From Oscillospiraceae bacterium (GTDB lineage: Bacteria > Bacillota > Clostridia > Oscillospirales > Ruminococcaceae), in contig JAQUTM010000001.1 in assembly GCA_028694405.1 (NCBI GenBank), forward strand, positions 1 to 55,342: a stretch of DNA of 55,342 nucleotides. The letters run 5' to 3'. Position numbers and translations under genes: made by a program. Positions within the stretch are counted from its first letter, which is position 1, and each line of letters opens with the position of its first letter. The notes beneath the pieces were generated by a model, which did not search any database, was not told the origin of the DNA, and saw only the letters and a program-made list of their open reading frames with translations. Shown piece after piece: positions 1 through 55,342 of the stretch.

Positions 1-63
1 TTATGCAGTCTGCGGTTTTGTGCTATACTAAAAAGACAAAATTACATACCGCAGAGGTGCAAT

Positions 64-1134
64 ATGAGTAATACCTGGGGAAGAAAAGTTAAAATAACCA
101 TTTTTGGAGAGAGCCACGGTGTGGGCATCGGTGCTGTAATAGACGGTTTACCTGTAGGTGAAGCCATTGATTTACAACAGGTGCAGCTTCAGCTTGCACG
201 CCGCGCACCGGGTAACAGTGCGCTGGCAACCCCCCGCAAAGAGGCAGACGCGTTAGAGGTACTAAGCGGCCTGTTTGAAGGGCACACCACAGGCGCACCC
301 ATTTGCGGCGTTATTCGCAATACAAATACCCGCAGCAAAGATTACACTCCTCAGCTGCCGCGTCCCGGCCATGCCGATTTAGCGGCTTACCTAAAATACA
401 ACGGCTTTAGCGATTATCGCGGCGGCGGGCACTTTTCGGGGCGCATTACGGCAGGCTTGGTGGCAGGCGGGGCTATGGCAATGCAAATACTGGCACGCCG
501 CGGCATAGCTATAGGCGCTCACATTGCCCAAATAGAAAATATAAAAGACGATACTTTTAACCAAATTACCTCCTCTTTGCTGCAAGGTCTTACGGAAAGT
601 GATTTTCCCCTGTTAAACCCACAGGTGCAGTCTGCCATGACGCGGGCTGTGTTACAGGCAAAGCAGCAACAGGACAGCGTGGGCGGTATAATTGAATGTG
701 CCGTGTGCGGTGTACCCGCGGGCTTGGGTGCGCCTTTTTTTGAAAGCCTGGAAAGCCGCATGGCAAGTAAGATGTTTAGCGTACCTGCCGTAAAGGGGGT
801 AGAATTCGGCGCGGGCTTTGGCATGGCGTCAATGCGTGGCAGCACAGCCAATGATGACATCATTTTGCAAAACGGTAAATTTGCCACAGCTACCAACAAT
901 AACGGCGGCATAAACGGCGGCATTACCAACGGTATGCCCATTGTGGTGCGCGCAGCGGTAAAGCCAACGCCCAGCATTTCACAGCCGCAGACGACGGTAG
1001 ATTTGACAACCCGTACCGAGACCGCTTTAACGGTAACAGGCCGACATGACCCCTGCATTATTCCACGCGCGGTTTGTGTAATAGAGGCTGCGGTGGCGCT
1101 TTGTATTTTAGATGCTATGGAGACAGACTTGTAA
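64..1134 (+). CDS. aroC: chorismate synthase
   Basis: 356-aa ORF. N-terminus KITIFGESHGVGIGAVIDGLP, followed by RRAPG and PGHAD, matches the chorismate synthase family. SD-like AGAGG lies upstream. Confidence 0.95.
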   Translation: MSNTWGRKVKITIFGESHGVGIGAVIDGLPVGEAIDLQQVQLQLARRAPGNSALATPRKEADALEVLSGLFEGHTTGAPICGVIRNTNTRSKDYTPQLPRPGHADLAAYLKYNGFSDYRGGGHFSGRITAGLVAGGAMAMQILARRGIAIGAHIAQIENIKDDTFNQITSSLLQGLTESDFPLLNPQVQSAMTRAVLQAKQQQDSVGGIIECAVCGVPAGLGAPFFESLESRMASKMFSVPAVKGVEFGAGFGMASMRGSTANDDIILQNGKFATATNNNGGINGGITNGMPIVVRAAVKPTPSISQPQTTVDLTTRTETALTVTGRHDPCIIPRAVCVIEAAVALCILDAMETDL

Positions 1135-1241
1135 AAAAATAAAAGCGTAAGACGTTAAAAATGCTTGCTTTACGTTAAAAAAAGTCGGTAGCTATGTATA
1201 AATTTGAAAGCAAGTATTGCAAGAAAGAACAGGTTTTCGGT

Positions 1242-2099
1242 ATGAAAAATATTACAAAAGACAGCGTTAAAAAGTTTGTATTGCTGAATTTCGGCTTGTT
1301 TCTCACGGCTGTAGGCATTTGCTTATTTAAAACCCCAAACCATTTTGCCATTGGCGGCACAAGCGGTTTGGCGATTATTTTGGCAAACCTGTTTCCCCGT
1401 TTAAATGTGGGCAGTGCCATGTTTGCCATCAATATGGTACTGGTAGTTTTGGGGTTTATTTTTATAGGCAAGCAGTTTGCGGGCGCCACAGTTTTTGCAA
1501 GCTTTGCACTGTCCTTTTATGTCAGTGTAATTGAATATGTAATGCCTATGGCTTCGCCTTTTACAAACGATACACTTTTAGAGTTGATTTACGCGATTTT
1601 ACTACCCGGCATAGGCAGCGCCATTGTGTTCAACATCGGTGCCTCTACAGGTGGCACCGATATCATTGCCATGATATTGAAAAAGTATATTAAAATGGAA
1701 ATAGGAAAGGCGCTGCTTATTTCAGACTTTTTAATTACCGTTTGGGCAGGTGCTATTTTTGGTATTCGTACCGGTTTGTATTGTGTGCTTGGGCTGTTTG
1801 TAAAAGCTTACTTAGTAGACATTGCCATCGAAAGCTTTAACACGCGTAAATATCTCACGATTATTTCCGGTCATGCAGAAGAGATTAAAGACTACATTTT
1901 AAAAACCTTGCACCGCGGTGCCAATATCAGTACAGCGTATGGCGCCTATACCGGAGAGGAACGCCAAGTTATTACCACCGTGCTTACAGGCCGCCAAGCG
2001 GTAGAGCTGCGCAATTTTATACGCAAGATTGACCCCGCCGCCTTTCTCACAATCGTAAATTCCAGCGAGACCATCGGCAAGGGCTTTCGGCAGATATAG
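1242..2099 (+). CDS. YitT-family membrane protein (DUF2179 C-terminal domain)
   Basis: Multi-TM ORF. The N-terminus from the internal Met (MKNITKDSVKKFVLLNFGLFLTAVG..PNHFAIGGTSGLAII) is typical of YitT. The ORF-track start at 1194 has no SD, so the start is ambiguous between 1194 and 1242. Confidence 0.75.
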   Translation: MKNITKDSVKKFVLLNFGLFLTAVGICLFKTPNHFAIGGTSGLAIILANLFPRLNVGSAMFAINMVLVVLGFIFIGKQFAGATVFASFALSFYVSVIEYVMPMASPFTNDTLLELIYAILLPGIGSAIVFNIGASTGGTDIIAMILKKYIKMEIGKALLISDFLITVWAGAIFGIRTGLYCVLGLFVKAYLVDIAIESFNTRKYLTIISGHAEEIKDYILKTLHRGANISTAYGAYTGEERQVITTVLTGRQAVELRNFIRKIDPAAFLTIVNSSETIGKGFRQI

Positions 2100-2113
2100 G
2101 AGGTTAAAGATAT

Positions 2114-2977
2114 ATGATATTAGATAACAAACCCACTATTTGCATTATTGGCATCGGTTTGATAGGCGGCAGTATGGCGTTGGCTTTGCGCGGCTTTCAT
2201 GACTGTACCATTATCGGGGTAGATACAAACCGTCAGTCGGTAGGAGCGGCTTTAAAGGCAGGTGCTATCGACAAAGCCTACGATACGCCTGCAGAGGCAA
2301 TTCCGCAGGCAGATTTGGTTATTTTGTGTGTGTACCCGCATCATATTCACGACATTGTAACCCAAAACGCGCATTTGTTTAAATCGGGCGCCATTGTTTG
2401 TGATGTATGTGGTACAAAAGAGCATTTGTACGGTGGTATGCACCAGTACATTCCTGATGATATTGACTATATCGGTGTGCACCCTATGGCAGGCAAAGAG
2501 GTGGACGGCTTTTTAAATGCGGAGGGAACGCTGTTTCAAAACACGGGCTTTATCATCATTCCGCTTGAAAAAACCAAGCAAACCAGTATTGATGCCATGC
2601 AGGAGATAGCAGGATATATCGGTGCCACCCGTACCGCTGTTTCTACGCCTCATCAGCATGACGCAATTATTGCCTACACCAGTGACCTAATGCATATTTC
2701 CGCCACCGCGCTGTGCGTAAATTATCACCGCGATATGAACAACGTTTACACCGCGGGCGCTTATCGAGACTGTACGCGTATAGCCAATATTAACCCGGAT
2801 TTGTGGACAGAGCTGTTTATGGCAAATCGTACGGCGTTAATTCCCACTTTGCAGCAGTATATTGATACGCTGCAGGCTATGCAGCAAAGTTTGCAGACAG
2901 AAGACAGAGAGCAGATGCAAGCGCTATTAAAAACTGCTGCCCAAAACAAAAAAACCATGTCTAAAATGACCGTTTAA
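2114..2977 (+). CDS. tyrA: prephenate dehydrogenase
   Basis: Rossmann N-terminus ICIIGIGLIGGSMALAL, the HPMAG motif, and aroC nearby. GGAGG SD lies 11 nt upstream. Confidence 0.9.
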   Translation: MILDNKPTICIIGIGLIGGSMALALRGFHDCTIIGVDTNRQSVGAALKAGAIDKAYDTPAEAIPQADLVILCVYPHHIHDIVTQNAHLFKSGAIVCDVCGTKEHLYGGMHQYIPDDIDYIGVHPMAGKEVDGFLNAEGTLFQNTGFIIIPLEKTKQTSIDAMQEIAGYIGATRTAVSTPHQHDAIIAYTSDLMHISATALCVNYHRDMNNVYTAGAYRDCTRIANINPDLWTELFMANRTALIPTLQQYIDTLQAMQQSLQTEDREQMQALLKTAAQNKKTMSKMTV

Positions 2978-3009
2978 AAATGTATAAAAATTCAATATAG
3001 TTTTCTGTT

Positions 3010-3060
3010 AGCACCTCTGCTTTGTTTTAAAAAAGATAAATAAGCAGGGGTGCTTTTTTA
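3010..3060 (+). terminator. rho-independent terminator after tyrA
   Basis: AGCACCTCTGC ... GCAGGGGTGCT stem with one G-U pair and a long loop, followed by TTTTTT. Confidence 0.55.
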
Positions 3061-3134
3061 TATATTCAACAAAAGAGCAAAAGAATAGGGAAAAAATAAC
3101 ATATCCTTATGCAATTCGTAAAAAATGAAAAAGA

Positions 3135-3185
3135 ATAGAATAAATATTCAAAAATACTTGAATTTTATGTATAAAGTTGTATAAT
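3135..3185 (+). promoter_or_regulatory. argG promoter (TTGAAT-16 nt-TATAAT) overlapped by ARG-box-like sites
   Basis: AGAATAAATATTCA (3137-3150) differs by one base from the core TGAATWWWWATTCA. A second, weaker box TGAATTTTATGTAT lies at 3159-3172. -35 TTGAAT is at 3158-3163 and -10 TATAAT at 3180-3185. Confidence 0.45.
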
Positions 3186-3259
3186 GACATACAAGACAAA
3201 GGCACATTTTGCCTAACATTTTTTTACAAAACAAAATAAGCAAAGTGAGGATATATATT

Positions 3260-4483
3260 ATGAAAGAGATTAAAAAAGTAGTTTTGGCTTACTCGGGCGG
3301 GTTAGATACCTCCATTATCATTCCTTGGTTAAAAGAAAATTACAACAACTGTGAGGTTATTGCAGTAGCTGCCGATGTAGGCCAGCAGGCAGAGCTGGAC
3401 GGCTTAGAGGAAAAAGCTTTAAAAACAGGTGCCAGCAAGCTTTACATAGAGGATTTAAAAGATACCTTTGTAGACGATTATATTATCCCTACCATGCAGG
3501 CAGGTGCAGTGTATGAGGGCCAGTATTTGCTGGGTACCAGCTTTGCACGTCCGCTTATCGGTAAACGTCTTGTAGAAATTGCCAAGGCAGAGGGGGCCGA
3601 TGCCATTTGTCACGGCTGTACCGGTAAAGGCAACGACCAAGTTCGGTTTGAGCTTGCCATTAAGGCATTTGCACCCACAATGCCCATTATTGCACCTTGG
3701 AGAATATGGGACATCAAAAGCCGTGACGAAGAAATTGATTACGCAGAGGCACACAATATCCCGTTAAAAATTAACCGTGAAACAAACTACTCCAAAGACA
3801 AAAATCTGTGGCATTTAAGCCATGAGGGCTTAGATTTGGAAGACCCTGCAAATGAGCCCCAATACAACAAGCCCGGTTTTTTGGAGATGAGCGTAAGCCC
3901 CGAGCAAGCGCCCGATGTTCCCACCTATGTAACACTAAGCTTTGAAAAAGGCGTGCCTGTTGCACTGGACGGCAAAAAAATGAAAGCCATTGACATCATT
4001 TGGAAATTAAACGAAATTGGCGGCAAAAACGGCATTGGCCTTGCCGACATTGTAGAAAACCGTCTGGTTGGCATGAAGAGCCGCGGCGTATACGAAACAC
4101 CGGGTGGTACTATTTTGTATCATGCACATCAGGTTTTGGAAACGCTATGTCTTGATAAAGAAACCCAGCATTACAAACAAATGCTAGCTTTAAAGTTTGC
4201 CGACATTGTTTACAACGGACAGTGGTTTACACCTCTGCGTGAGGCATTAACCGCATTTGTAAACAGCACCCAGCAAACTGTTACAGGCGAGGTTAAGCTA
4301 AAACTTTACAAAGGCAACATCATCAATGCAGGTACCACATCTCCCTACACCCTGTATGACGAAGAGGTTGCAACCTTTAACGAGGACCACGTTTACGACC
4401 AAAAAGACAGCGCAGGCTTTATTAACCTGTTTGGCTTGCCCATTAAAGTAAAAGCAATGCTAGACGAAAAAAGAGGCAAATAA
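3260..4483 (+). CDS. argG: argininosuccinate synthase
   Basis: Starts [18 protein letters not shown] (the N-type ATP-PPase SGGLDTS motif). The true start is the internal Met of ORF 3209..4483. Confidence 0.95.
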
Positions 4484-4498
4484 ACAAAGCATAACAGA

Positions 4499-4536
4499 GG
4501 GTTGCCTTAAAGCGTATAAAAGCTTTAAAGCAGCCC
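4499..4536 (+). other. intercistronic stem-loop between argG and argH, no U-tract
   Basis: GGGTTGCCTTAAAGC / GCTTTAAAGCAGCCC forms a stem of about 15 bp with one mismatch and one G-U pair, and an 8-nt loop. Confidence 0.4.
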
Positions 4537-4574
4537 GCTGCTTATATAAACCAACATTTTACGGAGGAACCGCT

Positions 4575-5954
4575 ATGGCACTTTGGGCAGGACGCTTTAC
4601 AAAAGAAATTGACAGTCGTACCAACGATTTTAACTCGTCTATTCGCTTTGACGCGCGTATGTATAAGGAAGATATTACAGGCAGCATTGCCCATGCAACC
4701 ATGCTGGCACAGCAGGGGATTATCGGTGCAGATGACGTAAAGCAAATTGTAACCGAGCTGCCTAAAATTATGCAGGAGATAGAGGACGGCACTTTGCCGT
4801 TTGACCCAAATGCGGAAGACATTCATATGTTTGTAGAGGCCGAGCTGACAAAACGGATTGGAGACGCAGGCAAGCGCTTGCATACGGCACGCAGTCGTAA
4901 TGACCAAGTTGCACTGGATATTCGTATGTACCTTAAAAAAGAATGTGCAGAAATAATCGGCATGTTAAAAGAAATGACAGCCGTGTTTTGCCAACAGGCG
5001 CAAGAGCACTTAGAAACCGTTATGCCGGGCTACACCCATTTGCAGCGTGCCCAGCCCATTACCTTTGCCCACCATTTAATGGCATATGCAAATATGTTTT
5101 TGCGTGACATTGAGCGTATGGAGCAAGCCGCTGTGCGTATGAATGTACTGCCGCTGGGCAGCGGAGCTTTAGCAGGCACCACCTATCCCATAGACCGCAC
5201 CAAAGTGGCGGATTTACTGGGCTTTGACAGTATTACCCAAAACAGTCTGGACGGTGTGAGTGACCGCGATTTTTGCATAGACGTTGCCGCCGCCGTCTCC
5301 ACCATTATGATGCATCTTTCCCGCTTTAGCGAGGAGGTAATTTTATGGTGCAGCTGGGAGTTTAAATTTGTAGAGCTGGACGATGCGTTTGCAACGGGCA
5401 GCAGCATTATGCCCCAAAAGAAAAACCCCGATATTACCGAGCTTGTGCGCGGTAAAACAGGCCGTGTATATGGCGATTTAATGACGCTGCTAACCATGAT
5501 GAAAGGCTTGCCGCTTGCCTACAACAAAGATATGCAAGAGGACAAAGAGGCTGTTTTTGACGCAGTAGATACCGTTAAGCTTTGCATAAAAACGGTTATT
5601 CCCATGGTGCAAACCATGCGCGTTATAAACGAAAATATGCGTGCAGCGGCGGCAAAAGGCTTTATCAACGCCACCGACTGTGCAGATTATCTGGTAAAAA
5701 AAGGCTTGCCTTTCCGCGACGCGTACAAAATTACAGGCACACTGGTTGCCTATTGTATAGAGTGCAGCCTCACCCTAGAAACAGTACCCTTAGAGGTATA
5801 TCAGCAGGCATGCAGCAGCTTTGAAAAAGATGTATACGAGGCTATCAGCTTAGAAACCTGTGTAAAAGAGCGTAAGGTGGCAGGCGGCCCTGCCCCGCAG
5901 GCAGTACAGCAGCAAATTGATTATGTAATGCAAAAGCTGCAGGAGAACACTTAA
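4575..5954 (+). CDS. argH: argininosuccinate lyase
   Basis: MALWAGRF N-terminus, the fumarate-lyase signature GSSIMPQKKNPD, and 459 aa. Confidence 0.95.
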   Translation: MALWAGRFTKEIDSRTNDFNSSIRFDARMYKEDITGSIAHATMLAQQGIIGADDVKQIVTELPKIMQEIEDGTLPFDPNAEDIHMFVEAELTKRIGDAGKRLHTARSRNDQVALDIRMYLKKECAEIIGMLKEMTAVFCQQAQEHLETVMPGYTHLQRAQPITFAHHLMAYANMFLRDIERMEQAAVRMNVLPLGSGALAGTTYPIDRTKVADLLGFDSITQNSLDGVSDRDFCIDVAAAVSTIMMHLSRFSEEVILWCSWEFKFVELDDAFATGSSIMPQKKNPDITELVRGKTGRVYGDLMTLLTMMKGLPLAYNKDMQEDKEAVFDAVDTVKLCIKTVIPMVQTMRVINENMRAAAAKGFINATDCADYLVKKGLPFRDAYKITGTLVAYCIECSLTLETVPLEVYQQACSSFEKDVYEAISLETCVKERKVAGGPAPQAVQQQIDYVMQKLQENT

Positions 5955-6042
5955 TTAAAAGGCAAATAAATACAGGTTTGCCGCAGATAGGCGGCAGCTG
6001 TAAAAGGCAAAAAAGAAAGTATAGAAAAGCAGAGGGATAGCT

Positions 6043-6987
6043 ATGGCCTATAAAGTTTTTATAGACGGCAGCGCGGGTACTACAGGCTTGCGCATTTATC
6101 AGCGTCTTGGCGCGCGTGAGGATATAGAACTGCTAAGTATAAATGAAAATCAGCGAAAAGATATAAAAGAGCGCACAGAAAAAATTAACAGCGCAGATGT
6201 TGCCTTTTTGTGCTTACCGGACGCGGCGGCAAAAGAAATTGTAACAGGTATAAACTCCGCCGTAAAAGTGCTGGATACCTCTACTGCACACCGCACAGCC
6301 CAAGGCTGGGTGTATGGCTTGCCAGAGCTTTATAGCGGCGCACAGCGCCAAAAAATAAAAGCCGCAAACCGTGTTGCGGTGCCGGGCTGTCATGCCACCG
6401 GCTTTATTGCACTGGCAGCACCACTGGTAGCGCTTGGTATTGCGCCTGCGGATTATCCGTTTACCGCACACTCTGTCACAGGGTACAGCGGCGGCGGCAA
6501 AAGCATGATAGCAGACTATGAGCAGCATACGGACGCAATTCATGCAAGCCCCCGGCAATATGCGCTGGGGCAAACACATAAACATCTGCCCGAAATGCAA
6601 AAAATCAGCAATTTAAGCTACGCACCTGTGTTTAATCCCATTGTAAGCAATTTTTACAGCGGTATGGTGGTAACGGTGCCGCTGTATATGCGGCTGCTAG
6701 CTCAAACAGACAGCACCCCCCAAAGCGTTGCGGCACAGCTTGCGCAATATTATGCAAATCAGCCTATGATAACCGTACATATGGGTACACAAATGCCGGA
6801 AAGCGGCTTTTTGGAGACAAATACCTTGGCCGGCAGTGACAAGCTTGAAATATTTGTTTTTGGCACCAAAGAGCAAATTGTACTGGCAAGCCGATTTGAC
6901 AATTTGGGAAAAGGTAGCAGCGGCGCAGCTTTACAGTGCATGAATCTCATGTTGGGCTTGCCCGAAACCACAGGTCTTTGTGTGTAA
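6043..6987 (+). CDS. argC: N-acetyl-gamma-glutamyl-phosphate reductase (short, type-2 form)
   Basis: 314 aa. N-terminus VFIDGSAGTTGLRIYQRL and active-site region VAVPGCHATG, in arg operon context. Confidence 0.9.
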   Translation: MAYKVFIDGSAGTTGLRIYQRLGAREDIELLSINENQRKDIKERTEKINSADVAFLCLPDAAAKEIVTGINSAVKVLDTSTAHRTAQGWVYGLPELYSGAQRQKIKAANRVAVPGCHATGFIALAAPLVALGIAPADYPFTAHSVTGYSGGGKSMIADYEQHTDAIHASPRQYALGQTHKHLPEMQKISNLSYAPVFNPIVSNFYSGMVVTVPLYMRLLAQTDSTPQSVAAQLAQYYANQPMITVHMGTQMPESGFLETNTLAGSDKLEIFVFGTKEQIVLASRFDNLGKGSSGAALQCMNLMLGLPETTGLCV

Positions 6988-7040
6988 CTGGGCAATACGG
7001 TACAAAGATAAACAATTTTACATAGAGCGGGAGAGGGAAA

Positions 7041-8261
7041 ATGAACTTAACACAAATTACAGGCGGCGTATGTGCGCCGATAGGCTTTCGGGCAGGCGGT
7101 GTACATTGCGGTATCCGTAAAAATAAATCCAAATTAGATTTGGCTATGATAGCCAGCGAGGTAAAATGCACCGTGGGCTGTGTATATACCCAAAACAAGG
7201 TAAAGGGAGCCCCCATCGCCGTTACAAAGGCAAACGTAAAAGATGGGTTTGCACAGGCTGTAATTTGTAACAGCGGCAACGCCAATACCTGTAATGCAAA
7301 CGGTATGGAAATTGCACAGCAAACCTGTAAGCTTGCGGCAGAAGCTTTGGGCGTACAGCCTACAGACATTGTAGTGGCAAGTACAGGTGTTATAGGTCAG
7401 CCTATGACAATTACGCCTTTTGAAAACGGCATGGCACCGCTGATTGCAGCATTAAACAAAAACGGCAGCAGTGACGCCTGCGAAGGCATTATGACGACGG
7501 ATACCTGTAAAAAGGAGTATGCCTATGCCTTTGATATAGGCGGTAAAGCTTGCCATATCGGCGCCATAGCAAAAGGCAGCGGCATGATACACCCCAACAT
7601 GGCTACCATGCTTGCCTTTGTAACAACAGATGTTGCCATCAGCAGCGAAATGCTGCAAAAGGCGGTAAGCAGCGTGGCGGCAGATACCTTTAATATGGTA
7701 AGCGTAGACGGAGATACCTCTACCAATGATATGCTTACCGTACTTGCCAACGGCATGGCGCAAAACCCGCAAATTGTGGCGGCAAACGCAGATTTTATGG
7801 ATTTTTGCACAGCGCTTGACACCGTGTGCCGCAGCATAAGCCGCGCTATGGCAAAGGACGGCGAGGGTGCCACCAAGCTGTTAGGAGTAAACGTAACCGG
7901 TGCGCCAACTATCCAAGTGGCAAAAAAGGTTGCCAAAAGCGTGGCTTGCAGCAGCCTGCTAAAAGCCGCCATGTTTGGCGCAGACGCCAACTGGGGACGC
8001 GTTTTGTGCGCCATTGGCTACACCGATGCAGAGTTTGATATCAGTAAGGTAGATGTAGCGTTTAAAAGCAAAGCGGGTACAGTAGCTGTTTGCAAAAACG
8101 GAGCAGGCATTGATTTTAGCGAGGAAACAGCAAAAACAGTGCTGCTTGCAGACGAGATTGAGATTAACATTGCCATGAACGACGGCACGGCAGTTGCCAC
8201 GGCGTGGGGATGTGACTTAACGTATGACTATGTAAAAATTAACGGAGACTACCGCACTTAA
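7041..8261 (+). CDS. argJ: bifunctional ornithine acetyltransferase / N-acetylglutamate synthase
   Basis: GF(R)AGGVHCGI(R)K N-terminus, the autoprocessing region HPNMATMLAFVTTD, and C-terminal LTYDYVKINGDYRT. Confidence 0.95.
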   Translation: MNLTQITGGVCAPIGFRAGGVHCGIRKNKSKLDLAMIASEVKCTVGCVYTQNKVKGAPIAVTKANVKDGFAQAVICNSGNANTCNANGMEIAQQTCKLAAEALGVQPTDIVVASTGVIGQPMTITPFENGMAPLIAALNKNGSSDACEGIMTTDTCKKEYAYAFDIGGKACHIGAIAKGSGMIHPNMATMLAFVTTDVAISSEMLQKAVSSVAADTFNMVSVDGDTSTNDMLTVLANGMAQNPQIVAANADFMDFCTALDTVCRSISRAMAKDGEGATKLLGVNVTGAPTIQVAKKVAKSVACSSLLKAAMFGADANWGRVLCAIGYTDAEFDISKVDVAFKSKAGTVAVCKNGAGIDFSEETAKTVLLADEIEINIAMNDGTAVATAWGCDLTYDYVKINGDYRT

Positions 8262-8299
8262 ATTTTAAGTTAAACCTGTTTTAGTAAGGAGCACAACAC

Positions 8300-9160
8300 A
8301 TGGATAACATTTCTTTCATGGACAGAGCCGCGGTTTTGGCGCAGGCCTTGCCTTATATTCAAAAGTATTCCGGCAAAATTGTAGTAATTAAATACGGTGG
8401 CAACGCCATGATAGACGATGACCTGAAACAAGCTGTAATGAGTGATTTGGTGCTGTTACAGCTGGTTGGAATTCACGTTGTTTTGGTGCATGGCGGCGGT
8501 CCCGAAATCAGCGCAATGCTGAAAAAAATAGGCAAAGAGAGCAAGTTTATAAACGGCCTGCGTTACACCGATAAAGAGACAGCAGATATTGTACAAATGG
8601 TATTGGGGGGCAAGGTTAATAAAGATTTAGTTGCCTTGGTAGAGCGTCACCACGGCAAGGCACTGGGCCTTTGCGGCATTGATGGGGGTTTGCTAAAAGC
8701 CAAAAAGCTGGAGTCTGAGGTGGATTTAGGCTATGTGGGTGATATTACACAGGTAAACGCAAAGCCTGTTTTAGATGCACTGGCAGGGGGTTACATTCCG
8801 GTAATTGCCACGGTGGCAAGCGATGCTGCGGGCAATGTATACAACATCAATGCCGATACTGCCGCAGCACGCATAGCGGCAGAGCTGCACGCTGAAAACT
8901 TGATTTTGATGACGGATATACGCGGTTTGCTGGCAGATAAAGACAGAGAAGAAACGCTGATACCTCATGTATGCGTAAGCGATGTGCCCGCATTAAAACG
9001 TGAGGGCACGATAAGCGGCGGTATGATACCTAAAATAGACTGCTGTGTAGAAACCGTGCGCCGTGGTGTAAAAAAAGCAGTTATTATCGACGGCCGCGTA
9101 CCGCACTCTATTTTAATTGAAATTTTAACCGACGAGGGTATCGGTACCATGTTTACCTAG
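8300..9160 (+). CDS. argB: acetylglutamate kinase
   Basis: VVIKYGGNAM and VLVHGGGPEI motifs of the amino-acid kinase family, in arg operon context. Confidence 0.95.
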   Translation: MDNISFMDRAAVLAQALPYIQKYSGKIVVIKYGGNAMIDDDLKQAVMSDLVLLQLVGIHVVLVHGGGPEISAMLKKIGKESKFINGLRYTDKETADIVQMVLGGKVNKDLVALVERHHGKALGLCGIDGGLLKAKKLESEVDLGYVGDITQVNAKPVLDALAGGYIPVIATVASDAAGNVYNINADTAAARIAAELHAENLILMTDIRGLLADKDREETLIPHVCVSDVPALKREGTISGGMIPKIDCCVETVRRGVKKAVIIDGRVPHSILIEILTDEGIGTMFT

Positions 9161-9187
9161 CAGATAGGCGGGGGAGAGAAGGCTATT

Positions 9188-10363
9188 ATGGGTTTTAGCA
9201 GTGTAAAACTACAAGACAACACCTATGTTGCAAATACATACGGCAGGTTTGACTTGTGTTTGGTAAAAGGTAAAAATGCAACGGCAACAGATATAAACGG
9301 CAAAAGCTATATCGATTTTGGCAGCGGCATCGGTGTAAACAGCTTGGGCTATTGTAACGATGCATGGGCACAGGCGGTTTGTGCCCAGGTACAAACTTTA
9401 AATCACACCAGCAATTTGTATTATACGTTGCCGGGCACACAGCTTGCAGAAAAGCTGTGCAAAAAAACAGGTTATGAAAAAGTGTTTTTTGGAAACAGCG
9501 GCGCCGAGGCAAACGAGGGCATGATAAAAGCCGCCCGTAAGTACAGCAGCGATAAATACAGCCACAGGCGCAGTGAGATTATTGTGCTGCAAAACAGCTT
9601 TCACGGACGTACCATTACAACCCTTGCCGCTACAGGGCAGGAGGTTTTTCACAAAAACTTTACGCCGCTTACTGCGGGCTTTTGTTATGCTGTGGCAGGA
9701 AATTTGGCAGACGTAGAGAGCAAAATAACCCCCAATACCTGTGCTGTTATGGTGGAAATGATACAGGGCGAAGGCGGTGTTGTGGCGTTAGACAAAAACT
9801 TTGTGCAGCAGCTTGCCGCGCTATGTGCTAAAAATGATATTTTGCTTTTGGACGACGAGGTGCAAACCGGTATGGGTCGTACCGGTACCCTACTGGCATG
9901 TGAGCAGCTTGGCGTAAAGCCAAACATAGTAAGCCTTGCCAAGGGCCTTGGTGGCGGTTTGCCCATAGGTGCTGTCTTGTTTGACGAAAAAACCAAAAAC
10001 ACCTTGGGCATAAGTGACCATGGCTCCACCTTTGGTGCAAACCCCATTGTTTGCGCAGGCGCAATGGTTGTGGCAGATACGCTAACCGATACGTTTTTGG
10101 CAGAGGTAACTGCAAAAAGCAAGCACATTTTTGCAGCTGTAGGCAAAATGCCCCATGTAAAAAGTGTAAGCGGGCTTGGCCTGATGATAGGCGTAGAATT
10201 TGAGGACGTAGCAGGACGTGATGTGGTACAAAAATGTATGGAAAAAGGCGTTTTGTTTTTAACCGCAAAGCACAAGCTGCGTATGCTGCCGCCGCTTACC
10301 ATTACGTTGGCAGAAATAGAAAAAGGGCTTGCCGTGCTGCAAGAGGTTTTGACAGAGATATAA
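9188..10363 (+). CDS. argD: acetylornithine aminotransferase
   Basis: Class-III PLP aminotransferase (GNSGAEANEG, LLDDEVQTGMGRTG, SLAKGLGGGLP), in arg operon context. Confidence 0.9.
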   Translation: MGFSSVKLQDNTYVANTYGRFDLCLVKGKNATATDINGKSYIDFGSGIGVNSLGYCNDAWAQAVCAQVQTLNHTSNLYYTLPGTQLAEKLCKKTGYEKVFFGNSGAEANEGMIKAARKYSSDKYSHRRSEIIVLQNSFHGRTITTLAATGQEVFHKNFTPLTAGFCYAVAGNLADVESKITPNTCAVMVEMIQGEGGVVALDKNFVQQLAALCAKNDILLLDDEVQTGMGRTGTLLACEQLGVKPNIVSLAKGLGGGLPIGAVLFDEKTKNTLGISDHGSTFGANPIVCAGAMVVADTLTDTFLAEVTAKSKHIFAAVGKMPHVKSVSGLGLMIGVEFEDVAGRDVVQKCMEKGVLFLTAKHKLRMLPPLTITLAEIEKGLAVLQEVLTEI

Positions 10364-10386
10364 CAAAAAAAGAGGGGAAAAACACC

Positions 10387-11295
10387 ATGAAGCATTTACT
10401 TACCATTCAAGATTTAGAGCCAAAAAAAATACTGGAGCTGTTAAATTTAGCAGACCAGCTAAAGTACGAGCAAAAGCATGGTATTCAGCATCATCATTTG
10501 GCAGGCAAAACGCTGGGTATGATTTTTCAAAAGGCATCTACCCGTACGCGTGTAAGCTTTGAAACAGGCATGTACCAGCTGGGCGGTCATGCGCTTTTCC
10601 TCTCGGGACGAGATTTGCAAATTGGTCGCGGTGAGCCTGTACAGGACACAGCACGCGTTTTAAGCCGCTATTTAGACGGCATTATGATACGCACCTTTGC
10701 CCAAAAAGAAGTAGAGGATTTAGCTAACTACGGTACCATTCCCGTTATTAACGGCTTGACAGATTACTGCCACCCCTGCCAAATTTTAGCCGACTTAATG
10801 ACAATACGCGAGGTAAAAGGACGACTGGAAGGCTTAAAAATGTGCTATTTGGGCGATGGCAACAATATGGCAAACAGCTTAATTGCAGGCGGCATTAAAA
10901 CCGGCATGACGGTTTCGGTTGCCACCCCAAAAGGCTATGAGCCAAACGCGCAGGTAATGGAATACGCAAAGGCAAACGGCAATTTTACTTTGACTACAGA
11001 TGTGCTTGCAGCCGCGGCAGACGCCGACGTTGTAATTACAGACGTTTGGGCAAGTATGGGTCAGGAGAAAGAGGCGGCTCAGCGTAAAGCTGCCTTTGCA
11101 GGTGTTTATCAAATTAACAGCACCGTAATGGCTGCCGCCAAAGAAAATGCCATGGTATTACACTGTCTGCCGGCACATAGAGAAGAGGAAATTACCGCTG
11201 AAGTGTTTGAGGCTCATGCAAAAGAAATTTTTGAAGAGGCCGAAAACCGTTTACACGCACAAAAAGCCGTGATGGTTGAGCTAATGGCAAACTAA
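10387..11295 (+). CDS. argF: ornithine carbamoyltransferase
   Basis: MKHLLTIQDL start with SD AGAGGGG upstream. Carries the STRTR, HPCQ and HCLP motifs. The ORF-track start at 10234 overlaps argD and is an artefact of ORF extension. Confidence 0.93.
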   Translation: MKHLLTIQDLEPKKILELLNLADQLKYEQKHGIQHHHLAGKTLGMIFQKASTRTRVSFETGMYQLGGHALFLSGRDLQIGRGEPVQDTARVLSRYLDGIMIRTFAQKEVEDLANYGTIPVINGLTDYCHPCQILADLMTIREVKGRLEGLKMCYLGDGNNMANSLIAGGIKTGMTVSVATPKGYEPNAQVMEYAKANGNFTLTTDVLAAAADADVVITDVWASMGQEKEAAQRKAAFAGVYQINSTVMAAAKENAMVLHCLPAHREEEITAEVFEAHAKEIFEEAENRLHAQKAVMVELMAN

Positions 11296-11314
11296 CGCCG
11301 GAGGAGATTAGCCT

Positions 11315-11701
11315 ATGGAATTGCTGGAAAAAGCCGATTTGCAGCTTTTAGACAGAGCGTGGGGTATTTTAACAGATGAGTATACCATTCCCGAAGAAAA
11401 GCCTATTGTAATATCGGCTGTGCGTACAAAAAGCGGTAAAATTTATATGGGGGATAATTTAGACTGTAAATTTGGCGCTTTAGCGGAAAGCTACGCATTG
11501 AGTGCCGCTATTATGGCAGGCGAGCGCGACTTTGAATGTATGATTACGTTAAAGCATCACGAAAACCCTAAAGTGATTAAGCCATACGGAGAAGTTTTAG
11601 AGATGCTTTGTAATTGGCTTGCAGATACTTATATTATTGTAGCCACGCCACAAGGGTTAAAAAAAATGCAGCCAAAAGAGCTGCGTTATCTGTCGCTATA
11701 A
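11315..11701 (+). CDS. cytidine-deaminase-fold protein lacking the zinc ligands
   Basis: Aligns by eye along its whole length to homotetrameric CDA (B. subtilis Cdd type). CAE reads LAE and PCGAC reads PYGEV. GGAGG SD. It is the last gene of the arg operon. Confidence 0.6.
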   Translation: MELLEKADLQLLDRAWGILTDEYTIPEEKPIVISAVRTKSGKIYMGDNLDCKFGALAESYALSAAIMAGERDFECMITLKHHENPKVIKPYGEVLEMLCNWLADTYIIVATPQGLKKMQPKELRYLSL

Positions 11702-11734
11702 TCAAAGCTTTAAAACAATTTGTAAGCTTAAATA

Positions 11735-11782
11735 AAAAATGCAAGGTGCTTTTAACAAACACCTTGCATTTTTGTTTTTTAT
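11735..11782. terminator. bidirectional rho-independent terminator (arg operon / mtnN)
   Basis: AAAAAATGCAAGGTG - loop - CACCTTGCATTTTTGTTTTTT, with an A-run on the 5' side and a T-run on the 3' side. Confidence 0.7.
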
Positions 11783-11900
11783 TGGTAAGCGTGCGGCTTG
11801 GCATTTAAGACAGAAAGACAATGTCTGCATAAGAAAAGAAAATAGTATCCGTACCTGTTGTAAATGCTCTTTGTAAAAATAAATTTATCGCTTAAAACCG

Positions 11901-12590
11901 CTATAACTGTGCAACGGTTTCTTCGGTAATTAAAGTTGCAGTGTGCACATACTCGGTAATGTCAAACTGCTTTACTACCAGCTTGTCGCGGGCGCCTTCA
12001 TCACAGTCATCGCTCATAGCGCGTATAATTAAAAAGGGTACGTCGTTTTTGGCAGCTATATGTCCTACGGCAGCACCCTCCATCTCTACACAATCTGGAT
12101 TGCATTTTGCAGCAATGGCGTTTTTGACGGCGCTGTCGGCGATAAATAAATCTCCTGTGGCAATTTTGCCCACAATATGGTTAATGCCATGTTTATCGCA
12201 CGCTTTTTGTGCGGCTGCAATCATAGATACATCGGCTTTGTAGCAGTCACTGCCGGGGTAGCTTTGAGCAATCATAGGCAGCTCCGCATCGTGGTAACAC
12301 ACCACGTCACTTATCACCAAGTCACCCACGCTGATTTTACTTGTCATATTACCGGCAATTCCGCTAAATAAAATGCACTGTGCATTATATTTGGTAATTA
12401 ACAGCTGAGTAGCACACGCCGCGTTAACCTTGCCCATGCCCGCACAGCAAACCGTCACTGTTTTTCCGTGCAGTTCTCCTGTGGTAAAAGTTACACCTGC
12501 AACAGTTTCGCTTTTTGCACCTGATAATTTACCGTTTAAAATTTTTACTTCATCGGGCATAGCCCCAATGATACCTATTGTATTATACAT
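11901..12590 (-). CDS. mtnN: 5'-methylthioadenosine / S-adenosylhomocysteine nucleosidase
   Basis: IGIIGAMPDEV N-terminus, GMGKVNAA, SGIAG and EMEGAAV motifs of the PNP/UDP-1 Pfs family. Confidence 0.9.
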   Translation of the reverse strand: MYNTIGIIGAMPDEVKILNGKLSGAKSETVAGVTFTTGELHGKTVTVCCAGMGKVNAACATQLLITKYNAQCILFSGIAGNMTSKISVGDLVISDVVCYHDAELPMIAQSYPGSDCYKADVSMIAAAQKACDKHGINHIVGKIATGDLFIADSAVKNAIAAKCNPDCVEMEGAAVGHIAAKNDVPFLIIRAMSDDCDEGARDKLVVKQFDITEYVHTATLITEETVAQL

Positions 12591-12613
12591 GAAACAAACT
12601 CCAAACTGTAATA

Positions 12614-13714
12614 TTACACATTGAAACGAAACAACGTAACGTCGCCGTCCTTCATTACATACTCTTTACCCTCGCTGCGTACAAGGCCCTTTTCTTTTGC
12701 GGCTGTCATAGTACCACAGGCCATTAAATCATCAAAGGCAACAATTTCTGCACGGATAAACCCACGCTCAAAGTCAGAGTGAATTTTGCCCGCAGCCTGC
12801 GGTGCTTTGGTGCCTTTTGTAATGGTCCATGCGCGTACTTCTTCCGGGCCGGCAGTTAAATAGCTGATAAGCCCCAACAGGTCATATCCCGCAACAATCA
12901 GCTTATCCAAGCCGCTGCTGTCCAGCCCCAGCTCAGCCAAAAACTCTGCTTTGTCCTCGCCCTCAAGGTCTGCCACGTCCTCTTCAATTTTTGCACAGAT
13001 AGGCAAGCATTTTGCACCTTCCTCTGCGGCAATTTTTTCCACAACGGGAATATACGTGTTGCTTTCAATACCGCCCAGTAAGTCGTCCTCGCTTACGTTG
13101 GCTGCATAAATAACAGGTTTTGAGCTTAGCAGCGGAATTTCCCGAAAAATTTCTTCCTCGCGGTCTGTGGTGCGAGGCATATTACGGGCATTTTTACCGC
13201 TTTCCAAATGGTCGTAAAGACGCTGTAAAAAGTCGGCCTCATCTATCAGCGTTTTATCGCCTTTCATCATCTTTTTGGTCTTTTCTAAGCGGCGTTCAAC
13301 AAATTCCATATCGCTGAAAATCAATTCCAAATCGATGGTTTCAATATCGCGCGCAGGGTCTACACTGCCCTCTACATGGATAATATCTGTAGAGTCAAAA
13401 CAGCGCACAACATGGATAATGGCATCGGTCTCGCGGATATGGCTTAAAAACTTGTTGCCCAAGCCCTCGCCCTTGCTGGCACCCTTTACAAGGCCCGCAA
13501 TATCTACAAATTCGATAATGGCAGGTGTGTATTTTTTGGGGCTGTACATTTCGGCAAGCTTGTCCAAGCGTTTATCCGGTACGGCAACAATGCCTACGTT
13601 TGGGTCAATGGTGCAAAAGGGGTAGTTTGCCGCGTCCGCATTTTTGCTGTTTGTAATTGCATTAAAAAGTGTGCTTTTGCCAACGTTAGGCAAACCTACA
13701 ATACCAAGTTTCAT
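12614..13714 (-). CDS. ychF: redox-regulated ATPase YchF
   Basis: MKLGIVGLPNVGKSTLFNA G1 motif, and a TGS/YchF C-terminal domain ending GDV..FRFNV. The ORF can extend to 13726 (MENK-). Confidence 0.93.
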   Translation of the reverse strand: MKLGIVGLPNVGKSTLFNAITNSKNADAANYPFCTIDPNVGIVAVPDKRLDKLAEMYSPKKYTPAIIEFVDIAGLVKGASKGEGLGNKFLSHIRETDAIIHVVRCFDSTDIIHVEGSVDPARDIETIDLELIFSDMEFVERRLEKTKKMMKGDKTLIDEADFLQRLYDHLESGKNARNMPRTTDREEEIFREIPLLSSKPVIYAANVSEDDLLGGIESNTYIPVVEKIAAEEGAKCLPICAKIEEDVADLEGEDKAEFLAELGLDSSGLDKLIVAGYDLLGLISYLTAGPEEVRAWTITKGTKAPQAAGKIHSDFERGFIRAEIVAFDDLMACGTMTAAKEKGLVRSEGKEYVMKDGDVTLFRFNV

Positions 13715-14079
13715 TTTGTTCTCCATTCTGTCGCTTTTTTATCAATTTTATAATCAAGACAAAAATCTCCACAAACGGCAAATGAAGATTTTCCGTAAAA
13801 TCAGTCGTTTTGCTTACAAAAAGGCAAATTACCGCCGTTTAGACGATGTTACACAACGTTTTGGTTGAAAACAGCCGCCCATAAAAGCATAATTTAACAA
13901 CTTACTATTATACTGTAAAAAAAGCCTGTGTGCAATGTACTTTTTTTATTCATAATTAAGCAGTATAATAATACAAAATAATATAGTAAAATTGTAACCG
14001 TAAAAATACCCAAATGCAGCTTAATATTGCACCAATCAGCCTATCCTAACTAACATAAAAAGAGGGAGACGTTTTTAAT

Positions 14080-14784
14080 ATGAAAGAATTGATTTTAATA
14101 GTAGATGACGATAAAAATATCTGCGAGCTTTTGCGTTTATATTTGGCAAAAGAGGCTTTTGAAGTGGTAATTGCCTGCAACGGAGAAGAGGCGCTGCGTG
14201 CCTACGAAGCAAACCAGCCGGCTCTTGTTTTGCTGGACGTTATGATGCCTGTAATGGACGGCTGGGAAACCTGCCGCCGTATGCGTGCCTTAGGCAACGT
14301 GCCCATTATTATGCTTACCGCCAAAGGCGAAACCTTTGACAAGGTTTTGGGGTTAGAGCTTGGCGCCGACGACTACATTGTTAAACCCTTTGATACAAAG
14401 GAGGTAGTGGCGCGCATTAAAGCCGTGCTGCGCCGTTACCACCCCCAACAGAGTGCAGGTGCTGTACAGGGAGAAAAAGCAAACGAAATTGTGTACGACA
14501 AATTGCAGGTTAACTTGACACGCTATGAGCTAAAGGTAAACGGCAAAGTGGTAGAGGCTCCCCCAAAAGAGCTGGAACTGCTGTACTATTTGGCAAGCCA
14601 CCCCAACCGCGTTTTTACCCGTGACCAGTTATTGGATGAAGTGTGGGGCTTTGAATATTACGGAGACAGCCGCACGATAGATGTGCATGTAAAACGTCTG
14701 CGTGAAAAGCTGGAGGGTGCCAGTGAGCAGTGGAGCTTAAAAACCGTGTGGGGTGTAGGTTATAAGTTTGAAGTAAAAGAGTAA
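14080..14784 (+). CDS. OmpR/PhoB-family response regulator
   Basis: Receiver domain (LIVDDD.., LLDVMMP, LTAKG) plus a winged-helix C-terminus (RVFTRDQLLDEVWG...TIDVHVKRLREKL). Confidence 0.9.
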   Translation: MKELILIVDDDKNICELLRLYLAKEAFEVVIACNGEEALRAYEANQPALVLLDVMMPVMDGWETCRRMRALGNVPIIMLTAKGETFDKVLGLELGADDYIVKPFDTKEVVARIKAVLRRYHPQQSAGAVQGEKANEIVYDKLQVNLTRYELKVNGKVVEAPPKELELLYYLASHPNRVFTRDQLLDEVWGFEYYGDSRTIDVHVKRLREKLEGASEQWSLKTVWGVGYKFEVKE

Positions 14785-14802
14785 GGCGGAGACGAAACAG
14801 GA

Positions 14803-16263
14803 ATGAGAAAAAGTATTAGTACGCGCTATTTTACAACTACCACTATTTTATTGCTTAGCAGTATTATCTTTTTAGGCTGTACCTTTTTTCTGTTTGCCAT
14901 GCGGTACTTTAAATCAGAAAATGACACAAAGCTAATGGGCATTGTAGATAAAATGGTAACTGTGCTGGAAAGCGGCAAAATCGATACCGGCAGTGTAATG
15001 CTTGCCCTAAGCTTAGACGCGCTTAATACGGTGTCTGACACTGTTGTTTTTATTACCGATACCTACGGTAACACTGTGCTTTGCAGCGAAGGTGTGGACT
15101 GTCCTCACTTTTCGCAGCAAATACCAGCCAAGGTTTTAAACGAAACCTTCAGCAAAGGCTATACACTGGAGGTAAGTACCATGCAGGGGCTGTACACCGG
15201 CCGTTACTATACTGCGGGTAAGCCCTATGTAGATGCAAAGGGTACAGTAGAAGGATTTGTGTTTGCAAGCAGCAATGCCTCTAATTTAACTAACTATATG
15301 GCGGACGTATTCAGCACCTTTTTTATTGCGGCCGGCATAATGCTTTTACTTAGCAGCGTACTTTCTATTGTGCTTACCAGCCGCATGATAACACCTTTAC
15401 GGCGCATAACCGAGGCTGCAAAAAGCTTTGGTAAAGGAGATTTTACCGCCCGTGTACCGGTAGAGGGTGATGATGAAGTGGCAGACCTTGCGGTTACGTT
15501 TAATAATATGGCAACCAGTTTAGAGCGTATTGAGGCAAGCCGACGCAGCTTTATGGGCGACGTGGCACACGAGCTGCGTACACCCATGACAACCATTAAG
15601 GGCTTTGTAGATGGTATGCTCGATGATACCATTCCGCCTGAAAGCTATAAGCACTATTTGGGCATTGTAAGCCAAGAGGTTGGCCGTTTAACGCGGCTTA
15701 CCCGCAACATGTTGGATATTACCAAGCTGGAGGCGGGCGAGTATGTACCTGCTCCTACCAACTACGATATTTGGGAAACCTTGACAAACGTCATGTTTGC
15801 GGCGGAAAAACGCTTTGAGGCCAATCACATTGGCATAGAGGGCTTTGCTCCTTATAAAACTTTGGTATATGCCGACCAAGATATGATTTATCAAGTAGTT
15901 TACAACATTATAGATAATGCGATTAAGTTTACAAATGAGGGCGGAAAAATAAGTTTAAATGTCTTTAGCAAAGGCGGCATGGTAACAGTGGGTATCCGCA
16001 ATACAGGTGAGGGCATAAACGCCGACGCCTTGCCCTACATTTTTGACCGCTTTTACAAGGTGGATAAAAGCCGCGGATTACACGCTGAGGGCAGTGGCTT
16101 GGGTATGCACATAAGTAAGGTGTTGGTAAACCGCAACGGCGGCGATTTACGCGCCGAGAGCGTAGAGGGCGAGTATGCCGAGTTTATTTTAACACTGCCC
16201 GTAGGCGAAGAGGAAAAACTTCCGATTCGCAGCGGAAACAGCAAATTGCAAAAGCGCGGTTAA
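14803..16263 (+). CDS. sensor histidine kinase (2 TM, HAMP, HisKA, HATPase)
   Basis: H-box DVAHELRTPMTTI, N-box YNIIDNAIKFT, G-box GSGLGM. Lies 18 nt downstream of the regulator. Confidence 0.9.
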   Translation: MRKSISTRYFTTTTILLLSSIIFLGCTFFLFAMRYFKSENDTKLMGIVDKMVTVLESGKIDTGSVMLALSLDALNTVSDTVVFITDTYGNTVLCSEGVDCPHFSQQIPAKVLNETFSKGYTLEVSTMQGLYTGRYYTAGKPYVDAKGTVEGFVFASSNASNLTNYMADVFSTFFIAAGIMLLLSSVLSIVLTSRMITPLRRITEAAKSFGKGDFTARVPVEGDDEVADLAVTFNNMATSLERIEASRRSFMGDVAHELRTPMTTIKGFVDGMLDDTIPPESYKHYLGIVSQEVGRLTRLTRNMLDITKLEAGEYVPAPTNYDIWETLTNVMFAAEKRFEANHIGIEGFAPYKTLVYADQDMIYQVVYNIIDNAIKFTNEGGKISLNVFSKGGMVTVGIRNTGEGINADALPYIFDRFYKVDKSRGLHAEGSGLGMHISKVLVNRNGGDLRAESVEGEYAEFILTLPVGEEEKLPIRSGNSKLQKRG

Positions 16264-16385
16264 AACCCAAAACAGTGCGTATATAGCGGCTTTTCAAATA
16301 GTTTTCACATTTGTTTGTTACAGTAAAATATGTTACAATAATTTAATTAACAGCTATATTTAATAAAGCGATACGAGGAATCATT

Positions 16386-17756
16386 ATGAATGACTTGGAA
16401 AACAACATAAACCCCGGCGAGCCTGACGACGATATTGTCGGACAGGAGCCTGTAGATATCCAAAGCGACACGGCAGTACAGGATAAAACGCAGCAAGCGG
16501 ACGCTGCAAACCAAGAGCAGCCTTTTCCCGATATGCCGAAAAACGATGCTGAGCCTGCGCCACTTTATGAGAATGATGAAACACCCGAGCCTGTGTCTCG
16601 CCCCTATAAAGGCAGACGTAAAAAAAGCTACCGTGGCTTGGTAGCTGCCTTACTGGTAACGGGTATTCTTGTTTGTGCCACTTTAGGGGTACTGGTGTGG
16701 AATATAAGTGTGGGCAGCCCCAATAAGCTTCCCACCGACATTATAACACCGGACGGACAGGAGACAGACGATAAAACCTCTCATATTATTTTAGAATCTG
16801 TCCCCTCAGGCACAGATAAAGAGATGAACGACGGTATGTCTGCACAAGAAATTGCAGAGCTGGTTAGCCCCAGCGTAGTAAGCATTAAAACCTATGCCGA
16901 AAACAGTATTGCCCCCGTAAGCGGCGGCAGCGGCATTGTAATAAGCCAAGATGGTTATATTGTCACCAATGCTCATGTCATTTTAGGCTATACGGCTATC
17001 AGCGTAGAGCTTACCAACGGGGACAGCTATATGGCCACTATCGTAGGGACAGACCCACGCACAGACGTTGGCGTGCTTAAAATTAACGCACAGGGCCTTA
17101 CTGTGCCGCAGTACGGCTCCTCTGATGACGTGCGTGTAGGGGAAAGCGTTTTGGCTATCGGTAACCCCGGTGCGCTTTCCGGCACCGTAACCCGCGGCAT
17201 TATCAGCGGGCTTAACCGCGAGATGCAAGTGCAAATTGACGGCAGCGTCTACACCATGTCTTTGCTGCAAACCGATGCCGCAATTAACCCCGGCAACTCC
17301 GGCGGGGCTTTGGTTAATCGGTTTGGCCAGGTAATTGCCATCAACTCCTCTAAAATTATTTCGGAGGCTTATGAGGGGGTAGGCTTTGCCATTCCCATGA
17401 ATATTGCACAGCCTGTTATTGATAACATTATCAATTACGGCTATGTAAAAGACAGAGCTGCCTTAGGTGTAACCGTAATTCCCCTAAACGAGACGGTAGG
17501 CCAGCAAAACGGTTTGCCTTCCCAGGGATTGTACATCAGCAAAATAGAAGAGAGCAGCAACCTAAATGTTTACGGCATACAAGTTGGAGATGTAATTAAA
17601 GTTGCCGACGGTGTAGAGCTGGAGGAAAACAACGACTTGGTAGAACTAATACAAAAGAAAAAACCGGGCGAGACCATTGTGCTGGAAATTTGGAAAAAGA
17701 GTACCGAGGAAACGGTAACCATCAGTGCGGTGTTAATTGAAGCGCCTCAGCAATAA
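16386..17756 (+). CDS. htrA: HtrA/DegP-family serine protease with C-terminal PDZ domain
   Basis: TNAHV (His), GNSGGAL (Ser), a PDZ-like C-terminus, and one TM after an acidic N-terminal extension of about 85 aa. Confidence 0.9.
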   Translation: MNDLENNINPGEPDDDIVGQEPVDIQSDTAVQDKTQQADAANQEQPFPDMPKNDAEPAPLYENDETPEPVSRPYKGRRKKSYRGLVAALLVTGILVCATLGVLVWNISVGSPNKLPTDIITPDGQETDDKTSHIILESVPSGTDKEMNDGMSAQEIAELVSPSVVSIKTYAENSIAPVSGGSGIVISQDGYIVTNAHVILGYTAISVELTNGDSYMATIVGTDPRTDVGVLKINAQGLTVPQYGSSDDVRVGESVLAIGNPGALSGTVTRGIISGLNREMQVQIDGSVYTMSLLQTDAAINPGNSGGALVNRFGQVIAINSSKIISEAYEGVGFAIPMNIAQPVIDNIINYGYVKDRAALGVTVIPLNETVGQQNGLPSQGLYISKIEESSNLNVYGIQVGDVIKVADGVELEENNDLVELIQKKKPGETIVLEIWKKSTEETVTISAVLIEAPQQ

Positions 17757-17964
17757 AAAGGAATAGTGCTGCCTAAAAGTGTAATGCAATGCGCCGGTAC
17801 GCTTTTTGGCGGCACTTTGTTGTAATAAATAAAGTTTTAATAAACAAAGTTAAGGGAAATAACGGCAAAAGTTGAATTTTATAATATTTTCGTATAAAAT
17901 AATATTGTATGTTTATTTATATAGCTTTTTGCATAATAAAGTTTAAAAATTTGGAGGTATACAC

Positions 17965-18609
17965 TTGGCACAGGTTTCACCATCTATTTTGGCGGCAGAT
18001 TTTACAAATTTAGGGGCAGAGTGTACCATGGCTGTACAAGCAGGGGCAGATATGCTGCATTTTGACGTGATGGATGGTATATTTGTACCCAATATCTCCA
18101 TTGGCTTGCCTGTACTGGAGGCATTGCACAAAAAGGTGGACGCGTTGTATGATGTTCACTTAATGATACAAAAGCCGCTGGACTATGTGGCGCGCTTTGC
18201 CAAAGCAGGGGCGCATTACATTACCTTTCACATAGAGGCAGAAAGCGATGCCGAAAAAACCATTGAGGCTATCCGCGCGGCAGGCTGTAAGCCTGGCATT
18301 GTGTTAAAACCCGCCACACCTGTAAGCGCTGTTTTGCCGTTGCTTTCAAAGGTGGACATGGTACTGGTTATGACAGTAGAACCCGGGTTTGGCGGCCAAA
18401 GCTTTATGCAGGATATGCTGCCTAAAGTATCCCAGCTTAAAAAAGAGCGTGAACAACAGGCTTTGACTTATTTGATAGAAGTAGATGGCGGCGTAAATGC
18501 CAAAACTGCGCCTTTGTGTACAGCGGCAGGTGCTGACGTTTTGGTTGCCGGCAGCGCTGTGTTTTTGGCACAGAACCCAGCCTCTGTAATTGCAGGCTTA
18601 AAACAATAA
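17965..18609 (+). CDS. rpe: ribulose-phosphate 3-epimerase
   Basis: SPSILAADF, HFDVMDG.FVPN and VEPGFGGQ.F motifs. TTG start with GGAGG 7 nt upstream. Confidence 0.93.
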   Translation: MAQVSPSILAADFTNLGAECTMAVQAGADMLHFDVMDGIFVPNISIGLPVLEALHKKVDALYDVHLMIQKPLDYVARFAKAGAHYITFHIEAESDAEKTIEAIRAAGCKPGIVLKPATPVSAVLPLLSKVDMVLVMTVEPGFGGQSFMQDMLPKVSQLKKEREQQALTYLIEVDGGVNAKTAPLCTAAGADVLVAGSAVFLAQNPASVIAGLKQ

Positions 18610-18663
18610 CCACAGTTGCTTTTATGCAGCCGTAAAAATTTACAGAAACAGAGAGTAGAAAAT

Positions 18664-19665
18664 ATGAGCGGGAAAACAAAGCAGAAATTGCCGATACACG
18701 AAGGGCATGCCGCCAACAATGATATTATATTTGCACTTATGCCGCTGCTGTTTATGGCAGTTTATATGTATGGGGCTCGTCCGGCCTTTATTGCGCTGTT
18801 GGCAGTGGTTGTGGCTAATATATGTGACTTTATTGTGGCACATATGCGTGGCAGCAAGTGGGATAAAAGCGAAAACAGCAGTACAGCTATTGCCTTAATG
18901 CTGGTAATGCTCTTTCCCGCAAGTGTACATTATTATATTGTAATATTTAGCGTAACGGTGGCGGTTATGATAGGCAAATATGCCTTTGGCGGGTACGGTG
19001 CCTATATGTTTAATCCAACAGCTTTGGGATTTGCCGCCGCCTCTGTTTGCTGGCCCGAGCAAATATTTTCTTATCCGGTTCCCTTTACTACGGTACCTTT
19101 GTGGAACACCGCGGGGATTAAGTTGGTAAACAGTCCCTCTTATACTTTAAAAATGGGCGGCTTGCCCAATGTCAGCTCGCTCAATACCTTTTTGGGCAAT
19201 TACGCAGGGCCTATGGGTGCCACTGCCTGCCTTGTAATTTTGGCCTGTGCCTTTGTTTTGCTTGCACGCAGACGAATCAGCTTTGTGGTGCCCTTTACCT
19301 TTTTGCTAACCGGTGCCGCCATTGCATTTTTCTTTCCCCGCATTGCTTTGGGTGCTCGGTTGGACGTATCCTTTACGGTAGATATGGCGTTCCGTTTAAA
19401 TATTATGCGTTATGAGCTGCTTTGCGGCGGCCTTATTTACACCAGTGTATTTTTGCTAAGCGATTTACCAACACTGCCCAAGAATTTGCTTTCCAAAGCA
19501 ATTTACGGTGTTTTGTTGGGTTTTTCAACCATGATGTTCCGCTATTTTGGCTCATATGAACTGGGTATGTGCTTTGCACTACTGGCAGTAAACTCGATGA
19601 CAGGATACATTGACCGCACCATTATGCGTGTAATTATTAAGAAAAAGGGGGTAAGAGTGCAATGA
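18664..19665 (+). CDS. RnfD/NqrB-family membrane protein (divergent; flavinylation motif not seen)
   Basis: GKYAFGGYGAYMFNPTALG, GPMGATACLVILACAF, GGL..FLLSDLPTLP and LAVNSMTGYID align to RnfD/NqrB blocks. The ORF-track start at 18616 is TTG; the ATG at 18664 is preferred. Confidence 0.75.
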   Translation: MSGKTKQKLPIHEGHAANNDIIFALMPLLFMAVYMYGARPAFIALLAVVVANICDFIVAHMRGSKWDKSENSSTAIALMLVMLFPASVHYYIVIFSVTVAVMIGKYAFGGYGAYMFNPTALGFAAASVCWPEQIFSYPVPFTTVPLWNTAGIKLVNSPSYTLKMGGLPNVSSLNTFLGNYAGPMGATACLVILACAFVLLARRRISFVVPFTFLLTGAAIAFFFPRIALGARLDVSFTVDMAFRLNIMRYELLCGGLIYTSVFLLSDLPTLPKNLLSKAIYGVLLGFSTMMFRYFGSYELGMCFALLAVNSMTGYIDRTIMRVIIKKKGVRVQ

Positions 19666-20339
19666 ATGAGAGAAAAAAAGCGCGTGTTCGGTATTGTGCC
19701 AATAATATGGAACGCTTAACACAGCGAGACCGTATTTTTTTAAATAATCCGGTTATGATACAAGGTCTCGGCCTTGCCCCCATTGTAATTGCGGCTACCA
19801 CCATGAAAAACGCCACCATTTTAGCGGTGGCAGTTATTTTGCTGCTTACGCCCACGCGCGTTATTGCTGCCCTTTTAACGCGCGGCACCTATTTTCGCTT
19901 TCGCGGGCTTACTTATTCTTTAGTGGCAGCTACTCTTTATATTGGGGTTGGCTGGGTATGTATCGCTCTTTTTGGACAGGATATTCAGGCAGTTGGACTG
20001 TATCTGCCTTTGCTGGTAGTAGAGCCTATTATTATCAAACGTCACGAGCGCAACCAAAAAGAACATGTGCGTACCGCCTTTAAAAAGGGCATTTTTACCA
20101 CCATCGGTTTTTTACTGGTTTTATTTTTTGTGGCAGGTGCCAGAGAACTGATGGCTTTTGGAACGCTGTATGGAAAAACAGTGCTTACCGTAATAGCTGT
20201 GCCTGTGGCTCAATACGCAAGCGGCGGGTTTATAATTTTGGGCTTACTGGCAGCTTTATGGCGTTTTGCAACCAATGCCTTTAAAAAGAACATCAATATA
20301 AAAATGAAAAAAATTGAGGCGGAGGGACAGCAAAAATGA
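19662..20339 (+). CDS. RnfE/NqrD-like membrane protein (Rnf-Nqr domain; both conserved Cys replaced)
   Basis: NNPVMIQGLGLAPIVIAATT (canonical LGLCP), LYLPLLVVEPIIIKRHE (canonical PLIVTNC..GRAE), RELMAFGTLY. ATGA overlap with the upstream gene. Confidence 0.7.
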   Translation: MNERKKARVRYCANNMERLTQRDRIFLNNPVMIQGLGLAPIVIAATTMKNATILAVAVILLLTPTRVIAALLTRGTYFRFRGLTYSLVAATLYIGVGWVCIALFGQDIQAVGLYLPLLVVEPIIIKRHERNQKEHVRTAFKKGIFTTIGFLLVLFFVAGARELMAFGTLYGKTVLTVIAVPVAQYASGGFIILGLLAALWRFATNAFKKNINIKMKKIEAEGQQK

Positions 20340-20959
20340 CAGCATCTACAATGGTTTTAAAAGCGCTAGGCACATTTTTTCTGTACGCCGTTGTGGCAAT
20401 GTTTGCACAAAACGCGGTGTTTTCTCGTGCGCTTGGCGTAAGCCGCCTTGTTAAAATGGTGGACGACCCCACAATAGACACCTTTATTTTTGGGGCTATG
20501 CTTACAGCCGTACAGTTAATTAGTACACCGCTTGCATGGTACGCTAACCTGTTAATGGCACCTTTGGGCAGTTGGCGTCCCTTAGTACGTCCGCTTATTT
20601 TTGTATTGTGCAGCGGTATAGGCTTTTTTGTGGTATTGTTTTTTATTGCCACAGTGCTAAAACAAGTGGACGCAAAAAACGCTATTGCAGCGCTGCCCAT
20701 GGCAACGTTTAACTGCAGCGTATTGGGCACTATGTTAATAGCGGCTACGCAAAATTTTACACTTTTACAAACCATGGGCTTTGCCCTGGGCAGCAGCGCA
20801 GGCTATGTTTTGGCAGTTATGGTTGCCACCGAGGCACAGCGCAAGCTGCAAAGCCGTGCGGTGCCGGCTTGCTTTAAAGGGCTGCCTATTACACTTATTT
20901 ATATTGGCGTTTTGGCCTTGGCCATTTATGGCTTTACGGGGCATATGTTGGCTATTTAA
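20336..20959 (+). CDS. RnfA/NqrE-like membrane protein (Rnf-Nqr domain; one of two conserved Cys retained)
   Basis: QNAVFSRALGVSR (canonical NNFVL..FLGLCP), ATFNCSVLG (canonical TTNCAVLG), and a C-terminus PACFKGLPITLIYIGVLALAIYGFTG resembling RnfA. ATGA overlap with the upstream gene. Confidence 0.7.
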   Translation: MTASTMVLKALGTFFLYAVVAMFAQNAVFSRALGVSRLVKMVDDPTIDTFIFGAMLTAVQLISTPLAWYANLLMAPLGSWRPLVRPLIFVLCSGIGFFVVLFFIATVLKQVDAKNAIAALPMATFNCSVLGTMLIAATQNFTLLQTMGFALGSSAGYVLAVMVATEAQRKLQSRAVPACFKGLPITLIYIGVLALAIYGFTGHMLAI

Positions 20960-20961
20960 CT

Positions 20962-22194
20962 TTGTTAACCGAAAGAAGGGTAGATGTGGGCAGAAAACCT
21001 GTTAAGTTAAGTTCTAAAAAACCGATAAAGGTAAAGCGCTATAAGCGCAGCTTTTCCGGCAGCGGCGACCGTCGAAATTGGTGGAGAGGCGTTATTGGCT
21101 TTGGTATTTTTTTAATTGTGTTGTTTGGGGTTGGCTGGCTTGTGGCAAAGCCCGGGCTGGATATTGCCAGCACCATGTGGTACAACTGGAAAAACGGCGG
21201 TGATGTTTCTTCCAGTCAGGTGGAACCTGAAGTATTACCCGAAAGTCAGCCACAGCCACAGGAGCCGGAAGAACCTGTAGTAGAGGAGCCGGTGCGTTTA
21301 ACTCAGGGCAAATGGCAAAGCTTGACAACGCAGGGTATGGACAGTGAAGAAAATATTCGTGCTGTTGCAAAGTCCTGCGCTCAGCAGGGCTATACACACG
21401 CTCTTATTACGTTTAAAGATGATAGCGGTAAGGTTTATTATAATTCAGCGGCGGCTCAGTCGGTTGCTGCTGTAGCAGAAAACAGCGTAGACGCCGCGTT
21501 GATTGCCCGCGTGTTTACGGAAGAGGGTGTTGTACCCTGTGCACAAATTTCTGCTTTTAAAGACCCTATTGCGCCCTACTCGGACAGGAGCGCGGCTATT
21601 TGGTATCAAAATCAAGAGGGCTTTTTGTGGCTGGATAACGCTGCGGAAAAAGGCGGAAAGCCGTGGTTAAACCCGTATGCCGCAAGTGCCCAAAAATATA
21701 TTACAGATGTTGCCACGGAGCTTGCTAAAAGCGGTTATACCGAAATTGTAGTGGATAATCTGCGCTTTCCCGGCGGATATTTGGCATCGGCAGGCTATGG
21801 CGCCACAAACGGTATAACTACAGCAGATGTGCTGAAAAATTACGCCGCAAGCTTGCAGCAAACGCTTGCACAAATAGGTAGCACCTGTTGGTTTAACTAC
21901 AGCGCCCAAGGATTGATAAGCGGTAATGAAGGCGCATATGGCACAACAGATTTAAGTATCTTTAATTTGCCCAGTGTTGTGATGACCATTTCCACAACCC
22001 AAAATACTGCCGGTGAGACGGCTTTTGCAGAAGATGAAATTTCTGCTTTTTCTACCGTATTCCAAAAGCTCTCTCAAAATAATACCAAAGAGATTGCTCT
22101 GCGTATTGAAGGTACAGCAGCAGACAGTGCATCTTTACAAAGCGTATTAAATGCGGCAAGCAATGCCGGCATTACCCAGATTATTTACAGTTAA
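20962..22194 (+). CDS. membrane-anchored DUF4015 / GHL-type putative glycoside-hydrolase-like protein
   Basis: Basic N-terminus, one TM (VIGFGIFLIVLFGVGWLV) and a Pro/Glu-rich linker. Then ALITFKDDSGKVYY, ISAFKDPIAP, WLNPY and GYTEIVVDNLRFPG blocks resembling DUF4015. Start is ambiguous (TTG 20962 or GTG 20986). Confidence 0.6.
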   Translation: MLTERRVDVGRKPVKLSSKKPIKVKRYKRSFSGSGDRRNWWRGVIGFGIFLIVLFGVGWLVAKPGLDIASTMWYNWKNGGDVSSSQVEPEVLPESQPQPQEPEEPVVEEPVRLTQGKWQSLTTQGMDSEENIRAVAKSCAQQGYTHALITFKDDSGKVYYNSAAAQSVAAVAENSVDAALIARVFTEEGVVPCAQISAFKDPIAPYSDRSAAIWYQNQEGFLWLDNAAEKGGKPWLNPYAASAQKYITDVATELAKSGYTEIVVDNLRFPGGYLASAGYGATNGITTADVLKNYAASLQQTLAQIGSTCWFNYSAQGLISGNEGAYGTTDLSIFNLPSVVMTISTTQNTAGETAFAEDEISAFSTVFQKLSQNNTKEIALRIEGTAADSASLQSVLNAASNAGITQIIYS

Positions 22195-22261
22195 TACCAG
22201 CGGATTTTTGCCTAAAACTTTTAAATTTTTGTATAAGAAAATTTGCAACTTCCATACTAAA

Positions 22262-22294
22262 AGAGCACCTCAAAAGGGTGCTCTTTATTATTTT
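22262..22294 (+). terminator. rho-independent terminator after the DUF4015 gene
   Basis: AGAGCACC - 7 nt loop - GGTGCTCT followed by TTATTATTTT. Confidence 0.65.
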
Positions 22295-22309
22295 AAATGG
22301 GGTGTGCTT

Positions 22310-22513
22310 ATGGCAAATTATAAATCTTTGTACTTTCAGCTTTTCAACGAAATAACAGACACAATCGAAAGATTAAAGCACGCCCAACAGCAGACAGAGC
22401 AAGAGGTTATAAACAGTGAGGAACAGCTCCATCTGGAGCCGCCGTTAAACGTAAAGGAGCCCAACAAAGTAATTTTAGAAGACGAGTTAGAACCACAACA
22501 AGAAAAAATGTAA
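22310..22513 (+). CDS. small acidic hypothetical protein (67 aa)
   Basis: ATG directly after the terminator, followed by its own terminator. MANYKSLYFQLFNEITDTIERLKHAQQQTEQE, a helical N-terminus with an acidic tail. The ORF-track 22151 start runs across the terminator. Confidence 0.4.
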   Translation: MANYKSLYFQLFNEITDTIERLKHAQQQTEQEVINSEEQLHLEPPLNVKEPNKVILEDELEPQQEKM

Positions 22514-22523
22514 TAAAAACACA

Positions 22524-22560
22524 AAAACCGACAGCCTAGTTGCTGTCGGTTTTGCGTTTT
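22524..22560. terminator. bidirectional terminator (small ORF / leuB convergent)
   Basis: AAAACCGACAGC - CTAGTT - GCTGTCGGTTTTGCGTTTT. Confidence 0.75.
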
Positions 22561-22614
22561 AAGCGTATAAAAACACTTTTATATAAACCACCCAAATTAA
22601 AATAGATAAACCAC

Positions 22615-23685
22615 TTATAGTTGTTTACAAATTAAACTGCCCATTTCACTGGTGCTTAATACATGCTCGCCTGCTTTGGCAATGTCGGCAGTGCGTGCGC
22701 CGCTGTTTAATGCCGCTTCAACCGCCGCTTCAATGGCAGCGCTTTCGGTCTCTAATCCAAAGCTGTATTTTAACATCATGGCGCAGCTTAAAATTGTGGC
22801 AATGGGATTGGCAAGACTTTTCCCTGCAATATCCGGTGCGCTGCCGTGAATAGGCTCGTACATGCCCGGATTTGCTTCGCCAAGGCTTGCACTGGGCAAC
22901 ATACCAATGCTGCCGGTAATCATACTGGCTTCGTCGGACAAAATGTCGCCAAATAAGTTTCCTGTAACCATTACGTCAAACTGACCCGGGTTGCGTACAA
23001 GCTGCATGGCTGCGTTGTCCACATACATGTGTTCCAACTGAACATCGGGGTATTCCGCCGCCACTTTTGTAACGGTTTCGCGCCATACACGGCTGGTTTC
23101 CAACACGTTTGCCTTGTCAACGCTGGTAACTTTTTTGCTGCGCACCATTGCCATCTCAAAAGCACGGCGTGCAATGCGCACCACCTCCGGCACAGAATAA
23201 TTCATATCGTCGTGGCCTACCACCATGCCGTTTTCTTCGGTTCGCATTTTTTTTCCAAAATATACGTCACCTGTCAGCTCACGCACAACGGTAATATCAA
23301 AGCCGCTGCCAATAATGCTCTCTTTAATGGGACAGGCATCGGCCAAAGCTTTGTACATTTTTGCAGGGCGAATATTGGCAAACAGGCCAAGCTGCTCGCG
23401 CAGACCCAGCAGTGCTTTTTCGGGGCGGTTTGCAGGAGGCTGTGTGTCATATTTGGGACCGCCCACTGCGCCAAGCAGGACGCTGTCGCTGGCTTTGCAA
23501 ATAGCAACGGTTTTATCTGGCAGACAGTTTCCGGTAGCGTCAATAGCGGCGCCTCCCGCCAAAACCTCGGTGAAAATAAAGGTGTGACCAAATTTTTCAC
23601 CTGTTTTATCCAGTACCTTCATCGCCTCGGTTACAATTTCCGGCCCGATACCGTCGCCCTTAATTACAGCAATTTTGTATTCCAT
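22615..23685 (-). CDS. leuB: 3-isopropylmalate dehydrogenase
   Basis: KIAVIKGDGIGPEI N-terminus and the NLFGDILSDEASMITGSIGMLPSASL signature. Confidence 0.95.
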   Translation of the reverse strand: MEYKIAVIKGDGIGPEIVTEAMKVLDKTGEKFGHTFIFTEVLAGGAAIDATGNCLPDKTVAICKASDSVLLGAVGGPKYDTQPPANRPEKALLGLREQLGLFANIRPAKMYKALADACPIKESIIGSGFDITVVRELTGDVYFGKKMRTEENGMVVGHDDMNYSVPEVVRIARRAFEMAMVRSKKVTSVDKANVLETSRVWRETVTKVAAEYPDVQLEHMYVDNAAMQLVRNPGQFDVMVTGNLFGDILSDEASMITGSIGMLPSASLGEANPGMYEPIHGSAPDIAGKSLANPIATILSCAMMLKYSFGLETESAAIEAAVEAALNSGARTADIAKAGEHVLSTSEMGSLICKQL

Positions 23686-23771
23686 ATTTAAAAATCCCTT
23701 CTGTTAACCTGCCTATACCGATTGTATAAACACAGGCTATTATGTTTCCCTCTTATATAAATTTAAAAAGC

Positions 23772-24269
23772 TTAGCAGCCTGCGCCGCGCTCTTTTAAGC
23801 TTTTTAGTAAGCCGCCGCTGGAGATAATGCCTTGAATAAAGGCGGGAAAGGGCAATGCCTGATAGGTTTCGTTTTTGGTGACGTTGGTAATAACACCTGT
23901 TTCAAAATCAATTTGCACTTCATCATCTGCCTCAATTTTTTTTGCGGCCTCGTCACACTCCAAAATAGGCATACCGATATTGATGGCATTGCGGTAAAAA
24001 ATACGGGCAAAGCTGCTTGCAATTACACAGCCTACGCCGCAAACCTTAATTACTAAGGGTGCATGCTCACGAGAGGAGCCGCAGCCAAAGTTTTTATTGG
24101 CAACAATAATATCGCCCAGGTTTACCTTTTGCACAAAATCGGTGTCAATGTCCTCCATGCAGTGCTTGGCAAGCTCCTCGGGCTCGGCAATATTCAGGTA
24201 TCGGGCAGGTATGATAACATCTGTATCTACGTTATCGCCGTATTTAAAAGTTTTTCCTTTTACAATCAT
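23772..24269 (-). CDS. leuD: 3-isopropylmalate dehydratase small subunit
   Basis: 165 aa, [15 protein letters not shown] and [12 protein letters not shown] motifs, adjacent to leuC. Confidence 0.93.
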
Positions 24270-24286
24270 GGTTTTGCTCTCCTCTC

Positions 24287-25546
24287 TTACACCTCGGCGG
24301 GGTCGGTAATTACACCGGTAATGGCACTGGCGGCGGCAACGGCGGGGCTTGCCAGATAAATTTCGCTGGTGATGTGGCCCATGCGTCCCACAAAATTGCG
24401 ATTTGTAGTAGAAATGGCGCGCTCTCCCTGTGCCAAAATTCCCATGTGGCCCCCCAAACAGGGCCCACAGGTAGGAGTGCTTACAATGGCGCCTGCCTCT
24501 ACAAAAATTTCAAGCAAGCCCTCGCGGATACATTGCAGGTAAATTTCTTGTGTGGCAGGGATAATAATGGTGCGCACGGTTTTGCACACTTTTTTGCCTT
24601 TTAAAATAGCGGCGGCAATACGCATGTCGTCAATCCGTCCGTTGGTGCAGCTGCCAATTACGCTCTGCTGAATTTCCAGTCCCTTTACCTCGTCAATGGG
24701 CTTGGTGTTTTCGGGCAAGTGTGGGCAGGCAATGGTGGGACGAAGTGCCGACAAATCAATGTTAATTACCTCGTCATACACGGCGTCTTCATCTGCCTCA
24801 TACACGGTAACGGGGCGTGTAACACGTCCTGTAATATATCCCATGGTTTTTTCGTCAACAGGAAAAATTCCGTTTTTTGCGCCTGCCTCAATAGCCATGT
24901 TACAAATGGTAAAGCGGTCGTCCATAGTAAGGGCATTAGCGCCTTCGCCGCAAAACTCCATGCTTTTGTAAAGTGCGCCGTCTACGCCTATTTTGCCAAT
25001 GATATAAAGAATTACATCTTTGCCGCTTACATACTCCGGTAAGGTGCCTGTCAGGTTAAATTTAATGGCGCTTGGTACCCGAAACCATGCCTTGCCGGTA
25101 GCCATGCCCGCCGCCATATCCGTGCTGCCCACACCGGTGCTGAAGGCACCCAAAGCACCGTAGGTGCAGGTGTGGCTGTCGGCGCCGATAATCAGTTCTC
25201 CCGGTGCGGTTAAGCCTTTTTCGGGCAGCAGGGCGTGTTCAATGCCCATTTGACCCACGTCAAAAAAGTTTACAATATTGTGCTTGGCGCTAAACTGACG
25301 GCACTCCAAACACTGCTCGGCACTTTTAATATCCTTGTTGGGGGTAAAATGGTCCATTACCAAAGCAATTTTTGTGTTATCCCACACCTTGGTAAAGCCT
25401 GCTTTTTCCAGTTCTCGTATGGCTACGGGGCCTGTAATATCATTGGCAAGTGCCAAATCGATGTTTGCCTCAATCAGCTGGCCGGGCACTACTGTTTTTA
25501 AGCCAGCGTGTGCGGCAAGTATTTTTTGTGTCATCGTCATACCCAT
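24287..25546 (-). CDS. leuC: 3-isopropylmalate dehydratase large subunit
   Basis: Aconitase-family protein: [15 protein letters not shown], and Fe-S ligand regions GSCTNGR and CGPCLG. Confidence 0.95.
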
Positions 25547-25582
25547 GGTAAAACTCTCCTTTTTTATATGGTGGCAACTGTA

Positions 25583-27232
25583 TTATATGCGGTTGATAGC
25601 ACTAAACAAACCATGTACCGAGGCGGCGATAATATCGGCGTCAATGCCTGCACCCCAAACGGTTTTACCTGCGGCCTCTATGCACACATAGGCAACGGCT
25701 TTACTGGTACTGCCGCTTTCCAGTGCGTGCTCTTGGTAGGTAACAATGGTGTGCTCGCAGCCCAGCCCTTTGTTGATGGCGTTGCTAACGGCATCTAAAC
25801 GGCCGTTACCTGTGCCGATAATTTCCTGCACAACGCCGTCCGTTTCTACGGTAAGCACAACGCGAATTTCATTTCCGCGTACATAGTGGTAGTCAACCAG
25901 CTTTAGCTTGCTTTGTACATTTACATAGCAGGTTTGGAAAATATCGTAAACCTCCACAGGAGAAAGCTCTTTGTGGGCATGGTCGCTGACGCTTTTAACG
26001 GTGTAGCCAAAGTCCTCGCGCATTTTGGCGGGCAGGTTGTAACCGTAGTTTTGCTCCAGCAAGTAGCCAATGCCGCCTTTGCCGCTTTGGCTGTTAATGC
26101 GGATAACGTCGGTTTCGTATACACGGCCCACATCGGTGGGGTCGATGGGCAGGTAGGGAACAGTCCAATGTGCGGGGTCATTGTCATCGCGGTATTTCAT
26201 ACCCTTGGCAATGGCGTCTTGGTGGCTGCCGCTAAAGGCTGCAAATACAAGCTTACCGCTATAGGGCATACGCTCGTATACATGCATACGGGTTACACGC
26301 TCATACAGGTCACAAATTTCAGGCATTTCGGATAAATCCAGCGCAGGGTCCACTCCTTGGCTGTACATATTCAAGGCAAGGGTAACAATATCCACATTTC
26401 CGGTGCGCTCTCCGTTGCCAAACAAAGTGCCCTCAATGCGGTCGGCACCTGCAAGCAAGCCCAGCTCGCTGTCTGCCACGGCACAGCCACGGTCGTTGTG
26501 GGGGTGCAGGCTAACAACTACGTTATCGCGATATTTTAAGTTGCTGCACATATATTCAATTTGGCAGGCGTAAACGTGACTCATGCTCATGGCAACGGTT
26601 ACGGGCAAATTGATAATAACCTTGCGGTCGGCGGTGGGCTGCCAAACGTCCAATACAGCGTTGCAAACCTCAAGTGCATATTCGGGCTCGGTGCCGGTAA
26701 AGCTCTCGGGGCTGTACTCAAAGCGGTAAGCTGCGCCGCATTCTTCTGTAAGCTGTTTTAACAGCTTTGCACCCTCTACCGCAATGTTTAAAATTTCTTC
26801 CTTGCTCTTTTTAAATACTTGCTCGCGCTGTGCAACACTGGTGGAGTTGTACAAATGCACAACCGCATTTTTACAGCCCTGTAAGGCGTCAAAGGTTTTG
26901 CGAATAATATGCTCACGCGCCTGCGTTAAAACCTGTACGGTTACGTCGTCGGGAATTAAGCGGTCATCAATCAGTTTGCGCAAAAAGTCATATTCGGTCT
27001 CGCTGGCGGCGGGAAAGCCTACCTCAATTTCTTTAAAGCCGATTTTGCACAGCAGCTTAAAAAAATCAACCTTTTCCTCAAGGCTCATGGGAATAATCAA
27101 GCTTTGATTGCCGTCGCGTAAATCTACGCTGCACCAAACCGGTGCCTTGTCAATGTAATCCTTTTCTGCCCATTTAAAAGTGGGGTTTGGAGGCATAAAA
27201 TAGCCTCTTTTATACTTTGCTGTGTTTTTCAT
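25583..27232 (-). CDS. leuA: 2-isopropylmalate synthase (long form)
   Basis: WCSVDLRDGNQ, HPHNDRG, and a C-terminal LeuA dimerisation/regulatory domain. GGAGG SD lies 8 nt upstream. Confidence 0.95.
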   Translation of the reverse strand: MKNTAKYKRGYFMPPNPTFKWAEKDYIDKAPVWCSVDLRDGNQSLIIPMSLEEKVDFFKLLCKIGFKEIEVGFPAASETEYDFLRKLIDDRLIPDDVTVQVLTQAREHIIRKTFDALQGCKNAVVHLYNSTSVAQREQVFKKSKEEILNIAVEGAKLLKQLTEECGAAYRFEYSPESFTGTEPEYALEVCNAVLDVWQPTADRKVIINLPVTVAMSMSHVYACQIEYMCSNLKYRDNVVVSLHPHNDRGCAVADSELGLLAGADRIEGTLFGNGERTGNVDIVTLALNMYSQGVDPALDLSEMPEICDLYERVTRMHVYERMPYSGKLVFAAFSGSHQDAIAKGMKYRDDNDPAHWTVPYLPIDPTDVGRVYETDVIRINSQSGKGGIGYLLEQNYGYNLPAKMREDFGYTVKSVSDHAHKELSPVEVYDIFQTCYVNVQSKLKLVDYHYVRGNEIRVVLTVETDGVVQEIIGTGNGRLDAVSNAINKGLGCEHTIVTYQEHALESGSTSKAVAYVCIEAAGKTVWGAGIDADIIAASVHGLFSAINRI

Positions 27233-27344
27233 AAGATTGTCCTCCGTTTCCGTTGTTCCTTTATCAAAAAATAGTTAATGTTAGATTTGAAAAACCGTAA
27301 ACAATACATGAAAGAGACGCAAAAAGCTTTGCGATTTAAAAATG

Positions 27345-27642
27345 GGTATAAAAAAAGCCCTCATCTCGCAAAACCTTACGGTTTTAAGAGACGAAAGCAA
27401 ACTTCCGCGTTACCACTCTTATTGCTCTATATAGGTATAGAGCCACTCATGTACAGCACACATCTAACAATGCGCCTCTCATATAACGGCGAGACACCGT
27501 CCCGTCCTACTAGGCAAAATGCCATTCAGCGGGCTGCTCCCAGGTGAGCTTCATTACCTTTTGCTGCCGCCTTGCACCAACCGACGGCTCTCTGAAAACA
27601 TACAGCAACTACTTTACCTGTTCATCACATTTGTTACGATAT
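27345..27642 (-). promoter_or_regulatory. T-box leader, leucine specifier CUC, with terminator
   Basis: Minus-strand RNA carries: AGAGAGCC...GGTGCAAGG (stem I base); a specifier loop GAAGCUCACC with CUC at 27548-27546 followed by A; an AGTAGGA distal region; the T-box sequence AGAGUGGUAACGCGG (27419-27405); and a terminator hairpin plus U7 ending near 27349. Confidence 0.8.
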
Positions 27643-27648
27643 GCTTAA

Positions 27649-27677
27649 ATTATAGCGTGGTTTTTTTGCCGCGTCAA
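27649..27677 (-). promoter_or_regulatory. sigma-A-type promoter of the leu operon
   Basis: Minus strand TTGACG (27677-27672), 17 nt spacer, TATAAT (27654-27649). Confidence 0.6.
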
Positions 27678-27826
27678 GAAAAATTTTCACACAGCACACT
27701 GGTAAAGTGCACAAAGTTGTTTTGATTACAACAGGCAATTTGCAAAAACCGCTGTAAGGTGCTATACTTTAGCCAAATAATCAAGGATAAATATAAACAC
27801 TTTTCGGTACAGTAAGGGAGATACAT

Positions 27827-27994
27827 ATGACAACAGCGGCAAGTGCACAGTCTATTGGCATTATTGGCGGCGCAGACGGTCCAACCGCAATTTTTATTAC
27901 CGCAAAAATCAGTCCCTGGGCGCTAACTGCACTTATAGTGGCGATAGTTGTAATAGGGGTTATTATATGGAAAAGGCAAAAAAAGAAAAAATAA
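27827..27994 (+). CDS. small membrane protein, 55 aa (absent from the ORF track)
   Basis: AAGGGAG SD 6 nt before the ATG. MTTAASAQSIGIIGGADGPTAIFITAKISPWALTALIVAIVVIGVIIWKRQKKKK: one C-terminal TM helix plus a Lys tail. Confidence 0.5.
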   Translation: MTTAASAQSIGIIGGADGPTAIFITAKISPWALTALIVAIVVIGVIIWKRQKKKK

Positions 27995-28086
27995 GGCTGT
28001 CTATAGTAAAAAAACATAAATAAACCCTTTGCCTGTGCGGCAAGTTGTATACCTTGCCAAAAATGAAAATGGGAGTTAAAAAACCG

Positions 28087-28115
28087 TTGCAATTACCTTC
28101 GTTTCACCCTACAAT
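28087..28115 (+). promoter_or_regulatory. candidate promoter of the pur leader
   Basis: TTGCAA (28087-28092), 17 nt spacer, TACAAT (28110-28115). Confidence 0.45.
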
Positions 28116-28337
28116 TATATTGTAAACCAAATGTAAAAGGTGTTATAAAACAGCAAAAGCGGAGGTGTGTACCGGTGCAAAAGTGCAAAAAAGATGTGCG
28201 TATGGCGTATTTCTCAAAAATGTCACCACAAGTGTGCACATTTGCGTTAAAGCAAAAAGCATGCAGCCATGGGATAAATGCAGGCATTTTTGCAACCAAA
28301 TTTACAGTACAGGTGCATACAAAATATATGTAAATAC

Positions 28338-28381
28338 AAGGTCTTAGTGTAATTATTACACTGAGACCTTTTCTTAATTTT
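28338..28381 (+). terminator. strong intrinsic terminator (attenuator) immediately upstream of the purE SD
   Basis: 15-bp stem AAGGTCTTAGTGTAA / TTACACTGAGACCTT with one G-U pair and a 3-nt loop, then TTCTTAATTTT. The purE ATG is only 23 nt downstream, which leaves no room for a separate promoter. Confidence 0.7.
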
Positions 28382-28403
28382 GTAAAAGGAAAAGGAGACA
28401 ACA

Positions 28404-28898
28404 ATGAAAAAAGTTGCAATTATCATGGGTAGTGACAGTGACCTGCCCGTTGTGGAAAAAGCCATCAACAAATTAAAAGCACTGCAAGTGCCCTGCGAGG
28501 CGCATGTTTTTAGCGCACACCGCACACCAAACGCCGCCGCAGACTTTGCAAAAACTGCAAAAGAGAACGGTTTTGGTGTAATCATTAGTGCGGCAGGTAA
28601 GGCGGCACATCTGGGCGGCGTGTTGGCTGCTTACACTACGCTGCCTATCATTGGCTTGCCCATTAAAAGCAGCACCATGGACGGGCTGGACAGCCTACTT
28701 TCTACCGTGCAAATGCCCAGCGGCGTGCCGGTTGCCACCGTTGCCATTGACGGGGCGGAAAATGCGGCTATTTTGGCTGCGCAAATGCTGGCGTTAAGCG
28801 ATGATGCCTTGGCACAGCGCCTAAGTGATATGCGCGCGGCAATGACAGCCGCTGTACTGGAAAAGGACGAAGCTTTGCAGAAAAAGCTGCAAGCATAG
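28404..28898 (+). CDS. purE: 5-(carboxyamino)imidazole ribonucleotide mutase
   Basis: [19 protein letters not shown] and [12 protein letters not shown] motifs. Confidence 0.93.
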
Positions 28899-29010
28899 CT
28901 GTTTATCTAAAAAGGAAGGATAAAACAGCAAAATAAAAGGTTATATATTTAAGTATATAAAGGGCAATGCCCGCAAAAAGGAATTAAAGGAATTAAAAGG
29001 AGAAAAGGTT

Positions 29011-29721
29011 ATGAAAAAGCTAGAGCAACTATATGAAGGTAAAGCAAAAAAAGTGTTTGCCACAGATGACCCCGAAATTGTATTGGTGGATTATAAAGAC
29101 GATGCCACAGCAGGTAACGGTGCCAAAAAGGGCACTATCCGCGGCAAAGGTGTTATTAACAACCGTGTAACCAACAGCTTGATGAAAATGTTGGAGACAA
29201 AAGGTATTCCCACTCATTTTGTAGAGGAAATAAGCGAGCGCGAAACTTTGGTTAAAAAAGTTACCATTGTACCTTTAGAGGTAATTGTGCGCAACGTTGC
29301 CGCAGGCAGCCTTGCAAAACGTTTGGGACTGCCGGAGGGCACAAAATTAAAAAGCACCGTTTTGGAGTATTGCTACAAAGATGACGCTTTGGGCGACCCT
29401 ATGGTAAATGAGTACCACATTGCCGCTATTGAAGCAGCTACCAAAGCAGAATTGGATATCATTGCAAGCTATTCCTTTAAAATCAACGAGATTTTAACTG
29501 CATATTTAAAAGATGTTAACATTGAACTGATTGACTTTAAATTAGAATACGGCCGCTTGGCTGACGGCACCATTGTTTTGGCTGATGAAATCAGCCCGGA
29601 TACCTGCCGCTTCTGGGACAGCATAACACATCAGCACTTAGATAAAGACTTGTTCCGCCGTGACCTTGGCGGTGAAGAAGAAGCCTACCAAGAGGTTATG
29701 AAACGTCTTTTGGGCGAATAA
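29011..29721 (+). CDS. purC: SAICAR synthase
   Basis: [11 protein letters not shown]-terminus, LEVIVRN, 236 aa, in pur operon context. Confidence 0.95.
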
Positions 29722-29731
29722 GGGTGACACA

Positions 29732-31183
29732 ATGAGTGAGTGTATTTTTAATAAGCTGCATGAGGAATGCGGTGTATTTGGCATTTACGATAACGACAGT
29801 TTAGACGTAATTGCAAGTACCTACAGTGCCCTATATGCACTACAGCACCGCGGCCAGGAAAGCTGCGGTATGGCTATCAATGTAGATGGTGTTATTACAG
29901 GGCATAAGGACGTTGGCCTTGTAAACGAGGTTTTTACGCCGGAGGTTTTAACAAAAATTTTACCCCAAAACGGTAAAATGGCCATTGGACATGTGCGCTA
30001 CGCAACAAGCGGCAGCCGCACCCGCCACAATGCACAGCCGCTTGTGGTAAAGCACTGCAAAGGTGCTATGGCGCTGGCGCATAACGGCAACTTAACCAAT
30101 GCCGCACAGCTGCGTGAGGAGTTGGAGCTTACAGGTGCCATTTTTCACACCAGCAGCGATACCGAGGTTATCAGCTATACCATAACCAAAGAGCGTTTGA
30201 CCGCGCCCAGCATTGAAGTTGCGGTAAGTCGTACCATGGATATCATTAAGGGCGCATACAGCCTTGTTATTACAAGCCCTACAAAGCTGCTTGCCGCACG
30301 CGACCCGCGGGGATTTCGGCCTTTGTGCATAGGCAAGCTGGAAAACAGCTACTTTTTTGCAAGCGAATCCTGCGCGTTAGATGCCTGCGGCGCAACCTTT
30401 GTGCGCGATGTAGAGCCGGGCGAAATTGTAGTGTGCGACAAAGACGGTCTGCGCAGCATAAAAGACCACTGCGGCGGCCCTACCAATATGTGCGTGTTTG
30501 AGTACATCTACTTTGCACGTCCGGACAGTGTAATTGACGGCAGCAGTGTGCATACCGCCCGCCAGCGTGCAGGCGCCTTTTTGGCGCTTGAGCACCCGGT
30601 ACAGGCCGATGTTGTAATCGGTGTACCGGACAGCGGATTGGACGCGGCCCTTGGTTATGCACATCAAAGCGGCATACCCTACGGTGTTGGATTTATCAAA
30701 AATAAATATATCGGGCGCACCTTTATACAGGGCAGCCAAAAGCAGCGCGAAAACAGCGTGCGCATTAAGCTAAACCCCATTTCGGCTACGGTAACAGGCA
30801 AGCGGGTTATCTTAATTGATGACAGCATTGTGCGCGGCACTACAAGTGCACGCATTGTGCGTTTGCTGCGTGAGGCAGGCGCAAAAGAGGTACACTTTCG
30901 CGTAAGCTGTCCGCCGTTTTTACACCCCTGCTACTTTGGTACAGACATTGACAGCCGCGAAAATTTAATTGCGGTTAATCGCACCAATGAAGAAATTGCA
31001 GAGATTATCGGCGCTGATACGCTGGGCTATTTAAGCGTGGATAACGTAGTAAAACTGGCCGACCGCTCCACCTGCGGCTTTTGTACAGGCTGCTTTACAG
31101 GTGAATATCCCGTAGAAGTGCCAAGCGAAAAAGTGGTGGACAAGTTTAGTCGTCCGTTAAGCGAGAGCCCCAAAAAGAAGTAA
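29732..31183 (+). CDS. purF: amidophosphoribosyltransferase
   Basis: ECGVFGI Ntn-type N-terminus with propeptide, PRTase motif VILIDDSIVRGTT, and C-terminal Cys ligands. Confidence 0.95.
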   Translation: MSECIFNKLHEECGVFGIYDNDSLDVIASTYSALYALQHRGQESCGMAINVDGVITGHKDVGLVNEVFTPEVLTKILPQNGKMAIGHVRYATSGSRTRHNAQPLVVKHCKGAMALAHNGNLTNAAQLREELELTGAIFHTSSDTEVISYTITKERLTAPSIEVAVSRTMDIIKGAYSLVITSPTKLLAARDPRGFRPLCIGKLENSYFFASESCALDACGATFVRDVEPGEIVVCDKDGLRSIKDHCGGPTNMCVFEYIYFARPDSVIDGSSVHTARQRAGAFLALEHPVQADVVIGVPDSGLDAALGYAHQSGIPYGVGFIKNKYIGRTFIQGSQKQRENSVRIKLNPISATVTGKRVILIDDSIVRGTTSARIVRLLREAGAKEVHFRVSCPPFLHPCYFGTDIDSRENLIAVNRTNEEIAEIIGADTLGYLSVDNVVKLADRSTCGFCTGCFTGEYPVEVPSEKVVDKFSRPLSESPKKK

Positions 31184-31213
31184 GCTGTATATAAAAAATA
31201 ACGAGGTAGAAAC

Positions 31214-32245
31214 ATGAAAAGTTTTTCCGAAAGCTATAAAGAGGCAGGCGTAGATATTACCGCCGGCTACACCGCAGTAGAATTGATGAAAACCCACGTT
31301 GCCCGCACCATGACAAGCGGTGTTTTAACGGGTCTTGGCGGCTTTGGCGGCCTGTTTGAGCTTGACGTTACGGGTATGACAAAGCCCGTATTGGTTAGCG
31401 GCACGGACGGCGTAGGCACAAAGCTGAAAATTGCCTTTTTGATGGACAAGCACGATACCGTAGGTATTGACTGTGTTGCCATGTGTGTAAACGATGTTGT
31501 ATGCTGCGGTGCAAAGCCTTTGTTCTTTTTAGATTACATTGCCTGCGGTAAAAATGTGCCCGAAAAAATTGCACAAATTGTTGCGGGTGTAGCAGAGGGC
31601 TGTGTGCAAAGCGGCGCTGCTTTAATAGGCGGCGAAACAGCCGAAATGCCCGGTTTTTATCCCATTGACGAGTACGACTTAGCGGGCTTTACCGTAGGCG
31701 TTGTAGATAAAAGCAAAATTGTGGATAACACCACCATCAATGAGGGTGATGCCATTATTGCACTGCCTTCCAGCGGTGTACACTCCAACGGTTTCAGTCT
31801 GGTGCGCAAGCTGTTTGATGTAGAGCACAAGGGCCTTGAATTATACAGCGATGAACTGGGCAAAACCTTGGGTGAAACCCTATTGACACCCACCAAAATT
31901 TATGTAAAGCCTGTGCTTGCTTTGCAAGAATCAATGCCCATTAAAGCAGTTAGCCACATTACAGGCGGCGGTTTTTATGAGAATATCCCACGCAGCCTGC
32001 CAAATGGCTTTGCTGCAAAAATTGATGCAGCCAGCTTAAACATTTTGCCTATTTTTAACCTGATGCAAAAGGTTGGCAATATCCCCGAGCGCGATATGTT
32101 TAACACCTTTAACATGGGCGTTGGCATGAGCATTGTGGTAGATAAGGCAAACGCCAATCAGGCAGTAGAAATTTTACGCGCAAATGGCGAGGCTGCCTAC
32201 ATTATGGGCGAGTGCGTAAAAGGCGAGGGTGTAATCATTAAATAA
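31214..32245 (+). CDS. purM: AIR synthetase (phosphoribosylformylglycinamidine cyclo-ligase)
   Basis: [16 protein letters not shown] and GGETAEMPG motifs. Confidence 0.95.
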
Positions 32246-32832
32246 TGAAAAATATTGCAGTATTTGTAAGCGGCGGCGGCACTAATTTACAGGCGCTGCT
32301 GGACGCTGAAAAAAGAGGCGAAATTGAAAACGGAAAAATTACCCTTGTGGTTGCAAGCAAAGAGGGTGTATACGCTCTTGAGCGCGCCAAAAATGCAGGA
32401 GTAAAAAGCGCCGTAATAAACCGCAAGCAGCTTGGCGAAAGCTTTGATGCTGCCCTAATTGCACTGCTGGAAGAAAATAAGATTGATTTGATTGTTTTGG
32501 CAGGTTATTTAAGCATTTTAAGCCCTGATTTTACCAAGCGATACGACCGTAAAATTATCAACGTGCACCCAAGCTTAATTCCCAGTTTTTGCGGTGCGGG
32601 TTTTTATGGCCTAAAGGTACACCAAGCGGCATTGGCAAAAGGTGTAAAGGTTACAGGTGCCACTGTGCATTTTGTAAACGAAATACCCGATGGTGGCGAA
32701 ATTATTTTGCAAAAAGCGGTAGAGATACAAACAGGGGATACACCTGAAATTTTGCAAAAGCGTGTTATGGAGCAGGCGGAGTGGAAACTTTTACCCCGTG
32801 CCGTAAGCCTTTTTTGCCAAGGTAAGCTTTAA
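32245..32832 (+). CDS. purN: phosphoribosylglycinamide formyltransferase
   Basis: IAVFVSGGGTNLQAL, INVHPSLIP, GATVHFV. The start overlaps the purM stop (TAATG). Confidence 0.93.
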   Translation: MKNIAVFVSGGGTNLQALLDAEKRGEIENGKITLVVASKEGVYALERAKNAGVKSAVINRKQLGESFDAALIALLEENKIDLIVLAGYLSILSPDFTKRYDRKIINVHPSLIPSFCGAGFYGLKVHQAALAKGVKVTGATVHFVNEIPDGGEIILQKAVEIQTGDTPEILQKRVMEQAEWKLLPRAVSLFCQGKL

Positions 32833-32906
32833 AAGCGTTGGCCAAAACAAATAAATTTGAGCAATTATAACAGAGGGAAAATACAGTAAAGTGAGGAAAA
32901 AGCTTT

Positions 32907-34184
32907 ATGAGAGTTATGGTAGTAGGCGGCGGTGGCCGTGAGCATGCTATTATTAAAAAACTAAAAGAAAACCCCCATATAGAGGATATATTTGCCGTGC
33001 CGGGTAACGGTGGTATCGGCTATGATGCCATTTGCGTAGAGGACATTAAAGCTACAGACGTAGATGCCATTGTAAGCTACGCCATGGACCACAGCATTGA
33101 CTTTGCCGTAGTGGCCCCCGATGACCCACTGGTACTGGGCTGCGTTGACCGTTTGGAGGAAAAAGGAATACCCTGCTTTGGTCCAAACAAAGCCGCTGCC
33201 ATTATTGAGGGCAGCAAGGTTTTCAGCAAAAACCTGATGAAAAAATACAATATACCCACAGCAGGCTATGAAATTTTTGATGACCCGGCAAAGGCTTTGG
33301 TGTATATTGAGGCACAAAACACATACCCCACGGTAATCAAAGCCGACGGCCTTGCCTTGGGCAAAGGTGTTATTTTGGCCGAAAATTACCAGCAGGCACA
33401 AAAAGCCGTTACCGAGATTATGGAGGACAAGGTTTTTGGCGCCAGCGGCAACCACATTGTGGTAGAGGAATTTTTGACAGGCCCCGAGGTAAGCGTACTG
33501 GCATTTACCGATAGCAAAACCTTAGTACCTATGGTGAGCAGCATGGACCACAAGCGTGCTTTGGATAATGACATGGGCTTGAACACAGGCGGCATGGGCA
33601 CCATTGCGCCCAACCCCTATTACACACGCGAGCTTGCCGCACAGTGCATGGAGGAGATTTTTTTGCCCACCATGAACGCCATGAACGCCGTGGGCAGACC
33701 CTTTAAGGGCTGTTTGTATTTTGGCTTAATGTTAACGCCAAAAGGCCCTAAGGTAATAGAGTACAACTGCCGTTTTGGAGACCCTGAAACACAGGTGGTA
33801 CTGCCTTTGCTAAAAAGCGATTTACTTACCATTATGCAGGCCGTACATGATGAGCGACTTGCAGAGGTTGATGTCACTTTTAGCCGCGGTGCAGCCTGCT
33901 GTGTTATTTTGGCAAGCGGCGGCTATCCTGTGCAATATCAAAAAGGCTATCCTGTGCGCGGCTTAAATGTAAATGCAGGTCTGGAAAACAGTCTTGTATT
34001 CCACTCTGGTACCCAGCTGCAAAACGGCAAGCTGGTTACAAATGGCGGCCGCGTATTAGGCGTTACCGCCACCAGTGATTATTTGGCGCTTGCCATTAAC
34101 AAAGCCTACCGAGAGGTAGAAAAAGTAAACTTTACCGATATGCACTATCGTACCGACATCGGTCAGCGTGCATTGAATGTTTAA
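32907..34184 (+). CDS. purD: phosphoribosylamine-glycine ligase
   Basis: MRVMVVGGGGREHAI, VIKADGLALGKGV and EYNCRFGDPE motifs. Confidence 0.95.
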   Translation: MRVMVVGGGGREHAIIKKLKENPHIEDIFAVPGNGGIGYDAICVEDIKATDVDAIVSYAMDHSIDFAVVAPDDPLVLGCVDRLEEKGIPCFGPNKAAAIIEGSKVFSKNLMKKYNIPTAGYEIFDDPAKALVYIEAQNTYPTVIKADGLALGKGVILAENYQQAQKAVTEIMEDKVFGASGNHIVVEEFLTGPEVSVLAFTDSKTLVPMVSSMDHKRALDNDMGLNTGGMGTIAPNPYYTRELAAQCMEEIFLPTMNAMNAVGRPFKGCLYFGLMLTPKGPKVIEYNCRFGDPETQVVLPLLKSDLLTIMQAVHDERLAEVDVTFSRGAACCVILASGGYPVQYQKGYPVRGLNVNAGLENSLVFHSGTQLQNGKLVTNGGRVLGVTATSDYLALAINKAYREVEKVNFTDMHYRTDIGQRALNV

Positions 34185-34216
34185 GCTGCATATAAGTTGA
34201 TAAAAAGGAGAAAACC

Positions 34217-37200
34217 ATGTCTGTTTTTCGTATATATGTTGAAAAAAAGGCTTCCTATGCCGTTGAGGCAAAAGGCTTGTTAAGCGAGATTAATAACCTT
34301 TTGCAGATTAAAGGTGTAACTTCTTTGCGGCTGTTTAACCGCTATGATGTAGAGGGCATTGACGAGGCATTGTTTAATGCCTGTAAAATGACCGTGTTTG
34401 CCGAGCCGCAACTGGATAATATTTACGACCACCGCCCAAAAGTAGAGGGCGCGTATGTGTTTGGCACCGAGTATCTGCCCGGCCAGTTTGACCAGCGTGC
34501 AGACAGCTGTGCACAGTGCATTTCCATTGTGGGCGCGTGTGACCGCCCTGCAGTACGCACTGCCCGTGTGTTTATTTTAGAGGGCAGCGCTACCGATGCC
34601 GAGCTTGCCGCCATTAAAAAGCATGTAATTAACCCCGTAGAAAGCCGTGAGGCGATACTGGATAAAAAACCCGAGACCTTGGCGATACAGTACGAGATAC
34701 CTACCGAGGTTGCCACGCTTACAGGGTTTATCGGCTATACCCAGGCACAGCTTGCGGATTTTGTAAAGCAATACGGCCTTGCCATGGACTTGGACGACAT
34801 CAAGTTCTGCCAAAATTACTTTATTACCCAGCAGCGTGACCCCACTATCACGGAAATCCGCATGATTGATACCTACTGGAGCGACCACTGCCGCCACACC
34901 ACCTTTGGCACCATTATTGATGATGCTAAAATAGAGGACAGTGCCGTGCAGGCCGCCTTTGAAAAATACTTGCAGCTGCGCAGCGAGCTGTATGCAGGCA
35001 AAAATAAGCCTATGTGCCTAATGGACATGGCGGTTATCGGCACCAAAAAATTAAAAAAAGACGGTATGCTGCCACGGCTTGATGAGAGCGAGGAAATTAA
35101 CGCCTGCACCGTAAAAATTGACGTGGACGTAGAGGGCGAAACACAGGAATGGCTGTTTTTGTTTAAAAACGAAACCCACAACCACCCCACCGAGATTGAG
35201 CCCTTTGGCGGTGCCGCAACCTGTATTGGCGGTGCTATCCGTGACCCATTGTCCGGGCGCAGCTACGTATATCAAGCTATGCGCGTAACAGGCGCAGCAG
35301 ACCCCCTAAAGCCTGTGAGCGAAACATTAGAGGGCAAGCTGCCCCAGAGCAAAATTGTTACCACCGCAGCAGCAGGCTACTCCAGCTACGGAAACCAAAT
35401 CGGTTTGGCAACCGGGCAGGTAGATGAGATTTATCACCCGGGATATGTGGCAAAACGTATGGAAATCGGTGCCGTTGTAGGCGCAGCACCTGCCGCCAAT
35501 GTGCGCAGAGAGCGTCCCAATGCAGGCGACATTGTTGTTTTACTGGGCGGCCAAACAGGCCGTGACGGCTGTGGCGGTGCCACAGGCAGCAGTAAAAAGC
35601 ACAGCTTAGAAAGTCTTGAGAGCTGTGGCGCTGAGGTGCAAAAGGGCAACGCTCCCGAGGAGCGCAAATTGCAGCGTCTGTTCCGCAACCCCGATGTTAC
35701 CAAAATGATTAAGCGCTGCAATGACTTTGGCGCAGGCGGCGTAAGCGTAGCCATTGGCGAGCTTGCCGACGGCTTGGTGATTGATTTAAACGCCGTACCC
35801 AAAAAATATGACGGCTTAGACGGCACCGAGCTTGCCATTAGCGAAAGCCAAGAGCGTATGGCAGTTGTGCTTGAAAAAGAAAACGTAGATGCCTTTATTG
35901 CCGAGGCCGCAAAGGAAAACCTGCAAGCCTCTGTGGTAGCAGAGGTTACCGAGGCCGCTCGCCTTGTAATGAAGTGGAACGGCAGGGTTATCTGTGACAT
36001 CAACCGTGAATTTTTAAATTCCAACGGTGCCGAAAAGCACATCAGCGTTACCGTGCCACAGCAAAGCGTTGCACCACGCAGCGTAGCAGGTACTACCGTA
36101 AAAGAAAAAATGGAAAACCTGCTGGGCGACTTAAACGTGTGCAGCAAAAAAGGTCTTTCCCAGCGGTTTGACTCCACCATCGGCGCAGGAACCGTACTGA
36201 TGCCCTTTGGCGGCAAATATCAGTTAACACCTGCACAGGCCATGGCGGCAAAAATCCCTGTTTTATATAAAGAAACTACCACTTGCAGCGGTATGGCATA
36301 CGGCTTTAACCCCTATATCAGCGAGCAGAGTCCTTACTGCGGCGCCTATCTGGCTGTTGTAGAAAGCGTTGCCAAGCTGGTTGCCACAGGCTTTAGCTAC
36401 AAAGATGCCTATTTGACTTTCCAAGAATATTTTGAGCGCTTAGGCCAAGAGGCAAGCCGCTGGGGTAAGCCTTTCAGCGCCTTACTGGGTGCTTTAAAGG
36501 CACAAACCGAGCTGGGTATTGCCTCTATCGGCGGCAAGGACAGTATGAGCGGTAGCTTTGAAAATATCGACGTACCACCTACCTTAACCAGCTTTGCCGT
36601 AAGCATCGGCAACACCGAAAACGTGATTAGCCCCGAATTTAAAGTGCCTTTTAGCAAGGTCTGCTATTTAGAACCCAAATTAGATGAAAAAAGCTTGCCT
36701 ACAGCAGATAGCTTAAAAGCTGTGTTTGACACGGTAGAGCAGCTGATTGCAGACAAAAAAGTGCTAAGTGCCTACACACCCACTTACGGCGGCATTGCCG
36801 AGGGCGTGTTTAAAATGGGCATTGGTAACGGCATTGGTTTTGCCTTTGCAGACGGAATTGACGAAGAAAAGATTTTTGCATACAACTATGGTGCGTTTAT
36901 TTTAGAGATGACGGACGATACTGTTGTTGGTACTTTACTGGGAGAAACTACAGCAGATTACAGTCTTATCATCGGCGGCGAAAAACTGGATATGTCCGAG
37001 CTTTGCGCTGTGTACGAAAATAAACTGGAGCCTGTTTTCCCGTATCACAGCATAAAATGCACAGATACGGTAAAAGCATACAGCTACAGCACAGATACCC
37101 GTGTTGCGCCTAAAATCGGCGTGGCAAAGCCAAAGGTGCTTATTCCTGTATTCCCCGGCAACAACTGCGAGTATGATACAGCCAATGCGTTAATCCGTGC

Positions 37201-37927
37201 AGGTGCCCAGCCGGAGATATTGGTGGTGCGTAATCTTTCGGCGCAGGCCATTACCGAGAGCGTAGACGCCATGGAAAAAATCATCAAGGAAAGCCAGATG
37301 ATTGTAATTCCCGGTGGATTTAGCGGCGGTGATGAGCCCGACGGCAGCGGCAAGTTTATTACGGCGTTTTTCCGCAATCCTAAAATTAAGGACGCAGTAC
37401 ACGATATGCTGAAAAACCGTGACGGCCTAATGTGCGGTATTTGCAACGGTTTCCAAGCGCTGATTAAGCTGGGCCTTGTACCCTACGGCGAAATTATCGA
37501 CACCGATGAAAACTGCCCAACCCTAACCTTTAACACCATTGCACGCCACCAAAGCGGCTTGGTACGTACACGCATTGCCAGCAACAAGAGCCCGTGGCTT
37601 TCCAAAACAAATGTGGGCGATGTGCACACCATTGCCATCAGCCACGGCGAGGGACGCTTTGTTGCACCTGCCGCACTGATTGAGCAGCTTGCCCAAAACG
37701 GCCAAATTGCAACGCAATATGCCGATTTATCAGGCGAGCCCACCATGGATATTTGCTTTAATCCCAATACCAGTATGCAGGCGGTGGAGGGCATTACCAG
37801 CCCCGACGGGCGTGTACTGGGTAAAATGGGCCACACCGAGCGCTACGGTCACAATGTTTACAAAAACGTAGAGGGCAATAAAGCTCAACAGCTGTTTGAA
37901 GGTGCTGTAAGCTACTTTGCGCTGTAA
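34217..37927 (+). CDS. purL: phosphoribosylformylglycinamidine synthase, single-chain (PurS-PurL-PurQ fused)
   Basis: 1236 aa. ETHNHPTEIEPFGGAATCIGG (FGAM synthase core), and a C-terminal glutaminase GICNGFQAL with HGEGRF. Confidence 0.95.
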   Translation: MSVFRIYVEKKASYAVEAKGLLSEINNLLQIKGVTSLRLFNRYDVEGIDEALFNACKMTVFAEPQLDNIYDHRPKVEGAYVFGTEYLPGQFDQRADSCAQCISIVGACDRPAVRTARVFILEGSATDAELAAIKKHVINPVESREAILDKKPETLAIQYEIPTEVATLTGFIGYTQAQLADFVKQYGLAMDLDDIKFCQNYFITQQRDPTITEIRMIDTYWSDHCRHTTFGTIIDDAKIEDSAVQAAFEKYLQLRSELYAGKNKPMCLMDMAVIGTKKLKKDGMLPRLDESEEINACTVKIDVDVEGETQEWLFLFKNETHNHPTEIEPFGGAATCIGGAIRDPLSGRSYVYQAMRVTGAADPLKPVSETLEGKLPQSKIVTTAAAGYSSYGNQIGLATGQVDEIYHPGYVAKRMEIGAVVGAAPAANVRRERPNAGDIVVLLGGQTGRDGCGGATGSSKKHSLESLESCGAEVQKGNAPEERKLQRLFRNPDVTKMIKRCNDFGAGGVSVAIGELADGLVIDLNAVPKKYDGLDGTELAISESQERMAVVLEKENVDAFIAEAAKENLQASVVAEVTEAARLVMKWNGRVICDINREFLNSNGAEKHISVTVPQQSVAPRSVAGTTVKEKMENLLGDLNVCSKKGLSQRFDSTIGAGTVLMPFGGKYQLTPAQAMAAKIPVLYKETTTCSGMAYGFNPYISEQSPYCGAYLAVVESVAKLVATGFSYKDAYLTFQEYFERLGQEASRWGKPFSALLGALKAQTELGIASIGGKDSMSGSFENIDVPPTLTSFAVSIGNTENVISPEFKVPFSKVCYLEPKLDEKSLPTADSLKAVFDTVEQLIADKKVLSAYTPTYGGIAEGVFKMGIGNGIGFAFADGIDEEKIFAYNYGAFILEMTDDTVVGTLLGETTADYSLIIGGEKLDMSELCAVYENKLEPVFPYHSIKCTDTVKAYSYSTDTRVAPKIGVAKPKVLIPVFPGNNCEYDTANALIRAGAQPEILVVRNLSAQAITESVDAMEKIIKESQMIVIPGGFSGGDEPDGSGKFITAFFRNPKIKDAVHDMLKNRDGLMCGICNGFQALIKLGLVPYGEIIDTDENCPTLTFNTIARHQSGLVRTRIASNKSPWLSKTNVGDVHTIAISHGEGRFVAPAALIEQLAQNGQIATQYADLSGEPTMDICFNPNTSMQAVEGITSPDGRVLGKMGHTERYGHNVYKNVEGNKAQQLFEGAVSYFAL

Positions 37928-37938
37928 ACCAAAAACAA

Positions 37939-37969
37939 AACGGCGCACAGCGGCAAACTGTGCGCCGTT
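37939..37969 (+). other. intercistronic stem-loop between purL and purB, no U-tract
   Basis: AACGGCGCACAG - CGGCAAA - CTGTGCGCCGTT, a perfect 12-bp stem. Confidence 0.4.
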
Positions 37970-38001
37970 AACCCATAAACAAAAGGCAAAGGAGAAACAA
38001 A

Positions 38002-39438
38002 ATGGCAGAACACAACCGTTATATCAGCCCATTTCAAACCCGTTATGCAAGCGATGAAATGCAGTATATTTTTAGCGAGGACAATAAATTTAAAACATGG
38101 CGCAAGCTGTGGATTGCTTTGGCAAAGGCCGAAAAAGCAAATGGCTTGGCCATTACCGATGAGCAGATTGCAGAGCTAGAGGCCCACGCAGAGGACATTA
38201 ACTACGAAGATGCCATTCGACGTGAAAAAGAGTGTCGCCATGATGTAATGAGCCATGTATATGCTTACGGCTTGCAGTGCCCAAACGCAAAGGGTATCAT
38301 TCATTTGGGTGCCACCAGCTGTTATGTTGGCGATAACACCGACGTAGTTGTAATGCGGCAGGCTTTAGAGGTTGTGCGCCGCAAGCTGCTGAATGTGATT
38401 GCGCTTTTGGCCAAATTTGCAAACCAATACAAAGACATGCCTGCCTTGGCATATACCCATTTACAGCCTGCACAGTTAACCACAGTGGGCAAACGCGCCA
38501 CTTTGTGGATGAACGAGCTGTATATGGACTATGAGGAAATAGAGCGCCGCATTGGCGACCTTGCCCTGCTGGGCAGCAAAGGTACCACAGGCACACAGGC
38601 AAGCTTTGTAGAGCTGTTTGAGGGCGACAGTGCCAAAATTAAAGCAGTAGATGCAAATATTGCCGCCGAAATGGGCTTTACCAAAATTGTGCCTGTAAGT
38701 GGCCAAACCTACAGCCGTAAAGTGGACTATTTTGTACAGAGTGCACTGGCAGGTATTGGTCAAAGCTGTATGAAATTTGCCAACGATTTGCGGATTTTGC
38801 AAAACTTTAAAGAGATGGAGGAGCCGTTTGAAAAAAATCAAATCGGTTCTTCTGCAATGCCTTACAAGCGCAACCCCATGCGCAGCGAACGCATTTGTGC
38901 TTTGGCACGCTATTTGATGGTTGACGTATTAAACCCTGCCTTTACAGCAGGCACGCAGTGGTTTGAGCGCACACTGGACGACAGTGCAAATAAGCGCATT
39001 AGTGTTGCGGAGGCATTTTTGGCCGCCGATGCAATTTTAAACATTATGCTAAACGTATGTGACGGGCTTGTGGTTTACCCCAAGGTTGTGGCACAGCGTG
39101 TACTAAGCGAGCTGCCCTTTATGGCCACCGAAAATATTATGATGAGTGCCGTAAAAAAAGGCGGCGACCGCCAAGAACTGCATGAAAAGCTGCGTCAGCA
39201 CTCTATTGCCGCAGCAAAGGTTGTAAAAGAGGAAGGCAAATCCAATGATTTAATTGAACGCGTATGTGCCGACGCAAGCTTTGGCTTACATTTGGACGAA
39301 GTAAAGGCAATTTTAAATCCGTCTGCCTTTACAGGGCGTGCACCACAGCAGGTAACCGAGTTTTTAACAGAAGTAATCAATCCGGTGCTGCAAGCAAATG
39401 AAGCTTTGCTAGGTGAACACGCAGAACTTAATGTTTAA
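38002..39438 (+). CDS. purB: adenylosuccinate lyase
   Basis: Fumarate-lyase signature GSSAMPYKRNP, an ADSL C-terminal domain, and 478 aa. Confidence 0.95.
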   Translation: MAEHNRYISPFQTRYASDEMQYIFSEDNKFKTWRKLWIALAKAEKANGLAITDEQIAELEAHAEDINYEDAIRREKECRHDVMSHVYAYGLQCPNAKGIIHLGATSCYVGDNTDVVVMRQALEVVRRKLLNVIALLAKFANQYKDMPALAYTHLQPAQLTTVGKRATLWMNELYMDYEEIERRIGDLALLGSKGTTGTQASFVELFEGDSAKIKAVDANIAAEMGFTKIVPVSGQTYSRKVDYFVQSALAGIGQSCMKFANDLRILQNFKEMEEPFEKNQIGSSAMPYKRNPMRSERICALARYLMVDVLNPAFTAGTQWFERTLDDSANKRISVAEAFLAADAILNIMLNVCDGLVVYPKVVAQRVLSELPFMATENIMMSAVKKGGDRQELHEKLRQHSIAAAKVVKEEGKSNDLIERVCADASFGLHLDEVKAILNPSAFTGRAPQQVTEFLTEVINPVLQANEALLGEHAELNV

Positions 39439-39472
39439 ATCCGCGTACCTTTAAATAACGCACAAAAAAAGT

Positions 39473-39510
39473 AAAAGGGTATCTTCTGTAAAAGAAGATA
39501 CCCTTTTAAA
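39473..39510 (+). terminator. rho-independent terminator of the pur operon
   Basis: AAAGGGTATCTTCT - GTAA - AGAAGATACCCTTTT, followed by A/T-rich sequence. Confidence 0.75.
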
Positions 39511-39747
39511 ATAAGAAAAATCAGATATAGGATTAAAGTAAAAGGATTGCAACACAATATTTTCAATAGCAGTTTTTTAGTTTTACAAATAGATTTTAAA
39601 AATAAAATTGCTTTGGATTTTACAGGCTTATAAAGAAAACATATCTAAATTTTCATAGTAATTTTAAAAAATATATGTTACACTAAATAAAATAGGCATA
39701 TTGTGTTATAAAAGTATAGATAAAAGTAAAAGTAAAGAGGAAACAAC

Positions 39748-40974
39748 ATGGCCAATAACAGTGATTTTAATAGTGAGGAGTTTGAGCGTCAGCTGACAGA
39801 GCTTGGCAAAACCATAGGGAAAACCATACAGACAGGTCTTGGCAGCGTTGGACGAGATTTGGGCCAAAGCTTTGGTACAGTGGGACGTGACATTGGAAAA
39901 AGCCTTGAAAATGCAGCAAAAAGCATTGAAAATGCCAGTCAAGAATATAGAAAAAATGTAGAGCAAAAGAGTGCTGCCGGCTATTATAAACCTTTAGGAA
40001 ATAAGCCTGTTTATGCCCAAAGCCGCACGGCGCCAAAACCCCAAAAGCGCTCTACCACGCGTTGGATGGCAAAGCTGCGCAGCAGCCTGGGGTTGGCACA
40101 GGGCATGTTTTTTTCCTTTTTAACTACAATTTTTGGTGGTGTGGCGGCTATCTTAGTAGCTGTCAGTTCCTCCAATGCTACTACTGATGTTGTGGCAATG
40201 TTGGCAGTGGCGGCGGTACTTGCCGTGTTTAGCTTGGCAAGTTTAATCGGTGCTATAAAAGGCTTTGGCACAAGTAAATTAAATCGTCGGTTTTGTACCT
40301 ATCAAAACATTTTAGAGGGCAGAAGCAGCTGTACCATTGAGGAGCTTGCTGCCAGCAGTGCTTTTACAGAGCCACAAGTTTTAAAAGATTTACAAAAAAT
40401 GCTGGACAATAACTACTTTGAAGAGGGTATGATAACCCCTGATAAAAAGATGTTTTTTACCAACAGGGAGGCATACCAAAAGTATATTCAATTTACCACA
40501 GCGCCGCAACAGCAAATTACCACACCGCAGCAGTCGGCAGAACGTGTAATTTTGGCAGAGGGTGCCAACTTTTTGGCAAAACTGCGCAGTGCTCAAAATA
40601 TGATTAGTGACCCCGAGGTAAAAGAAAAAGTAGAGCATATTTATAAAGTGTCAGAGCAAATTTTTACCCATGTAACCAACTATCCGGAAAAGGCAGAGCA
40701 AATTCGTAAATTTTCCAAGTATTATTTACCTACTACCGTAAAGCTGCTTGATACCTACACCAAAATGGACGTACAAGAGGTAGAAGGCACAAATGTGGAC
40801 AGTATACGAAAAGATATAAACGGCATATTATATACAATGGGTAAAGCCTATGATAACCTGTTAGACAGTTTATATGAAGACGTAGCTTTAGATGTTTCTA
40901 CGGATATTGCGGTGTTAAAGGGTTTGTTGGAGCAAGAGGGTTTAACCGAGGAAAATACATTACAGCTGGATTAA
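39748..40974 (+). CDS. XpaC-like (5-bromo-4-chloroindolyl phosphate hydrolysis protein family) membrane protein
   Basis: N-terminal VGRD(L/I)G(Q/K)S repeats, two TM helices, and a C-terminal block KFSKYYLPTTVKLLDTYTKM...DIAVLKGLLEQEGL resembling the XpaC family. Confidence 0.55.
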   Translation: MANNSDFNSEEFERQLTELGKTIGKTIQTGLGSVGRDLGQSFGTVGRDIGKSLENAAKSIENASQEYRKNVEQKSAAGYYKPLGNKPVYAQSRTAPKPQKRSTTRWMAKLRSSLGLAQGMFFSFLTTIFGGVAAILVAVSSSNATTDVVAMLAVAAVLAVFSLASLIGAIKGFGTSKLNRRFCTYQNILEGRSSCTIEELAASSAFTEPQVLKDLQKMLDNNYFEEGMITPDKKMFFTNREAYQKYIQFTTAPQQQITTPQQSAERVILAEGANFLAKLRSAQNMISDPEVKEKVEHIYKVSEQIFTHVTNYPEKAEQIRKFSKYYLPTTVKLLDTYTKMDVQEVEGTNVDSIRKDINGILYTMGKAYDNLLDSLYEDVALDVSTDIAVLKGLLEQEGLTEENTLQLD

Positions 40975-40995
40975 GCATCGTCACAAGAGAAAGAA

Positions 40996-41040
40996 AAAAG
41001 CCTTTCGCAGTTATTTTACTGCGAAAGGCTTTTGTTATTT
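40996..41040. terminator. bidirectional terminator (XpaC-like / uxaC convergent)
   Basis: AAAAGCCTTTCGCAG - TTATTTTA - CTGCGAAAGGCTTTTGTTATTT. Confidence 0.8.
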
Positions 41041-41065
41041 ATCACGGATTAAGTGCTAAAAGGAC

Positions 41066-42466
41066 TTAACCGAAAAAGTAACGATTGGCGTTGTTATAGC
41101 AAATGTCCTCTACCAAGCTGCCTACAAAGGCAATATCGGCAGGATATTCGCCGTTTTCTACCCAGCCGCCAAGCAGTTCGCACAAAATGCGGCGGAAGTA
41201 GTCATGGCGTGTGTAAGAAAGGAAGCTGCGGCTGTCGGTAAGCATACCCACAAAGTTGCCCAGCAGCCCAAGGTTGGCAAGGCTTGTCATCTGGGCTATC
41301 ATGCCGGATTTGGTGTCGTTAAACCACCATGCACTACCGTGCTGAATTTTACCTTGTGCTTCGCTGCTTTGGAAGCAGCCTAAAATGGTGCCTAAGATGG
41401 CATCATCGTTGGGGTTCAAGCTATACAAAATTGTTTTGGGCAGTTCATTTGTCATATTTAAAGCATTCAAAAAGCCTACTACGCCTAAAGCACAACTGGT
41501 GTTTGCAATGCTGTCAAAGCCGGTATCGGGGCCAAGCTTGTTAAACATCAAAGTGTTGGTGTTGCGAATAGCGCCGTAGTGCAGCTGCATTACGATATTG
41601 TTCTTTTTGTACTGACGACCCAAATGTACCAAAATAGCAGTTTTGTACATTTCGCTCTCTTCAAAAGAGACAGCTTCGCCTGCCAACGCTTTTTTCAAAA
41701 TAACATCAACGGTAGCGTCGTCTGCTTCGCGGTACATAATGTAATCAATACCGTGGTCACTGGCTTTGCAGCCGTGTTTTGCAAATTTTTCAACAGTACT
41801 GGTAAGGGCGGCACGCATGCTGTTTAAATCTTTTACATCAATGCCGGTTGCTACGCTTAGCTTTTGTACATACTCTACAAAATCTGCTTTTTCCAAATTG
41901 ATGGCTTTATCGGGACGGTAGCTGGGGATAACTTTTACTTTGCAGGTGTCGTCGTTTGCAATTTTTTCATGCCACTCTAGGGTGTCAATGGGATCATCTG
42001 TTGTACCGATGGCAACTACGTTGCTTTGCTCAATTAAACCGCGAACACTCAAGTTGTCCTCTTTTAGTTTGGCGTTGCACAGGTTCCAAACCTCCTCTGC
42101 GGTATCGCCGTTTAACACACCGTTGTAGCCAAAATAAGTTTTTAACTCTAAATGGCACCAGTGGTACATAGGATTACCGATTGCGCGTGGCAAAGCCTCT
42201 GCAAATTTTTGGAATTTTTCGCGGTCACTTGCATCGCCTGTAATATATTTTTCCTCTACACCGTTGCCGCGCATAACACGCCATTTGTAGTGATCTCCAC
42301 CTAGCCAAACCTGTGTAATGTTATCAAATCTGCGGTTGTTGGCAATTTCGGCGGGGTTAATATGACAGTGATAGTCAATAATAGGCATTTTTGCGGCGTA
42401 TTGATGATACAGCGTTTTAGCTGTATCGGTGCTTAGTAAAAAGTCCTTGTCCATAAAAGCTTTCAT
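41066..42466 (-). CDS. uxaC: glucuronate isomerase
   Basis: MKAFMDKDFLLSTDTAKTLYHQYA..PIIDYHCHI..GDHYKWR closely parallels E. coli UxaC. GGAGA SD. The 42508 start overlaps the regulator's stop, so the internal Met was chosen. Confidence 0.93.
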   Translation of the reverse strand: MKAFMDKDFLLSTDTAKTLYHQYAAKMPIIDYHCHINPAEIANNRRFDNITQVWLGGDHYKWRVMRGNGVEEKYITGDASDREKFQKFAEALPRAIGNPMYHWCHLELKTYFGYNGVLNGDTAEEVWNLCNAKLKEDNLSVRGLIEQSNVVAIGTTDDPIDTLEWHEKIANDDTCKVKVIPSYRPDKAINLEKADFVEYVQKLSVATGIDVKDLNSMRAALTSTVEKFAKHGCKASDHGIDYIMYREADDATVDVILKKALAGEAVSFEESEMYKTAILVHLGRQYKKNNIVMQLHYGAIRNTNTLMFNKLGPDTGFDSIANTSCALGVVGFLNALNMTNELPKTILYSLNPNDDAILGTILGCFQSSEAQGKIQHGSAWWFNDTKSGMIAQMTSLANLGLLGNFVGMLTDSRSFLSYTRHDYFRRILCELLGGWVENGEYPADIAFVGSLVEDICYNNANRYFFG

Positions 42467-42494
42467 AAATATATCTCCTTTTAAAAAAGTTCGT

Positions 42495-43493
42495 TTATTT
42501 ATCGGCATTACTGCCGGTTCTAAAGCTATTGCGCTCTACCAGTCGGGGAGAGAGCACAATGCGCTCAGGTACGGGTTTTTCTTTAAAAATTTCCGTTAAA
42601 ATGCTTACCGAGGTGCTGCACAGCACTTCTACCATATTGTCTACACTGGTAAGCGTAGGCAGGGTGCACTCAGCCAAAAGACTGTTATTAAAGCCGATTA
42701 CAGGTGCTTTTTTGCCCAATTTATCTAAAGCCTGCAAAGCGCCAACCGCTAAAATATCTTCACTGGTTACAATAGCGTTTATATGGGGGTGCTTTTGCAA
42801 AATAGCTTGGGCCACGGCACAGCCGTCTCCTACAGTGCGGGGAGAACGAATGGTATAGCTGTGTTTTGTAATACCAAGCTGGGTAATTGCGTTTTGAAAA
42901 CCACTCATTTTTGCTTTTCCGCTGGCAGTTTCGCAGTCATACAAGTATAAAATGTTGGAATAACCGCAATGATATAACTGCTTGACGCTGTTTTCGGTGG
43001 CGGCCGCTTCGTCACAGCTAATGCTGTAAATTCCCGGCATATCCACACGTCCGTTTATCATAATAACAGGCACTGTATGTACCGCCTGCTTAAAGTCATC
43101 GTCCAGCAAATTATCGGTAAAAGAAGAACCGATTGTAATAATAGCGTCTACACGCTTATCCAATAGGCGATTGATGCAGCGGCATTTTTCTTCTCGGGTT
43201 TCTCCTGTGCAGTAAAGCAAAACGTCATACTCTTCTGCGCGCAAAAGTTTTTCCAAAGAGCTTACTGCTTTTGCATAATACATGTCTGCTACGTCTATGC
43301 ACAGCACGCCTATCATTTTTATACTGTTAAGCCCCAAACCCCGCGCAAAAATATTAGGTGTATAACCGGTTTCTTCAATGGCTGCTAAAACCTTGGCTTT
43401 TGTTTTAGGGCTTACGTTGTCGCTTTCGTTTAAAACGCGGCTGACGGTAGCAATACTAACCCCTGCTTTTTCTGCAATATCGTAGATGTTCAT
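42495..43493 (-). CDS. LacI-family transcriptional regulator
   Basis: N-terminal HTH MNIYDIAEKAGVSIATVSRVLN plus a periplasmic-binding-protein-like sugar-binding core. Confidence 0.9.
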   Translation of the reverse strand: MNIYDIAEKAGVSIATVSRVLNESDNVSPKTKAKVLAAIEETGYTPNIFARGLGLNSIKMIGVLCIDVADMYYAKAVSSLEKLLRAEEYDVLLYCTGETREEKCRCINRLLDKRVDAIITIGSSFTDNLLDDDFKQAVHTVPVIMINGRVDMPGIYSISCDEAAATENSVKQLYHCGYSNILYLYDCETASGKAKMSGFQNAITQLGITKHSYTIRSPRTVGDGCAVAQAILQKHPHINAIVTSEDILAVGALQALDKLGKKAPVIGFNNSLLAECTLPTLTSVDNMVEVLCSTSVSILTEIFKEKPVPERIVLSPRLVERNSFRTGSNADK

Positions 43494-43554
43494 GTAATTC
43501 TCCTAACTGCGCCAAGGCTTTCAAAACACAATTTTATATGCCAAACAGAGCCTT

Positions 43555-43585
43555 TACTTACAGAAAAGCCACGCTTTTCTGTAAG
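43555..43585. repeat. perfect 14-bp inverted repeat with 3-nt spacer
   Basis: ACTTACAGAAAAGC-CAC-GCTTTTCTGTAAGT. Contains outward-facing CTTACA / TGTAAG half-sites and overlaps operator O1. Confidence 0.6.
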
Positions 43586-43592
43586 TGTTTAC
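43579..43592. promoter_or_regulatory. candidate LacI-family operator O1 (TGTAAGTGTTTACA) just downstream of the minus-strand -10
   Basis: TGTAA-N4-TTACA dyad. Minus-strand TATAAT lies at 43600-43595 and TTGCTT at 43623-43618 (17-nt spacer). Confidence 0.45.
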
Positions 43593-43708
43593 AATATTAT
43601 AACGAATATTTGCGCAGAAAGCAAGGGAATAATCTAGGCAGAATGCCGAAAAAAGAAGTTAAAAATTATAATATTTGCTATTGTATCCATTCTAAACAAG
43701 GTGTATAA

Positions 43709-43722
43709 TGTAAGCACTTACA
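43709..43722. promoter_or_regulatory. candidate LacI-family operator O2 (TGTAAGCACTTACA) abutting the uxaB -10
   Basis: Perfect 6-bp arms TGTAAG/CTTACA. Plus-strand TTGTAT (43681-43686), 17 nt spacer, TATAAT (43704-43709). Confidence 0.5.
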
Positions 43723-43795
43723 AAAGCAAAAAGAGAAAACTCTGTATGCTTTTAACAAAAAAAAGAGATAAAAAAGGTAAAAACCGGAGGATAAT

Positions 43796-45283
43796 ATGGA
43801 AAAACTAAGCTATGCTACCCTAAAGGCTCAAAACTATAATGGATATTTATTAGAAAATGCTCCCGAGCGCGTACTGCAATTTGGTGAAGGCAACTTTTTG
43901 CGTGCATTTGTAGATTACTTTATAGATGTTGCAAACGAAAAGTGCGGCTTTAACAGCAAAGTTGTATTAACCCAACCCATTGCCCCCGGCCTATCTAATA
44001 TGATTAACGCACAAGAGGGCTTGTATACCTTGTATTTGCGTGGCAGCGAAAACGGCAAAAAAATTAACGATAAACGCATTATCAGCTGCGTAAGCCGCTG
44101 CTTAAACCCCTATGAGGATTATCAGGCTTTATTGGACTGTGCCCATAATCCCGACCTGCGTTTTATTGTAAGCAACACCACCGAGGCAGGTATTGTGCAC
44201 GAGAGCGAGAGCAAATTTGACCAAGAACCGCCTGTTAGCTTTCCCGCAAAATTGACACGCCTCATGTATGAGCGCTTTAAAGTGTTTGGCAGCCAAAAAG
44301 GTAAAGGCTTTGTTATTTTGTCTTGTGAGCTGATTGATAACAACGGTAAAGAGCTGGAGCGCTGTGTGCAGGCTTACATTAAAGACTGGGGTCTTGAGGA
44401 CGCTTTTGCAGCATGGGTAAAAGAGGAGAACATTTTCTGCTCTACCTTGGTTGACCGTATTGTTACCGGTTATCCGCGCAATGAGGCTGCTGAAATTAAT
44501 GCCGCCAACAACTACGAGGATAACATTATTGATACCGGTGAAGTATTTGGATTTTGGGTTATTGAAGGACCGGAGAGCTTGAAAGAGGAGCTTCCCTTTG
44601 CAAAAGCCGGCCTGCCTGTGCTCATTACCGATGACCACACTCCTTACAAAAAACGTAAAGTGCGCATTTTAAACGGTGCCCATACAAGCATGGTTTTGGC
44701 AGCTTACCTAGCAGGCCAAGATATTGTGCGCAACTGTATGCATGACGATGTAATCAAAGGTTTTATGAATAAAACCATTTACGATGAGATTATCCCAACC
44801 TTAACCTTGCCCGAGCAAGAGCTGAAAGACTTTGCCGCCGCTGTTGAGGACCGTTTTAATAACCCGTTTATCGACCATGCGCTGCTTTCTATCAGCTTAA
44901 ACAGCACCAGCAAATGGAAAGCCCGCGTATTGCCCAGCTTTAAAGGCTTTGTAGATAAATTTGGCAAATTGCCCGCGTGCATCACCTTTAGCTTTGCAGC
45001 GTATATTGCATTTTACAACTGTGTGCGTTTGGAAGAGGACGGCATGGTTGCAGCCCGTCCGGCAGGCAATGAGTACAAAGTAAGCGATGACCGCGCAGTT
45101 TTAGAGTTTTTTGCTGCTCATAAAGATGACGACAACAAAACCTTGGCACATGCTGTTTGCACAAACATCGACATGTGGGGTGAAGATTTAACCCGGTATG
45201 CAGGTTTTGAAGAGGCAGTTGTAAAAGCTTTAGATGACATTAAAACCATGGGTGCTTACGACGCGATGAAAGCACGCATCTAA
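43796..45283 (+). CDS. uxaB: altronate oxidoreductase (tagaturonate reductase)
   Basis: ERVLQFGEGNFLRAFVDYFID matches the UxaB N-terminus (mannitol dehydrogenase family). uxaA and uxaC are nearby. Confidence 0.88.
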   Translation: MEKLSYATLKAQNYNGYLLENAPERVLQFGEGNFLRAFVDYFIDVANEKCGFNSKVVLTQPIAPGLSNMINAQEGLYTLYLRGSENGKKINDKRIISCVSRCLNPYEDYQALLDCAHNPDLRFIVSNTTEAGIVHESESKFDQEPPVSFPAKLTRLMYERFKVFGSQKGKGFVILSCELIDNNGKELERCVQAYIKDWGLEDAFAAWVKEENIFCSTLVDRIVTGYPRNEAAEINAANNYEDNIIDTGEVFGFWVIEGPESLKEELPFAKAGLPVLITDDHTPYKKRKVRILNGAHTSMVLAAYLAGQDIVRNCMHDDVIKGFMNKTIYDEIIPTLTLPEQELKDFAAAVEDRFNNPFIDHALLSISLNSTSKWKARVLPSFKGFVDKFGKLPACITFSFAAYIAFYNCVRLEEDGMVAARPAGNEYKVSDDRAVLEFFAAHKDDDNKTLAHAVCTNIDMWGEDLTRYAGFEEAVVKALDDIKTMGAYDAMKARI

Positions 45284-45303
45284 GCTAAAATATAAAAAAC
45301 CAT

Positions 45304-45344
45304 GGGGTGCAGCAGGCTTGAATAAAACCAAACCGCTGCGCCCC
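45304..45344 (+). other. intercistronic stem-loop between uxaB and uxaA, no U-tract
   Basis: GGGGTGCAGC - 21 nt - GCTGCGCCCC, 10 bp with one G-U pair. Confidence 0.35.
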
Positions 45345-45387
45345 AAAGCTGTATAAAAGCTTGCTTTATAAAACAGGAGGACACCCC

Positions 45388-46869
45388 ATGACACAGTTAA
45401 TACAAATACATGCCGAGGATAATGTTGCCGTTGCCATGTGCCCTATTGCCAAGGGTACTGAAATTGCCATTGGAGAGGTTACGGTAACAGCTTGTGAAGA
45501 TATTAAGCAAGGGCACAAAATTGCCATAAAAAATATTGCGCAGGGTGAGGCAGTAATAAAGTACGGTTTTCCCATTGGACACGCAAAAACTGTCATTGAA
45601 AAAGGCAGCTGGGTGCATGTGCACAATGTAAAAACAGGTTTAAGCGAAGAGACTGCCTACAGCTACGAACCCAATATTACACCGCTTGCACCGATTGCAG
45701 CCGAAACCTTTAACGGGTATATGCGCAAAGAGGGCCGTGCGGCTATCCGCAATGAAATTTGGATTATCCCCACTGTTGGCTGTGTAAACAGCGTGGCAGA
45801 AAAGCTGGTGCGTGATAATCAAAACCTTGTTGCAGGTAGTGTAGAAGGCTTGTACACCTTCCCACACCCTTTTGGATGCAGCCAGATGGGCGACGACCAC
45901 GCACAAACCCGCAAATTGCTTGCAGCTTTGGTAAATCACCCCAATGCGGCAGGCGTATTGGTGCTTAGCCTTGGCTGCGAAAATTTAACACCGGAGCAGT
46001 TTAAAGCCGAGCTTGGCACATGGGACGATAATCGTGTAAAATTTTTGGTATGCCAAGATGTTGAGGACGAGTTTGAAGCAGGCGGTGCATTGCTAAAACA
46101 GCTTGCAGAGTATGCAGCACAGTTTAAACGAGAAGCCATACCTGTAAGCAAACTGGTTATTGGTATGAAATGCGGCGGCAGCGACGGTTTAAGCGGCATT
46201 ACCGCAAACCCAACCGTAGGTGCCTTTAGCGATAAGCTGATTGCACGCGGCGGCACCACTGTTTTAACCGAGGTACCCGAGATGTTTGGTGCCGAGGGTA
46301 TGCTGATGAACCGCTGTGTAACAAAAGAAGTTTATGATAAAGCCGTGAATATGATTGATGGCTTTAAGCACTATTTTACCAGTCACAATCAGGTTGTTTA
46401 TGAAAACCCCAGCCCCGGCAACAAAGAAGGCGGAATTACAACGTTGGAGGATAAATCCTTAGGCTGTGTGCAAAAAGGGGGTAAGGCACCTGTAAGTGAT
46501 GTTATTGGTTACGGTGACCAGATAACCACGCAAGGCTTAAATATGTTAAGCGGCCCGGGTAATGATTTGGTAAGTGCCACTGCCATGACGGCGGCAGGTG
46601 CACATATGGTACTGTTTACAACAGGTCGCGGCACGCCCTTTGGCGCTCCTGCACCTACGGTAAAAATAAGTACAAATAACGCATTATATAATAAAAAGAA
46701 AAACTGGATTGACTTTAACGCAGGCGGCATTGCAGACGGAGACACCATTGACCAAACAGCCGAGAATTTGCTTAAATTTGTAATTGAAATTGCAAGCGGT
46801 AAGCAAACAAAAACAGAGCAAAACGGATACCGTGAAATTAGTATTTTTAAAGACGGTGTTGTACTGTAA
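45388..46869 (+). CDS. uxaA: altronate dehydratase
   Basis: LIQIHAEDNVAVA SAF-domain N-terminus and a UxaA-family C-terminus. AGGAGG SD 7 nt before the ATG at 45388. The ORF-track start at 45361 is TTG. Confidence 0.93.
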   Translation: MTQLIQIHAEDNVAVAMCPIAKGTEIAIGEVTVTACEDIKQGHKIAIKNIAQGEAVIKYGFPIGHAKTVIEKGSWVHVHNVKTGLSEETAYSYEPNITPLAPIAAETFNGYMRKEGRAAIRNEIWIIPTVGCVNSVAEKLVRDNQNLVAGSVEGLYTFPHPFGCSQMGDDHAQTRKLLAALVNHPNAAGVLVLSLGCENLTPEQFKAELGTWDDNRVKFLVCQDVEDEFEAGGALLKQLAEYAAQFKREAIPVSKLVIGMKCGGSDGLSGITANPTVGAFSDKLIARGGTTVLTEVPEMFGAEGMLMNRCVTKEVYDKAVNMIDGFKHYFTSHNQVVYENPSPGNKEGGITTLEDKSLGCVQKGGKAPVSDVIGYGDQITTQGLNMLSGPGNDLVSATAMTAAGAHMVLFTTGRGTPFGAPAPTVKISTNNALYNKKKNWIDFNAGGIADGDTIDQTAENLLKFVIEIASGKQTKTEQNGYREISIFKDGVVL

Positions 46870-46917
46870 AACCTATCTTTGCGTTTTATTTTTACGCTCT
46901 TTTGAAATATTTTAAAT

Positions 46918-46968
46918 AAAAGTAAAAGCGGTATGGCCTGTGTGGCTATACCGCTTTTACTTTTTATT
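46918..46968. terminator. bidirectional terminator (uxaA / glycan locus convergent)
   Basis: AAAGTAAAAGCGGTATGGCC - TGTGT - GGCTATACCGCTTTTACTTTTTATT. Confidence 0.8.
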
Positions 46969-47012
46969 ATATTTTAAATTTATATTGTTATATTAAAGCC
47001 GGGTATATTGGT

Positions 47013-48305
47013 TTACATTCGCCAGTCAATTAAACATTCGATACTGTCTAAATCAAATACAGGCAAGCCAAGCTCCTCTGCAACACTGCGACGTTCACTA
47101 AAGCTGTCATCAATAAAAATGGCATTTTTATGATGTTTAATATAGTGAGCCTTGTTTTCCCCCGGCGCAATATGCAGTATCTCATCAAACAGACAAATGC
47201 CGATTTTGTGAGCAGCCAGTGTGTTTTCAACATCTTTTGCGTGTTTTGTTAATAATGTGACAGTTTTTTCTTGGTTAACACATTGATATAGAAACATCAT
47301 CAAGTAGCTGTTTACTGTATCTTTATTTAAAATTAAAGTATCATCTAAATCAACATACACATGATCATATTTTATTTTGGTATCATATCGATTGATAAAA
47401 GCACGATCTACCGTAATATCATAATCGTTTGCATTTATGCTTACATCATAGTCCATTGCAGTATATAAGCTAAGCTGTGCAAAGTTGATGTTTAGGTTAC
47501 GGCTTACCCCCATAGTACCGGGAATACGGGGACTTATTTCTAAAAGCTTGTAAGCCCCTTCATTATTCTTTTTCACTTGAAAAAACCAAGCACCTTTAAA
47601 GGTGAGCTTTTGGTTTATGGTGTTTGCAATTTGCTGTACCTGTATAGGTAAAGGGACAATATGGCTGTTTACGCTAATGCCTGTTTTTATACGCGCACGG
47701 TCACGCATTTTGGCACATTGCAGTACCCCGTATTTGTCTGTAAAACAGTCTATGGTATATTCCATACCGCTTAAATATTCGCAAATTACCATAGGCTCGG
47801 TGCTTTCTTGCAAAGCTTCTTTTAGCTGTACGGCAGAAGTTATCTTTTTTGCACCCACGCTGCCTTGCCCAACGGTAGGCTTTATAAAAACAGGGTAGCT
47901 TGTCACCTCGTGCGGGTTTGCAAAGGTGCGGGGGATAAAATCTGCTCCACTGAAAAAGGCGTAAGTTTTCGCCTTGTCGCGGCAGATATCTACCGTAGGC
48001 AGAGGGGAGGTAATTACCGCTGCACAAAGTCGGTCTGTATGCTGTGCAAGCATTAAATTAACACTGTCATGAGCAGGGTAAATAAACGAAATTTCATTTT
48101 GGGTACAAACGCGGTTCATTTCTTCAATAAAGTCCGCATCTGTTACAAAGGGCAAGCCCTCAATTAAATTTTTGTATACATAGTAGGAATGGTCTCGGCT
48201 GCTGGTACCACCCCAAACCTCAAATATTGTAGAATATTTGAGCGCGTTGTGCAGCTCTAAACCGATTTCTGTGCCGGCAGGAAAAACCAATACTTTTTTC
48301 TTCAT
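47013..48305 (-). CDS. ATP-grasp ligase fused to a C-terminal HAD-like phosphatase domain
   Basis: ATP-grasp blocks PVFIKPTVGQGSVGAKKI, ICEYLSGMEYTIDCF and LLEISPRIPGTMG. HAD motif I VYVDLDDTLI, motif II TLLTKH, motif IV IFIDDS. Confidence 0.7.
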   Translation of the reverse strand: MKKKVLVFPAGTEIGLELHNALKYSTIFEVWGGTSSRDHSYYVYKNLIEGLPFVTDADFIEEMNRVCTQNEISFIYPAHDSVNLMLAQHTDRLCAAVITSPLPTVDICRDKAKTYAFFSGADFIPRTFANPHEVTSYPVFIKPTVGQGSVGAKKITSAVQLKEALQESTEPMVICEYLSGMEYTIDCFTDKYGVLQCAKMRDRARIKTGISVNSHIVPLPIQVQQIANTINQKLTFKGAWFFQVKKNNEGAYKLLEISPRIPGTMGVSRNLNINFAQLSLYTAMDYDVSINANDYDITVDRAFINRYDTKIKYDHVYVDLDDTLILNKDTVNSYLMMFLYQCVNQEKTVTLLTKHAKDVENTLAAHKIGICLFDEILHIAPGENKAHYIKHHKNAIFIDDSFSERRSVAEELGLPVFDLDSIECLIDWRM

Positions 48306-48310
48306 AGCTT

Positions 48311-49264
48311 TTACGTCCTCTTGTGTAATTTGCGTGCCAAGGCTTTAAAGGGATAGCTTATGGTGCGCCCGCTTAAATAGGCAATAAGTGTCCCTTTTTC
48401 TTTATAAGGCTTATACAGCTGTGCAAAGGTTTGCTTTGCAGCACTGTCGCCTTTTAGCACTTGGCCAAAAACGGCACCCAACAATTCTTTTTTAGCAGGG
48501 ATTAGTGCCTTTTTTACGCCAAATGTTGTTTCGGCATAGCTTTCCAACGTCTGAAAATATTCTACCAAATTATAATTGAGATTTTTTATGCGTCCAAAGC
48601 TGGAGGCAGAGCCGTAACGATAAGCGCTCATTACTTCTTTTAGGCAATAAATATCTCCCTGCATAACCAATAGCATAATAAGGGTACGGTCAGAAACATA
48701 ACGATGTGCGCTTTGCATAACAGAGTAGTCGTAAGCAGGCTGCAAAAAGATATTTCGGTACACCAGTGTGGCAGTTTGACCCGGAAAAATACCGGTAGCA
48801 AACTCTTTTTTGGTGTATACAGTGCCACTGTAAAAGCTAAAGTTAACAGGTTTATCTACATCTGCATTTTCATTGTCCACAAGCTTACAAGCGTGTACAC
48901 AGGCAATATATTGGTTGTTTTGCTCTAAAAAATCCACTTGCTTTTGTAGTTTACAGGTGTCCAGCCAAAAGTCATCGCCCTCTAAACAGGCAATATACTT
49001 GCCGCGGCAGCGCTTTTTTAAATCATAGTAGTTAGCGGTAGCACCCATGTTTTTTTCGCGGTAAAACATACGAAAAACAGCGGGGTGTTTTTCCTCATAT
49101 TCTTTTAAAACAGCGCGTGTGCCGTCTGGGCTGCAATCTTCTCCCACCAAAATTTCAAAGGAAAAGTTTGTGTGCTGCATTAAAATACTGTCTAAGGCTT
49201 TGCGTATAAAACGTTCATGGTTATAAGTAATTACCACTACGCTTAGTAAAATGTCGTCTGGCAT
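48311..49264 (-). CDS. family-2 glycosyltransferase
   Basis: LSVVVITYNHERFIRKALDSILMQ...ILVGEDCSPDGT and the DxD-like LEGDDFW. Confidence 0.85.
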   Translation of the reverse strand: MPDDILLSVVVITYNHERFIRKALDSILMQHTNFSFEILVGEDCSPDGTRAVLKEYEEKHPAVFRMFYREKNMGATANYYDLKKRCRGKYIACLEGDDFWLDTCKLQKQVDFLEQNNQYIACVHACKLVDNENADVDKPVNFSFYSGTVYTKKEFATGIFPGQTATLVYRNIFLQPAYDYSVMQSAHRYVSDRTLIMLLVMQGDIYCLKEVMSAYRYGSASSFGRIKNLNYNLVEYFQTLESYAETTFGVKKALIPAKKELLGAVFGQVLKGDSAAKQTFAQLYKPYKEKGTLIAYLSGRTISYPFKALARKLHKRT

Positions 49265-49288
49265 AGCATTCCTCTTATATTATTAATC

Positions 49289-50521
49289 TTACAGGCTTTT
49301 TAACATTTGGGCAAAGTTATCATAGTTTTTAGCAGCTACAAAACCCTTTTGCCAAGTTGCATAGGCTGCATTGCGCTTTTTGGTTGCAGGCAGTTGATGC
49401 AAGCTGCACAAAGCTTGGGCAATTTGCTGTGGGGTAGGGTCAGAACCCAGTAAAATGCCGTTATCCTCGTTTACAATTTCTCGCGTACCGCCAACGTCTG
49501 TGGCAATAACAGGCAGCCCAAAGCTCATGGCCTCCATGATAGAAACAGGAAGCCCTTCACTGGAGGAGACATTTAAAAATACGTCATAGGGGTGCTGTGT
49601 CATGGTACTGCGCACTTCACTGCCAGGCATTGCCCCTAAAAAGGTGTAGGAGATATTGGGCTTATCTGCCAGTAACGTTGCGGCCTCTTTGCGAGTTTCG
49701 TCTCCCAGAGGACCGTCTCCGATATGATGCCACACCACAGGAATGTCGCCAATAAGTGCCAGTGCCTGTGCAATCAGCGTCACCCGTTTAACCGGTACCA
49801 TATGGCTTACACTGATAATACGCAAGCTGTCACTTGGCACTGGGGGATTGGTGATGTTGTTATCTACGCCTAAATAACAAACCAAATGCTTTTGCAGATT
49901 ATAAGGTACAAAGGTGTCGTTGTAGTAATCGCGGCCCTGCTTTGATATAAATACAACTCTGTCCAGCAAAGCGTCCATTTGCGCCTTATAGGGCTGGTAG
50001 GGGATAAGCGGTGTTTGATACAAATCGTAACGGTGGGTGCGTGTTACAAACCGCAGGTTTGGATATTTTTTTTTGTGGCTTAGTACAGATAAAATATTGT
50101 AATTGTACCAGTAGCTATAGCACACGCCTTGTGTCTGTTTGGTAAGCGGCAGATTTTTTTTCAAAAAGCGGTACAGCTTTTGTCCGCTGAAAAAATACAT
50201 AAGCGCATACCAAACATTTTTGCAAGAAAAAGTATTGTGTTTTTTTAGCCAGCCCAGTTCTTTCCACACCATAGGCGTAAACGGCGCACAAATAAGACCT
50301 TTTAGCTTGTCGCCAAGGTTTAGTACGGTGTTGGCGCGCAGTACGCGTATAGAGTCGGGTAGCGGGGTGGTTTGTTCATCTGTAATATTTTTGCTTATAA
50401 TGGTAATGTCAAAATGCTGTTGTAAATAGGGCAGTTCGGCACATAAAAAGGTTGCTTCGCCTTTTCCAAAGGGAAAGCTGTCTGTAAGCAAAAACAGTTT
50501 TTTCAAAGTATGGCTCCTCAC
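49289..50521 (-). CDS. family-4 (GT-B) glycosyltransferase
   Basis: C-terminal EX7E region SSSEGLPVSIMEAMSFGLPVIATDVGGTREIV. Confidence 0.85.
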   Translation of the reverse strand: MRSHTLKKLFLLTDSFPFGKGEATFLCAELPYLQQHFDITIISKNITDEQTTPLPDSIRVLRANTVLNLGDKLKGLICAPFTPMVWKELGWLKKHNTFSCKNVWYALMYFFSGQKLYRFLKKNLPLTKQTQGVCYSYWYNYNILSVLSHKKKYPNLRFVTRTHRYDLYQTPLIPYQPYKAQMDALLDRVVFISKQGRDYYNDTFVPYNLQKHLVCYLGVDNNITNPPVPSDSLRIISVSHMVPVKRVTLIAQALALIGDIPVVWHHIGDGPLGDETRKEAATLLADKPNISYTFLGAMPGSEVRSTMTQHPYDVFLNVSSSEGLPVSIMEAMSFGLPVIATDVGGTREIVNEDNGILLGSDPTPQQIAQALCSLHQLPATKKRNAAYATWQKGFVAAKNYDNFAQMLKSL

Positions 50522-50542
50522 TTATCTGTTTGGCACAGCTGA

Positions 50543-51631
50543 TTATTTTCTGCTGTTAAACGTGTCGGCTTTAAAATCCATAGTAGAAGTATTATCTAAA
50601 GGCAGGTGTACGGTTTTCCCCTCACTGGCAGCCTTGTATACCGCAAGCACCAATTCTAGTGCGCGGCGTCCCGCATAGGCGTCTACATAGGGCTGGCGGT
50701 CTGTTTCAATGGCATTTATAACGTCGGCATACAGCGGGGTATGGCCAAAGCCGTAAACTGTGGGCGGGTTTTCGTGATAAGTTTGTTTTACGGTTTCCGG
50801 GTCGTCCAAACCGTCTGCAAAACGCCATTCTTCAATTACATTTACGCTTTTACCGCCTGCTTTAACGGTGCCTTTTTCGCCAAATAAATATAAGGTTTCT
50901 TCTAAGTTTTGTGGGTAAATATTGGTTGTGCCCTCAATAATACCATAAGCGCCGTTTTGAAAACGGACAAGAGCAATGCCTAAGTCCTCGGCGTCAATAT
51001 ACTCGTGGTTTAAGTTATCGGTAAAGGCAACTACTTCGCTTACTTCATCGCCCATCATCCAGCGCAGCAAATCAATATTATGAATACACTGGTTCATCAA
51101 AGCACCGCCGTCCTGTTCATAGGTGCCGCGCCAAGGGGCTTGCTTGTAGTAGTCTACGCCGCGATTCCACCTGATGTGGGCTGTACCGTGAAACAAACGT
51201 CCAAATCGACCGGCCTCCATGGCCTCTCGAATTTTTTGTATAGATTTGTTAAACCGGTTTTGGTGACAGGCACATACTTTTACGTTATATTCTTTCGCGG
51301 CGGCAATAATAGCGTCTGCGTCTGCAAGGCTAAGGGCAATGGGTTTTTCAATAATGACGTTGCAGCCTGCTTTAATACAGTCCAGCGCAATGGAGGCGTG
51401 TTTGCCGTTTTCGGTACAAATGGCTACCAGAGTTGGTTTTTGCTCTGCCAGCAAAGTTTTATAATCGGTGTAAGTGCAAACCCCCGCGTCTTTTAACGCA
51501 AACATGTCCAGTTTTTCGTCCATACGCTCGGGTACAACATCACAAATTGCAGTTAGCTGTAATTTGTTTGCCTTTGCGGCGGCAAAGTGGTTGGGACTAA
51601 TGCGGCCACAGCCAATAATAGCATATTTCAT
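50543..51631 (-). CDS. Gfo/Idh/MocA oxidoreductase, WbpB-like (UDP-2-acetamido-2-deoxy-glucuronate 3-dehydrogenase type)
   Basis: MKYAIIGCGRIS Rossmann N-terminus, EKP motif, HQNRFN, 362 aa, in a glycan locus with a UDP-HexNAc dehydrogenase. Confidence 0.75.
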   Translation of the reverse strand: MKYAIIGCGRISPNHFAAAKANKLQLTAICDVVPERMDEKLDMFALKDAGVCTYTDYKTLLAEQKPTLVAICTENGKHASIALDCIKAGCNVIIEKPIALSLADADAIIAAAKEYNVKVCACHQNRFNKSIQKIREAMEAGRFGRLFHGTAHIRWNRGVDYYKQAPWRGTYEQDGGALMNQCIHNIDLLRWMMGDEVSEVVAFTDNLNHEYIDAEDLGIALVRFQNGAYGIIEGTTNIYPQNLEETLYLFGEKGTVKAGGKSVNVIEEWRFADGLDDPETVKQTYHENPPTVYGFGHTPLYADVINAIETDRQPYVDAYAGRRALELVLAVYKAASEGKTVHLPLDNTSTMDFKADTFNSRK

Positions 51632-51805
51632 AAATAAAAAGTCCTCTCTGTCTTAACCCAATTAAAGTAATAGTTTTGCAGCAGCCATTTGCTTTGATAT
51701 GGCACCTAACGCCATGTGAACGGTTGCTTATTTACCCAAAAATATACCTATATAGTATACCACAAAACGTATGTTACGTCATTATTTTGCACCATAAACC
51801 CAGTA

Positions 51806-51850
51806 AAAAACCGCCTTGCCTACATCAATATGGCAAAGCGGTTTTTATTT
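51806..51850 (-). terminator. rho-independent terminator splitting the glycan locus
   Basis: Minus strand AAAAACCGCTTTGCC - 11 nt - GGCAAGGCGGTTTTTT (one mismatch). Lies 34 nt after the dehydrogenase stop. Confidence 0.7.
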
Positions 51851-51883
51851 TTTATAAATAGAGCAGTTACTGGCTATAAGCCA

Positions 51884-53203
51884 CTATAAAAGTTCAATTT
51901 TAGAGCGATTTTGCACATTTTTCATAGCATTTTTTGTATCAAAAACAGCTACGGCGTTTTCGGCTACCATGTCATAATCTACAGTGGTGTGTGCAGTGGT
52001 TACCACTACCAAATCGTATGCTGCAATAATTTGGGGAGAAATTGCCTCTATGCCTTTATGCGTTGTGCCTTTGTACTTGTAAGTGGGAACATAGGGGTCA
52101 AAAAAGGTGATAGCAGCACCTGTTTTTTCAAATTCTTCCATTACACGCAAAGCCGGGCTTTCGCGGTAGTCATCAATATCTTGTTTGTAGGCAACGCCCA
52201 AAAGCAAAATTTTGCTGCCGTTTAACGCCTTTTTAAAGCGGTTTAAAATTTCGCCGCTGCGGCTTACGCAATACTCGGGCATACGGTCATTAATCATACC
52301 GCTCGCCTCAATCATACTGGTGTGAAAGCCGTATTCCCGTGCTTTCCAGCTTAAATAATAGGGGTCCAAAGGAATACAGTGGCCGCCCAAACCCGGACCG
52401 GGGTAAAACGCCTGAAAGCCGTAAGGCTTTGTTTTGGCGGCATCAATAACCTCCCACACATTGATACCCATTTTGTTGCACAACATGGCAAGCTCATTTA
52501 CCAGACCGATATTGATGTTGCGGTAGGTGTTTTCTAAGATTTTTTCCATTTCCGCAACAGCAGGGCTGCTTACTTCTTTTACGTCTCCGTCTAAAACGGC
52601 ACGGTACATTTGTGCAATTACATGAACAGCGTCCTCGCCGATGGCACCTACTACCTTAGGTGTGTTTTTTGTTTTGTAAATTAAGTTGCCCGGGTCTACA
52701 CGCTCGGGGCTAAAGCCCAAGTAAAAATCGGTGCCGCATTTTAGGCCGCTGCCCTCTTCAAGCAAGGGCTTAATCAACTCCTCCGTGGTGCCGGGGTAGG
52801 TGGTACTCTCCAGTACAACCATGGTGCCTGCTTTTAAGTGCTTGCTAACAGCAATGGTAGAGTTACGCACTGCGCTGATATCCGGCTGCTGGTGCTCATC
52901 TAGCGGGGTAGGCACACAAATAGCAATAAAATCTACATCTTTTATAAAGCTAAAATCTTTGGTGGCGCGCAGCTTGCCGCTTTTTACAATGGCTGCCAAA
53001 TCCTCGTTTACAACATCGCCAATGTAGTTGTGGCCTGCGTTTACCATATCCACCTTTTCGTCCTGCACGTCAAATCCAATGGTGGTAAAGCCGGCTTTTG
53101 CTTTTTCTACCGCAAGGGGCAGGCCAACATAACCTAGGCCAACCACACCTACAACAATGCTGCGTTCTTCAATTTTTTTCAGTAGTGTCTCACGCATATT
53201 CAT
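51884..53203 (-). CDS. nucleotide-sugar (UDP-N-acetylhexosamine) 6-dehydrogenase, WbpA/WecC/TviB-like
   Basis: VGVVGLGYVGLPLA Rossmann N-terminus, catalytic region GPGLGGHCIPLDP, and a UDPG_MGDP_dh C-terminal domain. GGAG SD before ATGAATATG at 53203. Confidence 0.88.
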   Translation of the reverse strand: MNMRETLLKKIEERSIVVGVVGLGYVGLPLAVEKAKAGFTTIGFDVQDEKVDMVNAGHNYIGDVVNEDLAAIVKSGKLRATKDFSFIKDVDFIAICVPTPLDEHQQPDISAVRNSTIAVSKHLKAGTMVVLESTTYPGTTEELIKPLLEEGSGLKCGTDFYLGFSPERVDPGNLIYKTKNTPKVVGAIGEDAVHVIAQMYRAVLDGDVKEVSSPAVAEMEKILENTYRNINIGLVNELAMLCNKMGINVWEVIDAAKTKPYGFQAFYPGPGLGGHCIPLDPYYLSWKAREYGFHTSMIEASGMINDRMPEYCVSRSGEILNRFKKALNGSKILLLGVAYKQDIDDYRESPALRVMEEFEKTGAAITFFDPYVPTYKYKGTTHKGIEAISPQIIAAYDLVVVTTAHTTVDYDMVAENAVAVFDTKNAMKNVQNRSKIELL

Positions 53204-53297
53204 AAGTAAACTCCAATCTGCCAAAAGCAGCTTTGCTGTGTAAGCTGCTGCCTTTTGCACCCTGTATTTTAATAAAATAAAACTTTAAATTACGGTG

Positions 53298-53690
53298 TTA
53301 CCCCTCAAATAATTCAATCAAACCGATGTGACGGTTAAAGAAAAATGCAACGCGAACGGGTCTGTCCGTTTGGCCGCCGGGGGCAATGGGTTGGGTTGGC
53401 ACAAAGCCCTGTTTGCGTAAAAGGGCGGCATCTGCCTCAATATCTGTAGTTTTGTAGCAGATATGGTAGGGACTGTTGCCTATTTTTTTTAGCATAGGCG
53501 CCATGGGACTTTGGGCGCCTGTGGGAGAAACCAGCTCTACGATATACCCACCGTTTGCCAAAAAACAAACGTCTATGCCACGGGTATTATCCGTAATGGT
53601 GTCCTCGTGAATATGATACCCCAACTGTAAAAATTTTTCAATCGCGGCAGATATATCTTTTACCAGATAGCCGATATGATGTATTTCCAT
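53298..53690 (-). CDS. VOC-family protein (glyoxalase / methylmalonyl-CoA-epimerase-like)
   Basis: 130 aa from MEIHHIGYLVKDI (metal-ligand His), ..IVELVSP.., ..YHICY.., LIELFE. GGAGA SD upstream. Confidence 0.65.
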   Translation of the reverse strand: MEIHHIGYLVKDISAAIEKFLQLGYHIHEDTITDNTRGIDVCFLANGGYIVELVSPTGAQSPMAPMLKKIGNSPYHICYKTTDIEADAALLRKQGFVPTQPIAPGGQTDRPVRVAFFFNRHIGLIELFEG

Positions 53691-53725
53691 AAATTCTCCT
53701 AAAAGTGGGTATGAGTTTACTAAAA

Positions 53726-54631
53726 TTAACGCAGACATTTGCGTGCCGGGTTACCAAACACGCTGGTTTCGGCGTCAACGTCCTTTAAAACAACAGAGCC
53801 AATGCTTACATAGCCTTTTTCGCCCACCTGTATGCGGTTGGAAAGGCATGCCTTGGGCCCGATATAAGCGTTTGGCGCAATGTGACAGTGACCGCCCAAA
53901 TTGGCAAAGCCGCCAATCAAGGTGCCTGCACCAACGTTACAATTATGCCCTACCATGCCGTACATACCCACCATACTGTTTTTTTCAATTACAGTGGTAC
54001 AGGTACTGCCAGCGGCTACCATGGCGCCCGCCAAAAGCAGACAGCCGTCTTCAATTTTAACGCCGCCACAATGGGGCACTGTTTTACAGCTGCCGTTTGC
54101 AGGGCGGTAAACATCTGCGTCGTCAATGCCAATCAGGCAGTTTTCGCCAAGTGTTACATTATCACCAATTATAACGTTGTCTTTAATTTTCGTGCCTGTG
54201 CCAATGCGACAGTTTGCGCCGATATGCACATTTGCACCAATGTAACAAAAGGGCTCAATTACAGTGCCTGTGCCTATTATTGCGTCGGCGCTGATAAATC
54301 GGCCGTCCTTTGGCGTAATTTGGGCTTTGGGCGTTTGAGCCGCTATGTGCAGCAAGGCATTGGCATAGCACTCCTTGGGAGACGCACAGTAAACCACATA
54401 GCTGTTATTTAAAGCACCTTCATCAAAGCCGCTGTTTTCTTTAGCAAAAAAAATACAGTTTTTTACTCCGGCAATTAACGCGCTTGTAATTTCGGTTTTT
54501 ACAAATATCAGGCTGTCATTTTCAGGTGCTTGTGCGTCAGAAACGCCAAATACTTGAAATTGCAGGTTGGTAGGGGTGTACCCCAAAGCCATCAAAAGCG
54601 TAGCAGCAGAATAGTCAAAAACAGGTATCAT
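53726..54631 (-). CDS. left-handed beta-helix (hexapeptide-repeat) acyltransferase, LpxD-like architecture
   Basis: An N-terminal alpha/beta domain of about 110 aa, then tandem hexapeptide repeats (IGTGTVIEPFCYIGANVHIGANCRIGTGTKIKDNVIIGDNVTLGENCLIG...). Confidence 0.7.
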   Translation of the reverse strand: MIPVFDYSAATLLMALGYTPTNLQFQVFGVSDAQAPENDSLIFVKTEITSALIAGVKNCIFFAKENSGFDEGALNNSYVVYCASPKECYANALLHIAAQTPKAQITPKDGRFISADAIIGTGTVIEPFCYIGANVHIGANCRIGTGTKIKDNVIIGDNVTLGENCLIGIDDADVYRPANGSCKTVPHCGGVKIEDGCLLLAGAMVAAGSTCTTVIEKNSMVGMYGMVGHNCNVGAGTLIGGFANLGGHCHIAPNAYIGPKACLSNRIQVGEKGYVSIGSVVLKDVDAETSVFGNPARKCLR

Positions 54632-54645
54632 GGTATAAATCCTCT

Positions 54646-55342
54646 CTAGGCTGTATATACAATGCGCGACATGGTTTCAATCAAGTCGTAACCGTCCCAT
54701 GTAAGGGTAAAATCAGCCGTTTTGCCAACAGGTACAATGCGGTCTACGCCGCAAAGACCCTGCTGTGTGCAAAAGCTTTTCAGCTCCTGTGGGTCCAGCC
54801 CAATATAACTTAAGGTTTGGTATTTGCGGGTTACAATACAGGCAAAAGCTGTTAAATCTGTACAGTCATACTCTAAAAAGCTGCCGCCTGCACAGCGGTA
54901 TTGGGGAACATCTTCCGTTAAGGCGGAAAGCTGAATACGGCTGATAAGATTATCCTGATGTGGCGGTACCGTAACTTGCTCAAGCCCGATTGCGCAGCGA
55001 CATTCGGTCATTAGCTTATCCATTGCCACAACAGGCTCTACTTGATAGCGCGGTGCTGTATAGCTGTGCAGCGCCTGCCAAAAACGTGCTTTTGCAGCGC
55101 TGATGTCAGTGCTGTTGCCCACCCAGCAGATAAGCCGTGGCGTGCTGCAGGCATTTTGGTCATACAAATAAGTGTCATTATAAAAATTCTGTGCCGTTTT
55201 GGCAGCGTCGTAATGGGCAAGATAGTTTTTTGCGTCAATGGCACAAGCCGAGTAACGGTCTGCAAAGGTGATGTCAAAGCTGCGTGGGGGAATTGGGTGG
55301 CTGCGTATTTGGGCAATGGTATCGTCACCGCCCCAAATAACA
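54646..55342 (-). CDS. LuxC-like acyl-CoA (acyl-thioester) reductase, 5'-truncated by the window edge
   Basis: The frame is open from the window end (VIWGGDDTIAQIRSHPIPPRSFDITFADRYS...) through YDQNACSTPRLICWV (putative catalytic Cys) to the stop at 54646. The ORF-track start at 55167 is only an internal TTG. Confidence 0.55.
   Translation of the reverse strand, partial: VIWGGDDTIAQIRSHPIPPRSFDITFADRYSACAIDAKNYLAHYDAAKTAQNFYNDTYLYDQNACSTPRLICWVGNSTDISAAKARFWQALHSYTAPRYQVEPVVAMDKLMTECRCAIGLEQVTVPPHQDNLISRIQLSALTEDVPQYRCAGGSFLEYDCTDLTAFACIVTRKYQTLSYIGLDPQELKSFCTQQGLCGVDRIVPVGKTADFTLTWDGYDLIETMSRIVYTA

Follow-up and report, generated by a model that had tools for sequence, protein, structure and literature searches.

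The window analyzed here, a 55,342-nucleotide stretch of an Oscillospiraceae genome (GenBank assembly GCA_028694405.1, contig JAQUTM010000001.1), contains four genes on the plus strand directly 3′ of rpe, the ribulose-phosphate 3-epimerase gene that starts a conserved block (positions 17,965–18,609, plus strand; PF00834, E = 8e-76). The first three encode membrane proteins that are here called D′, E′, and A′: an RnfD/NqrB-like protein of 333 amino acids with 10 transmembrane (TM) helices and no flavinylation motif (18,664–19,665), an RnfE/NqrD-like protein with six TM helices whose cluster cysteines are replaced (LGLAP and VVEP; 19,662–20,339), and an RnfA/NqrE-like protein, also with six TM helices, in which the first cluster cysteine has given way to Ser-Arg (20,336–20,959). 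The fourth gene encodes a membrane-anchored DUF4015 protein (20,986–22,194). Although the reading frame of D′ is open from TTG 18,616, its most likely start is ATG 18,664; the database gene call is 333 amino acids. For the DUF4015 gene, GTG 20,986 is the most likely start rather than the alternative TTG 20,962: a GAAGGG ribosome-binding site lies 6–12 nt 5′ of the GTG, the database call is 402 amino acids, and the N-termini of homologues align at this codon. A first-pass annotation had proposed that all four genes form one translational unit. Within the trio such coupling is consistent with ATGA overlaps deduced from the reading-frame coordinates (D′/E′ at 19,662–19,665 and E′/A′ at 20,336–20,339), but it is not supported for the DUF4015 gene, whose likely GTG start, with its own ribosome-binding site, lies 26 nt behind the A′ stop codon instead of the 2 nt initially proposed; the same junction measures 35–60 nt in relatives. 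The four genes are most likely co-transcribed with rpe. A weakly supported sigma-70-like promoter candidate (TTGAAT-17-TAAAAT, 17,872–17,900, plus strand, 9/12 matches in a consensus scan) sits 5′ of rpe in the 208-nt gap that follows htrA, and a candidate intrinsic terminator at the end of the rpe-D′-E′-A′-DUF4015 unit (22,260–22,296, plus strand), with an 11-bp stem containing five G-C pairs and followed by ATTATTTTAA, ranked second in the terminator scan and first on the plus strand.

The three membrane proteins are genuinely homologous to RnfD, RnfE, and RnfA. In profile searches, D′ matched PF03116 (NQR2_RnfD_RnfE, E = 1e-52) and both E′ and A′ matched PF02508 (Rnf-Nqr, E = 1e-26 and 6e-19, respectively), while the top PDB match of D′ was 7zc6_D (E = 6.5e-19). 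NCBIfam models ranked them as rnfD, rnfE/rsxE, and rnfA, which agrees with the earlier by-eye assignment, and all scores were far under the trusted cut-offs (110.9 vs. 207 bits for D′, 65.5 vs. 213 for E′, and 64.6 vs. 229 for A′). Rnf itself (RnfCDGEAB; structures 7ZC6, 9ERI, and 8AHX) is a Na+/H+-translocating ferredoxin:NAD+ oxidoreductase with which the trio shares protein lengths, TM architecture, and a D-E-A gene order with overlapping stop and start codons. However, as had been noted at first reading, no homologue of RnfC, RnfG, or RnfB lies within the cluster, and the 55-kb window yielded neither an RnfC-like gene nor a second copy of D, E, or A; the trio further differs from Rnf in coexisting with a canonical rnf operon and in being tied to DUF4015.

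The cofactor sites, read by aligning the proteins residue by residue with Rnf/Nqr chains of solved structure, set the trio further apart from Rnf. LGMCP and VVNC of the reference chains correspond to LGLAP and VVEP in E′, and LGICP corresponds to LGVSR in A′, where only the cysteine of TNCAVLG (here FNCSVLG) is kept; the first-pass observation of a single surviving cysteine out of four is thereby upheld. All of the approximately 82 relatives have other residues at three of the four [2Fe-2S] cysteine positions, and 39% of them (32/82) retain the fourth cysteine. Within the E′ family, the first cysteine is Ala in 80/81 proteins and the second site reads (E/D)-P in all 81 (Glu in 61, Asp in 20). 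Within the A′ family, C-P has become S-R in 80/82 (Ser in all 82, with His instead of Arg in two), and the second cysteine, kept in the window protein, is not kept family-wide (Cys in 32, Thr in 25, and Ser in 22). In the close family, the former Fe-S cluster site is now bordered by an invariant acidic residue (Glu/Asp) and an Arg. The DGVTTATPL flavinylation motif, previously reported as not visible, has no counterpart in D′ in these alignments. Across the family (n = 84), the flavinyl-Thr column contains Ser in 42, Gly in 27, Ala in seven, and Thr in five proteins, and the Ala at position -1 is present in only two; Ser is the aligned residue of the window protein and of about 42–47 of the 84 relatives, so that D′ might conceivably be flavinylated in a non-canonical way. 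Apart from the one cysteine of A′, the cofactor ligands stay absent after correct alignment, and the loss is family-wide rather than a quirk of one genome: across the D′E′A′ family, neither the [2Fe-2S] site with its four cysteines nor the flavinylation motif of RnfD has been preserved. These data support the conclusion that the trio is unable to carry the canonical Rnf electron path.

D′ nevertheless retains the core motifs of RnfD (K-x-x-FGG, NP, the TM acids, and the aromatic gate). The equivalents of NqrB-D346 and NqrB-D397 are kept; the acid of FMATD is present in 82/84 D′ proteins, the NqrB-D397 equivalent is Asp in 83/84 and Glu in the remaining one, and aromatic residues occupy the F338 and F342 gate positions; the significance of these NqrB/RnfD channel residues has been described (PMC12174285, PMC12901251). 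On the other hand, two of the three acids reported to be critical for Na+ translocation by NQR are lost or reversed, with NqrD-D133 replaced in the E′ family by Lys (79 proteins) or Arg (two) and NqrE-E95 replaced in the A′ family by a hydrophobic residue (Leu, Met, or Trp). The trio is related to Na+-NQR (NqrABCDEF; 7XK3) by a more distantly homologous membrane core (NqrB, NqrD, and NqrE) and by the retained D′ channel positions, but it lacks NqrA, NqrC, NqrF, the N-terminal quinone-site helices, and the Fe-S and FMN sites. It also resembles the NQR/RNF-like flavinylation-associated systems (Meheust et al. 2021, eLife, PMC8238504) in being a partial derivative with an RnfD/NqrB-type protein outside a complete complex. 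Those systems, found mainly in Actinobacteria and CPR, have an RnfD-NqrF fusion beside FMN-binding/ApbE genes and are predicted to transfer electrons (PMC8238504), whereas the trio has no NqrF domain, no FMN-binding/ApbE neighbor, and no flavinylation motif.

A total of 178 species-level genomes carry D′. Among the best 80 of these, nearly all are labeled as Faecalibacterium, Gemmiger, Subdoligranulum, Fournierella, Ruthenibacterium, Pygmaiobacter, Anaerofilum, or unnamed Oscillospiraceae/Clostridia MAGs, and a few have other labels that are seemingly binning errors. The rpe-D′-E′-A′ block is shared by Faecalibacterium, Gemmiger, Ruthenibacterium, Pygmaiobacter, and their allies; of 85 related loci, 82 have rpe immediately 5′ of D′ and the other three are truncated contigs. 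The conserved position next to rpe might reflect history and not function. Intact frames and conserved 4-nt overlaps were likewise observed in 82/85 loci from several genera. The dN/dS values of D′, E′, and A′ (0.05–0.35) are close to those of rpe (0.06–0.22) and indicate working genes under purifying selection. A DUF4015 gene lies 3′ of A′ in 51 of the 75 evaluable close-relative loci; in the other 24, such as that of Ruthenibacterium lactatiformans, DUF1015, HtrA, or GNAT-methylase genes follow A′ instead, and the trio must therefore work without an adjacent DUF4015 gene in about one-third of close relatives. In Faecalibacterium, RnfA, RnfD, and RnfE each occur twice and RnfB, RnfC, and RnfG once, and rnfDEA and rnfCDGEAB are separate operons (PMC10781979); a normal rnf operon elsewhere in the genome, for which the first-pass annotation had suggested a search, thus accompanies the trio in this genus.

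In distant members of Oscillospirales, the gene order is rpe, mecA (on the opposite strand), C′, D′, E′, A′, and DUF4015, so that rpe is still close 5′ of the module with mecA between them. The RnfC-like C′ retains all eight Fe-S cysteines in two [4Fe-4S] motifs in 120/120 members, whereas its GLGGATFP (FMN/NADH) motif reads DLDG-x-P in 119/120. RnfG and RnfB were never present in wider-family loci and are lacking across the D′E′A′ family, RnfC being lacking as well in the clade of the window; the Glu/Arg pair at the former cluster site is confined to this C′-less clade and is missing from the wider family. Of the 17 distant loci that could be evaluated, 16 contain DUF4015 (it is missing in L090), and its adjacency persists at 25–40% protein identity. 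In one lineage (L119) that lacks C′, E′, and A′, the D′ and DUF4015 genes overlap by 11 nt. We infer with good support that an undescribed, Oscillospirales-wide Rnf-derived module, composed of RnfC′-D′-E′-A′ and a membrane-anchored DUF4015 protein, is present in the window in reduced form; the initial description of an orphan trio is accurate locally but gives way to this wider module. The proposed linkage of D-E-A with DUF4015 stands for most close and distant loci and fails in 24 close relatives. None of the contrary findings that the first-pass annotation had named (ligands recovered by correct alignment, rnfC, rnfG, or rnfB directly adjacent in close relatives, or no conserved DUF4015 linkage) was obtained in full.

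The fourth protein matches PF13200 (DUF4015, E = 6e-20) and PDB entry 4s1a (E = 1.7e-9). In the predicted layout, a basic cytoplasmic N-tail leads into a single TM helix, and a disordered linker rich in Pro and Glu joins this helix to a glycoside hydrolase (GH)-like TIM barrel outside the cytoplasm; the anchor, linker, and outward barrel read from the sequence at first pass are matched by its AF2 model (pLDDT 83) and by Foldseek hits to 4s1a, Cwp19, PgaB, TM1410/GH191, PelA, and GH20. Its model superposes best on GH-like TIM barrels acting on amino-sugar polymers (DUF4015 4S1A, Cwp19, PgaB GH153, and PelA GH166), among which Cwp19 is a peptidoglycan lytic transglycosylase of C. difficile (PMC6016235); like them, its domain is predicted to face outward. 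Unlike them, it has a TM anchor and a basic motif rather than a signal peptide or cell-wall-binding repeats, and its gene is tied to Rnf-like membrane proteins. The N-tail motif, K-V-K-R-Y-x-R-S-F, is conserved in trio-linked DUF4015 proteins, with a mean column conservation (0.50) similar to that of the catalytic barrel (0.51) and higher than that of the linker (0.32), and it is absent from one unlinked lipoprotein-type DUF4015. The candidate catalytic Asp (VVDNLRFP) is replaced by Gln, Ser, or Thr in Pygmaiobacter- and Faecalibacterium-type members, which suggests that some DUF4015 partners may be non-catalytic.

It is possible, though clearly less probable than a coupled module, that the trio acts on its own, as a channel or secondary transporter that moves an ion or a small solute, and that DUF4015 and rpe reflect inherited gene order with no physical or functional coupling. 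The Amt/urea-transporter-like architecture of RnfD and the alternating-access-like architecture of RnfA/E (PMC12174285), charged residues at the membrane center, and the loci without DUF4015 (24/75 close relatives and L090) agree with such a role, whereas the persistent adjacency in distant loci, the lineage in which DUF4015 overlaps D′ and E′ and A′ are absent, and the tail motif shared by linked partners and missing in the unlinked protein argue for coupling. A second functional Rnf isoform, in which the trio would serve as an alternative membrane core joining canonical RnfC, RnfG, and RnfB, is improbable: these subunits are encoded in the same genomes, annotation labels the three genes RnfD, RnfE, and RnfA, and rnfDEA of Faecalibacterium duncaniae was noticed earlier and taken for a second Rnf, as one of "two putative rnf operons" (PMC10781979), but without the four cysteines there is no [2Fe-2S] cluster and the RnfB-to-RnfG electron path (PMC12174285) is broken, D′ has no conserved flavinylation site, scores fall far under the NCBIfam equivalog and subfamily cut-offs, and wider-family loci encode a degenerate C′ of their own but never G or B. 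Least probable of all is a decaying, functionless remnant of a duplicated rnf operon, since the lost ligands and partner subunits and the stepwise reduction from C′D′E′A′ to D′E′A′, and to D′ alone in L119, are outweighed by intact frames and overlaps across genera, rpe-like dN/dS, kept RnfD motifs, and newly arisen invariant residues (E/D-P, S-R, and Lys).

Our preferred reading, to which we assign a probability of roughly 0.55, is that the four genes encode a partner enzyme and a membrane core that derives from Rnf but is non-redox. Such a module would probably be ion-conducting or conformational and work with an extracytoplasmic glycan enzyme. Against this reading count the close relatives without DUF4015, the restriction of the Glu/Arg pair to the C′-less clade, the lost or reversed NQR acids, the Ser at the aligned flavinylation position, the variable candidate catalytic Asp, and a possibly historical link to rpe. 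D′, in which FGG-NP, the aromatic gate, and both TM acids persist, may have retained the ability to bind or conduct a cation or a small solute, and the E′/A′ inverted-repeat pair would keep its alternating-access architecture with the Glu/Asp...Arg pair in place of the Fe-S cluster. The single-pass DUF4015 protein, a putative topological analogue of RnfG (N-terminal anchor and outward domain) that carries a family-specific cytoplasmic tail motif, might dock on the D′E′A′ core, and ion flow or conformational switching would then control, position, or supply the enzyme, whose substrate may be an amino-sugar polymer such as peptidoglycan, another wall polysaccharide, or an exopolysaccharide. FtsEX-type membrane complexes activate extracytoplasmic cell-wall hydrolases. 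By hypothetical analogy, a transporter-derived module that has lost its ancestral transport would here control an outward-facing cell-wall enzyme, although the protein families are unrelated and the window module contains no ATPase. Regarding the earlier idea of a repurposed Rnf core, the loss of the canonical electron path is supported by family-wide ligand loss in genes under purifying selection, whereas the translocator and glycan-enzyme roles are kept as a proposal. There is good support for inferring that the trio is not a second ferredoxin:NAD+ oxidoreductase; with its cofactor sites gone and a glycan-cleaving-type enzyme adjoining, this Rnf-like trio probably has a new role in a gut Clostridia-type bacterium, rather than serving as a second Rnf.

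The genes D′, E′ and A′, which resemble RnfD/NqrB, RnfE/NqrD and RnfA/NqrE, respectively, form a reduced member of an undescribed Oscillospirales-wide module that is derived from Rnf, and its function is inferential. In the window, they belong to a run of five head-to-tail genes on the plus strand, in the order rpe (17965-18609), D′ (18664-19665), E′ (19662-20339), A′ (20336-20959) and a DUF4015 gene (20986-22194). Pfam matches were strong for all members of the trio (D′, PF03116, E=1e-52, 179.9 bits with a gathering cut-off of 27.7; E′, PF02508, 1e-26, 94.2 vs 23.8; A′, PF02508, 6e-19, 69.1 vs 23.8) as well as for the fourth protein (PF13200, 6e-20, 72 bits with a cut-off of 27, covering profile positions 4-186 of 313). 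The nearest NCBIfam models were rnfD, rnfE/rsxE and rnfA, whose cut-offs were reached by none of the three proteins (110.9 vs 207.05, 65.5 vs 213.4 and 64.6 vs 229.3 bits), their scores being approximately one-third to one-half of the trusted values.

The first-pass annotation had described an orphan, cofactor-depleted Rnf trio that is translationally coupled to DUF4015. The observation itself held, including the ATGA overlaps at D′/E′ and E′/A′, which were confirmed from the ORF coordinates, whereas two start codons had to be corrected: D′ most likely begins at ATG 18664, and the DUF4015 gene most likely at GTG 20986, with a GAAGGG ribosome-binding site ahead, rather than at TTG 20962. Given this separate start and ribosome-binding site, translational coupling of the fourth gene was not borne out, and it would be coupled to the trio via the operon, without overlap. 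The accompanying interpretation was partly supported and is extended here. A promoter-like site (17872-17900, plus strand) precedes rpe, and the best plus-strand terminator candidate in the region (22260-22296) follows the DUF4015 gene. No riboswitch or leader was detected upstream of rpe or D′ with Rfam at gathering thresholds in the window and five related loci, in which the sole match was a T-box leader (RF00230, 27384-27634, minus strand, 136 bits, E=8e-30) preceding leuA (25583-27232, minus strand). The run is bounded by a two-component system plus htrA (14080-17756) and by a convergent leuABCD-type operon (22615-27232, minus strand). The former encodes an OmpR-type response regulator, a HAMP histidine kinase and an HtrA-type protease upstream of rpe on the plus strand; the latter, with the order leuA-leuC-leuD-leuB, converges on the DUF4015 gene. 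Between the plus-strand terminator and a minus-strand one (22553-22524) lies a small Glu/Gln-rich ORF of approximately 67 aa (MANYKSLYFQ..., 22313-22513, plus strand).

D′ was identified in 178 species-level genomes when a single genome was scanned for each GTDB species; the best 80 of them were nearly all labelled Faecalibacterium, Gemmiger, Subdoligranulum, Fournierella/Allofournierella, Ruthenibacterium, Pygmaiobacter, Anaerofilum or unnamed Oscillospiraceae/Clostridia MAGs. The window proteins are 53-55% identical to the nearest of these best 80 relatives, implying that the window represents an unsampled branch of the group. The block rpe-D′-E′-A′ was present in 82 of 85 related loci, the remaining three being truncated contigs, and the flanks outside it vary among loci. 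Five of the contigs bearing a Faecalibacterium- or Oscillospiraceae-type rpe-D′-E′-A′(-DUF4015) cluster (L060, L061, L064, L067 and L071) are titled Lawsonibacter asaccharolyticus, Eubacterium sp. CAG:38, Acutalibacteraceae and Bacteroides uniformis/Bacteroides sp., and are probably mis-binned or mislabelled.

DUF4015 directly follows A′ in 51 of the 75 evaluable loci. Where it is missing, ten next genes were assigned by Pfam to DUF1015 (six), HtrA (two) and a GNAT-methyltransferase fusion (two), and in Ruthenibacterium lactatiformans a short ORF takes its place after A′. In the six DUF1015 cases (L026, L033, L034, L035, L057 and L074), this gene lies directly 3′ of A′, an arrangement that fits a simple deletion of DUF4015. 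Several relatives share genes for DUF1015, a DEAD-box helicase and an RlmA-like methyltransferase downstream of DUF4015 (e.g., L001 11464-15315 and L005 11527-15488), and the two-component system of the window also precedes rpe in these two loci. An HtrA gene is instead found after A′ in some Ruthenibacterium loci (L012 10351-11604; L038 3613-4959), a placement that indicates local shuffling around a fixed rpe-D′-E′-A′ core.

Local rearrangement of a normal rnf operon was also considered and rejected: no RnfC-like sequence was found in the 55-kb window, and neither C, G nor B within ±8 kb of the trio in the 85 relatives; in distant relatives in which an RnfC-like gene adjoins, this gene is degenerate, and G and B are still missing. 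Faecalibacterium genomes were reported to carry RnfA, RnfD and RnfE twice and RnfB, RnfC and RnfG once (bioRxiv 10.1101/2020.12.09.414284), which points to the trio as a paralogue beside a normal Rnf. Its genes have already been noticed but were counted as a "second rnf operon" (PMC10781979); the supplements of that study list canonical RnfD, RnfG and RnfA peptides, and no entry was found there for the locus tags of rnfDEA, the Faecalibacterium D′E′A′ operon.

Distant homologues of the window DUF4015 protein (24-31% identity) led to a wider family in which rpe is followed by an opposite-strand mecA-like gene and then by C′, D′, E′, A′ and DUF4015, C′ encoding an RnfC-like protein. A C′ profile retrieved 486 proteins, whose named sources were Acutalibacteraceae, Oscillospiraceae, Anaerotruncus and unnamed Clostridia. 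All eight Cys of the two [4Fe-4S] motifs are present in 120 of 120 C′ sequences (P0168-P0287; e.g., L086 3455-4723), while in 119 of them the FMN/NADH glycine motif GLGGATFP is shortened by two residues and reads DLDG-x-P, so that C′ is an Fe-S-only RnfC. The mecA-like adaptor (PF05389) always lies between rpe and C′ on the opposite strand (L086-L091 and L095-L118; e.g., L089 6344-6916, minus strand), and both this gene and C′ are missing from the window and its close relatives. Neither G nor B was detected in wider-family loci whose genes were listed by Pfam family. The wider-family D′, E′ and A′ have at most one of the four cluster Cys and are missing the flavinylation motif, and their substitutions differ from those of the window clade in that there is no Glu/Arg pair. 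A third architecture was observed in one locus (L119 382-2653), which comprises a mecA-like ORF (minus strand), a degenerate D′ of 361 aa that has lost the FGG motif, and DUF4015, the end of D′ overlapping DUF4015 by 11 nt and era and recO lying downstream; no C′, E′ or A′ was found on the 8.7 kb of this contig, which ends approximately 380 nt upstream of D′. The most economical reading of these architectures is a stepwise reduction of an Rnf-derived module, with D′ found in every locus long enough to contain it and DUF4015 as its most persistent partner.

One alternative holds that the trio is a stand-alone transporter whose neighbours are merely historical. It deserves attention but is unlikely: DUF4015 directly follows A′ in 16 of 17 evaluable wider-family loci from genomes and metagenomes, even at 25-40% identity to the queries.

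The cofactor sites are where the trio departs most clearly from Rnf. In canonical proteins, the [2Fe-2S] cluster through which electrons cross the membrane is held by four Cys, and a Thr bears the FMN of RnfD (PMC12174285, a 2025 Rnf/Nqr review). Alignment to solved Rnf/Nqr chains revealed that LGMCP and VVNC read LGLAP and VVEP in E′ of the window, that LGICP and TNCAVLG read LGVSR and FNCSVLG in A′, and that DGVTTATPL has no counterpart in D′, in which KLVNSP is aligned opposite canonical VTTATP. Only one of the four [2Fe-2S] Cys is thus retained. When D′, E′ and A′ from the 85 related loci were aligned with canonical chains, the first Cys of E′ was replaced by Ala in 80 of 81 sequences and its Asn-Cys by an acidic residue (Glu in 61, Asp in 20) followed by Pro in all 81; in A′, Cys-Pro has become Ser (82 of 82) followed by Arg (80) or His (2), and the second Cys is still Cys in only 32 of 82. 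The flavinyl-Thr column of D′ contains Ser (42), Gly (27), Ala (7) or Thr (5), and the Ala that canonical RnfD conserves just before it is found in 2 of 84 sequences, the residues upstream being variable; a non-canonical modification of Ser in this column may occur. Considering the roles of these residues, the canonical electron path cannot exist in the trio. It is therefore very improbable that D′E′A′ serve as an alternative core for canonical C, G and B subunits, even though single copies of the latter are encoded in Faecalibacterium genomes. As judged from the alignments, the replacements in the cofactor sites are not random: E′ has an invariant acid and A′ an invariant Arg, either one no more than a residue away from a former cluster ligand. 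Mapped on canonical structures, the E′ acid and the A′ Arg would be adjacent at the membrane centre.

Pairwise dN/dS values were 0.05-0.43 for D′, E′, A′ and DUF4015, with 0.06-0.22 for rpe in the same genome pairs, and the reading frames as well as the 4-nt overlaps are kept in relatives, which marks the genes as functional. Pseudogenes were rejected on the basis of these values and the conserved frames, which also make it scarcely credible that the genes are decaying remnants of an rnf operon. D′ retains the K-x-x-FGG...NP motif, an acid at the FMATD position in 82 of 84 sequences (Glu in 61, Asp in 21), the equivalent of NqrB-D397 (Asp in 83 of 84, Glu in one) and aromatics at the NqrB F338/F342 gate positions. 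The position of NqrD-D133 in E′ is occupied by Lys (79 of 81) or Arg (2), and that of NqrE-E95 in A′ by the hydrophobic residues Leu, Met or Trp. Since the acids NqrB-D397 and NqrD-D133, together with NqrE-E95, were reported to be critical for Na+ translocation (PMC12901251), this pattern suggests that, if conduction survives, D′ would be the likelier ion route and the E′/A′ centre would have been re-engineered.

The DUF4015 protein was compared with known structures. By sequence, it matched PDB 4s1a with E=1.7e-9. Its AF2 model (mean pLDDT 83.1, above 90 over most of the barrel) has a long N-terminal helix (residues 28-70) with a TM segment, a disordered Pro/Glu linker and a (beta/alpha)8 barrel. 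Approximately 12 of the N-terminal 35 residues are Lys or Arg, and by the positive-inside rule the barrel is predicted to face outward. The top Foldseek match in PDB was 4S1A, an uncharacterised DUF4015 protein of C. thermocellum (E=6.5e-12, target TM-score 0.83), followed by Cwp19, PgaB/BpsB GH153, TM1410/GH191, PelA GH166 and GH20 hexosaminidases, with E values of 1e-10 to 1e-6 for Cwp19, PgaB, TM1410 and PelA. Cwp19 of C. difficile is a peptidoglycan lytic transglycosylase (PMC6016235), and the functionally characterised top matches all act on amino-sugar polymers or hexosaminides. D193, D217 and E245 do not vary in an alignment of 32 DUF4015 sequences. The VVDNLRFP-strand Asp (approximately 21745-21770 in the window) is kept in the window, the wider family and 4S1A, and is replaced by Gln, Ser or Thr in Pygmaiobacter- and Faecalibacterium-type members, which suggests that partners missing this residue may be catalytically inactive.

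The anchor of the DUF4015 protein is also conserved. The close and wider families share the motif K-[VIL]-[KH]-R-x(1-3)-[RS]-x-[FY] in the cytoplasmic tail (window 20986-21150) as well as a G-[WY] where the TM helix ends on its outer side, and column conservation averages 0.50 over the tail motif and 0.51 over the barrel's first half, compared with 0.32 in the linker. A lipoprotein-type DUF4015 protein beside cdaA/ybbR (P0167, locus L120), which is not linked to Rnf-like genes, has neither the tail motif nor G-[WY], and another protein (P0166), whose gene overlaps D′, bears the motif. These two proteins, one case each and both as predicted, argue that the anchor is a specific docking element. 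In the literature searched, a single paper mentions "DUF4015", as the name of a domain that certain lipoproteins have in fusion with YkyA.

The module was compared with two described systems. The Rnf complex has six subunits (C, D, G, E, A and B) together, whereas this locus has D′, E′ and A′ only; the trio belongs to Rnf/Nqr by sequence family but differs from it in subunit set, four-Cys site and flavinylation motif, and falls below the curated cut-offs. The NQR/RNF-like flavinylation-associated system of Meheust et al. 2021, as defined in PMC8238504, combines, in one fusion protein, an RnfD/NqrB domain with an NqrF-type NAD-binding domain (PF00175) and has an FMN-binding or ApbE gene in the cluster. 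D′ contains PF03116 alone in its 333 aa, with no NqrF-type fusion, and no FMN-binding or ApbE neighbour was detected in the Pfam-scanned flanking genes or the listed related loci; this system was rejected because its architecture differs. In the freely accessible literature that was searched, no account was found of an Rnf core devoid of cofactors or of a connection between such a core and DUF4015.

It is highly probable that the trio is non-redox and functional, and a member of the C′D′E′A′-DUF4015 lineage. With regard to mechanism, D′, E′ and A′ would form an Rnf-like membrane assembly without electron transfer, in which D′ might still conduct or bind a cation and E′/A′ might keep an alternating-access scaffold whose charged centre is new. 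The single-pass DUF4015 protein, with its N-terminal anchor and outward domain, would occupy an RnfG-like position, and the membrane module might gate, position or energise it. As a specific proposal, such a transducer-plus-glycanase mechanism is doubtful; the combined statement, a non-redox Rnf-derived lineage together with this mechanism, has a probability of roughly 0.55 in our estimate. A still more speculative version, which we regard as improbable, is modelled on FtsEX-hydrolase systems: an ancient respiratory ion pump would have become a cofactor-free transducer, in which ion flow or inherited inward-outward switching controls a docked outward glycanase (DUF4015) that acts on the cell wall or on exopolysaccharide and replaces RnfG, with the Fe-S-only RnfC′ adding redox sensing in most Oscillospirales.

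Faecalibacterium, Gemmiger, Ruthenibacterium and their relatives are major human-gut butyrate producers. Annotations and metabolic reconstructions of these genera count the trio as Rnf subunits or a "second rnf operon" (PMC10781979); since by its sequence it cannot carry out Rnf chemistry, it should be left out of energy-conservation models. The finding, which would surprise Rnf/Nqr specialists, corrects annotations in important gut bacteria. From the point of view of evolution, it describes a stepwise loss from CDGEAB through C′D′E′A′ and D′E′A′ to D′ alone, starting from a redox-driven ion pump, and a pseudoenzyme-type repurposing in which the membrane scaffold is under selection while the cofactor sites of the trio are lost and, in the window clade, new invariant charged residues occupy the former position of the Fe-S cluster. 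The route of ions in Rnf/Nqr, via RnfD or via RnfA/E, is debated, and cofactor-free variants with RnfD channel residues kept and the A/E centre remodelled could be a minimal system in which to tell ion conduction and electron transfer apart. DUF4015, here a membrane-anchored barrel, also gains a testable context from its persistent pairing with the Rnf-like proteins. If the transducer reading is true, it would represent a new mode of control over envelope remodelling, one that is core to Faecalibacterium and related gut anaerobes.
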